NCBI RefSeq assembly: GCF_036321535.1
Contig: NC_087436.1
Span: 83,826,001 to 83,890,000 of the forward strand
DNA: 64,000 nt
Source of the DNA: Camelus dromedarius
Lineage: Eukaryota
Direction: 5' to 3'
Of this stretch, positions 1-64,000 are shown one piece after another. The notes beneath the pieces are model-generated. The model worked only from the letters and a program-made list of their open reading frames with translations. It ran no database searches and was not told the DNA's origin. The position numbers and the translations under genes are program-made. Numbering within the stretch: position 1 is the stretch's first letter; each line of letters opens with the position of its first letter.

Positions 1-975
1 TTTCCTCCTGAACCTACCGCCTTTACCATCTTCTCTGTCTCCTCAGGTGTTAACCTCCATGCACCTGTTCACCGTATTTCTCCTCCCTCTTTCACCACAC
101 TCAGACAGCATCTGAGGCAGCTAATATGACTGCCCAGACGGGGTTTAGGAACCTTTTCCTAAAGCCATTTCAAGATTCTGGCCTTAATCACGTGTCATTT
201 TGATGAACTGATTCGCCTCCCGGCCTCTAGTCCTGTCTGCCTAAAACCCCCCTTTACTCAGCTGGCAGAGAAAGCGAGCTGCAGGTAAATCTGACCGTGT
301 CATTTCTTTGCCTCAAATCTGTTATTCTGAAAGCCACACGTGGCTCCCTTGCTCACCTCTGGTCTCATCTCCCATCACTGAAAGCCTTCTCAGAGCACCG
401 CCCTCTCACAAATCCAGAATGCTTGTCATACACCAAGCTCTTTCTTGCCCCAGTGCCTTTGCTCATGCGACTCTCTGCTTAACATACCTTCTCTCTGTGT
501 CTGTCCCCACTTCCCAGTCCTCAGCCTGGCTGATGTCTCCTCATTCTTTAGAACAGTAGAGCTTGAAAGAGTCCCTATCCCCAGGCAACACCCCAGGCCA
601 ATTACAACAGAATTTATGTGAGTGGCTCCCAGAAACGGCTTTTTTTTTTTTTTTTAAAGCTGCCCAGGTGATTTCCATGGTAGCTAAGGCTGAGGACACT
701 GCTTTAGAGTCATGGTGCTCCTCTTCCCTCCAGATTCCAATGCTCTTTTATGATTCCATAATGTTCTGTAACGTCTCTATTATTACACAGCCCGCAGTGC
801 ATTATAATGAGCTGCTTACACGTTGGTCTCTCTGGAGCAAATGACTCCTTCAGGATAAGAACTGCGGTTTTTTGGGTTTTTTTTTTTTTCAAATTTGTAC
901 TTTCAGTATTTAGCTTAGTGACTGGTAGGTACGAGACAATCAATCACCCTTTATGAAAGAAAGAATGAATGAGAA
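1..975 (+). mobile_element. Degraded LINE-2 3' region, interrupted by a MER5-like hAT DNA transposon fragment (about 575-710)
   Basis: Pyrimidine-rich L2-like text (aaatctgaccgtgtcatt) and an L2-type terminus (gaatgaatga). MER5-like words aaagctgcccaggtgattt and aaggctgaggacactgcttta. Confidence 0.5.
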
Positions 976-1549
976 AACAATTTAACTTATGCTAATAAAC
1001 ATCTTCAGAATATTCACATAAAAAGGAAGTGAAATGTCACCCTAATTTGCTCCAGCACTATTCATTTTTTGTTAAGTCCCGAAGCATACAGGCATGAGCA
1101 GGGTGGGAATACAGACAGTTTGCTTTATGATTTGACATGAGGATATTAAGAAACCAGGGCAAGCACTGCAGATTTTGAGGGGACAGGCCCAGGAATGTGA
1201 CACGGGCTATTGAGCTGGCTATGAGATGTAAAGTCTTGCTACAGAGAGAAACAGAAAAGGGAAGCATTTAGGGCTTACTCAGTAACTTCACAGGAAAAAA
1301 AGAAAACCGTTTCTCCTTCATAAGAAACTCCAGTGGGTTGGGATAGGTAGAACATAAATGTGTACTTTTGAGAACTGAAAACACTGTAAAGAGGGAAATG
1401 AAAATTTTGAGCAGAATACTGAGTTATAGAAGAATGTTTGTCAACATTCTGGAACCACTTCAATTCACTAACCTGTTTCTGAGCATCCACATTTCAAGTC
1501 ACTGTGAACTTGAACAACAGAGTCCCTGATACCAAGAAACTTGGTCTAA

Positions 1550-1775
1550 TAATAATGGTAATGGGGCTAACAGTATAAATACATATTTTGAGCATCCACT
1601 GTGTGCCAGGCTTTGTCCAAAGGTCTTTATGCAGATAATGCCATCTAATCTATGGTTAACTTACTATTCTCACTTTTTTAGATGAAGAAACTGAGGCTTA
1701 GGGAAATGAAGTCATTTGCCCCAGGTTGATAAAACTAGGATTTAAACTCGTATCTTTTGGGTTCTAACCCATTCT
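1550..1775 (-). mobile_element. MIR SINE
   Basis: Core motif tttagatgaagaaactgaggcttagggaaatgaagtcatttgcccc, plus ttgagcatccactgtgtgccagg. Confidence 0.75.
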
Positions 1776-2004
1776 CTGCTTTCTTAATAGGGGAGATGAA
1801 ACATGTGCACCAGGGATAAAAGTTCGAATGTGGTATGTTATAAGCAAACAGAAGGCCATAAGAGAATGACATACAAAGTTTTACTTCTCACTGGGAGCAG
1901 GTAAAAGCAGACATCGTAGGGAAGATACCTGAACCAGCTCTGATGTGAAGGGTAGAATTTTGTTGTTCTAAGTTTAGTAACTCTCCTTAATTTTTTTTTC
2001 AGTG

Positions 2005-2215
2005 GTTTTATTATAAAATGTATTTGGATTTCCAGAAGAGTTGCAAAGATATCACAGAGTTCCCCGTACCCTTCACCCAGCTTCCCCTCTGGTTAACATC
2101 TGACATACCCTTGGCACAATGATCAAAACTAGTAAATTAACACTGATACAAGACTATTCACTAAATGACAGGTTTTATTCAGAATTTCCCCACTGATGTC
2201 CTTTCTCTGTTCCAG
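2005..2215 (-). mobile_element. Ancient L1M 3' end fragment
   Basis: ccagaagagttgcaaagat...acccttcacccagcttcccc...gttaacatc resembles L1MB/L1MC 3' ends. Confidence 0.55.
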
Positions 2216-3547
2216 CCTCAAGTAATAGAATTTTTATCAGGAGAAAATTGAAGAAGACGATATTCCAGAAAAGGGGAGGTCCCTGAACAGTGAAAACTAA
2301 TTCTAAGTCCAGGGTACTTCTGTTAAGATGATCAGTGATGTTCACTGCATCTAAATTAGCCTATTAGCAAGTGGAGAATTCACCACTGCTGTTGACTTTC
2401 CTGTCAGTCAGCTCCGCCTGGTTGAACGTAAAGTGATAAATAAGAAGGGAAATCATTTGTGTGACTCCCTTGTTGCTCTGCTCTATTTCCCTTTTGCCTC
2501 AACAGGAACAGAAAATTAGGCTGTGTGCATTTCGGTGTTAATGCACTCTCAACAGCTTTGCTGTCTTGGTCTGACAGTTCTGGCCTCATTGCAACATACC
2601 ACAGATCTGAGAAAAATATGCCAGTCTATGCTGTTTCCCCAAGTAAGTTTTTTCATTTTTCAGGGTAGAACCTTCTCTACCAAAAAGGATAAATAAAGCC
2701 TAGGTCTTCTTCTAAAAAGCTCTCAGAACAGGCATATTTAAAAGAACAACCACCATAAATCCCATAGAGCAATAATACACTAGGCATAAATTTCAAGAGT
2801 ATGTTGCCATTAAAAACAACTGTCACAGAAACATTCACCTGAGTCTCTGGGGAAATATGAATGATAGGAAATCTTGAACCTTGCCAAGTGCTATGTGAAG
2901 AACCAAAAGAAAACTTTCTCAGAGGAATAGCAACAATGTCTCCAAGTTAATTTTCCTTTACTTTTCTTACTGGATTCGATGCATTTCAGCCACGTTTACC
3001 TACTTTTCCATCTTGCCCTGTAGATGGGTCACATTCATATATTATTTTATTTTCATACATCATTTTAAAGGTGTATCAAGAAAAGCTGTTGGATTTCTTT
3101 TCTTTCTTCCTTTTTTTTTTTTTTAAATAAAAGAGCTAATATCAACTTCCTTTCTTTGACTTTAAGATAAAACATGTGACATATTCTGGCTGATCCAGTG
3201 CAGAGGCAGGGCTGCAAGCTGGCTGTGCCCACATTATCATGGACATGACTCAAAGGTCACCAGTCGTCAGTATTTCCTGTTGTTGATAGGACGGCAAAGT
3301 GGCACATTTTTAGTCACATTACTCATAACCACACTTTGGTTGTTTAAATTAGAAGGAATAATAATGAGAGTAATTTGTGGGCAATTAAGCCTCTCCTTTC
3401 TACCTGTCAGTTATGCAAACTAGAAGGAGATTAACAGCACAGTCATGTGTTGCTTCATTTAAGAACAATTTCATGGGGACTTTGAATAATGTGGGTAGTC
3501 TATTAAAATGTTAGAGGAAAAAGTTGAAATCTGCTATGCTTTAAAAA

Positions 3548-4410
3548 AGTTTTATTGAGATATATTTTACAGATTACAGAATTTATCCACTTTAAGTGTA
3601 CAAGACAGTGAATTTTAGTCTATTAACAAAGTTACACAATCATCTACCGGAATTTAATTTTAAAACATCTCCATCGCTCTAAAAAGAAATTTACGCCCCT
3701 TTAGTCACTCTCTATTCCCACCTCCAGCCCTAGGCAACTACTCATTTTCTTTTTCTCTCTATATATTTGTCTTTTAGGTCATTTCATATAAATGGATCAT
3801 ACAATAGGTGTTCTGTGTCTGGCTTCTTTCACTGAGCACGTTTTTGAGGCTCATCCATGTTGTAGCCTGTATCAGTACTGCATTCCTTTTCATTGCTGAA
3901 TAGTTATCCATTCCATGGACATACATTTTATTTACCTTTTCACCAGTTGATGGACATTGAGCTATTTTCACCTTTCGGGCTATAGTGTACAATGCTGCTA
4001 TGATCATTTGCATTCACACTTCTGTGTGGGCATATATTTTTATTTCTCTTGGGCAAATACCTAAGAGTGGAATTTCTAGGTCACATGGTAAGTCTGTTTA
4101 ACTTTTTAAAGCAACTGCCAAGCTGTTTTCCAATGTGGCTGCATCATTTTACATTCTCACCAGCGGTGAGAGTTCTGGTCTCTGCACATCTTTGGCAACA
4201 CTTGTTATTATTTGCCTATTTTCTATACCCATTTTAGTCAGTAAGAAATGGTATCTCATTGTGGTTTTGATATACACTTCCCTAGTGAGTAATGATGTTG
4301 AGTATCTTTTCATGTTCCTGCTGGCTTATCGGTACTATTTATTGGCATTCGTTCTTTGGATAAATGTCTATTCACATCTTTTGTCCTTTTCTAATTGGGT
4401 TACTTGCTTC
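3548..4410 (-). mobile_element. Old L1 (L1MB-like) 3' end with ORF2 C-terminal remnant
   Basis: tttattgagatat... terminus. Minus-strand translation MQMIIAALYTIARK...CPST...ATTWMSLKNVLSERSQTQ matches the L1 ORF2 C-terminus. Confidence 0.85.
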
Positions 4411-5169
4411 TTCTAGCTCCCTGTCTCCTCCTGGAGGAAAGTATTTTCTCCAATTTTGGGGCCATTATTCCCTTGCACTAAAAAAATTGTTTTTATAATG
4501 TAGTGCATTAAAAAAATATTTTATCATGTATTCCTAAACAAAACATCATTTTGCTTCTTCTTGAGCTTTACAAAAATGGATTTATATTGTATGTGGTCTG
4601 CATCAATAGAATCTTGAATATTCTGAAAAATTTAATTTTCTTGTTGGGTAAAATCAATTGTTTTCCAACAGATCAAATCTTTAAGATTTAAAAAAAGCAT
4701 ATAAATGAGAACATGCTGCTGATGAGTCTAGTCTTTTGGAAAATTTAATGCAGTTTTGTAAATGGTGTATAAGGGTAACAAAAAGATGCCCTCAGAATTT
4801 ATGAACATCAGTTTTCACACTAATCTGATATTAGAATGTAGAGCTATTTGCCTCTAAGTAATCCTATCCTGGGAATTTTTCAGTTTGTGAGACTAATTTG
4901 TATAACTTTCCTGTCTCTTCTTTTCTCTGAATCTGATAATTACATCTTTTATTTCTTCTACTGCTTTCAACAGGCTATTTTCTCTGGCAAAGATTTAGAA
5001 AACTGATAATCCTGAACTGTCATTAGAATTAGAGTGAATATTTACGTCCTGATTAAGGGCCTGAGGGATTCTTTTGGAGATGAGTTAATAAACTTTAGTG
5101 CATGGATTATGTGAAATGTATCTCAGTTGCAGAGGCCTTTTTTTTGTTTCCTTGTTTTTAGCTTTTTCT

Positions 5170-5375
5170 GAGCGGAGATGTAAGAGTGTGGGTTTGAAGA
5201 CAGACAGATTTGGTGTTGAACCCTTGCTTTGCCACTTTATTGGCTATGAACAAAATACTCTGTATTACTTAGTCTCTAAATGGGGGGTAGGAATGCATTT
5301 ATCACATACATAGTATGATATTACAAAGTAAGATGATCTCTCCAAAGCACCTAGCATCTCAATAATTTGTGGGTA
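5170..5375 (+). mobile_element. MIR SINE
   Basis: taagagtgtgggtttgaagacagacagatttgg...tgccacttt...taaatggggg...aaagcacctagca follows MIR consensus order. Confidence 0.55.
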
Positions 5376-7770
5376 TTGTCTTTTTATAATATATAAAGAG
5401 GCTTATCAATATCAAGCTCTCAAATTGCTCTTTGGTGACATCCAAGAAGGGGAAAAATAAAAGCAGTGTAGTCACAAAGACTGTACTTCATAGATAAGGT
5501 ACATAATGCTTGCTAGGATAAGACAGGAAAGAATGGAGGACAAGTATGGGATGTGGGGGTGGGCGGTAGCGGTGGGAATGGTGTCAGGGAGAAAGCACCC
5601 AGGAAAGGCAGGTAAGAAGAGCCCCCACATTCCTAGCGGGACAAGTTGACGCCAGCAGGGCCGGACCATCAAGAAAGTCCTGAAAGGGGCCCTCAGCAGC
5701 ACTCAGCTGAGCTCTCAAATTTTATCACCACTTAGATTTTCTTTCATTACTTTTTTCCCTCCACTGACTCCAGAGTTAATCTGTTGTTCACCAAGAGGTC
5801 TGATGTGCCAGCGAATTAACGAATGTGTGGGAGAACAGAGTCTGGAGAGGAGAAGGATTTCCCCCTCTTCTCCTCTCCAGAGAATGAAGAGGGGACAGGG
5901 TGGGGTTTCAGAGACTGTAAGACTGTGGTTGAGAGCAGGTGGACTCTTCCCTACCTCTCTATTGGGCTAGGGTACATGGCTCTGCCTGGGCTTTATACAA
6001 AGAAGCTCTTCTCCCTCCTTGTGTGCTGAGCCTTGCTTAGTCTAAGTGCAGTAAAAACTACAGGAGACATGAGCTTGTCAGCAACCCAAGGTCCTACAGC
6101 ACTGGAAAGTCAAGGAGACAACTTCATGAGCTTGGCAGACATCCCTTGACAGAGTCTGCAACCAACGTGGTGGTATTTACAATCTTAGATGAATTTGCAG
6201 ACAACAGACATCATCTAGTTGATAAGAGGGCAAAAATAGGATTTCACTGGTTTGTTGCATTTGTGTAACTCCCCAGGTATTTTCAGAAGTAACTATGGGA
6301 GAAATGATTAAGGAAATAGCTGATAGTTAGATCATGGTGATGAATCAGACAATTTTGGCTTAAATGGGCATGTAAAGTCATTTAAATCCACAGAGAGATG
6401 AGGTCTCAAGATTTTTGGATTATGTAAACAATAATTTACAAATTAAAACAAAAATAACCAAGTGTATTAATTTAGGAAAAAAATAATAATTGTTATAATT
6501 ATATATTTTTTACTAATAACTATATAATGACAATAAAAGTCTTTAGAAATGTGATGTTTTAGCTAGCATTTGCATTTTCCTTCCTGCATAGGGTCCTTGC
6601 AGTTCATAGATCCTTTTCATGACATTCTAGAATCTCTAGGGATCTAGGGACCGTAAATTGGGAATGGTTCATCTTTTTTCCCATTCAGATAGGGGTAAAT
6701 GGGGCCCGGAATGACAAAGTTAGTATTAGAACTCAGCTCTCTTTTCTATCTGAGTGTTTGTCTATTCTTACCCTCTGTTCCTTCCGGTAACTTTTGATAT
6801 CCATAGCCCATAGGCATGTGTTACAGGAAGGGAAATTAACAAACATACAGAGCACTGAGTGACGTGTAGGGCTGTCAGATATGCTGGTAGCCCATTTCAC
6901 CCATTTCACTCTAGAGATAAAGTACCTTGGTGTGTTGGGTGGAACCGGGGAGAGAAAGATGTCTCAGGCTTGTGGCAGAATGTCACCTTGGTTAATAATT
7001 GGGGAAAGCAAAAATACGAGGCTTATTTATTTAGCACTCCTTAAGAAGCCACAGTACGGACCTCAGGAGAAGAAAGAACAGCCTGGCAGCAAGTTGGAGC
7101 AGGAAGAGGAGAGGCGATAGCAACTGGCCTAGACTTTTGTGAGCTTAGGTGTCAAGAGGGAGAGTGGAGGGCAGCTGGCGTCTGGGTCCTACCGAGTCTC
7201 AGGGAGGCTGGTCATCTCAGCCTTTCCAGCAGAGGGCACTCACAGCTTGGTTTTTCTCAGGCCATACACGTTTTCCCTCCCTGGGTTTCCCTGTCAGATC
7301 TGAGCTAACTTGGGGTCCCAAGCACAGGGTAGGGCAGCTTCCTCTCTTCTGCAGGGGAAACTTCTCCAGTCTATGGAAAGGGAAAGGGACTTCACTGAGG
7401 TCTCAAAATCTAGAGAGGACCTCGGTGGAAATCTCGCTACATTTCCCATGCAGGGTCCAGAACTGAGGGTCCAGCCACATGGATTTCCTTTCTGCTTCCC
7501 TGCTCCCAAATTTGATTAGCTGTCTCCTCAGAATATGTCTGTTCAGAATTCAATACGTTTTATACAAAGTCTTGACTAAAGTTATCATTGCTTAATTAAA
7601 AGTTTCTTGCAAGAGAGAAAATACATAGATGATTGAAGGTGGAAAAGCTAAAGTATTTAACAGATTGAAGAAATGTAAGAAGAAAAAATCCCCACCTATT
7701 TAAGGGACTCAAACACTTGGAAGGCGGGTCCTTATATTCAAGGCATTATTATGCTAGTGATTCTTGGTAG

Positions 7771-8282
7771 TGAAGGGTAGTAGAACATGCCGCCTCAGAA
7801 TGTGCCCTTTAGGAGGTGGATTGTTTTGAACTGTAGGCACCTGAAAAACAGCAAATGCAGGGAAAGGCTTTCTCTGAACTCCCCTTATCTGCCTAAAGAC
7901 AGAGCCTCCAAAAGGAACTCAATTGTCATAAATCCCCTCCCCCAGGAGTTTCATTACAGAAGAGACTGTTTGACACACCTAAACTTTGTCACAAACTCTC
8001 GTAACTCCAGTCTGTTCTTCTAAGGGACCATTCTTCTTTTCTAAAAGTCATTTATTCTCCCCTAAAAGGTCTACATTCCCTTTCCCTTTTCCCTGTGAAG
8101 ACGACTTAAGCCTGATTTCTAAGCCACGTCAGAGAGCTGCACGTCTTTCCCTGGGCTTCTCCTGTGTGTACATGAGGTATCCATGTGAATAAACCTCTAC
8201 TCGTTTTCTCTTGTTAATCCATTTTTAGGGGTCTAGCTAAGGACTCAGAAAGGTAGAGGGAAGTTATTTTTCCTCCCCTATA
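7771..8282 (+). mobile_element. Solo ERV1-class LTR (MER34-like)
   Basis: Starts TGAAGGG...agaacatgccgcctcagaatgtgcc...ttgttttgaactgtaggc, has an internal AATAAA near 8188, and ends ttttcctccccta(t)a. Confidence 0.65.
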
Positions 8283-8563
8283 ATAATTGATTCAAATCCA
8301 TGGTCTACAACTCTTTGTTAATTAACTCTGTATTTAAAAATTGAAAAATGGAATGCTATGCTATTCTTACTAACAACCAAGTCTTAGGTCATTATGTGGT
8401 GTAAATGATTTAAATTAATTGCTGTTTCTTTCTCTTCTTTTATTCAAATCTAGAATTCACAGTGTACTTTAGCCAAATTATTCAAATTATTTTTCTGTTC
8501 CTACAGGGAAGTTAATTCAATCCTTATCCAAGTAGCTTATCATAAAGTTTTACCTATTGCATT

Positions 8564-8603
8564 CTTTTTCTAAATTGAAGTATAGTTGATTAACAATGTT
8601 GTG
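8564..8603 (-). mobile_element. Extremely 5'-truncated L1 3' terminus (about 40 bp) with TSD
   Basis: aattgaagtatagttgatt...caatgttgtgtta is the same terminus seen at about 53912. It is flanked by ttacctattgcatt (8550-8563) and ttacctactgcatt (8604-8617). Confidence 0.65.
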
Positions 8604-8724
8604 TTACCTACTGCATTATTAATTGCATATAATTTTGCCGTACTTTCATGATGGATTTAAAGTTACTAGTACTAGGTAACTCCTTGGTTTCCAATTGTAA
8701 TATAACTCAGTTTCAACATCTAAT

Positions 8725-8726
<2 letters not shown>

Positions 8727-8768
<42 letters not shown>
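8727..8768. repeat. (GT)21 microsatellite
   Basis: Perfect dinucleotide run read directly. Confidence 0.95.
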
Positions 8769-8769
<1 letters not shown>

Positions 8770-9545
8770 GGTGAAGGGGTGTTTCCCAAGACCACCAAAT
8801 AATTCTGGGACCCCAGCTGGTGACCTACAATTCAACTCAATTCTGACACTATTTATTGGAGATAGTGTCAGATCTCATAGGTTAAGGGCTTAAGGGCTGG
8901 GCCCTACAAGACTGCCTTACCCCCCACTTCAGGCACCAATTGCAAATTCAGATTGGCACCTGTGCTTCTGACCAAGTGGCTGTGGGTCAGAGGTTCCAAT
9001 GACCCCTTCCTTGGGTTTGATTAATTTGCTAACATTATGCAAACAATAATTTGCTAACAAATACTAAGCAACGTTTTACTTACTAGATTGCTTATTTATT
9101 ATAAAGTGATATAACTCAGGAATAGCCAGATGGAAGAGATGCATAGGGCAAGGTATTAGGGAAAGGGTAAGAAGCTTCAATAACCGCTCTAATGCATTAA
9201 TCTCCTTGAAAATCCATATAATCACCAACCTGGAAGCTCTCTGACTCTTACCTTTTTGGGTTTTATGGGAGCTTCATTACATAGGCATGACTGATTAAAT
9301 CACTGGCTATTGGCCATTGATCTAGCTTCTACCCCCTCTTGCTTCCCCTGAGAGAACCTCTAATCACGCAGTTAGCTCCCCTGGAAACCAGTCCCCATCC
9401 TTAGGTTTTGTCCAAAAGTCACCTCAGTTAACATAACAAAAGACATCTTCTAGCTCCCATCACTTAGGAAATTCTAACGCTATTATCTCTGTGCCAGAAA
9501 CAGCATGAAGCCCAAATATAACTTCTTATTGTAGATCACAGTAAT
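8769..9545. mobile_element. LTR element (MER21-like)
   Basis: ccagctgg...tacaattcaactcaattctgacact...gatagtgtcagatctcataggttaagggct...agccagatggaagagatgcatagggcaaggtat recognised as MER21-type. Confidence 0.6.
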
Positions 9546-12500
9546 CCAATTAGAAACTTGAGTTCACAACCTACCTCCTAACTCTGACAATTCCTGACTC
9601 TAACAATTTCTTGGTTTAGAGATTCCCACTGATGGATTTATTTGGCAGAAACAAGTTTAAATACTTCCAGCTGGATATGAATATACAAATTTTCATTTTT
9701 TTAGAGGAAACATTTTGTTCATTCTTGAGAGAGTAAGTGAAATTATTTTCTGTACCCTTGAGCAGGAGAGAAAGGCCATTTTATTTCTAAGGACTGGGCC
9801 CTCCTTACCTTGGAAGGAAGGTGTGACAGGCTGAAGAATACATGCTCTAAAAATGGCTGCATCGATAACATTCATTCAACCCTGCATGCTTATCTTACAA
9901 GATGACTGACACTCCTCTCCTTGGAATTTATGTTCTTTCCCTGGAATCTGGGTTTTGACTAATGGAGTATCTCAGAAGTGATGCTATGTGATTTCTAATG
10001 CTAAGTCAACCAAAGATGCAGTTTCTGCCTCTTTCTCTCATCCTGGAGGAACACAGGGCTGTGTGCCCAGATGTCAGGGCACTGAGGGAGGAGTGGTGTT
10101 GATAGCTACACCCTCCCACATTTTTGAGGTGCCAACTTATACTAAAGGGCTCAGAGGCCTTGGATATTAATCCTAGTTATGTTATGGGAGCAGAAACTCT
10201 CTGAAATCTATAGATTGAATAATAGTCAAGAATGAAAAGAGGTTTGCTTCTCCCTCACCCTTTCAAACCAAACTGCGAGTTTTCATTTCAAAGACTCTCT
10301 AGTATCCCAAGAGTGGAAGTAGAGGCTGAGAAAGAAAAATGAACCCAGGCCACTACGTAGCCTTGCCTTTCTCCGTGACTAAGACATGCTGCACCAGGTG
10401 AGGTAAGCACCATGAGAGAGACCTGTGTAAGCTCTGACCGCTGAGTTCAAGGCTAGAAAGCAACTGTTGCCTTTCAACTTGAAAGGATAGGTTAGAGAGG
10501 TTTTGATGAATGGCATCACTTTTGATTTACTCCTGTTGCTTCTTGGCATCTCATTTTGACATTCATCAACAGGCAAGATGTGGACAGAGAGGAGCCCTGT
10601 GGTCTGAACCGGCTGCTAACAGGCACAGGTGTCTTCTATTACATGAGCACCGCCATTGAATGCTTCACACTGAGGTCCTGATGGCTGTGTGGGGATGCCC
10701 TGTCCCCCCACCCCGTACTGTAATCCCTAGGGGCAGTCTGAGCACCTCAGGGTGAATTACAAACCGAGCACAGTACGTTGTAGACATTCCTGTTTCACAT
10801 AGTTTTGTGCTGACCCACATGACTTCTCCACTCTAGAATATCATGAGATTTATTGTTCTGTTAACAAACACTGAGCACTTGTAGACCATTTTTGTATCCT
10901 GCGCTGACATTTGGTACTCTTTGCTATGCTCATGTTCCAGAGATCATAAACAATTTGATAACAGTGAATGGAAACAACGGGTCTCATATGTTTTATAGAA
11001 AAAAAAAAGTATAATCTTAAAATTTATTTTGGGCCAGATGTACTTCCCTTAATTACTGGTTCCAAACATGATTTAGGGATTTTGGATAAAGGAGGTTCAT
11101 TTCTATGTATCATGTCTCATCATATATCTCCTCATATTTTATATAATATACCATTTTTCTTTTCAATGTTCATTTACACAATTATTTTTCTTGATACTCT
11201 CCACTTAAACCTGTTACATCTCACAAATTAATGGATGACTGAAATATGTACATTAAAATTTGCCAATATGGTGATATATGTCTAGTGACAAATAATTTGT
11301 GACATTATAATCCAAGATGCTATAAATATGCAGGGGTGCAAAATATACATTGTGACAGTCTATGCACTGTGTTTTCCTGTTTCCATCTTTTAACTGCCAG
11401 CTTGAACTCTGTAGGCAGGGTCAGAGTTTCATCTTCTAGGCTCCTATAGTAGCTGATAATACTCCATTGTGGCCCCTTTGCTATTGCTGTGTTTTGTGGT
11501 TTACATATCCGGGAACCTCTGAAGGGTTAGAGCTGGGGTCGCTCACATTTCCGACACCTGCATTGTCATATTTGTGCTTGCTGCAGGTGCTTAATTTATG
11601 TCTACCAAGTGAAAGAATGGTTCTTGGGATGTCATTTTGTTTACATCTATTATGGATTCTTGGATTAAGATTCTGGTTGACTTTTGACCTGGTGTAGACA
11701 AATTCTCCCAATTACAGTCAGAGCTGGTTATTATGCCGTGGAAAGTTCTCGGAAGGAGATATGATCTGTTCCTGACTTTTTAAAATTGAGAATTTATCTG
11801 CCAAGTCATCTGTGTCTGTGCTGATCTCTTGAGCATTTCTAATATTATTCTCAGAGAGGAAGTATTAATATACTGTGTCTGTATCTTCCTTTCCTTCTTT
11901 ATCCACATCAGAAATGTTGATGGTTTCTGTTCTGTCACAGTATACCTCCTTGGAAGATAAGCCAAAAACCTTCTCAAAGTGAAATGATTATATCCCTTAT
12001 GAATTCATAATTACTTTAAATGTCTCAGTCATCTTTAAATGAGCATTTCACCTTCAAGGAAAACAAGCAGCTGTACCAGGCCTTGGTTCTTCCACAAAGG
12101 AGGCAACCAATAAAAACTGACCCCTTCCAATAATTTTATTAATTATTTTAAAATATGCTCAAGGCTTGCTCATTTATTTTATGAGTTACATTTATAAAGT
12201 TCATAAATATTTAACTTAATAATGAATTATTAAAACATGCAAGAAGGTAGAAAGCGATCTCATTTGCTACGAGACAAGAAATAATTTTTAGTCAATTTGT
12301 ATAACTACTTCAGACTGCACATAAAATAATGCCACCCAGAACTTTTATTTTCTGTCCAGAAAATGGTAAGTAGTTTTACATAGTTTCATTGAGTATTCTC
12401 CTTTTTTTTTTTTTGCAGTCTTTGCATAAAATTACTTCTTGTTACTGTGATTTGCATAGACTATGAATGGACATTTTGATACTTTAACCTGTTTTTTTCT

Positions 12501-12809
12501 TTCCTCCCATTATCCACACTATTTAGAGGAAATACACTTGAGTAAACCTTATTTTCTTCCAGAAGTAATGGTTCTTTTTTTTTTTTTTTTTTTTGTATTC
12601 CACCCCGGGTTTGAGATTTATTACCTTATTAGTAATGCATTAAATAACTCTTTAGAAGCCTGAGTTACAAAAATTTTTTAAGGGCTAATAGAAAAATGAG
12701 TTAGGTCATAATGAGAAAACATTAGGTTTTAGTGAAGTAGTATCTGACATCTTGATAATCCCCCCCTTTTTTCTGTCACCAGCATTTTGTGTACAGTAAG
12801 GCATCTGTA

Positions 12810-13070
12810 GTGAACTATTCAGGTAAGCAGATGACAGCACTGAGCTCATGTGGGTTTTTCTTGGTGCTACCATTAACTAGCTATATGCACTTAACCTTGC
12901 TGCATTTTATTGCATCTCTAAATTGCATTTCAGTTTTCATATGTAAAGTGGGAAGGATAATAATAATACATCGTAGAGTTATGTTGAAGAGTAATGAGAT
13001 AAGTGAATGGGAAACGCAGAATAATGGCTGGTATGTAGTAAACATTCAGTATACGTGAGCTACTATGATT
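12810..13070 (+). mobile_element. MIR SINE
   Basis: cagttttcatatgtaaagtgggaaggataataataata...ggctggtatgtagtaaacattcagt. Confidence 0.6.
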
Positions 13071-13332
13071 AATAGTGCCAGCCTAGAAAAAATACTAAAA
13101 TAATCATTTAAATAAATATACATTTAATTTTGAGCAAAGGACAAATAAAACTGATTGTCCCATTTTGTGAATGGAGAAGGTGAGGCATATAATTTCGTTA
13201 AATGTTTATCTTAAGCGCCCTGGGATAGGCACTAGTACCTGAAGACACCATGTAACCGAGTGCCTATTTCACACCAGGAGGCTTCACCGTGATTGAAAAC
13301 GACATTTTATCATACAGTAAAGAAACTCTTAC

Positions 13333-13584
13333 GGTTACTAAAGGGGAAAGGGAGGGGACGGATAAACTAGGAATTTGGGATTTGCAGATACAAACTACTA
13401 TATATAAAATAGATGAACAACAAGGTCCTATTGTACAGCACAGGGAACCATATTCAATACTTGTAATAAACTATAATGAAAAGAAATATAAAAAAGAATG
13501 TATATATAAATGTGTAACTGAATCACTATGTTGTACACCACAAACTAACACAACGTTGTATATCAATGACACTTCAATTAAAAA
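13333..13584 (+). mobile_element. 5'-truncated L1 3' UTR with 14-bp TSD
   Basis: L1 3' UTR text (ggaatttgggatttgcagatacaaactactatatataaaatagat...gaatcactatgttgtacacc) and an A tail. TSD aaagaaactcttac at 13319-13332 and 13585-13598. Confidence 0.85.
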
Positions 13585-14477
13585 AAAGAAACTCTTACAT
13601 GCATATGATCGACATTGTTTACAGCAACAAATAGTTTTCAAATTTTATGCAGTACTATCCCTAAAGGGAGATGAGAATGATAAACAAATAATACTGGAAG
13701 GCGAAGGGGCATAGCTGGAGGCAGCCAGCCAAAAGATAGAAATTTATCTGAAGTCCTGTGTTCTATCATCTAAGAATGGAGACTTTGTCCTTTGACTCCT
13801 CTGTAGGTCAAATTCTGGTAGGAAACAGATGGCATTTTCAAACTGGGTAAGTGAGGAGAATTTTATAAAGAGATCTACAAAGATGTAGGCAGGTTTTAGG
13901 GCAATCACAAAGCAGTAGTGTAGTACCATGGGTCTAGTGATGAGCTGGGGTCCAGGACATGACTCTCAGGCCTGAGAAGCCAAGGACCGGAGGACTAGCC
14001 AGGACCCAGCCTAATGAAGAAGCAGGGGTTCCGGTTCAAATAAGGGTGACACAGCCAACACAAGCCCCCCAGCGTGGCTGATAGGGGAAATAAATGCCTC
14101 GACCTTACTCTCTCTCCTCCGTGCCGCCCACCTCCAGCCAGCACGCGGAGAGGCTGAAAGCAGGTGGTGGCAGCATGGCAAGGGGGCCTGTGATCCCCGT
14201 CTATACAAATCAGCCTCCAAGTGCACCAAGCAGGATGAGCAAGGTGAAGAATGGACCGAGAATAGCCGACGGGAGACAGATACAACCACACACATCCATG
14301 TTCCCTTCAATATTAAAGCGACTCACGTACTTCCCATTAAAACTACCACCAGGTGTTTCAAGAAGATTGGCACTTTAGCGTGGAAGGGTTCCTGCACCCC
14401 GGTTTGGGTGGCACAGAAATCAGTAAATCCTTGACTGCACAGTGGATCTTTGGCAACTTCAAATCCCAAACTGAGGG

Positions 14478-15081
14478 GTGTATTAGTTTTCTATTGCTAC
14501 ACAACAAGTTACCAGAGACTGAGCAACATCAAACAGTACATATTTGTTACCTTATGGTTTCTGTAGGTCGGAAGTAAAAGTTCAGCGTATCCGGTTTCTC
14601 CTCCAGGCCCCGCCTGGCTGAAATCAAAGTGTTGGTCAGGGCGGCAGTTCTCACCTGAGTTTGGGGGTCCTCTTTTAAGCTCGCTGGTTGTTGGCAGAGT
14701 TCATTTCCCTGCAGTCATAGGGCTGAGTCGCTGTTTTCCTTCTAGTCTTCAGCTGGAGCCTTCTCTCCGTCCCTGGAGGATGTCCGCAGTCCCTGCCACG
14801 TGGATTCCACTCCTGGTTCAAAAGTAGATGCTTGCTTTCTCTCGGGCCAGATAGAGTGGGTTTCGCTGACTTCTGGAACCAGCTGGAGAAAAGTCTAGCT
14901 TTCAAAGGGCTCACATGATTAGGTCTGGCTCACACAGATAATCTGTCTGGTTCAAGGTCAACTGATTTGTGACCTGAATAATATTTATGAAATAACCTCA
15001 CAGCAGTGATTGATTAAAGAACTGAGGAAAGGTGTGTGTGTACCAGAGGCCGGGAATCTTCCTCAGAATTCTGCCTACCAC
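14478..15081. mobile_element. MaLR LTR (MLT1D/E-like)
   Basis: Starts tgtattagttttctattgct...acaagttacca, has internal ggctgaaatcaaagtgttggtcagg, and ends agaattctgcctaccac. Confidence 0.75.
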
Positions 15082-16514
15082 GGTGGGGCTGCATAAATCA
15101 AAGTGGAATCACCTGGGACTCTCCCTCCACAAGCTGTAGAAGCTCTGATGTTGACGCTGACCTTCAAAAACTGTGGGAGCTTTGGGGCTTCTGGACTAGC
15201 AGCAGCCACAAATGCAGATGTTTTCAGGGGCCAAGCAGGTAGCATGGCTCTGTCACATGAACTTCCAGTATTTTCTGTCCACACAAAGCTTTATGTCAGG
15301 TGGCAAAGTCGTCACTAGTGACAGAGTCTATTTCAGTTTTGGGACCCCCCCCCCCCCGATTCAGCAGGAAAGGCATTCAACTTGCAAATGCAATCTCAAT
15401 TCAAATTTAAAATGCTTGGTCTCATGGAATAATCATTATTCTGCTTATACCTGAAAATTCTCTCCTTATCAGTCCCACAGACCCCCATGAAGAAGGGGGT
15501 TGTGATTTAGATTCTTGTTGCTTTCCACCCCTTAGAGATTCTATTTCTGCCAAATAATCTGGTTGAAGACCAGGGAGAGAGAGGAACGGAGATCAGGAAA
15601 GTATGTCAGTTGCTCTCTCTGACAAGGGTTTGTATCTAACCTGCTCTCAGGGACGTTCTGTGGATTCTTTAGGAAACCCTCCCCCTACAGTCCCTCCGCC
15701 TGCCTTACGTGGACACGTGAACAGCTTCTGGGCATGCGTGCGGGTGGGTGTGTGCATGCGACATGCGCGCGCACGCACTCACACACTGATTCTCTGTGTC
15801 CCTCCCACACACACATCACCAGGGATCTCCAACTTGCAGGCCTTATAGTGCAGGTGAAGTACTCTCTTCCATCTCTTGGACGTAAAACTCCTAACTCAGC
15901 CCGCATGAATCTGGAAGGCCGCCTGCAACGGCATTCAGGCGTGGGGGATGGAGGTCTGTTAGTGGAGCTGAGCATATGTTCACATATTTATGACGCTTGC
16001 TTATACAGTTTGACAAACCTGTTTTCATCTTTTTGTAACTGATTTGTAGGTGTTCTTCCTATTTTTTCTAGATTCTAATATTTAGTCAGTTATATCACCT
16101 CCCTTTTAATTTGCATCTGGACTCATATCTAAGTTTTAAGTATTAGTGCAGTTAAAGTTACCAGATGTTTCCCTTTTTTCCCTCCTTTTTTGAATTGATC
16201 ATTTTTAATTAGCATTTAACTTGATATTTAAAAAATCATATTTGAGGTGACAAAATTAAAAATCCGAATCTTTTCTTAATTCTTAAAGATCTGGTAACTA
16301 AGTGAATGTGTCATCCTTATGTTTTAAACAAAAAGGGAAATATGTTTAAAGTCACAATTTAGGTACATCATAGTCAGATTTAAAACATTCTTACTACTTT
16401 TCTAGATTTATTAAAAGTTTACTAAAGAGAAGAAAATGGCAAAATGCCAGTTTGGTTATAATAGAATGGTAAAATTCAAGCAAAGAACACAAAAATCAAA
16501 GGAGTAAGGGAAGG

Positions 16515-16690
16515 AACTAACATTTGTATTGCCTGTGTCATTTAATCCTCACAATTTTGCAAAAATTTATCCTCAATTTATGGATGAAAGCACTAATCCT
16601 CAAAATGATTAAGTGACTGGGCCATGGAATTATCTTTAATGCTGAAATTTGAACCCAGGTTTCTTTGGTTCTGAGCCTGGGTAATTACCA
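16515..16690 (-). mobile_element. MIR SINE
   Basis: catttaatcctcacaa...tttatggatgaaagcactaa...attaagtgact...atttgaacccagg. Confidence 0.6.
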
Positions 16691-18203
16691 CTATTTCTTT
16701 TTGAACATCCAGTTCATATGTTTCAAGTATCTACCACTGAGAAAAAAATCAACTGAAAAAAAATGTGCATTTATATATACCTCCCAAGGTTGAGACACTT
16801 ATTGAAGTGCCCAGCAGAATGTCTAGCCTTTGGCCATTACCCTTTGGATTGACTTTAGGCAAAAAGAACACAGATAATAAGCAAATACTTTCCAACCCTT
16901 TAAGAAGTCTTATCTTGCTTCTAAACACCTGGGATATCTTTGACAATGACATTCTGCTTAGGTTTTGTTTTTTGTTTTTTGTTTTTTGTTTTTTAATGAC
17001 AGACCAAGGTTCCCGTGCAGTTTGATTGAGATGTGTCAAGTGGAACTTAAAAAAAAAACATCTGTAGGCATCCCTGAGATGCCAAAACTCCCACCAGAAA
17101 TCTCTCTGAGCACTTTCAGCTTCCATTCTGATAATAAGAATGTCCACAATCTTAGTCCTCTATATTTAGAAAAACAGGCTATAGAACATTAAGATAATTC
17201 AAAGGGTCTAAAGAATTTAGAACTCTGTAACTTAGCTCACTGAGAGTCTAGAATAGTGTTGAGAAACATTAAACAACGTTGGTATTCATGAATTCATTAA
17301 AAACATGTGGTAGATCCAAAGTGATCCTATGTGGTTGACAAAAGGCAGGCCCTTCCCAAGAAATAAGAGGTATTTTGAGTTCACAATCAGTCCAGAGAAG
17401 CCGAATTACGATCAGGCTGCTCTTGCGTTTACTACTCAACATTAAAGACATAGGTGAGTGAGAAGAGTTGGCTGGAAGAGGCACCTAATGAGCTGAACGC
17501 CTGCTGGTGGGACATAAACAGCTGCAGGAGTAAGTCAAGCATCTCTGCCCTCTGGGGACCCGGGCATGACCTACCTTCTCGAACAGCATTTATATCTTTG
17601 GAAATGCGTGAAGCTTAATTTTGCCAAGAGTGAATGTCGAAGTATACAAGAGTTAGATCATGACAGCCCTTGGACATCATTTTAGGCTGAAATAGTGTGT
17701 ATTTATATACACAGAATTGGTTGAGGGAGAGCATGGCCCTTGGATGTTTTGAAACAATCACTGTGTAAAGTTCATGAAAAATTCGTCAAGTCATTTTTTG
17801 AAGATTTTGGGGTTCATAGATTTTATATCTATCCAACTCTACAGCTTTTTTGATGAATTGAACACAAATTCAAGAAGGCAAAAAGGACCTAATTATAGTG
17901 TTAGCTTTATTAATGGTTAAACTGGATCAGAGGCCATAGCTGGCTCTTCCACCTTCTTTTAGGAACCTGTGACTTGTGTACCCAGGAATGGACAGACGAA
18001 GAAGCTGGTGCCACAGTGCAGCTCAGCTGGATGGCTGCAGGCAGAGGCAGCTAAGCCTGGGCATGAGACAATATAAGCTTGAATATAAGTGTCCACACTA
18101 ACACAGAGATGTGCTCCATACCCCACCCCTTCCTGTATATCCATGAATGCCAACCTCTCATCACTATCACCAAGCAAAAGCAAAAGCAAAAGTTCACACT
18201 TGT

Positions 18204-18237
<34 letters not shown>
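18204..18237. repeat. (CA)n microsatellite with a short TA interruption
   Basis: Read directly. Confidence 0.9.
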
Positions 18238-18440
18238 CCCGCTGTGCCACCAACAGCAGGAAAAACCACTACCTCCGATGCCCTGCAGGCTTTGTTGATG
18301 CTATGGGAATTCTATTTCAATTAAAGGGAAAAACCCTTTCATTGTATATACTTTCAGCTCTTCTTGTAGATACCTGGCAAAAGTCTGTCACACTGAAATC
18401 AACCGATTCTAAGCATCTAGGGCTAAGAGAACAATTTTGT

Positions 18441-18500
18441 GGCAAACACAGTAACAACAAAAAACGAACACTGTAACTTTTCATCTGTATCACGTTTATT
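18441..18500 (-). terminator. Polyadenylation signal AATAAA (18495-18500) with downstream GU/U-rich element
   Basis: Minus strand: ...ttttttgcatttcactttccatAATAAAcgtgatacagatgaaaagttaca-gtgttcgttttttgttgttactgtgtttgcc, giving a U-rich upstream element, the hexamer and a GU-rich element at canonical spacing. Confidence 0.7.
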
Positions 18501-21500
18501 ATGGAAAGTGAAATGCAAAAAAATTGTACTTAAAAGTTTTTCAAGGGTAAAACTAGATCATCAGTTGAATTTCGTTCATTCATCCATTCAGATATCAAAT
18601 CCACAATGAGGATGGAAGTGTACATAATTTCCAAATCTTGATCTATCCTCATATAAATCATAATAGTTCATCCTTTATCTAGGAAATGAAATTTTATTGG
18701 CAGGTCGATTTCTGGAAGATGAGGACTTTCTTAAATAAATCATTTAATGACCTTTGTATATATACAACATGAAAAGACATAACTTTAGATTCTAATATTG
18801 ATACATTCATAAATGGAATTTCATTTTAAATACTACCATTTCTTCAGTGATTTAACATCACACTACAGTTTTGCTCTTTCTCTGTTGAGTACTTACACAC
18901 ACAAATGATTCTTACATTGACATCTATAATTTTTCTGGATGGCATTTAAATTAATATGCATCTCTCAAAATAATTACATAAATCTGTCTTTTAAGCAACA
19001 GTAAATATTGACATCAAGATTTCATGTGTACTGCTCTTATAAAGAGTTTGTTTTTAGTCGTTAAAAAACACAGCTAGCTCTAGTTGTAATTGTAGTGTTC
19101 TTATGGTTGGTTAATCTTTTTATCTAAAATACAAAGATGGCACATTCAGTCTTTAAAACATGAATATGTATTAAATGGTATTACTAACTTTCTACTGAGA
19201 AGTGGTTATATTTGTACCTTGCCACACAGAATTCTCTATTAATTGGCAATTCTGGTATTTCCATTCATATCTTCAACCTAATATCCAGCCAACGTAATTT
19301 TCAGCGTCAAAGAATTGAGGTCAAATCATGTTAGGTTCTAGGAACCACATCACAGACTTTTTGATCGCTAACAGAGTATTTCCTTTTAAAAGAAATGAGA
19401 GAAACTAAAACAATGTCAACTCACCGATTGGAACTGTGGTAAGTTGACGTACCCAACGTTAGCATTCCCTGGCCAATGACTCTAATCTTATCTAGTCCCC
19501 ACTGCAGCACCTGGCGTCAACATCGTAGTTTATGAGTCTATCTTAAGGAAATCCCAATTGCTATTACCCTATTCTTCTACCAGTGTAGCCTGTCATTTTA
19601 AAAAAAATTTGCCTCTTTGACGTCTCTTTGGTGTTGCTAAACATTGTTTTGCTGATCTCAAGAGAAGAATTCCTGCAATCAGGTTTCACTTTGAGTGACT
19701 ATATACTGTTTTAAAATTTAGAGCTATGTCTTTGAAAAAAAATGTAGGGCTTTTATCAGCCTGTGCAAATAAACATACTAATAAATGTACAAATGGAGTC
19801 TATAAAACATAATTGGTTTTCCCCAGTGTTTGTCATGTCCAGATAGAAAATTAGGTGCTAATAGAACAGCATTAAGCCTTTGAAGATGCTCAGGTACCAG
19901 TCCGTGCCTCAGTAAGACACCAACTAGCTATGCATGGTCCAGTGGGGCTGGGCTTTCTAAGCACCAAATCTGCTACCAGGGAGTAACACCATTTAATATG
20001 GAGCATCTGATCTGATATTACTATACATAAAACAGAACAGTCATGGAAGGATGCAACTTTCAATTAGTTGTTTTAATTTGTGATTTATTTAAATATACCA
20101 GTATGAATAAAATGCATCTATGTGTGCAAGTATAGGTGGGTAAGCTATTTACAGTTATGTCATGTATACATTTTTATGTGTAGAAAATGAAAATACACAT
20201 TGATTAGCCCTTCTGAGGCTTTTGAACAACTCTTTCTTTCTTTCCTGCAACTGCTTTGAAGATTTAGATAATTCATACAAGGTATGTACACAATCACACC
20301 CATAGTATGTACATCCTAGTCACACACTTAACACGGAGAAGATGTGTGAGGAATGTAAATCAACCCAGTGGTCAAAGAACTGACCTTACCTGTGACTAAG
20401 GACGTGGGGGATTAGCCCTGGCATATTTAGTAACATGCCCGTGTACTGACTAATGTGTTCAGCCTTTGTGATAATTATGTGATCTACTCTCAGAGAGGCT
20501 TAAAAAAAAAAACAACAAAACAGCCCTTTCTGACCTTCAAAAATGAAAGGACAAATTCTGTTACTGAACACGCACACACACGTCTGTTGGTTTTATTCAC
20601 TTTCGAACATGCAGCCTCCTGATGACAGAACCTGGCCTTAAAATGGGATACAGCATGGTATTTTTTTCTACACATAAAAACAGAAAACCAGCCACTCACA
20701 GACATTACACACTTACAGGATGTACTGACATACCACGACCAGCTACAGTGTTACGCACGACATACTGTTCACACGTTAGTACAGCGAGATAAATACATTT
20801 AGAAATTTAGTAATTGTTACTGTATTTCCTTCTTGAGTTTTCAGGCCCTGTTGACCTCTCTCAACCTCAGAAAAAGGTATTTCCAGACGCCCTTAACACA
20901 AGAATTAGGCTCTCCTCCCTGCTAGAGATTGAGGAGCATGACTATTAATACTGTAATCTCCTGATGACCAACATCATCATAAGACATGCCAGAAAGCATT
21001 AATGAAGAATAATCTACTCAAAGATGTGGTTAAAATAAATGCTAAGACTACTGAAATCATTAAAAGACACGGATACACATGGATTAGCCCCTTCCGCGCA
21101 TTTCTGTTTTGCTCTATACAGAATCTTTACATGATATTAAAAGCAATATGAACCAGAAAAATGTTGTTTAACTGCTTAAAAGTTCTGCCGAAGAATAGAC
21201 AGTTTAATTTTTAAAGGAACAAAGAGTAACACTAGCAGCAATGCCAAAAAGCAAGCTCTCATTTTCACCCCAAAATAAGCAGATGACATCCCCCCATTTT
21301 AAGAGTTCAAGAAAGAAGTTAGTGTTTCACCCCCCACTGAGTTCTCTTTAACTCACTGAAATCCCTAGGGTATCTCTCATCATAACTATCTCCATGCTGG
21401 TCGATCATCAGTATCTTTTTTTGAAGTGTAAAATATGTCATTTTTATTCCAGCCAATCGATTTTGAGCTTGAACCCAAAAGGATACTTGAGGAAGAATTG

Positions 21501-24500
21501 GTTTTCAGAAACACCCATTGAGAACATCATTTTCAGTAAGGCATTATTTGAGGCCCGCTTTCAGATGAGTACTCACATTTTAGTTATTTTGCATTTGAGA
21601 ACCCTTTTTTTTTTCATAGCTAAGGCTGGTAATCCTCCAGGCAAAGTTACCTGAATTGCTTTCCTACAAGTGAGTGTCCAGGAATAGTAATTACCATACA
21701 TTTAATCCTTCATTTCAACCAAGTTTCCGGTGTTGTCTTGAGTTTTAACTCAGTGACTCCTTTGGTCTTGGCTAGTGTTAAAACAGAGACGTTAACCATA
21801 AAATCTAACGCTCACTACTGCTGGACCTCTCAATGGCGCTCCTAAACAAGTTTTTCCAGCAAGAAAGCATAAAGTATGCCTTTGCTTATTTTAGCCTGTG
21901 GGTTACAGTCAGTCTTTATGGAGCAAGCCATAATTATACAATGGTGTGCCCATTACAGACGCACTTGCTGGTATAACTGCCTCTTTTTGGCACATTATTG
22001 CTTGGCTTTAATTTCATTATCAACAGTCTTTATTCTCATCATGAGTATCTGAGATATCTGGGTCTTAAAAAAAAAAAAAACCACACACACGAAACTTGTG
22101 AATAACATCTTGGTGCATCATTCTGGCCTCCACAGTCATTTCACCCCCAGGCCCACGGTTATTTAAATGTCCCTTGTAATGATCATCACTTTGATTTACC
22201 TAATAGCCAACAGTAATTTTTCAGGGTTTTTTGTTGTTTCTATCCACACATGTATACAGATGCATTGGATTTACTTTGAGAGAGGTTATTTGGTTGTGGC
22301 AAGTGAGTAGTTTAGCTGGTGAATGTTCACAGTTAAAAGTAGCCGTAATGACCTCTGGCAGATGTCACGGATTGTGAGACATGAGTTTTCCACTTCAATC
22401 CATCTTCATTTATGTCCTTGGTCACTGTAAAGCAAATTGATTTTATTTCTGTAGCCAAGATTTTTTTTTCTCCCAAGAGTAGGATGACGTTCATGGAAAT
22501 CTTTTTCAGTATTTACAAGACTTTTTTCTCATTTGCAAAAATGTCTAAAATCTCGTTGACATCCGTAAGCCCAAGTGTCTGCACAGATGCCATTTATAAT
22601 TACTTAGCTGGCTGCAGAATTTTGTTAAGAAGGATACAGTTACAAGGATGGACAGGAGATTCAGCACATCACCTGTTATTTGCCAGGTGGTAGCAGCTGA
22701 CCCACACTGGGACAGATTCAACCGAAAGGGCCACATGTGGATTCAAAGGATGTCACTAACAGAAAACAAAATCCTCAAATAGGAACATAAAGTAGCAAGC
22801 ACTGAGGCAGATGTGGGCAAGACTTCTGATTCACTATGGAGACAAAATGGGGGTGGGGACAAGATGGTCAGCTCATTTATCCAAGCTCCTGCTGAGTTCA
22901 CTGTATTCTTATCACAAAGGGAAATTCACAGGCTTCATTTCTCAAATACCACTTAGGACCAAGCTGGAGAGTAAACAGCATCATCTCCATGGCAGCACTG
23001 TAGACAATTGGTAAGTCAGACAGGTAGAGGCCTGCACCAGGCTGCAGGTGCCCAATTTTCAGTAAAAACACATATACAAACCTTATCCTAATGTATGGTT
23101 TTTCTTTTGACTGAGTCTTAAAAAGTAGACAAGGGGTGTGGTGAGTTACATTTTTTAACACTTGCACAACATGTAGGAGGAAGAGAAGACAGCTTCTCAC
23201 ATTTTGGCAGCAAAACAGTAACGAAGCGGATACAGCAAAGGCCAAACAATTTACATCAACAGCATACTCATAGATGTCCTCTGTAAACAAACTGTAAAGT
23301 CACATCATAGTCTATTCTTCACGTGGTGTAGACAGGTATTCCCAGAATGATAGGAACTCCCAGAGATGAGAGGAAGAAGAGTAGAGTCAGCTAGGAACGA
23401 TAAAACCTTACAACTCTGGGATGCAACCCAAAGTCGTTTTCCTCTTCTGCCTTCGACTTGAAGATGACGAGCTCTTATTAAGAATTTGGTTCCAAAATTC
23501 AATCTCTAGGGTATATGTTACACATGCATATTCAGTCCAATTTATTTTATGATATTTAACCTATAACATGGAGAATAATGGTACCCAAAATAATAAATAT
23601 TAGACAATTCTTAAGATTCAAAAATCATCAAAAATCAAGTAATATTCAATATAGCTGAACTTGCTATGGTAGGAAAACACAGCAGTATTTTTTACAAATA
23701 TTTCATATTGGATGCAAACAAAAAGTTTTCTGGTTAACTTTGATCTAAAACAACGTTCAACTTCTGCCACTGATCCAAGACACAAAGGTTAATTAGGATT
23801 TCACTGTATGTGAAGTACTTGGTCTGTGGCAACAAGGCCAAGAATCCAGAAAGACATCATTAGAAAAGCACTGAAGGTAAATATATGACAGCCGAAGTGA
23901 TCACATTTTTCTTGCAGTCATAAAAAGTAGAAAAATCAATATTTAAATTGAAACTTCTAGTGTTCACTGGGTAAGCCGTATCACATCTTCACATTTTAAA
24001 CATTTAGATGTTCTAACTTGTTTCTCTTTTGCTACTGGTTTAAAAAATATCTTATATATATATATCTACTTAATATAATATTTCCTCCACTTATTTCAAC
24101 AACTAAAATGCATTAAAAAGGACCCAAACATAACTAAAAGAAGTCAAGGACAAAAACAAACAGCTTTCAACCCCGTGTGTGCCATGCAGGTAAGGAACAG
24201 CAGAGCAAGTTCAAAGAGTCTGCCAAGAATATTGTTTTGCAACGTCAGTTGCTAGATGAACCTAAGGAATGACAATGCTGTCCCGAATGTGTACGCTGGG
24301 TCACAGATCGAAGTGAAGGAACATTTTCACATCAAGGTTTTATCGTGAGAGTACTGAGGGTATCATAATGCAAAACACTGCCGTCTTGATTAGGCTCCTG
24401 TCTTATTTATCCATGTGATGAGCTATTTCTGTGACTGTTCTTAAAAGCTGTTCCTTCTATAAGATTCCGTAAGTGAGAAGGAAGCTTTTGTAAAGACGGA

Positions 24501-27038
24501 TGTTAAAAGATCAAAGGTGTAAAAGTAAAGGTTAGTTCCAGTACCAAAGAAAACCAGTTAAGGTTACTACATCGAGCATTAAGTTTTAATTTGAGAGGCA
24601 CAACTAGAACACCAAATTCAGGTTTAATTTATTTCATTTCATTAATTAATTTATTTTTAATGGGTAACGGAGGCCCACAGCTCCGTGGCCTCTGCTTCCT
24701 TTCACTATTTATAAACCACGTGGTTACTCCCAACTCATGACAACAAATATTATTACCAGACGCTGAATTCTTCCTTTTTTCCCATTTTAATGCAGGAACA
24801 GCCTGTTCTAGCCAGTTCAGAGCAGAGGATTACCTGGGGCCCACCCGCCTGGAGTGGGTACCGCTGACAGCTGCTACTGTGTACACAGGATGTTCTCCAT
24901 GTGTACACAGCACGTACGCCAGCGTGGGAGGGAGACAGCCAGTGGGCGAGAGACAGGAGGGAGATTACATCGTGGCAAAGGCATTTCCTACAGAAGTGGC
25001 ACGGACACTACCACAAATGGGTATTTAAGGCCAAGGGGAGCGTTTTGGACTAAATTCATTAATAATAATTTGATTGCTCATTGGATGGTCATTTCTGCTT
25101 TAGATAGCATCCTTGACGGAGGCCCAATGGTAAGACGTGGAAACATGGGCTTTACTAAACTGCTCATTCTAAGTTCCAAGTATAACAAGTGTACTTGCCA
25201 TTCAGAGCATGCTTGCTCTGAGAGTGCTGTGACCATGGCCCACGTATGCAGGCGTCACAGACAGTCCAACGGCTTTGAAAGAAATCAATGGCTCTTTACT
25301 AATTTAGGTTATGTCCAGTGTACTTGTGGTGTTAAAGTTTAGGTATGATTCCTCCCCTCCATAATGTTCAGAATCTGCAATAGAGAATTAAAATGAAAAA
25401 GCAAAAAAGCCAAAAGAGAAACTGTGAATTTACTGCCCAAATGGCATTTCTGAATCTCTGGAGAGAGAACACACAGCCAGATACTCTTTTCTGGCTCATC
25501 GAGGGCAATGAGATTAGAGAAAGCAACCAGCGCCCCTCCAACCAACAGTGACTCTCTAAATGCGAGGTGGAAACCAGCAACCTCCCTACCACGAGTCCAG
25601 GAGGGGAAGCCCTTTCGGGCCCTCACTCTCTCCCCTCTTGTCCGTCACCCCAACTCAAGCCACTCTTGGTCGTTCCAGCCCAGTGCCCTGCAGGACACTC
25701 ATAAGCCCTAGGAATACACTCCTCTTAAGGAGACAGGTGAGGGCTCAGCTCAGACAGGTGCCTATGTTCTCAAGGACCAAGCCCACCCAAAGCTCAAAAA
25801 CGTGTTTCAGTAAAGGTGGCTTCTTTTACTGGGTTTGAAGGGTGGTATTTTATGACGTTTTTCTCTTGAAATCAATAGGCTTACAGAGGTTACCATTTTA
25901 TCGTAGATTAGACTCAAGCAATAAGATGATATTAGTCTACGTACAAAAACAGCGAGGAAGCTCATGTTCTAATCGGTGTGGACCACACTTTCTACTAGAA
26001 GCTACTGAACCAAGTCAAACAAAAACACAAACTCCATCCTGGTTACAGGAGTCTCATATGTGTTGTTTTGTTATTCAGGAGGCTTTCTTTTCTTTTTCTT
26101 TAACACCTAAAAATAGAGTGTTTGGTAATTGGCTATTTATAATTCCTTACCCGAACCGTGACGCTCTCAGTAGAATGTCATTGGAGAACACCTGTACAAC
26201 ATAAAATTGAGTATTATCAATAACCTGATGACTCTCTCCAAGAATTCAGTCACATGTACTTTCTCTAGGGTAAGGAAATATGAATTTAGTCTAGTCACAA
26301 TCACAGAGATGAAACTTGCCTTCAGGGCAGGAAAAGGTGCATATATAAATTCATGTTTTATGTGGGCAATATTCATAGTCAAATGCTTCACTAATTTTTT
26401 TTCCTAATATAACTTTCTTATATTTATTAACAGGTATAACAAGGTTTATAAAAAGGGTTATCTGCAGATGTTTACAAATATGACTTCATATTTGGTATTT
26501 TATGCATTTAAATGCTTTTACTTATTATCTTCTGGCCTAAGGAGTCAAATTTGTTTCAATTTTTTATATGATAGTTCTTATCAACTACTTAAATTTTGTG
26601 GGGTAACAGCATTCTCACTGCAATGGACCAAAAAGTGTAACAGTATTTTTGCTATTTTTAATATAAAGCTGAGATTTTAATGGAAATACCATAGTGTGAT
26701 AAATTGAGGCAGTTATACAAAATGATACATATGTAATGATAATGATAGTTCTGTAAGCAACAGCATATTAAAAAAACAGTGAATACTATTTCCTCTTAAT
26801 TACAGTTGTAAACCTTCAGTGAAGCGTGCTTGTTTTCTTTCTTTCCAATTGAAATGATGTGTTTTTGTTTTTTTTTTAATGAAGACTCCAGCAAGGGACC
26901 CCACTAGCCTTCACAGCAATTTCCTGGAGTTAACACTTGCTTTCTCTTCCTGGTCTCTCAGGAAAAAAACAAGTAAGCTTTGACAGACGGACACCTATGA
27001 AGACCCCATGCAAGGGCTCCCTGCAGCTGTTTTCCTTT
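18475..27038 (-). other. GPRIN3: Putative long 3' UTR of GPRIN3 (about 8.6 kb)
   Basis: Continuous stretch after the stop codon with no interspersed repeat that I could recognise, unlike both flanks. It ends at a canonical poly(A) signal. Confidence 0.6.
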
Positions 27039-29456
<2,418 letters not shown>

Positions 29457-29501
29457 TCAGAGTGAAGACACCGTCAAGGACAATTCCGCTGCAGGGCCAA
29501 C

Positions 29502-29535
29502 CTGGGAATCAAGGAAACAGCACCATTAATAGAGA
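29502..29535 (-). other. GPRIN3: 3' splice acceptor of the GPRIN3 coding exon (exon starts at about 29501)
   Basis: Minus strand reads tctctATTAATggtgctgtttccttgattcccAG|gttggcc: branch-point-like TTAAT, pyrimidine tract and CAG. There is no upstream ATG between it and the start codon. Confidence 0.75.
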
Positions 29536-29749
29536 ACAGAATTTGAGGATGTGAAACTTGTTGTCACCTGTTTAAGATCTCATAAGAACATCAAACCTTT
29601 TCTTCCCATAGAAATAGATCTTGGGAAGAAAAATTTTGGAAAAATTCTTTTGATTATACAAGTACATTTTGATATATTAGTTCCGTTTGCATCCCATTGC
29701 TGTCCAGCAGATAGGTTTTTAATGTGTTTACCTACACACTCGATAACTG

Positions 29750-30810
29750 CCTCAAAAATCATTTGGGTAATCAGATTTACCAGATATCAGAAAGTCCTAT
29801 CAAGCTACTGTAATCAAATCAGTAAGTACTGAAATAGGCCTAAACAGATATGTGGAATAGAATATCTAGAAACAGATCCAGATATAAATGAGGATTTACT
29901 ATATGACAAAAGAGGCATTTCAGTGTAGTGGCAAAAGGATGAATTCTTTAATATAAGGGGTTGGCAAACTATCTATTCATCCAGAAGAAAAGAAAACTAG
30001 ATCTTTATCTTACACCAATTTGAAAAATCAAATTCAGATGGATTTAGAGAGATTAAAGGTTAAACTGTAAAACAAATAATTAAGTTAAAAATCCTGTTAA
30101 GAAAATCTAGGATCATAAATATAATCTAGGAGCAGAGTGGGTAAGGTTTTTTTGGGGGCAAAGCAGAAAATACAAAAACTATAAGAGAAAAAACATCAAC
30201 ATAGATGACTAGAAAAATTACAAAACTTTTGCATGGCAAAAGATAATATGAACAAATACAAATGACTGGAAAAAATGTTTGCATCCCTATAGGACATAAC
30301 TGTAACACAGCAGAAGCTCTTAAAAATTTACAAGGAGACAAAATAATCCATTGGAAAAATGGATAAAGAATATGAAAGCATAGTTTGCAAAAGAGGAAAT
30401 CCAACAGCCAACAACCTTATGAAAAGATGATCAAATTCATTTGTAGTCAAAGAAATGCAAATAAAGTAACAATGAGATTTTACTCTATACCAATAGCACT
30501 TGCAAAAACTTTAAAAAAAAAAGTTATAACACCATGGTCTGGGGAAACCTAGTGAAAGGAAGTATTTTTAATTCTATGTGCAAATGTGTATAGTTGTAGC
30601 TTTCTTAGGGAAGTAGGTTAGCTTCTAAAACTAAAAATACATATGTCCTTGACCCAGTGATCTTATCAATAGAAATAAAATAGCAGCATATGTAGATACA
30701 TGTTTATTGAAGTACTATTTGGAGACTTAAAACAAACTGCTCTATAAATAGGGGAATGGCAGAATAAATCATGATATAGCTCCCCTGTGAAGCATTATGC
30801 AACAATTAAA
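29750..30810 (+). mobile_element. Highly degraded ancient L1 ORF2 3' region (L1ME-like)
   Basis: A-rich L1-like text, e.g. gtggaatagaat...ctagaaacagatcca...tatgacaaaagaggcatttca and agaaatgcaaataaagtaacaatgagat. Confidence 0.6.
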
Positions 30811-30811
30811 A

Positions 30812-31580
30812 TAATTAAAACCACAGTGAGATATTGCCTCATACCTGTCAGAATGGCTATCACCAAGAAGAACACAAATAGCAAATGTTGGTGAGGATGT
30901 GGAGAAAAGGGACACCTCATACACTGTTGGTACAAATGTAAATTGGTGCAGCCACTATGGAAAACAGTATGGAGGTTCCTCAAAAAACTAAAAATAGATT
31001 TACCAAATGATCCAGCAATTCTCCTACTGGGTAGGTATCTGCAAAAACAAAACCACTAATTCAAAAAAGATACACACACCCCAGTGTTCATAGCAGCATT
31101 ATTTACAACTGCCAAGATATGGAAGCAACCTAAGTGTTCATCGAAAGATGAATGCATAAAGATGTGGTATATCTATACAATGGAATACTACTCAGCATAA
31201 AAAAGAACGGAATTTTTCCATACACAGCAACATGGATGGGCTTGGAGGGCATTATGCTAAGTGAAGTAAGTCAGACAGAGAAAGACAAATACTATGTATC
31301 ACTTACACGTGGAATCTAAAAAATATAACAAACTAGTGATATAACAAAAAAGGGGCAGATTCAGATATAGAGAACAAACTAGTGGTTGGTTACCAGTGGG
31401 GAGTGAGGGAGGGGCCATATAGGGGTGGGGGAGTGGGAGGTACAAACACTGGGTGTGAGACAGGCTTCAAGGACATATTGTATAACATGGGGAATGTAGC
31501 CAATATTTTGTACTAACTGTAAATGGAACATAACCTTGAAAAATTGTATTAAAAAATTAAAAACAAAACAAAGTAAAAAC
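30812..31580 (+). mobile_element. Mid-age L1 3' end nested in the older L1
   Basis: ORF2 C-terminal text (ccacagtgagatattgcctcatacctgtcagaatggctatc...ggaagcaacctaagtg), then a 3' UTR with a G-rich block and an A-rich tail. Confidence 0.85.
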
Positions 31581-34198
31581 CCAATTAAGTAGGCTAGAAC
31601 TTTTCACTTGGGAGAAATTTCCCCAAGGTATTGCTGGGAGAATAAATCAAGGAACAGAAAAGAATATATATGTTTTTATTTTTGTAAAACAATGATCTAA
31701 AACACTACATATGTGTTATGTGTGTGCGTGTGTAAAGATATGCTTGTGTGTGAGTATATAAATTCTAAAAATATATATAATGACACATAGCAGGTGGTAA
31801 ATGGAGGGAGTGTAAGGACTCGGAACTATGGAAAAAGAGATAGAAGTTTCCAAAGGTATGAAAATTTTGAATTTTAAAAACTATATCTGAATTTTTTAAA
31901 GTATATATGAAAATTTACTTATATGTGTTTATACATAAACATTTTTTAGACAGGATAACCAGACTTTATGTGATATGGATCAAACAATGATTCAGAAATT
32001 AGTAGATGACTATTTTAATTTCACCTCTATTGCTCATAGACTCTCTGACCTTATGCTAATCATTTAATCTTTCTGCACCCCACATTAACTTACTGGCAAA
32101 ATAAATTATATGATTTCTAAGGACCATTCCAGCTCCAAAATTCAAAGATCCTATTTCTTTGCATGTGATGGATAATAAGTCAAACAGCACCATCTTAACT
32201 CTGGCTTAAGGGTCAAAATTGTAGACAAAGGCAAATGTGGTTGGGCCAAGATTTTGAAAGAAAGAATTTGATATTTTGGTTCAATGTTATTTGGTTGATC
32301 TATATCATAAGAAATCTAACAATAAATCCAACTTATCTTCTTCCCTGAACCAGCTCTTCCTTCTAACTTCATTATTCATATTAATGGGTTAAATTTTTTC
32401 CCATCCTGGGTTTTGACTGCTTTTTGTTCATACAAATCATTCCCCAGGTTTATGTTCCATTTCTTCTTTTCTGGAGTCTTCTGTTGCAATCATTTGTTGT
32501 GCCCAAGCCCATCTTTCCTCTCCCTCTTTTGCCTCTGTCTCTATAATACCTTTAGTGCCACCCTCTGCCCTCCTCACCCTCAAAAAGCCTACCCATTCTT
32601 CAAAGCCCCACTTAAACCCCGTATCCTTCCTGAAGGCCTTCTAAGGCCTTTCAGGTCATAAAGTCTCTCTCTCTCTTTAAAATCCTACAGCTATGGTCCT
32701 CTGTGTCCCTTGAATTGTGCTTTTTATGTACGGTTGCTACTTGTGTTAATGCCTGATTTCTCCAAAAGTACTTCAGCCCCAGGAGGGAAGGGGACAAGCT
32801 TATTGATTCTTTTTTGTTCACTCTGCAGGACACAGTGCAGGGTCTTGTGCATAAAAAGGTGTTAATTGATCCCATTTCCCTCCAAAAATGGCCATTATTA
32901 AGCCCTGCCAAACTTCAAAATAATACAAAATTTCAACCTATGACATGAAATATTATTGAAAACACAATTTAAAAGAGTGCTATTTTTGGAAGTAAGTAAA
33001 TGATTGTATCTCATTTATGAGACTTTATGTATCTGTAATCCAGATTTAGACCATTGAAAACAAGCACATTGGACATCTGCTACAAAAAAGGTGGAAGGTC
33101 TCATAAATTCAGGAGTAAAGAACATCTCTGTGTTATATGGCTGGAGCCAAGAAATCTGGCTTTCTAGAAAGGACTGTAAAACATGAACAACTCAAAGTTC
33201 AGCAACCGAAAGTTGAAAGACTTAGAAAAGCTGAGGGACTTCATAAAACTCTCAGAAGTCAGAATTTATCTCCATTTCCCACAGAGAGCTGATGGTACTA
33301 GTTCACCTTTGAAAGGATGTTTTCTTTTGTTTGCTTTGTTAACAGAGGATAAATTATCCATCAATTCAAGAATCAAGAAGAAAAGCCCTGATTGCTTGGA
33401 TACGCTTGTAATTCAAAATCTCTTGATTCATGGGTAGACAGAAAATCAACACTACTCTGAAAAGATCTGCTATTGTAATTGTCACAGCATTTCCACGAGC
33501 CCAGGAGAGACTGCCTAAGCTCAGAAACAACCCTCCTCCCCGATTACCCCTACTCTTCTCCAACCAAATAATGGAAATCCATAGTCTCTAATAGGTTAGA
33601 CAAATAGGTCATTTAAAAAATGTAATTACTTGATGGTTTAGAGTGAGGAGTAAAAATCTTTAAAATCAACAGGAGTCCATTGTGGTAAGATTTAATAACC
33701 TCTGAAAGTGAGGTTGCAAACAAGTGGTCCACAGACTGAATGAATTCCTTCTGCAGGTGTGTGTGTGTGTCCTGTGTGGTTTTTCCCTTCTCTGCTCTCC
33801 TTTCCCTTTCTCTTTCCCCCTCTCTTCTTCTCTTTCCCCTCTTCCCTCTCTTTTCTTTCCTTGTCCTTTGAATTAAAAAGATCTTTCGTAAAAATCCAGA
33901 TTTCTCTTGCTTCTCTTAAAAAAAAAAAAAAAAACACCTCAGAAAGTATCCATTTCCAGATGGCAACATTACATGGTGCTGATAAGGGCCATCCCTCTAG
34001 AAGGCAGGGACACTCCAGAACCCAGAACCCCCAGCCCTCACTTACCCTCCTTGTTTACCTTACTCACTTGGGTTCCTATGGGCAGCTAAGTTTGAGAGCT
34101 TTATTCTAAGAGTGCTGACACAGTAGACTTCTCAACCTAACTTTTAGTTTGCTGAGGGCAGTTCAGCACTGTGTTTAAGAACATGGACCCTGGGGCAA

Positions 34199-35822
34199 CC
34201 CAGGACATATTTCACGGAACTAGAGCAAATCATAATAAAATTTATATGGAACCATCAAAGACCTAGAATTGCCAAAGCATTACTGAAGAGAAAGAAAGAG
34301 GCTGGACGAATAACTCTCCCAGACTTCAGACAATACTATAGAGCTACAGTCATCAAGACAGCATGGTATTGGTACAAAAACAGACATATAGACTAATGGA
34401 ACAGAATAGAGAGCCCAGAAATGAACCCACAAACTTTTGGTCAACTCATCTTCGACAAAGGAGGCAAGAATATACAATGGAATAAAGACAGGCTCTTCAG
34501 CAAATGGTATTGGGAAAACTGGACAGCGGCATGTAAAACAATGAAGCTAGAACACTCCCTTACACCATACACAAAAATAAACTCAAAATGGATCAAAGAC
34601 TTAAACATAAGACAAGATACAATAAACCTCCTAGAGGAAAATATAGGCAAAACATTATCTGACATACATCTCATAAATTTTCTCCTAGAAGAAATAAGAG
34701 CAAGAATAAACAAATGGGACCTAGTGAAACTTACCAGCTTCTGCACAGCAAAGGAAACCATAAGTAAAACAAAAAGACAACTTACGGAATGGGAGAAAAT
34801 TTTTGCAAATAAAACTGACAAAGGCTTGATCTCCAGAATATATAAGCAGCTCATACGACTCAATAAGAAAAAAATAAACAACCCAATCCAAAAATGGACA
34901 GAAGACCTAAACAAGCAATGCTCCAAGGAAGACATACAAATGATCAATAGACACATGAAAAAATGCTCAATATCACTAAATATCAGAGAAATGCAAATCA
35001 AAACTACAATGAGGTATCACCTCACACCAGTCAGAATGGCCATCATTCAAAAATCCACAAATGACAAATGCCGGAGAGGCTGTGAAGAAAAGGGAACCCT
35101 CCTTCACTGCTGGTGGGAATGCAGTTTGGTGCAGCCACTGTGGAAAACAGTATGGAGATTCCTCAAAAGACTAGGAATACACTTACCATATGACCCAGGA
35201 ATCCCACTCCTGGGCATATATCCAGAAGGAACCCTACTCCAAAATGACACCTGCACCCTAATGTTCATAGCAGCATTATTTACAATATCCAAGACATGGA
35301 AAGAGCCTAAATGTCCATCAACAGATGACTGGATAAAGAAGCGGTGGTATATTTATACAATGGAATACTACTCAACCATAAAAACCGACAACATAACGCC
35401 ATTTGCAGCAACATGGATGCTCGTGGAGAATGTCATTCTAAGTGAAGTAAGCCAGAAAGAGAAAGAAAAATACCATATGAGATTGCTCATATGTGGAATC
35501 TAAAAAACAAACAAACAAACAAAGCATAAATACAAAACAGAAATAGACTCACAGACATAGAATACAAACTTGTGGTTGCCAAGGGGGCAGGGGGTGGGAA
35601 GAGATAGACTGGGATTTCAAAATTGTAGACTAGATAAACAAGATTATACTGTATAGCATGGGGAAATATATACAAGATCTTATGGTAGCTCACAGAGAAA
35701 AAAATGTGACAATGAATATATATATGGTCATGTATAACAGAAAAATTGTGCTGTACACTGGAATTTGACACAACATTGTAAAATGATTATAAATCAATAA
35801 AAAAATGTTAAAAAAAAAAAAA
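34199..35822 (+). mobile_element. Relatively young 5'-truncated L1 (ORF2 3' part, 3' UTR, poly-A) with 22-bp TSD, inserted into a MIR
   Basis: The 360-aa ORF 34421-35503 is the L1 ORF2 C-terminus ([19 protein letters not shown]). TSD aagaacatggaccctggggcaa at 34177-34198 and 35823-35844; TT|AAGA endonuclease-type site; the joined flanks read as a MIR (about 34165-36055). Confidence 0.95.
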
Positions 35823-36087
35823 AAGAACATGGACCCTGGGGCAAGAATCCCTGGATTAGAATATGAGTTTCACTACCTAGCTCTAGGTTTGTGTGCTTAG
35901 GCAAGTAAGTTAACCTCTCAAAGCCCCAGTTTAATACATAAATTGAGGATAATAGTAACAGTACACAGCCTCATTGGGATGCTGTGAGGAACAGACTTAG
36001 CATTTAGAACAAATAGTGCCTCGGCACCTGTTAAACACCATATAAGTGTTAGCCTCTTTAAAAGAACCTCAATTTTAAATTTTGATC

Positions 36088-36559
36088 TGTGTTGGAGAAA
36101 AAAATTATTCTGACACTTGTTAAAATGATAAGGAAGACTTTATTCAGGACTATTGCAATAGGTGTCAATCCTATGGCAGGAGGAGAGAGAGACCGAGCTC
36201 AGCCCCAAATTCAACAAGAACAAGTGGGATTTATAAGCAAGGAGTGGGTTTGTAGGGGGAGGGGTGGTCAGTGGATGCAGAATTATTAAGAAGAGATGGC
36301 ATGAATGGGGGAGTGTTGCTGAAGGTAGGTCAGGTGATCAGGTATTAACTGGGAGACGGTGAAGGATGAAGAATTTGATTGGAAACTGAGAATGATCAGA
36401 TACCATGGGTGGGAATATTCTCTCTACACTGGCTTAGTAGGATTCTTGCTAAAACTGGACTCTGCAAGGACAGACACGGAAGCCCAGGACTGAGGCCTAA
36501 TTAAGAAGTGGGCTCAGAAGAGCCCGATTAAAGTTTGGTCAAGGAAGGAGTCCTTATCA
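36088..36559 (-). mobile_element. Solo ERV1-class LTR (MER31-like)
   Basis: tgttggagaaaaaaattattctgacacttgttaaa...gaagactttattcaggac (AATAAA on the minus strand)...aaagtttggtcaaggaaggagtccttatca, with TG...CA termini. Confidence 0.65.
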
Positions 36560-36972
36560 TCTCATCAGCACCAGCAAATACGGGTTTTCTTATAAGACTC
36601 TCTGGAGCATTTTGACTTCTTTCTGAAGCGGGCATGAATCACACAGAAGCTAATGGCATCTCTAGGTGAGTCTGTCTTTAAGTCTGATGGGAACTGGACT
36701 CATGATAGCAGGTCCCCTTGGTGCTCTGCCCTTAAAATTGAACTAAGATTTAAAGCCTTGTTCCAGCCATACAGCAAATCTGCAGGGAAGACCTTACTGA
36801 CATTTTACAATGAAGGAAACTGAGGTCCAGAGACTAAGTAACTTACTCAAGGCTGAGTACATTGAATTCCTGTTGAACTGAATTGTAGTGAATGGGAATG
36901 CCTGGGCCCCTTCTATGCCGCTTCCTTTTATCTGTAACTCTGGAAAGAAAATGGAAAGAAAGAAAGAGAAAG

Positions 36973-37008
36973 TATCTATCTATCTATCGATCAATCTATC
37001 CATCTATC
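36973..37008. repeat. Degenerate (TATC)n tetranucleotide repeat
   Basis: tatctatctatctatcgatcaatctatccatctatc. Confidence 0.75.
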
Positions 37009-38194
37009 TTCAGAGGAGAGGGAAACTTCTTTTCGTAAATGGTTTGCAACTAAGCAGCAGCCTGGATGGTACTAACACCGACTACAATGACATTCACCAC
37101 TGGTCACTTTATGAAAAGCCTGGCTTGCTGAAAGCTGCCACTGCCACCACTCATTCTGAAAAGAGTGGGTTCCACTGCTCTGCCAAACACTGCCTATTTT
37201 CATAACAGACACCCACGCTTAATAAGACAAGCAGCAGGGAATCTCAGCCCTTTGTGGCTCCAAAGCTGCTCTGGTGGGAAGAGCATTAGACGGAAGAATG
37301 GAGAGACCTGGCAGTCTTGGACCAGGAAGGTGCCGATATCCTGCTGGTCACGGCGATCATTCTGTGGGCAGCAATGACCTCTGCCCACTTCAGAACGGCC
37401 GCACGGCTAGAACAAGGGCTCCAGGAGGCCATCAAATCTCTTTAGTGACATTAGGAAAATGTTATAGGGACCTTGGCGTCCCTGCCTCCACCCATCTGAC
37501 AGCAGCTTTCAGCCTTCAGAGGGAGATAAAAAGACCCTTAGAGGACCGGTAGGTGAGAGGTAAAGAGACTATTTCATCCTCACGCAAAGGATAAAGAAAA
37601 AAATGTCAGCTGGCATCTTATTCAATCCGATTTTATTTGCTCGCTTTAATCGGGAACCTTTGCCTAGATCATTTGGATTCTGAACCCTGCAGAGCCTGCC
37701 AGTGCACATTTTTAAGGAGCGGTGATTCAATCCCAGGAAACACCCACAGGCTAGGAAGAGCAGAGCCTTCTTTTCTTTAAAAAAAAATCATACCCTCGCA
37801 CTAACAGCTGCCTCAAATGCACTCTTCAAAGGTACCAGATGAAAAATTGGTTCTTCCCTTCGAACTGCGTCTAAAGCAAATCAGAAGGGCTGTGTTGCTT
37901 GGTGACACCAACCATGACAGGTGGACCTTCAGGTATAATGGCTCCTTTAATAAAGGCTCATGAGAAATGAGCGACATCTCTACCCTCTTCAGTTCGTCTT
38001 GTGTTCCACAGCGTTTTAGAAAAACATATGCATGGCTTGTTATCTCATTGAATTCCATGGTAAGCAGGGCGGGGCAAAAACTAAGAAGTATAAAAGGGCT
38101 TTAAGAAGCACGACGACCCCCAATATATCTTCCCTCTTTTGTCAAATACAGTTTGAACAGATGGCTTCTAAATTCACACCCGATTAGAATCCTA

Positions 38195-38420
38195 CAGTAC
38201 AGCAAGCACTTACGTATCGCTTTCGATATTCCAAACACTGTGTGAACTTATTTTTTGTGTGAGCTTATTTAACCCTCAGAACAACTCTAGGAGGTTGGTC
38301 CTACTCTGAGTTCCACTTTGCAGAGCTGGAAACTGAGGCAAGTTCATGCAAGCAGTAAGTGGGAGAGACCAGGTTTCAATCCAGACCATCTGGCTCAGAG
38401 TCCACGTTGTTAACTAACTT
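38195..38420 (-). mobile_element. MIR SINE
   Basis: atttaaccctcagaacaactctaggagg...ccactttgcagagctggaaactgaggca...ccatctggctcagag. Confidence 0.7.
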
Positions 38421-39085
38421 TACACAGGCGAGAGATGAGCATTTTTTCTGGAGGCAAACCCAACGACCTGGGCAAGAAGCATCATCAGACAATAAGAGAA
38501 ACAAGAGGAAACTCAGAAAACATAGTCTCGAAACCACTGTCCTAGTTCAAGCTAATAGAGGTAGACTAGGCAACACAGAAGTTCCTACTTTTCTTAACGA
38601 TTAATCCAACTTACCAGCTTCTGAGAAGCTGGTAAAAACTGCGGACTCTCTAGAAACACACAACGTACACACACACATGCCTGTCTGCAGATAATTTTAG
38701 GGGGGTCCTGTCTGGAAACCCTTCCAGGACTGCTCATTAATGTCCTCTTGTCTAAGGCATCGGAAAAATGTCACAAAATGGAATTTACCTACCTCAAAGA
38801 GTTGTTACAGAGTTTAAGTGAAATACCCTGCGTGGTTTGTGGAGGATAACAGATACACCACCATGAATTATTATTATTACTTTAAAAATATTATTTTGGC
38901 ATCATTTGCCTAAGAAGGCAAAAACTATGCAATCTATTTATAGAAAGTCTACCTTAAATGGTCCAACACTTGAAAAGTTGACTATATTTTCTCCCAAACC
39001 CCTGCCCAAAGACTATCATTTGAAGAGGAAAGTTTGATCCAACTTGAAAATAAACACAATAATGAGCTCTATTCTTTTTCGATAA

Positions 39086-40000
39086 TGTTGAAAGGGGGCA
39101 GGACCCTGTCCCCACACCCACCCTCAACCCCTACCTCTTGTTTATAGAAAAGCTGAAGTCTCCAGGCCTCCCTGAGTCCTAGAAGATCAGGTTAAAACAG
39201 GTGATTAGGACAAGCCTGCAGGCACTGGGGGATGGCAACGACTCTGACCACCTATCTCAACAATTAACTGAGATTATTCCTTCATTTCCCTTTAAAACTT
39301 TCATGGCTGAACAGAATCCTTGGAGGCCTTTTTTAGGGGGGATGCTAGGTCCACCAGACTGCTGGCATTCTGATTAAAAGCAACCATCGTTTTTGTTACC
39401 AAGGCTGTTGCCCCCAGAATCACACCTCTGCCTCTCCCTCAAATAGAAACCAATTATTTTTATCTGAGTCTCAGGAGGCAATTGCAGAGAAGAAATAAGA
39501 GCTGGTTAGAACCCAGTCCAAGATGGTGGAGGAGGTGACTTCCAGTGGACCCTGAGCCTCGTGATATGCTCACTGTAATGTATTAACATGCTAAGTGACA
39601 CACCCAACAGGGCCATGGCAGTTGACGACTACCAGGAGAACGACTGGGAAAGTCCATACAAGGACTGAAAGATTCCAACAAGGGCTGATTGGCTCCAGCA
39701 CAGTGATGAAGGACATGATGGCAGAAGCCTTCCGCAGAAGTCTACGCGGCCCGACCCGGGCCGGAGCTGTCCCTACAGCCCATCTTGGCTGACGGCTACC
39801 TGCTTGAGTGCCTCTTCCATGCTCAAGCGCTTTTCTTTCCTTCTCCTTGCTCCAGCACTTTCCTTCCCTTTCCTCTTTTGAGAAATAAAAGCAGTTTCTG
39901 CTCTGTCCCTCTGCCTCAGCTGTGAATTCTTCCCAGCCAGCAGGCAAGGAGCCACACTTTGGTGGGCCTCCCAATTTAGGGGTCTCACTATCGCCTAACA
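39086..40000 (+). mobile_element. Two abutting or nested ERV-type LTR segments (about 39086-39394 and 39394-40000)
   Basis: TGTT starts, poly(A) signals ATTAAA near 39374 and AATAAA near 39884, U5-like gaattcttcccagcc...caaggagccacac, and a ...cctaaca end. Confidence 0.55.
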
Positions 40001-41809
40001 AGGTGGGAAATGTGAACTTTTGGGTTCTGTCTCAGCAAAATCAAGACTCAGGTCTTAGTAACCTTCAAAAATTAACCCTTCAACAGCTCCACTTTCCTGC
40101 CTGTGGAGATAATTCATAGCTAAATATCAAACTGGCTGTTTAAAAAAATGCCTTAAAATGTATGTTTTTAAACTTGAACACTTCAAGGGAAAAGATGATT
40201 AAAATTTTTAAGTTTCGTTTTCTTTTTTTACCTTCCCTCATCAAGCTGTCTCTTACCATTTACTTGGTTTGCCTGATAGATGCTCAGATCTGAATGTTTT
40301 CCTCTTGCAACTTGGCTTTGAAGGACTTCAACTGCAAGTTTATTTTAATTGCAAAGAGAAGGCAACAGGGATCTCAGGGCTAAATGGTAGTTAAACAACC
40401 AGCTATTAGAAATCAACCTAGCAGTTCCGCATTTGCATTTTTTTGCATTTGCATTTTAAACTCCTGTTAGATAGGATCAAAGCTGCCCCACGTCCCAATT
40501 TTCTGCAAGATATATTTAGCGCCACTCAGCCTTACAAACAAGTTTTCTTGTCCTTGCCTAGTTCTCCCTGACCTTGCTGATCCAATGCCTCTCCCCATCC
40601 TCTCGCTGAGAACTTCCCCGACCCACACCAGGGGCCTCTCCTAAAACCCAGCCTCTGCTCCACCTGCTTCCTTTTGGCACAGTGCCTCCCCCATGTGTGT
40701 GGGTCTAAAGTGGGCGCTAAGCGGAGACCCATTAAAGCTGACTAGTGATTTCTGCTTTTAGCTCAGGTCAGACACTGGGAGGAGTCTCTCCTCTGGCCCT
40801 GACCCTGCGGCCTTCAATCCTGGTGAACCATGCGGAGGTGTCTGGTGGCAGCGTTTGCGGTGATGGACACAGATGTGAAAACGGGAGTGTGCACGGAGCT
40901 GGTCAGCCTGGCTCTGGACCCCTAGAGAACCCAGGCAGCGGGAGACCCGATTTAGCAAGGAGATCCATCTCTCAGGGCCCGGCACCTGGCCGTTCTGCTG
41001 TGCCTAAGGACCCCAGTGTCAGAGAGCATCTTTGAATAGTTTCTCTGCTGAGGTCAGAACGTGCTCTGGGTGTGCTCTGAGTGTGCTCTGAGTTGTAATT
41101 AAAGAAAAGAGAAAGGAAATCAAACAACCTGTCACTCTCCTGCTCTATAGTCTGTAAAGTGCTAAGTCAGGTCTCACGAGATCCTTAAAGTTTTAATGAT
41201 TTTTGCCCCTAAGGAGATTTCAATCCATTTGAGGAGACAAGACAGATTCAATCAGAAGCTATAAATGAGCAAGACAGTATATAATTCAGTGACAAACGCT
41301 GTGGTAATAAAGTACACTTTCTGTAAGTTTAAGTCAGGGGGATGGCCCATGTTTCTTGTCCAATTGACACTTCCTGGTACAGTTCTTCTGTAGGCTAGAA
41401 AAAAATACCTAAGTCAAAAGAAAACTGGACATTTGAAATTAAGAGAAAGGTGGAGCAAGTAAGAGTGGAAAAAAAAAAAGGTCTGTAATTAAAAATAATC
41501 CCTTAAGTCACACTGAGACAATCAGAAAGTACTCTTAACATCCACTCATTCATTTAATAAGCTGAGTGTCTTCTTTGCACCAGATATTCAGGATACAAAT
41601 AAAAATAAGGTACATTCATGTCTTTGAGGAGCTCACAGTTCCTATAAATCATTAATTTTAATATAATATAAATGTAAAAGAAACAAAAACCAAGAGTACC
41701 GTGGAACCATGGCGCACTCGTTATTTTACTTGGCTTTGACCTGAGATCACAGAGTCAAGGACCCGTGGCTTTGTAAGATGTATGTATTATGACTGAGAGG
41801 AGGTAGACA

Positions 41810-42042
41810 CAGGGTGGATTTTCTCCCCTCTGCACTGTGGACATTTTGGACCAGATAACTCTCTGTGGAGAGAGAAAGAGGGAGGGACCATCCTGTGCAC
41901 ATCAGGTTTTGCAGTATCTCAGACGTCTACCCACGACATTCCAGCAACACCTCTACCTCCCAGTGGTGATGATAAAAAAATGTCTCCAGGCATTGCCAAA
42001 TGTCTCTGGAAGGCAAAACTGTCCCCAGGTGAGAACCACTAA
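41810..42042. mobile_element. MER20-like hAT DNA transposon
   Basis: gcactgtggacattttggaccagataactct...aaaatgtctccaggcattgccaaatgtc...gtgagaaccact. Confidence 0.75.
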
Positions 42043-42327
42043 TCTGGGAGATGAACATATTCACCTTGAATAGAAAGAAACGTCTTTAGAACGACTACCT
42101 GTGACTTGATGTGAGAGACTCTGAACTTACTCCAGCTATATACGATAGTGCTTCAATACAATGGTATATTAACAGCCAAATCTAGTAATAATGAAACTCT
42201 TCATGTATTGATACGGAAGAGTCTCCAAAATATACTGGTAAGTAAAATGACAAAAAAAAAAGCAAGCAAAACACATTGATAGTTTAAAAAAACCCCAAGA
42301 TCTAGAGCAGTATGTTTACTATGCTAC

Positions 42328-42970
42328 TGATGCAGGAAAACAGATGTGGGGCACGAGAAGGGCCATGTCCCAGGCTTCAGTTGAGCCCCTGGGATGTGCC
42401 CAACAAGTGTGGGTCCTTGGCTTCGTGCAGGGAAGAATTCAAGAGCGAGCCACAGTTGAGTAGATTTATTCAGAGAGATATATGGAAAGGCAAGAGAAAG
42501 GCCACGAGGTGTTGGGGTTGGGTGCTCAGATTAAAAGTAGGTACACATTCCATAGACAGAATGTGGGCAGCCTCCGAAGAGAAAGAGAGAGAGAGAGAGA
42601 GAGCACGCGAGAGCGAGAGCGAGCCTCGAGGTGCCTAGTTTTGTTGCTAGTTTTTATGGGCTTGGTGGCTTCATATGCTAATAAGTGGAAGGACCAGGCT
42701 AAGTAGCCTGGGGAAGGGGCTGGGATTCCCAGGAAATTGGCCATTTCCCACTCTTTGACCTTTTGTGGCTAGCCTTGGGACTGCCATGGTGCCTCTGAGT
42801 GTGTTATTTACCACGTTAATACATTACAATGAGAGTACAATGACGCTCAAGATCTACTAGAAGCTAAGTCTCTCATCACCTTGAGCCTCAAGACCTGTTT
42901 CACCATTTTGATGTTAATTGCTGTAGCATTCCTTGAATGGCTGTGCCCTGCCTGCTTTCATCCTGTCTCA
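42328..42970 (-). mobile_element. Solo ERV1-class LTR inserted in an old L1 3' fragment (about 42190-43190)
   Basis: TG...CA termini, near-TSD ctac/ctgc, AATAAA on the minus strand near 42465, internal GA repeat. L1ME-like text resumes on both sides. Confidence 0.7.
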
Positions 42971-44049
42971 CTGCCAATTATACTAAAAAGGGAAAAACAA
43001 ATATCTTTACTTGTATGTACATAAAATATCTCTGCAAGGATAAGTACAAAATTACTATCAGAGGAGTGGACCTGGGTGCCTGGGGGATATGATGGGTAGA
43101 AGATTTTTCATTCTATATCCTTTCGTACTTTTTGAATTTTAAACTATATGGATGTATTACCTATTCAAAAATAATTAAATATTTAAAAGCTGGTGCTCCC
43201 CACCTAGGCAGAACTGAACAGGCCTGCACCCTGGTGCTTTTCTGTCAGTGATGATAGATTTACGCTGATCTGTCTTTCCACACTCTTTCTATCTGCTCTT
43301 TGCTCCGCGGGGAGATCAGCCCGGAATGCAACCAGTTAAAACAAAACCATCATTTCCTTATCCCTCCTGGTTATCTACAGGCTCCAAGCTAGGCGATGTG
43401 ATTATTTCTCAAAGTCAACAGCTGAGAAATGCTTTTTAAAGTGATGTCTGTTGGGCCACAAAATAAAGTTTACTTAAGTTCCTTTTCCCAGACTCTCTGA
43501 CTCCTGTTTATCAGTTGATTTTTTTTCCCCCTTCCTTTCCTATTCCTGGTAGCGCTAGCAGTTGGTCCTCAAGTCATATATCCCTCAAACAATAAATCCA
43601 TGATGACCTGAAGCCAAACTGTAGGAAACTGGGTCAAAACATCGAAGAAAATGATTAAGAAACATTTATTTATTTTGTTTATACTTTGAGAATTGACTAA
43701 ATGTTAAGATATAAAATTTAGAAAATGTATTTTCATTGCCAGTTATCAAATCCACCTCTTCTGTTACTACCAGGCTTAACTGAATTTATCATCTCACAAC
43801 AGTGCGATATCATATTACCTTGTCTCATTTAGCCAATTCTGAAACTGTACCCTCCACTTGCTGCTAATGTTATCTTTCTAAAACAAACATACTCTAAATC
43901 ACTGTTCTGCACAAAATAATTTAATGGTTCTCCATTACCTACAAAATAAGATACCTGCTCCTTAGCACAGTTTAAAAAATATCCTTCACTATCTGATCCA
44001 TTTCTCTTTAAACTGTGGTATCTTCTCTCATCATTTGTCAAACCTTATA

Positions 44050-44210
44050 TGTTACTTAACTTGTTCTTCCAACAAACCTCAAAAAAGGATTACGGTCTTT
44101 GTTTTACAGATGAGAAAACTAGGGCTCAGAGAAATCCAACTCACCAAAGTGGCACATTCAGTAAGTTGGAATTCAAATCCAGGTGAGTCTGATTCTAAAC
44201 TCTACCACCT
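44050..44210 (-). mobile_element. MIR SINE
   Basis: gttttacagatgagaaaactagggctcagaga...ggaattcaaatccaggtgagtctgattctaaa. Confidence 0.7.
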
Positions 44211-46499
44211 CCAAGAGCACAAAGTGGAAGACAGAAGTGACTTCATGATGTATGCACGAGAAATGGAAGACAGCAAGAGGGGTAAATGTGCAAACCAATT
44301 TGGAAATATCATTTCTCCCTAAGACCTTGTCTGGTCCCATCAACCAGAAGCAATGGTCCCAGCTCTCGTCTCCTGTAGCTGTTTGTTCACTGTTTTACCA
44401 GTGACACTTTGCCCCTTTTACCTCATCCTTGGCTCTCCAGGCAGAGGGCACAACTAGTGCAAAGGCATGAGCCTGAGGGGAAGAGGGAAGAGCTAAGCAG
44501 GGCAGCTGGAGCTGAGTGGGAGGGGAGGAGAGTGAAATCAGGCGGAGGGATCTCACAGGGCTTCTGCAGGTCTTTGCCCACGTGTCACCTGCACAATGAG
44601 GTCCCTCCAGGCCAGCCTATTGTTAAGCTGCAAGTCCTCTGACTTCCACTCTCTGTCACTTCTGAAGTCCTACTAAGCTTCCTTATAATTCTACTTCTGG
44701 GAACCGAGCCTCAGGCAGTAAATAAAATGACTCGCAAGTGTTTGTGAACAATGAAGTTCACTGTCGGGTTATATGGTGAAAGCTCTCTAAATAACCTTCA
44801 CCCAGCTCCCGAGCTTTCCCGTCTCAGTGTAGGAGGTACTGGTGAGGCCTGTGACTCCTGGAACCTTAGCAGCTGGTAGACCCCTCTCTGGCAGGCCCAC
44901 CCGGTTCTGCTCCTGTCACTTACAGTCTATGATGACCTGGAACCAGCAGCTCTTCCTTAACTTGCTCAGGCCAGTTGCCCTCATTCTTGGCACCACATCA
45001 TTTAACTACATCACAAAAAAGATGTAACTTGAGTGCAAAAGTGTTTTTGTTTCTTGGAAACTAAGTTGAATGCTTTGGTAAGACTGGACAAAGGTGGGTT
45101 GCTGAAAAAAAAGGAGCTTTTAAATTAGGAATGGGTGAGACAGCTGTAAAAGGGGAAAATAATTGTAAACACTTAACATTCTTTTTTTAATTAGGAATGC
45201 TTTGCTTCACTCTAACAAAACTGAAGTAGAATATTGAGTCCACTAAGAGTTCATACAAGAAAGAAGATACAGAACTAGTGATTCTGTACTCAAAGAAAAC
45301 ATCTACCCTGTATCAAAAAGCTAGTGAATGATGCAAATTCAAATGTTTTACACTGGAAGGAAAATCTTAGGAACATACATATCATTTTCATATTTCCTCA
45401 TTTTCTCTACTTTTTGATCAGTTTTATCAATAAGTTGTGATGCTATAGGCAGCAAGAAATTTATATCTAATATAATATGTAGAGAAAATACATAGGTAGA
45501 AAAAATTTTAGAAGGAAATGCAAAAAAATATTAGTGAATATATGGTAGGATTAAGGGTGATCTTTAAAACTCTACTCTGTTGTACTTTTAAAACCCTGGA
45601 AATGTAGTCTTATTTCAACTGTGTAAAATGTAGCAAAAAATGTAAGGAAGAATAAGAATGGAGAAACATGATTACTGCCAAGCTGAACTCCATAGTCCTG
45701 AGGTTTCCTATTTCATAACCCATGTGAAAAACTTGGGTTCCCCATTGCTAAGAATATTCATGGTATAAAAATGGGAAGGCTGTTTCTCTCTAACGCTGCA
45801 CTTCTAGACCTTGTTCTATCTCAATGCACACTCGGGGTTTTTAGTTATTACACTAGCTCTTTACCAGCTCAGAACATGAGTCCCAAGTATATAATTAGAC
45901 TCCACTAGGCACCTAGGAAGGAATCTGGGGACAAACCTGCCCAGTTGAAGTAGTCTTCTATGTTGCTGCCTTAGAAGGTTTGCAGTCACCCTGACATCGA
46001 GGCATGTGATGGCTATGGTTCCACAACATTAACACGCCTGTGCCAGGAGTTGCTTATCACCACCCGTCACTGGCCATTGACATTCCTTCCTCTCTGGGCT
46101 CCAGTCAGTCTCTGGCTTCCAGTCTAAGCCATTTCGATGCCACGGCTCTTACTTCTTGTTTTAAGAAGTATTACCTCTTCTTTCTGTTTTTTAATGCCTA
46201 TAAGTGCTACATGAATTTGAGTCAGACCTTGAATGACGGGGAAGATTTCAACTGTACAAAGGGGAGGAATTCAGAGGAATCCACAAAAAGAAAGACACAG
46301 ACTTGGGAAAATGTACTAGTTATTCAAAGAAGAGTGGGTTGTCCTGTGAAGTTAAACCTACTGAACTTACATGCAGGGTATCACTAAAAATGCGTATCAG
46401 GTAGTACAGGCCTGCAGGTGCCTGGCTTACCAGATGGGGTGCTATTTGGAAAACAACCAATACTGGTATGTAGTTACACAAAACTGGCTATTGAGATGT

Positions 46500-46900
46500 T
46501 AGATCGGGTGAGGCCAGAAAGCCTTAATGGCTTTGTTAACGAATTTGGTTTTTTTTCCGGTAGGCAATAGGAAGCTACAAGAGTTTTTCCAACAAGCCAG
46601 TGAGACAACTTGTCAATTGGTTTACAAAGGACACAGATTTCAAATTGCACTGACTAGTGGAAAAGGATCCATACGTAGGGAGATCAAGTACAGGGTTACT
46701 GGCACACAAAGGCAGGGAGGAGTCCATCAACGCTGTCAACATAAAGACTACAGAGAGAACAGGGATGTGCAAACCATGGCACAGGTGGCACTGGCAGCAT
46801 TTAATGACCAGTGCCATGTGGAAAGCAAGGCCAGGGAGGGAATTAAGAATGACTCCAAGATTTCGTATCACAGTGATGGGGTGGATGTTGGGAAGGTTGA
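46500..46900 (-). mobile_element. LINE-2 ORF2 remnant
   Basis: Minus-strand translation RNLGVILNS...HMALVIKCCQCHL resembles the L2/CR1 ORF2 motif RNLGVILDS...H...V.K.C. Confidence 0.55.
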
Positions 46901-49304
46901 CAAGATGATTAAAGACCAGGGACCAAGGTTGGACTGGAAGACTTTTCATGGGTGGCTGTGCCAAGGGTGGGTGAATGGCATGAATTGGGGAGCTGTAGCT
47001 ACTCCTCCACTGCCGTCTATGCCCTTCACTCACTCCAAACAAACATTTCATCATTAATTAACATCTCATGTTAATACACAGCCTCCCTTTCCAAATCCAC
47101 AGGTCCTGCAACTCCCTTTTATATAGAAAATCCGGAGCCACTAGTGAGGCACATAAGTGGTGACAGAAGGGATAGCAGGTCTACAACCAGCAGTGTGCGG
47201 GAGCTGCCGCACACAGCTGACCTCCGTACTCGGTAACTCTGCAATCAGCAACAGCACAGAGCTTGCCATGGGGGCCCGTGGTGGGACTACTGACACCACA
47301 GAACCAGCAAACTACAAATCCGGGGGATGCTTTTCTCCCAGAGAGACAGTGGTTAAATATTTATACCTCTTGTGAGAAACAGGCTATGTCAGTAAGAAAA
47401 TCAGTGAAGTCTGATACAAGCTCTTGGATGACTGTAAGGCAGAGCTGAAGGATATGGGTCGGAAGGAGGGAAGGGGTGAAGCATGTTTGAGGTTTGCTTT
47501 ATATACATGCTATCACGGTTCAAGGAAGGTGGGATGGCAAAATTTATTTCCACCTGGAAGGACCCTCTACACCTTTCTAAGTTAGTAATTGGTTCCTTGA
47601 AGGGAACATTTCTTCTGATTTTTAAGACAATATTTAATACTCTGGTACAAATGATACTTGTCAGAGATGACCACCATAGGTGGTTCCTACTTCTCACCCT
47701 TCCTGCTGGGTTTCCTCTACAAATTTAGTTAAGTATTCTACTGAGCAATAATGATTTTTTTTCCAGTAGACTAGCATGCTTCATGTGTGAAGCAGTTATT
47801 AAAAAGAGGGCAATTCACTAATAGTGTATCACTAAACATCTCTTTCAGGGCACGTTTCTGGAAGTAGGTCTGTATTAAAAAGTCTACCCCATCCCTCCAC
47901 AACCCTATCTGCCTGGTCTTGCTCTTCCTTCCCCCAAAAGGCTAGTGCACTTTGTATCCACTCTTCTTATAGTGAATCATTTCTAAGGCTTAATCTCTCA
48001 ACTAGGAAATTTATCACAGAAATTGTTAACCACAGCAGGCACGATACAAGAGGTGATTGTATCTAAATGAAATTTTGGTTGGATTATGGTCAAGATACCC
48101 ATTACTTAGAACCATATTCTCCCATACAGGACAAAACACAGTTCTTCAAGCCTACTCAAGTGTTGAAAAAAACAAACAAACAAACTACAGATTGAACAAC
48201 AGCAATTCCCGTTTCATTTTCAAGAAAATGATTAGACACTACCAAAGAATCCAATCTCTTATTATGTGGTCTGACACATAATTAGTGCTCAAAAATGTCT
48301 GTGGAGAGACAGGAATATTTTTGTGTAGCAGTAGGGTTCTCATTGCACTAAGCTTTAAGTCAAGTATTTGAGGAACCAAGACAATACATGTCCTTTTCAC
48401 TTAAAATCTTGTTTTAGAACTGTCAGCTTAATTTAACCAATTGACAGCATGGAAATCTTGAGTATTTATTTATTCTTAGTCAGCTTGGGTATCTCTCATT
48501 CTCATTTGGGGAGAAATATTACCTGAAACCTGTTGATTAATTACTATTTCAAAGTTACCAAAGCAGAAGACATAGTGACACAAAAAAGTATAAAGGAAGT
48601 GAGGAAAGAGATGTGGTAAATTTATTTACCATAAAAAGGACAAAAGGAGTGGGAGAAACAGGGATACAGGGCTTCCCTTTATCTGATGGCCTTAGTACAG
48701 CTCCTCAGGGATGAAGAAGGTGGCTTCGCATTGCTAACCTCTGGGGTCAATATAAAATCTGGTGAGTAAGTCAGCCTCCCTGTAATTTGCTTTGACGCTA
48801 AGTAAACAAAGATCAGTTCATTATAATCAAATTAACTTATCAAAGTTGCCAGACAAATGTAGACCTCACTGTTTGGAAATACAAATGGTTCATCTATTTC
48901 TTAATCTTCCAAACATATTTTTTCTTATGTGTGTTGTACCACGTTTGGCATTTTTACTTTTTCATTTGCTATGACACCTGTTCTATAAATCTCATGCATC
49001 AAGATACACCTTGGAGAAACAATAATTAATCACATATACTGCTAAGGGCCGAGCGAATGACAGAAAACAAGATGCAGAAGCTGGACTGTGATGCAGCAGA
49101 GAAGGAGACGAATGCATTGTAAAAGTGGTGATTGAGGGAGAAGGCAAACATTCCCAGTGCTCAAGGAGAGGTGCAGTGCTGAGCCTGGGAATCAGGAGGC
49201 TGTGACAACACAAACACAGTCTGTCAGGCTAAGGAAAGTTGAGTATTGTTCTGAAGAATGTACATGCTGCCATAGAAGTTAACGATGTGCTATGATGTGG
49301 AAAC

Positions 49305-49500
49305 ATATTTTATTGAGCACCTACTATGCTCTAGTGTTCTTACGTCCTAAAGACTGCCGAAACATCACCTCATTTCAAACCTGCAATAACCCTATGAGGT
49401 AGTGCTCATTTAACTCACATTTTAGGGCTGATGAAACTGAAGCTCAGCAAATTTAATGAACTCACCCAACGTCAATAAATAGCTAATAAGCAATACTGCT
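49305..49500 (-). mobile_element. MIR SINE
   Basis: tttattgagcacctactatg...aataaccctatgaggtag...gatgaaactgaagctcag. Confidence 0.75.
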
Positions 49501-52006
49501 GACTTACAGAGCTCAATTTTTTTTTTCAGCTCATCAAAGTGCTAGAAATAGGAATGAGGCACACTGGGTAGCAATGGCAGCATCAAAGACCAGTCGGCAG
49601 TACACGGGATATGTGGGGTATGCTGCAGGGAGTGCAGGAGACAGGATGGACAGGTGCTGAAAAGAGCAGTCTGGAGAGGCAGTGAGAAGGGAAGTGAAAA
49701 GAGGAAGACTTGGATGCAATACACCTTTTGAAGGAAGAATTTCCAGGACTTGAACTCTAACTGCTTAGAGAGGATGATGGAGAAAACAAGGACCTAGAGA
49801 CTGGGTCTGCATGTTGGTGAGAAGGCTGTAAAAATTAGGTTTTTAACATGAGACTGCAGGAAGCAGGTGGAAAGGGGAAGGCAGTGAAGTCACAAAATGG
49901 CAACAGCTGGTGTTGGCATATTGAGACGGGTCATGCTTTACCACACTGCACATACCTCTGCCAATCATATAAGGAACCTCCTCTCAGAGTGTTACGGTCA
50001 GTCCTACCACTACGGTAGTCGCGATTGTCACAGCACTTACTACTTTAAGAGTTAGAAAAATAAAATTTTCTTTTCACGTTTTCAATTAGTCTTCGGGCGT
50101 TCAACTCAAACTTCCATTTCCCCTGATTTTGTCTGGTACTTTACCGATGGCATGTTTCTAATTGTTTTAAAACAATTGTGGTAAATGGGTTTTTTGCTTC
50201 AGTGGGAAAATTAAGATATCACTGAATTTCTCTGTCAATGTATTAGCTATACCAGTGGATTTCAAGCTGTTTTGACCCAATCCAGTGTAAAAAAATAATT
50301 ACCTCACAACCCAGTAGGCACATTTGTATTCAACTGTTTATCTAGTCCACTAACATAAAATGGTAGTAAAAACAATACTTTTGATATTTCTATTTAATTC
50401 CATTCCACTTAAAAATGCTGACTAAAACCTACCAAGTTGGTATCTATAGTGATCCAAAGATTGACAGAGAGCTTAACTTGGAATTCCAAATAAGAGGTAG
50501 CCACGTGTTCCACTTGGGCCTCTGGTGTCCAACACAGAATCCAACACGTAGAGCTTTAGAAATGTTGAAAATAAGACAGAGGGAGGGAATCACATCTTTT
50601 TGGTGGATCATTTATTTTTCTTAATGAGAAAGATTTGGTAAATTCACTACATGTCTCTGCAAGTTTAGTAAATTTGTTCCCAAGTCCCAGATAGTCCCGG
50701 TTATAGCATTAATCCAATAGCCATGACAAACTGGGCTTTAAATCTCCTGAAGATCATGAGGACAGGCATGGGAGCTGTAGATGTGGCCAGAGGAGCTTCA
50801 GCCTCTCTGACAAGCACCGTGTCCTGGTGGCTTCTACATTTTCCAGTAAGGGGCCAGGCAAATTGTGTGCGTGTGTGTGTGCTCACACGTGCATGTGTAG
50901 TGTACACGTGGGGGTGGCGGGGAGGAAAGCAACTAACCTAAGAGTAAAGCAGTGCCTTTGTCTGAGAAGAGAGCGCACATAGCAGGCAGGTCTGGCCCTG
51001 CAATTTGAGGATCAGAACAAAAGCTGCATACCTACTTTTCAATTTTTACCAGTGATGCCTACCTTTTACTATTCAAGATCTTCTCACCCATAATAAAGTA
51101 ATAGCATCCTCCCTGCCCAGAGCCAGCATCCACTCAGTGCTGTATGGGGTTAGTATTTTCTTTGACCTTAGGTTGTATTTGAGTACCTTGGAATCAACAG
51201 AAAAAAAAGGAATTCAGAGATAAAAGACAAAAGGGTAGCTCTCCTCCCTTCTTCGGAACAGATTCGGATTTGCGGACAGTTGGATAAGATCCGCTCTGGC
51301 AGCTCTGTTGCCTGGGCTGACATGGGGATAATTGTGTCCACTCCTGAAGGAGGAGGCAAATGCAGCCCTCCTTCCTCCTCACTCATTTCCTGCCAGCCCT
51401 GCAAAGAGCTGCAGAAAAAAATGATTGTGCAACCCCTTCCTCGGCTGTTATTTATTTCTTCCTTAATGAAACAGACCTTTGTTTGCCTCCTTGTCCACGT
51501 CACCAGTAGTGACGGACTGTAATGTCGTCACCGTAATGCAATCTGGGATCCTAATCACTGGTTAATATTTGCCAACACATTTCATAAAGAAAAAAAGAAA
51601 AACAAACCCCCGATCTGCCTAACTGATCTTAACAGTGGGTCAGCTTCATGTGGCGCTCTCAGTTCCATAACAAGTAATGTCTACAAGTAACCTAGGCCAG
51701 GCAGACTTAATTTCAAGGGAAGGATCTGTGAGCCTTACCTGTCTTAAGAGACCTCAAATTCCAGGAAATTCTGACTTAAATTAGTAGAACAGGGATAAAC
51801 AGGATGACCTGTCTCAAGCTATCTTGTCCATCTGCCATATAACAAGTAATAGAGTTTTTTTGGGATACTAACAATGAATTACCAACATTCTTTCATATAT
51901 ATTTAGTGATCATCTACTATGCACCAGGCATAATCATGTGTAATTGTATTTTATGTAATTTTTACTACCCTTATTTATTCTACCAACTGTGTATACACTG
52001 ATCTTT

Positions 52007-52341
52007 TAAAAAATCAATTGATTTTATTGCCATATAGTTGACTTACAATATTGTATTAGTTTCAGGAATACAACAGTGATTTGATCATTTTTATAGCTTA
52101 CACACCATACAAAGTTATTGCAATATTATTGGCTACATTCTCTGTGCTGTACATTACATTGCTATGACTTATTTATTTTAGAACTGGTAGTTTGAACCTC
52201 TTAATTCTCTTCACCTATTCCACCCATCCCCTGACCGCCTCTCCCCTAAGAGGGCAGCCACCACTTTGTTCTCTGTATTTGTCTGTTTCTTTTTGTTACA
52301 TTTGTTTTGTCTTTTAGATTCCACATATAAGTGCAAATATG
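52007..52341 (-). mobile_element. 5'-truncated L1 3' end with TSD
   Basis: atatagttgacttacaatattgtattagtttcagg...ttttagattccacatataagtg; TSD cactgatcttt at 51996-52006 and 52342-52352. Confidence 0.8.
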
Positions 52342-52899
52342 CACTGATCTTTAGGTCCCTTTCAGAATATTTAACTAAATTATTACAGTTTTACTAATGA
52401 CATTCTAAGTCAATTTTTAATACAATCTTTCTTAATTATAGATCCCTTTCATTAATTACTATTGCACTAGTCATTTATTATTGCCTAGAATTTGGCTTTC
52501 CCTTTCCTTACTATTTACACATGTAGAGAGACTAGTTGAAAAAGATACCATCAGTATTTTGTTTCTTTAAAAAAAAATTATACAATAGAAATAGATATAT
52601 TGATATAGTATCCTTTCTATAAGAACATATAAAAATGGAATGAGGGCCATGGTGGCCCATGAGAAGAAGGGAAGAAGTGGTGTAGAAAGATAAAGAGAAG
52701 TTAATTAATTACTTAATTAACTAAACAAGATGGGGTCCTTTACAGGCTAATGCTCATCAACTGAGTTGAGAAATACGATTAACTCAAACATCAACAATAC
52801 AATATACAATATTCTAAGTTTTAGAATACAAAAAATTTAAAGAAGCTTTAAAAAATTCCTAATCTCACTCCAGAAGCACTATTAATCTTTATTCTAAAT

Positions 52900-55560
52900 T
52901 AAGCCTTTATTTTTAAGAGCAGTTTAACATTTACAGCAAAAGTGATAGGAAGATATACAGATTTTTCATATCTCCCTGTCCCCAGACATGCACAGCCTCC
53001 CCCACTACCCACATCCCCCACCAGAATGGTACATTTGTTATAACAGATGAACCTACAGGAACACATCATTATCACCCAATGTCCATAGTTTACATTAGGG
53101 TTCATTCTTGGTGCTGTACATTCTATGGGTTTGGATAAACGTATAATGACAATGTATCCATCATTAGGTACCATTCAGAGTATTTTGTGTCCTATTTCAC
53201 TCTGTGCTCCACCTAATCATTCCTTCTCTCCCTGCCCTTTTAACCCCTGGAAAACACTGATCTTTTTACTGTCTCCATAGTTCTATTTCCCAGAAAGTCA
53301 TATGATTGGAATTATACAGTATGTAGCCTTTTCAGACTGGCTTATTTTATTTAGTAATATTCATTTAAGGTTCTTCCATGTCATTTCATTTCTTCTTAGC
53401 TCTAAATAATATTCCATTGTCTGGATATACCATAGCTTAGCTATACAATTATCTACTGAAAGACATCTTGGTTGCTTCCAGGTTTTGGTAATTATGAATA
53501 AAGCTGCTATAAACATGCATGTACAGGTTTTTGTATGAATATAAGTTTTCAGTTTATTTGGGTAAATACCAAGGAGTGCAACTGCTGGATTATACATTAA
53601 GATTATGTTTAGTTTCTTAAGAAATTGCCAAACTATCTTCCAAAGTATTTGTACTATTTTGCATTCCCACCAGCAATGAATGAGCGTTTCTGTTGCTCCA
53701 CATCCTCATTAGCATTTGGTGTTATTATTTTGGATTTTGGTCATTCTAACTGGTGTGTTGTGGTATCTTGTTGTTGTTTTTAATTTGCATTTTTCTGACA
53801 ACATATGATGTGGAGCATCTTCTCATATGCTTATCTGCCATCTGTATATCTTCTTTGGTGAAGTGTCTGTTAAGATTTTTGGCCATTTTTAAAAATTTTA
53901 TTTATTTTTTTAATTGAAGTATAGTCGATTTACAATGCTGTGTTAGTTTCTGGTGTACAGCATACTGACTCAGTTATAAACATATATATATTCTTTTTCA
54001 TATTCTTTTCCATTATAGGTCATTACAAGGTATTGAATATAGTTTCCTGTGCTATACAGTCAAACCTTGTTGTTTATCTATTTTATATATAGTAGTTAGT
54101 ATCTAAAATTCCAGACTCCCAATTTATACGTCCCCACTCCCCTTCCCCTTTGGTAACCAAAAGTTTGCTTTTTATGTCTGTGAGTCTCTTTCTGTTTTAT
54201 AAATATATTCATTTGTATCATATTTTAGATCCACATGTAAGTGATACTATATGATATTTGTCTTTCTCTTTCTGATTTAACTTTAGTTAGTAGGTCCATC
54301 CATGTTACTGCAAATGGCATTATTTCATTCTTTTTTATGGCTCAGTAGTATTCCATTGTGTGTATATATTCTACATCTTCTTTATCCATTCATCTGTCAA
54401 TGGACATTTAGGTTGCTTCCATACCTTGGCTATCGTAAATAAGTCTATGCTATGAACACCAGGGTGCATGTATCTTTATGAATCAGAGTTTTCTCCAGGT
54501 ATATGCCCAGGAGTGGGATTGCTGGATCATATAGTAACTTTATTTTTAGTTTTTTTAGGAACCTCTATAATGTTCTCCATTGTGGCTGTACCAATTTGCA
54601 CTCCCATCAACAGTGTAGGAGAGTTTCCTTTTGGCCATTTTTTAATCAGGTTGTTTTCTTGCTGAGTTTTAAGAGTTTTTTTATGTTTTGAATAACTCCT
54701 TTTTTAGGTGTGTCTTTTGAAAATATTTTCTCCCATATTGTAGTTGGTCTTCTTATTCTCTTGATGTTGTTTTTCATAGAGCAGAAGTTTTTTATTTTGA
54801 TGAAATCCAGCTTATCAATTCTTTCTTTCATGGATTATGCCTTTGGGGTTGTATCTAAAGGTCATCTTGGTTTTCTTCTATGTGATCTTCTAGGAGTTTC
54901 ATAGTTTTGCATTTTACATTTAGGTCTATGATCCATCTTGAATTAATTTTTGTGAAGGGTGTAAGCTCTGTGTCTAGATTCATATTTTTGCATGTGTATG
55001 TCTAGTTGTTCCAGCACCATTTGTTGAAAAAGACTATCTTTGCTCCATTGCATTGCCTTTGCTCTTTTGTTGATGATCACTTGACTATATTTATGTGGGC
55101 CTATTTCTGGACTCTGATGACACATCAATGTTCCATTGATCTATTTGTCTATTCTTCACCAATACCAGACTGTCTTGACTACTATAACTTTATGGTAAGC
55201 TTTGAAGTTTGGTAGCATCAGTCCTTCAGCTTTGTTCTCCTTTAATATTATGTTGGCTATTCTAGGACTTTTGCCTGTCCAAATAAACTATAGAATCAGT
55301 TTGTCAAGATCACAAATAAACTTGCTGGGATTTTAATTGGTATTGCATTAAATTTATAGATGAAGTTGGGAAGAACTGATATTTTGCTATTACTGAGGAT
55401 TACTGAATCTTCCTATCCATGAACATGGAGTATCTCTTCATTTATTTAGTTCTTTGATTTCATTTACCAGAGTCTTGTAGATTTCCTCACAGAACTTGTA
55501 TGTATTTTGTTAGATAGATTTATACCTAAATATTTCACTTGGGGGATGTTAACATAAATG
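52900..55560 (-). mobile_element. Old L1 (L1MC-like) 3' 2 kb, interrupted by a younger L1
   Basis: Minus-strand ORF2 remnants (YNPAVALLGIYP...MFIAALFIITKTWKQPRC; KIKNFCS...WEKIF) and an L1MC-type 3' terminus. Confidence 0.85.
53891..54628 (-). mobile_element. Younger 5'-truncated L1 nested in the old L1, 14-bp TSD
   Basis: TSD ttttggccattttt at 53877-53890 and 54629-54642; terminus taattgaagtatagtcgatttacaat. Confidence 0.85.
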
Positions 55561-57567
55561 ATGGTTAGTTTCTTTTGAAAAATCAGACATTGCTCTTATA
55601 TTTCTCTATAGAAACAACAGGTAATCTGTTGTTACACAAGATAAGTATATCCTCCCCTCACTCACCCCAAAGCCTCCAAAAGTAAAAAGAGAAGAAACAC
55701 AAATGTATTAGAAGATAAGGTGAGTGCACTGCAATCTGTAAAGAAACAGGGGAAAAAATAGTTTTGGATTATTATTATTGTCCAGCATACTGGCACTGTT
55801 TCCCAGCCTCTTCCCTATCACCCCCATGATGGGAATTCAAAGGTCATGGTATCATATCTCCACCTCTCATTTGTAGAGTGGATATATGGCTGGGTGATGT
55901 TCTGCCTGCCAAGAATCCAGCAGCTTTAGTCTGAACTCATAATTAATATTCCCATGGTGAGGGGAGGGAGGAAATATACATGAAATGATAGCTTATAAGA
56001 ATATGTGTCAAATATGCTTGTTTGGAAAGATCTAAATTTTAACAATTTTTAATGTCTTTTTTTTTTCCTTTTCAACAGTTCATCCTGATACAAGAGCTCC
56101 TTAAACATTTTGGCAGGGGCCTTTAGCCCAAACAAAATTTTCTCCTAGAACCATTAAAGTGTGTGTGGGGGGGTGTCATGACCTCAGAAGAGTCCGTTCG
56201 CCATCACAGTGGCTTTTGGGGCCACAGCTGAGTTCTCAAAAGTGTTCCCTCTATTTGTGGGCTAATCTCTCGGGAAAAGTGGTAGATTCTTTCCTTGTGG
56301 GGCTTATGTCTAGGTGGGAGGCAAGATGATCCCAGGAGAAGGCATGAGAGACCTGCAAGAGCAGAACATCTATCCCCAAGGGGCAGTCCACAAACTGGGG
56401 CATGCCAGCGGAGGGACCAGGAGCCCCAGGGACACAGGCAGAACTTCTTCCTACTTCAAACTACTGTGCTTTCTTGTGCTGACCCAGATGTTGCTCTGCA
56501 TGGCTGACTGTCCATTATCTCTCCACTTGTCAGATCTACAACTTGACTTTGCCCCTTTTGTCCTGGGACCTTGGAGAGTTAGTCCATAGTGCTGACCACC
56601 TGCCTGGCCTTAGTCATTCCAAACTCCTTTTTTTCCATCCTCTGCCCTTGGGTGTCTGAGGGATATATTGTCTTTTCACTAGCTGCTCATTATTTAACTC
56701 ATAAAGCTCATGCAGCTTTCATCACTGCATTCCACCCAGCCTCATGCTATAATCACCATGACCTTGATGTGGATGAATCCCAAAGACTTTCTGCCTTCAT
56801 CTGAGTTGACCTCTTAGGCACATTCAACACATGAATGTTTCTTCTTTGAAATATATGCCTCTCTCAGCCTCCATGACCCACAGTCTATTCATTTTTTTCT
56901 GTCTTTCTGTCCAGTCCAGCTTGGGTAGCTTTTCTTCCTTAGCTCTAAATGCCAGAGTTTGTTAGATTTATTCCTCAGCCTTTTTCACTATCCCCTTTTT
57001 ATCCTTAAAAGGGGGAACTCATCTAATCCCATATATATTTATAACCCATCTTATCAGTTGTTTTTTGCTGCAATATTGCTATGTAACAAACTACCCCAGA
57101 ATTCAATGTCAGACAGCAGTGAGCATTTTCTGTGTGAGGAAATTGAGACTCAGTGAGAAACATTACCTTCTTAGAGGGGACATAAGTGACATAGCCTCCA
57201 AATCTGATTCATGGGTCACTGCATTTTCCACTGTATTGTGAACTTAGAAAGAAAGGAATTATCATATCCACCTCATTTCTATCAACAGCCAATGTAGAGT
57301 TATCACATTTCAAAATGTTTTTTAAAAAATTCTCCCGTATTTTAGTTCTCTGAAATTCTGTACAAACATGCCATTAATGTCTCTTGTTAAGCTCCTTTAT
57401 TTGATACTTGAATGAGAGCTTTCATCCATTTGCCACAACTATCCTAGCATATTCAAATTCTCCTTCTCTCTCCAAACCATTATAAATGGTCAGTCCCTAT
57501 GAAAGTATTAATTACATCTAGACTTTCAGGTTCAATATAATAAAATGTTACTCATTTGGAATGAAGG

Positions 57568-58960
57568 AGGTATCCATCAGGATTCTTTGGTGGCACATAA
57601 CAACAAATGATTCTAGCTAACTTACAGAGAGGGGGAGTTTACACAAATGAGAAATGCTGGAGAGGCTGTGGAGGAAAGGAAACCCTCCTTCACTGCTGGT
57701 GGGAATGCAGTTTGGTGCAGCCACTGTGGAAAACAGTATGGAGATTCCTCAAAAGACTAGGAATACACTTACCATATGACCCAGGAATCCCACTCCTGGG
57801 CATATATCCAGAAGGAACCCTACTCCAAAATGACACCTGCACCCTAATGTTCATAGCAGCATTATTTACAATATCCAAGACATGGAAAGAGCCTAAATGT
57901 CCATCAACAGATGACTGGATAAAGAAGCGGTGGTATATTTATACAATGGAATACTACTCAACCATAAAAACCGACAACATAACGCCATTTGCAGCAACAT
58001 GGATGCTCCTGGAGAATGTCATTCTAAGTGAAGTAAGCCAGAAAGAGAAAGAAAAATACCATATGAGATCACTTGTATGCGGAATCTAAAACAAACAAAC
58101 AAACAAAAAATACAAAACAGAAACAGACTCATAGACATAGAATACAAACTTGTGGTTGCCAGGGGGACAGGAGGTGGGAAGGGACTGGGATTTCAAAATG
58201 TAAAATAGATAAACAAGATTGCATTGTGTAGCACAGGGAAATATATACAGGATCTTGTGGTGGCTCACAGGGAAAGAGAATGTGACAATGAATGTATGTA
58301 TGTTCATGTATAACTGAAAAATTGTGCTCTACACTGGAATTTGACACAAAATTGTAAAATGACTATAACTCAATAAAAAATGCTTATATAAGAAATTTTT
58401 AAGAAAAGCAGGCATAGAAGGGGAGTTTATTGGAATAATAAACACCTGTAGCACTTACTTGGAGTAGGCACCACTCTAAGCATTAAATCCATTCATTCCT
58501 ATTGAACCCTGTAGGTAGGCACCATTACTCATCCCACAAATGTGGAAATCAAGGCACAGAGAAGTGAAGCAGTAACTTGCTCCAGATCACCCAGTTAGGA
58601 CGTGGCCAAACCTGGATTTGACCCCAAGCCATTCAGCTCAGAGTCTTTGGCACTCCAGCCTATCCAAGGATATGGGGTAGTCACAGAATTGAAGGGAAGG
58701 CTATAGAAGCAGGTTTAGAATAGGGCAGCAACCAGGGCATGGTAAACAACTGTCACTGGGATATATTATCTCTAACCACCCCCTGCCCACCCCCCAAACC
58801 CTTGTATCAGTCAAAGGCTCCAGATTCAAAGCCCTAGGAGAGTGGCTCAATTGGCCATTGCCTATGAGAGGACAGGACACCTTGTCTGATGGGTCTACTG
58901 AGGTTGCACACATAGAGGAAGAATCAGTTCCCCAAGAGGAAATGGGAGTATTGTTTTAAA
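57568..58960. mobile_element. Ancient MaLR LTR (MLT1J/K-like) split by the L1 and by a MIR (about 58435-58655)
   Basis: The pieces join as catcaggattctttggtggca...ctagctaactta...gagtttattggaa / ggatatggggtagtcacagaattgaagggaaggct. The MIR core gtggaaatcaaggcacagagaagtgaag lies between them. Confidence 0.55.
57642..58386 (+). mobile_element. 5'-truncated L1 of the same family as 34199-35822
   Basis: ORF2 C-terminus and 3' UTR align directly with 35056-35810. Candidate TSD ggggagttta at 57632-57641 and 58420-58429. Confidence 0.92.
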
Positions 58961-59199
58961 GGAAAGGGACTAGATTTGGGAAAGGTAGCCAGCAAAAACT
59001 GTCCATTCCGTGGAGAATGAAGGAAAGATTTTTACTCATACTAACAAGCTGTTCCCAATGGCAACCGTATGAGAAACCTTTCAATTGCCTGAAGAACATG
59101 TCCTCATAGGCACCTTTATCTGGAAGAGATGTCCCTACACTTTTTGTAGCTTCCACCTCTGCCCCAAGGCCAGGCTGTAGAACTCACATTTTCCTACTT

Positions 59200-61150
59200 G
59201 AGTTGGACCACAGCATGCTCAAATGTCCATCATCAGGGAAAAACACTTCCCTTACCCCACATAGCTATTGATTGTAATAGATCTCTGATTCCCTCACAAT
59301 CCAACTTCTTGAAAAGACAGTCTCCAATCCCTAAGTGCCTCCCTTCCTGCACGGCCACTCCCAAATCTACTGTCATCTTGTCTCTTCCTCTGTCATTCCT
59401 GTCATTCCACTGGAACTGCCCTTGCTAAAGCCACCAATTGATTGGATTTTGCCAAAACACTTTTCTCTCCTTATCTTTGCTCCCTTCTCCAAAGCAGCTG
59501 CCTTTCTGAGCACTCCTTCCTTCTGAAAATTCTCTTATCTGTGATACACTCACTGGGTTTTCCTCCTTCCTCTACAGAAGTCTCCTTAGTGCATTCTTTG
59601 GTTCTTTTTCCCTCAGTTAATTTCCTAAATGTTGGCACTTCCCAGACCTTCTGCTCTTCTCACTTTACACACTCCACTTGGGGGACACAATTACTTAGAT
59701 GCTCATGAATCTCAAATCTCAAGCCAGAACTATCTATCCATCTCCTGAATAGCAGCTCTCCACTTAGAAGTGTTATTGATACCTCGAATTAGATAGGTCC
59801 AAAAACTCATCCACCTTTATCTCTAAGCATGTTCCTCCTTCTTAATTATCTCAGCAAATGTCACCTCCATCGCCTCATGTAAGCCAGAAACTTCAAAGCC
59901 ATCCTTGTCTCTCTCTTCTCATTCCTCACACCTAACTAGCCACCACATCTTGTAGCTCCTTCTTTTAAAAAGATCTCCTCTATCGACCACCTCCTCTCTA
60001 GTCTCCCTACTGCTGATGTAAAGTAGGCGCGTATCATTTCTTGCCAGAATTATTTCAGGGACTTCCTATATAATCTCTCTGCTTCCAATCTGTACCTTCA
60101 ATTCTCCACACTGTTGCCAGAGAGATTTTTCGAAAACGCAAATATGATCATGTAACTTCCAGAATTAAAATCCTATGACACCCACACATTTCATGAGGAA
60201 ATTCAAATTCCTGAACTTGGCACACAAGACTCTGTGATGGGCCTCCTATTACTTCTTAAGCCTCATAACTTGTTAAGATCCCCAGAGCCTTTCAGTCCAA
60301 CCATTAACAAGCATCCATGGTTGCTCATAGACATCAAGGTCTCCACGTGGCTTCATCCATGCTGCTTCCTGTTTCTTGAATGCCCTCTGTACTGGTTGAA
60401 TACTGTCCCCTAAAATTCAGGTCCAACCAGAACCTGCGAATGTGAGCTTAACCCACAACTAGGTTCTTCATAAATATACTCAAGTTAGGATGAGGTCATA
60501 CTGGGTTAGGATAGGCCCTAAATCCAACATGACTGGTGTCATAAGAGGCAGGAAATACGGACACAGACACAAATACAAGGGAGAAGGTCCCATGAGGAGA
60601 CAGGAGCAGAGATTGGAGGGATGTGTTTACACACCAAGGATTGTTGGCAAACTCCAGAAGCTAGGAGAGGGCCATGGAACAGACTGTCCCTCAGAACCAC
60701 TGAAGGGAACCAACCCTGCTGACACCTTGATCTCGGGCTCTAGCTTACAGAGCAGGGAGAGAATAGGTCCTGTGGTTTTAAGCCACCCAGTTTGTGGTAT
60801 TTTGTTACGACAGATCTAGGAAACTCGTACTTGCTTCTAAACCTTTATTCCCATGTCAACCTCAATTCAGCTCAGCATCTCCTCTTCTGGGAAGCCTTCT
60901 TGGAACTTTCCCACTCCTAAGCCTTTCCCAACGCCTGATTTAGACACCTCCCCTCTGCTCTCTCACTGCATCTGTGCATGTCTCTATAATAATGCATTGC
61001 TGTGCTGTCAATCACTGGGGGTGTTTTCCTTTGTTTTTCTTTTTTAGATGGTAAGCTCTGAGAGAGTACAGAGAGGGGGCCTACCTGGCAGCCCCAGTAT
61101 CCTGCATTGCCCTGGCAAGGGGGAAAAAGAAACATGTGCAGTTAACATGG
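59200..61150 (+). mobile_element. LINE-2 3' region interrupted by an MLT1B/C-like LTR
   Basis: Pyrimidine-rich L2 text (aagccagaaacttcaaagccatccttg; ctccacactgttgccagagagatt; caaatatgatcatg; ctcctcttctgggaagccttc). Confidence 0.7.
60388..60830 (+). mobile_element. MaLR LTR (MLT1B/C-like)
   Basis: tgtactggttgaatactgtcccctaaaattca...gatgaggtcatactgg...ggaaccaaccctgctgacaccttgatc...ttttaagccacccagtttgtggtattttgttac. Confidence 0.8.
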
Positions 61151-62851
61151 GTGAATGTTAACACGCTTAAGAAGAAGTGTGATTTTATTTCCTTCAAATG
61201 AAATGTTACAAATTATCAAGTAGACTGGATGTAAGTTAACGGGAAAAATAAGATCTCACATTAGACCAACAATGTGCAATGTATCGCCAACAAAATTGAC
61301 ATAAAAGAAGAGCTGCTTCCATTACTGAAGTTAATTTTATTTGTCTCTTATGTCCATGCTGTCTCAAACCATGAATTGTTTGCTCTGCATTTCTTTTTCC
61401 TGCTTTGACTAGCAGTTTGTAACAAAAATAAATAGCATATGAATATTTAGGTAATAGAAATATCCTTTTTAAATAAAATAAACAGCAGCCAGGAAAGTTT
61501 ACATCATGCCTTGTCAGCCTGACTGTTGAGCATTTGCGATCTCTGTCTTGTTTCAGTAGTGTGTGTCCTTTATTGGGATAAACCCACAGGTTTATAAGAG
61601 TTCATTAAGAGAGGATCAATCCAAAGCGTGTAGGATGTTAGCCTGAGAAATTACTTGTCAGAAGTGTCAGCACTTTATTCATTAAAAAATGACCTCTTCG
61701 TGGCCTGAAGTGGCTTAGTGAGCTATTCCCACTTAGTTATCATGGGAATTATGAATTTACGTCAAAGACCTCACCAATCTGTAAAAATTTGCCTAATAAA
61801 GATGTAACAAGCTGGACTTGTTTACTTTAAAGAATGCATTAATCTGATTATTTGCCATACATGCAATTATACGACCCTCAGATGGTAATGGAGGCCATTT
61901 TTTTCTGAAAGTGATAAGAACATCATCCACATCTGTTCAGGCCTAAGAAGGCCACCTGTTACTAAGATTAACAAAGCTCGCCAAGCCTTGGTGTTGCGCT
62001 TGTAAAACCGCTTGCTTAATTGAAGGTTGTGAGATGAGATTAAAGCAGGGCCTTCACAGTGATTATTTTTTGTACTCACTCAGCTCTTACACAGCTAAAT
62101 AAAGGGTCTGAAGTATTACACATGAAATACATGACTTTTTTTTTTTTAGTTATCCCAAATTATTTAACATATACTAATGCTAGGCTTGTGTTAGGTACTA
62201 GAGAAACACAAAAATGAGCAAGACTCTATCCCTGCCTATAGAGGCTGGCATCTGCTGGGGAGAGAGGCAATTTCAGTGCCAGATTTCAACAGTAACTCAA
62301 GAGGAGAAAGACTCATTCCAATATGTGCAATCAAGGAAGGCTTCCTTGGAACCATTGGAGATTTGCTGCAATGCTGGGAAGCAAAAAGCATCAGAAACAG
62401 TATAAACAGCCACACAGATCATGGCACACACAAGGTGGACTCTATGAACAGCTCCAAGTTTAATGAGGAGTGAAGAGGAAAGAGAAATAGTAAAGCATCA
62501 GGCATGAAAGGTGGAAATAATGTTATTTATATGTATTTATATATGTGACATTAAAACATGTATATTAACTCATTAATTCATTCATCAAAGATTTATTGAG
62601 CTTTTGCTATGTCTCAGGCACTGAGAATAACATGATAAGTATACCAGTCCTTACCTTTAGGAAGTTCCTCTCTAGTGGGGGAGGCAGAAACATAAAGGGA
62701 TGGTTGGAATACAAGGTAGTGAGCCCCTTTAAAGAGTGAGGCACAGGGCATCAGGGCAGCACACTGTTGGTGCAACTGAGAGAGTGGTTGCCCCCTAGGG
62801 ATTCCGAGTGTACATGACAGCAAAACTGCCTTGAAAGTCAAGCAGGAATTC

Positions 62852-64000
62852 TGAACAAAATTATTAGCAAACTGAATCCAACAATATATGAAAAAGATCA
62901 TACACCATAATCAAGATGGATTCATTCCAGGGATGCAAGGATAGTTCAATATTTGTAAATCAACCAGTGTGATATACCACATTAACAAAAGGAAGGGAAA
63001 AAAGTCCCATGAGCATCTTAATAGACACAGAAAAGGCATTTGATAAAATTCAACATTCATTCATGATAAAAGTTATCGTCAAAGTGGGTATAGAGGGAAC
63101 ATAACTCAACATAGTAAAGGCTGTATATAATAAGCCCACAACTAATGTCACACTCCACACTGAAAAGCTAAAAGTCTTTCCTTTAAATTCAGGAACAAGA
63201 CAAGGATGCCCACTTTTGCGACTTCAATTTAACACAGTATTGGCAGTCCTAGTCACAGCAATTAGAAAGAAAATGAAATAAAAGTAATAATAAAAAAAAT
63301 AAAATTTGGGTAAATTGGAAGGGGAGAAGTAAAACTGTTACTCTTTGCAGATGACATGATACTTTTTTTAGGAAACCCTAAAGTCTCCACCCAAAACTAT
63401 TAGAACTAATAAATAAATTCAGCAAAGTTGCATGATACAAGATTAATATGCAGAGTCTGCAACTTTTCTATACACTATTAATGAACTATCAGAGAGAAAG
63501 TAAAGAAAAAAAAATCCTGTTTAAAATCACATAAAAAATAATAAAATACCTAGGAATGAACTTAACCAAGGAGGTAAAAGATCTATACTCTGAAAACTAT
63601 AAAACACTGATGAAGGAAATTGAATATGATACAAAGAAATGGAAAGATTTCCTGTGCTCTTAGATTGGAAAAATTAGTATTGTTAAAATGTCCACACAAC
63701 TCAGAGAAATCTAGAAATGTCATGCAATCCTTTTCAAAATACCCATATTTTTCACAGAACTAGAACAAATAATCCTAAAACTCATGTGGAACCACGGAAG
63801 ACTGAATTGCCAAAGCAATCTTGAGAAAAAAGAAAGAAGATGGAGGTACCATGCTTTCAGATGTCAGCCTATACTACAAAGCTACAGAAGTCTGAACAGC
63901 ATATTGCTGGCATAAAAACAGACACGTAGATCAATGGAACAGAATAAAGAGTCCAGAAATAAACCCACACACCTATGGTCAATTAATCTATGACAAAGGA
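62852..64000 (+). mobile_element. Degraded L1 ORF2 (reverse transcriptase region), continuing past the window end
   Basis: ggattcattccagggatgcaagg, aggaacaagacaaggatgcccactt (GTRQGCPL), ctctttgcagatgacatgat (LFADDM) and aaatacctagga (KYLG), with multiple stops and frameshifts. Confidence 0.92.

What the first reader, a model, noticed from the sequence alone, without database searches (positions are those of the whole stretch)
35095..35483. 328-bp perfectly identical tract between two otherwise diverged L1 copies 22.6 kb apart: ectopic gene conversion or assembly collapse
Seen: 35095-35422 matches 57681-58008 base for base (constant offset 22586), and the match extends to 35483/58069 with one mismatch. 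The ORF track corroborates this with identical 62-aa antisense peptides at 35104-35292 and 57690-57878. The roughly 40 bp just upstream differ at 5 positions, and the two 3' UTRs differ at many positions and by indels (about 10% by eye). The copies have different 5' truncation points and flanks, so they are independent insertions rather than a duplication. Inference: a sharply bounded identity island is the signature of recent non-allelic gene conversion between direct repeats. Such a pair could also seed a 22.6-kb deletion in the GPRIN3 intron. Repeat homogenisation during assembly or polishing would look the same.
Basis: partly seen in the sequence, partly recalled or inferred. Interest (0 to 1): 0.7.

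Follow-up and report, generated by a model that had tools for sequence, protein, structure and literature searches.

The report
Copied patch between two camel LINE-1s
Two old, dead copies of a jumping gene 22.6 kb apart in a camel genome share a 328-letter patch, including each other's private mutations, so one was overwritten from the other, most likely by ordinary gene conversion, although an assembly error is not excluded.

Summary
Observation confirmed to the base: 35095-35422 equals 57681-58008 (328/328; 388/389 to 35483), against 37 substitutions in 349 columns and 5 indels elsewhere. The genome is a Camelus. Both repeats are 5'-truncated camelid L1 copies, each with its own target-site duplication, so they are independent insertions with unexchanged flanks. 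Simple conservation is refuted. In the tract both copies carry the same 7 non-majority residues, 4 of them absent from every one of 25 camel L1 ORF2 proteins covering the site. Family pairs differ by 12.6% there, and 0 of 253 pairs are identical. One copy was therefore overwritten from the other. Recent non-crossover gene conversion (under about 1-3 Myr) is the best reading (0.62). An assembly or polishing artefact remains open (0.30), because no read-level test was obtained (one search returned no data). Direction is unknown. No deletion was seen, and the first GPRIN3 exon was not located. Conversion between transposon copies is well known. This scan has noted such tracts on other DNA (bacterial paralogs, felid PCDH8); none of the notes shown concerned an L1 pair. 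A real feature of the sequence as given, but ordinary.

The parts
34199..35822 (+). L1 copy A: 5'-truncated camelid LINE-1 (3' part of ORF2, 3' UTR, clean A-tail), 1.6 kb
   Evidence: tblastn with L1 ORF2 proteins P0146 and P0007; named camel L1 ORF2 relatives; ends set by the TSD
34177..34198 (+). 5' copy of A's 22-bp target-site duplication
   Evidence: 22/22 match to 35823-35844
35823..35844 (+). 3' copy of A's target-site duplication
34202..35503 (+). ORF2 remnant of A; one in-frame stop at 34394-34396, open for 368 codons after it
35095..35422 (+). Identical tract in A (328 bp). Shared non-majority codons start at 35180, 35243, 35258, 35288, 35303, 35342 and 35375, so the minimal transferred segment is 35180-35377
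35423..35483 (+). Extension of the tract in A: one A-specific change at 35423 (Val codon where 24 of 25 family proteins and copy B have Leu), then 60 identical bases
35504..35804 (+). 3' UTR of A, 9.2% substitutions and 4 indels against B
57642..58412 (+). L1 copy B: 5'-truncated copy of the same family, 0.77 kb, degenerate A-rich end
57625..57641 (+). 5' copy of B's probable 17-bp target-site duplication
   Evidence: 15/17 match to 58413-58429, the best candidate found
58413..58429 (+). 3' copy of B's probable target-site duplication
57681..58008 (+). Identical tract in B (328 bp; extends with one mismatch to 58069)
27039..29387 (-). GPRIN3 coding exon (782 aa). Both L1 copies lie upstream of it and antisense to it; an acceptor-like site ends at about 29502
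   Evidence: cluster members named GPRIN3; Pfam GRIN_C; acceptor read by eye from the output

Best explanation
Recent non-allelic, non-crossover gene conversion between two old neighbouring L1 fragments. Shown: A and B inserted independently and drifted about 10% apart, and one now carries the other's sequence, private mutations included, over at least 35180-35377 and probably 328-389 bp, while both keep their own flanks. Inferred: a double-strand break in or near one copy was repaired by strand invasion of the direct-repeat neighbour 22.6 kb away (same chromatid, sister or homologue), synthesis of a few hundred bases and re-annealing (SDSA-type), leaving no deletion. The single change at 35423 would be a later mutation in A. 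Inferred age is under about 1-3 Myr, younger than the dromedary-Bactrian split. Donor and recipient cannot be assigned. The patch has no likely function; its only consequence is a perfect-homology segment that makes the pair a better substrate for further ectopic recombination.
For: Sharp identity island, 1/389 against 37/349 outside. Seven shared non-majority residues, 4 seen in no family protein covering the site (0 of 23, 0 of 25, 0 of 25, 0 of 25) and 3 seen in 2 of 25. Each copy keeps its own TSD pair, so no crossover. The size is close to the 250-bp mean tract estimated for human non-allelic conversion (10.1101/135152, passages). About 89% identity is within the range (over 80%) in which conversion mainly occurs (PMC3924818, passages). 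The partner is the neighbouring copy of the same family, which distance-dependent recombination predicts, whereas a genome-wide graph or mapping error could draw on any family copy (inference; about 350,000 LINE1 hits are annotated per camel genome, PMC8605555, passages). One internal mismatch fits later mutation somewhat better than verbatim copying (inference).
Against: No read, long-read or second-assembly evidence was obtained (one search gave no data; two searches found no independent record of either copy). Perfect identity is also what an artefact gives. The distance of 22.6 kb is beyond the roughly 10 kb over which Alu-Alu conversion is elevated (PMC6598467 and PMC8230782, sections read). 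Conversion slows with divergence and with lack of about 200 bp of perfect homology (PMC3924818). The lone mismatch could be a heterozygous site: at camel diversity of 0.52-0.88e-3 (PMC7305198), 0.2-0.3 such sites are expected in 389 bp (my arithmetic).
Confidence: 0.62

Rival explanations
1. Assembly, gap-filling or polishing artefact: the true copies differ across the tract, but a local assembly step (linked-read or clone-pool graph, local gap fill, bubble popping between two chance-identical k-mer runs, or mis-mapped polishing reads) wrote one copy's sequence into both places.
For: 0 differences in 328 bp. The tract is about the size of a short-read fragment or graph bubble. Both edges are long stretches without non-majority residues (35095-35179 and 35378-35422), which could serve as shared entry and exit k-mers. 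Locally pooled methods would favour a neighbour as the source (inference). The assembly method is unknown to me.
Against: A genome-wide graph or mapping error has no reason to pick the neighbour. Verbatim copying does not by itself explain 328 identical bases, one A-specific change and 60 more identical bases: a 60-bp run has P 0.001-0.02 at 10.6-6% divergence. The window has no N and no other identity island, though its other L1 pairs are at most 82% alike and so a weak control.
Confidence: 0.3
2. Chimera formed at insertion: during reverse transcription one element switched template to a transcript of the other copy and back, or a cDNA of one copy later converted the other.
For: It would also transfer private mutations. 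cDNA-mediated conversion is reported for yeast Ty and Tf2 (PMC6598467).
Against: A chimera made at insertion would have aged along with its flanking parts, yet both copies carry private changes immediately outside the tract and none inside. It needs two switches within 400 bp. Both copies are 5'-truncated, promoterless and antisense to GPRIN3. Later cDNA-mediated conversion cannot be told from DNA-templated conversion here.
Confidence: 0.05
3. Simple conservation or a shared subfamily: the 3' end of ORF2 is alike in all young copies, or both copies come from one rare master carrying these residues.
For: ORF2 evolves more slowly than the 3' UTR in active L1 lineages (general knowledge). The closest family pairs differ at only 3/99 and 4/109 residues. 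The comparison is at protein level, on 25 proteins.
Against: 0 of 253 family pairs with at least 90 shared codons (of 300 possible pairs) are identical; the mean difference is 12.6%. ORF2 positions just outside the tract differ at 10/57. A shared master cannot explain zero later mutations inside and 10.6% outside: P(0 in 328) is 1.5e-9 even at 6% divergence.
Confidence: 0.01

Closest known systems
Non-allelic gene conversion between transposon copies: Alu-Alu partial conversion (PMC8230782; 10.1101/241356) and LTR conversion on the human Y (reviewed in PMC6598467)
   Same: Partial tract inside otherwise diverged copies, transfer of several linked private mutations, nearby donor, tract of one to a few hundred bases.
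   Different: Here the elements are L1 3' fragments in a camel, 22.6 kb apart (Alu conversion is elevated within about 10 kb). The case rests on one assembly, without orthologues or population data, so direction and reality are untested.
Non-allelic gene conversion between segmental duplicates (10.1101/135152; PMC3924818)
   Same: Tract size (250-bp mean) and non-reciprocal pattern.
   Different: Those rate estimates were limited to pairs with ds below 5%; this pair is about 10% diverged and shares only about 750 bp of homology.
Camelid LINE-1 (proteins annotated 'LINE-1 retrotransposable element ORF2 protein [Camelus dromedarius]')
   Same: 84-88% identity of the best named hits to copy B's ORF2 end; 5' truncation, A-rich tail and TSD.
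   Different: Both copies are dead fragments; they share residues that the family majority lacks.
Repeat collapse or homogenisation in genome assembly (general knowledge; no specific paper read)
   Same: Letter-perfect identity with sharp edges.

Membership tests
Camelid LINE-1 insertion | Homology to the L1 ORF2 C-terminus | tested here: met
   Best hits are named camel L1 ORF2 proteins, E 4e-87, 87-88%; tblastn. Pfam gave no family for 2 of 2 L1 fragments from the window or for P0007.
Camelid LINE-1 insertion | 5' truncation, 3' A-rich tail and target-site duplication | tested here: met
   A: 22/22 TSD, clean tail. B: 15/17 TSD, degenerate tail, less certain.
Non-allelic gene conversion | Tract of identity beyond chance inside diverged paralogs | tested here: met
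   Permutation tests, 0 of 200,000 in both settings.
Non-allelic gene conversion | Shared derived (non-consensus) changes confined to the tract | tested here: met
   7 shared non-majority residues inside. Of 8 non-majority residues outside the 328-bp tract, none is shared by both copies. Protein level only; silent sites untested.
Non-allelic gene conversion | No exchange of flanking markers (non-crossover) | tested here: met
   Each copy is bracketed by its own TSD pair.
Non-allelic gene conversion | Present on real molecules, not only in the assembly | not testable with these tools
   laid no reads; searches do not decide it.
Non-allelic gene conversion | Non-reciprocal transfer with an identifiable donor (orthologues in sister species) | not testable with these tools
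   No genome is held; no orthologue of copy A among the 120 listed hits. The tract's load (7/109 codons) fits either copy.
Segmental duplication | Homology extends into shared flanks | tested here: not met
   The match is limited to 35056-35804 / 57642-58380; flanks are unrelated.

The most novel reading that the evidence does not exclude
The conversion is real, happened within the last few hundred thousand years between L1 fragments 10% diverged and 22.6 kb apart, and still segregates in camels. By creating over 300 bp of perfect homology it re-armed an old repeat pair as a recombination substrate, so that a 22.6-kb deletion or duplication allele upstream of the GPRIN3 coding exon exists in the population.
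Probability: 0.08. Interest if true: 0.45.

Novelty: new member of a known kind. Interest (0 to 1): 0.2.

Why it matters
If real, it is one clean example of conversion between old, diverged L1 copies at over 20 kb. It shows how such events reset the apparent age of repeat segments and restore a stretch longer than the roughly 200 bp minimal segment for efficient recombination. A genome-wide count of such neighbour tracts by distance would give a rate for L1, for which my searches showed no such estimate. If it is an artefact, it is a marker of local repeat homogenisation in this assembly. A single non-coding case does not change any model.

Tried and rejected
No whole genome is held, so no DNA-level family alignment was possible. 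A 26-nt camelid L1 motif had 0 exact matches in metagenome contigs. A scan of prokaryote genomes gave 2 loci from 123 candidate stretches, both short L1 contaminant contigs at 65-73% identity and of no use. The sequencing-run search listed 24 runs: 20 contig sets from 9 studies hold 0.88-0.89 of 246 sampled words of the copy-B region, and 4 raw-read runs are not indexed. The missing 11% was not located, and the share cannot tell conversion from artefact because tract words occur in either copy; I draw nothing from it. Laying reads on copy B returned no data. A protein search with the 5' ORF2 part of A found no orthologue among the 120 listed hits (best full-length 73%; one partial hit at 85%). 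Exact look-up of 5 short ORFs crossing the 3' edge of the tract found 0 of 5 in the collection; uninformative. Direction: TSD decay (0/22 against 2/17, Fisher p 0.18) and the cleaner A-tail hint that A is younger, but this is not significant and does not give the donor. A's ORF2 is as diverged outside the tract (22/151 against P0263) as inside (12-13/109 against P0130 and P0126). Rejected: segmental duplication (no shared flanks), crossover hybrid (TSD pairs intact), coding function of the antisense peptide (a by-product of the identity). Literature: six searches listed no paper on this locus or on L1-L1 neighbour conversion in camelids; the library lacks most subscription papers. A search for false conversion caused by assembly listed nothing specific. 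PMC5715747 is not held. Passages of PMC7827986, PMC12337305 and PMC13141329 were read and not used. No supplementary files were read.

Full report
Observation. At offset 22586, 35095-35422 matches 57681-58008 at all 328 positions, 35423 differs, and 60 more bases match. The two repeats share about 750 bp (35056-35804 and 57642-58380). Outside the 389-bp island they differ at 5/39 positions on the 5' side, 5/18 plus one indel at the end of ORF2, and 27/292 plus four indels in the 3' UTR, 10.6% in all. Random placement of the 38 substitutions gave a 328-bp run in 0 of 200,000 trials (longest 255). With ORF2 columns only, it did so in 0 of 200,000 (longest 327, analytic P about 4e-6). Fisher tests give p 7e-12 and 6e-9 but use boundaries picked after the fact. 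The identical antisense peptides follow from the DNA identity and add nothing.

Setting. The long minus-strand ORF at 27039-29387 is GPRIN3. It differs by 1 residue from the protein named for Camelus ferus and by 27 from alpaca, so the genome is a Camelus; the assembly method is unknown to me. An acceptor-like site ends at about 29502, 114 nt before the ATG (read by eye). No CpG-island-like window lies between 29.5 and 64 kb, so the first exon was not located. That the pair is intronic rests on my recollection of the human gene (one long intron after a non-coding first exon).

Anatomy. Copy A (34199-35822) is a 1.6-kb 5'-truncated L1 with a clean A-tail and a perfect 22-bp target-site duplication. 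Copy B (57642-58412) is a 0.77-kb copy with a degenerate tail and a probable 17-bp duplication with two mismatches. The best protein hits are annotated camel L1 ORF2 proteins at 87-88%. Different 5' ends, unrelated flanks and separate TSDs make them independent insertions, and intact TSD pairs show that no crossover has exchanged their flanks.

Test against the family. I took the 7 camel-named clusters among the 120 listed hits and all 25 of their members (22 named for the dromedary, 3 unnamed) and compared them with both copies. Over the 109 tract codons, A and B carry the same 7 residues that differ from the family majority: His at 35180 (0 of 23 proteins covering it), Asn at 35243 (2 of 25), Leu at 35258 (0 of 25), Ser at 35288 (0 of 25), Glu at 35303 (0 of 25), Arg at 35342 (2 of 25) and Thr at 35375 (2 of 25). 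Outside the 328 bp, 4 non-majority residues are A's alone and 4 are B's alone; none is shared. Family members differ from the majority at 5-12 tract residues and from A at 10-17. Of 300 possible pairs, 253 share at least 90 codons; none is identical, the mean difference is 12.6%, and the closest are 3/99 and 4/109. So the tract carries one old copy's normal load of mutations, present twice. Limits: protein level only, 25 proteins, biased towards open reading frames.

Mechanism. One copy was overwritten from the other after those mutations arose. In a cell, this is non-allelic gene conversion without crossover: break, invasion of the neighbouring direct repeat, copying of a few hundred bases, re-annealing (inferred from established recombination pathways). 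The minimal segment is 35180-35377. The likely one is 328-389 bp, since 85 identical bases on the 5' side would be unlikely by chance (P 7e-5 to 5e-3). With 1.1e-8 per generation and 5 years (PMC7305198, passages) or 2.5e-8 (PMC8605555, passages), 0/328 gives a 95% upper age of 2.1 or 0.9 Myr, 1/389 gives 2.8 or 1.2 Myr, and the outside divergence corresponds to 24 or 11 Myr. The two domestic camel species split about 4.4-7.3 Myr ago (PMC7305198), so a real tract should be confined to one lineage. Direction cannot be assigned: the tract's load fits either copy and TSD decay is not significant (p 0.18).

Conversion or artefact. This is the open question, and I obtained no direct evidence. No genome is held, the read-laying run returned no data, the run search cannot discriminate, and protein look-ups found no independent record of either copy. 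Indirect points for conversion: the source is the neighbour, the size is near the 250-bp mean of human non-allelic tracts (10.1101/135152, passages), about 89% identity is permissive (PMC3924818, passages), and one A-specific change sits inside a longer identical stretch. Points for an artefact: perfect identity; edges that could act as shared k-mers; locally pooled assembly methods would also favour a neighbour (inference); 22.6 kb exceeds the roughly 10 kb range of elevated Alu conversion (PMC6598467, parts 1-2 of 4 read; PMC8230782, part 1 of 4 read); rates fall with divergence; and the lone mismatch could be a heterozygous site. I put conversion at 0.62, artefact at 0.30, an insertion-time or cDNA chimera at 0.05 and conservation at 0.01.

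Comparison with what is known. Partial conversion between transposon copies is documented for Alu (98 cases, 69 partial, PMC8230782 abstract; mean tract 118 bp and decay with distance in a gorilla scan, 10.1101/241356, passages) and for LTRs (PMC6598467). Intra-element LTR conversion has been counted in camel genomes (PMC8605555). The case works like these and meets the three sequence criteria I could test; presence on real molecules and the donor were not testable. Six searches listed no paper on this locus or on camelid L1-L1 conversion. Earlier notes of this scan show the same kind of tract in bacterial paralogs and at felid PCDH8, nothing near this place, and no L1 pair among the 8 of 22 notes shown for this genome.

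Verdict. The feature is real in the sequence as given and is not explained by conservation. It is a new instance of a known process, or an assembly error. The suggested 22,586-bp deletion is only a possibility; nothing here shows it. Interest 0.2.

Noticed in passing
window 30813-31421 (+), 53319-53889 (-), 53886-55485 (-), 63514-64000 (+), 3810-4325 (-), 29777-29970 (+), 13319-13586 (+): Older L1 fragments, 66-75% identical to copy A or B where they match; 13319-13586 is a 3' UTR piece 82% identical to 53905-54171. None shows an identity island.
   Followed up: partly
window 58381-58412: About 30 nt of mixed A-rich sequence between the end of B's 3' UTR and its TSD: a decayed A-tail or a short 3' transduction.
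   Followed up: no
window 34140-34198 and 35823-36050: Copy A appears to have inserted into a MIR-like SINE (resemblance recalled, not tested).
   Followed up: no
window 27039-29387 (-), residue 523: The window's GPRIN3 has Ala at 523 where the C. ferus-named protein, alpaca and two Logan proteins have Asp or differ elsewhere; against C. ferus it is the only difference. Alpaca is not listed as differing at 523, so Ala there is shared with alpaca.
   Followed up: no
window 56700-59100: All 20 indexed runs from 9 studies hold the same 0.88-0.89 share of sampled words; the missing 11% is unexplained.
   Followed up: partly
L001 2-367; L002 35-213: Mammalian-type L1 ORF2 fragments on short, low-coverage contigs of two bacterial genome records (Labilibaculum sp. 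K2S; Lentibacillus lipolyticus), most likely contamination.
   Followed up: no
window 34397-35503: Copy A keeps 368 open codons of ORF2 despite its age; it has a one-residue gap near 34811 against P0263.
   Followed up: partly
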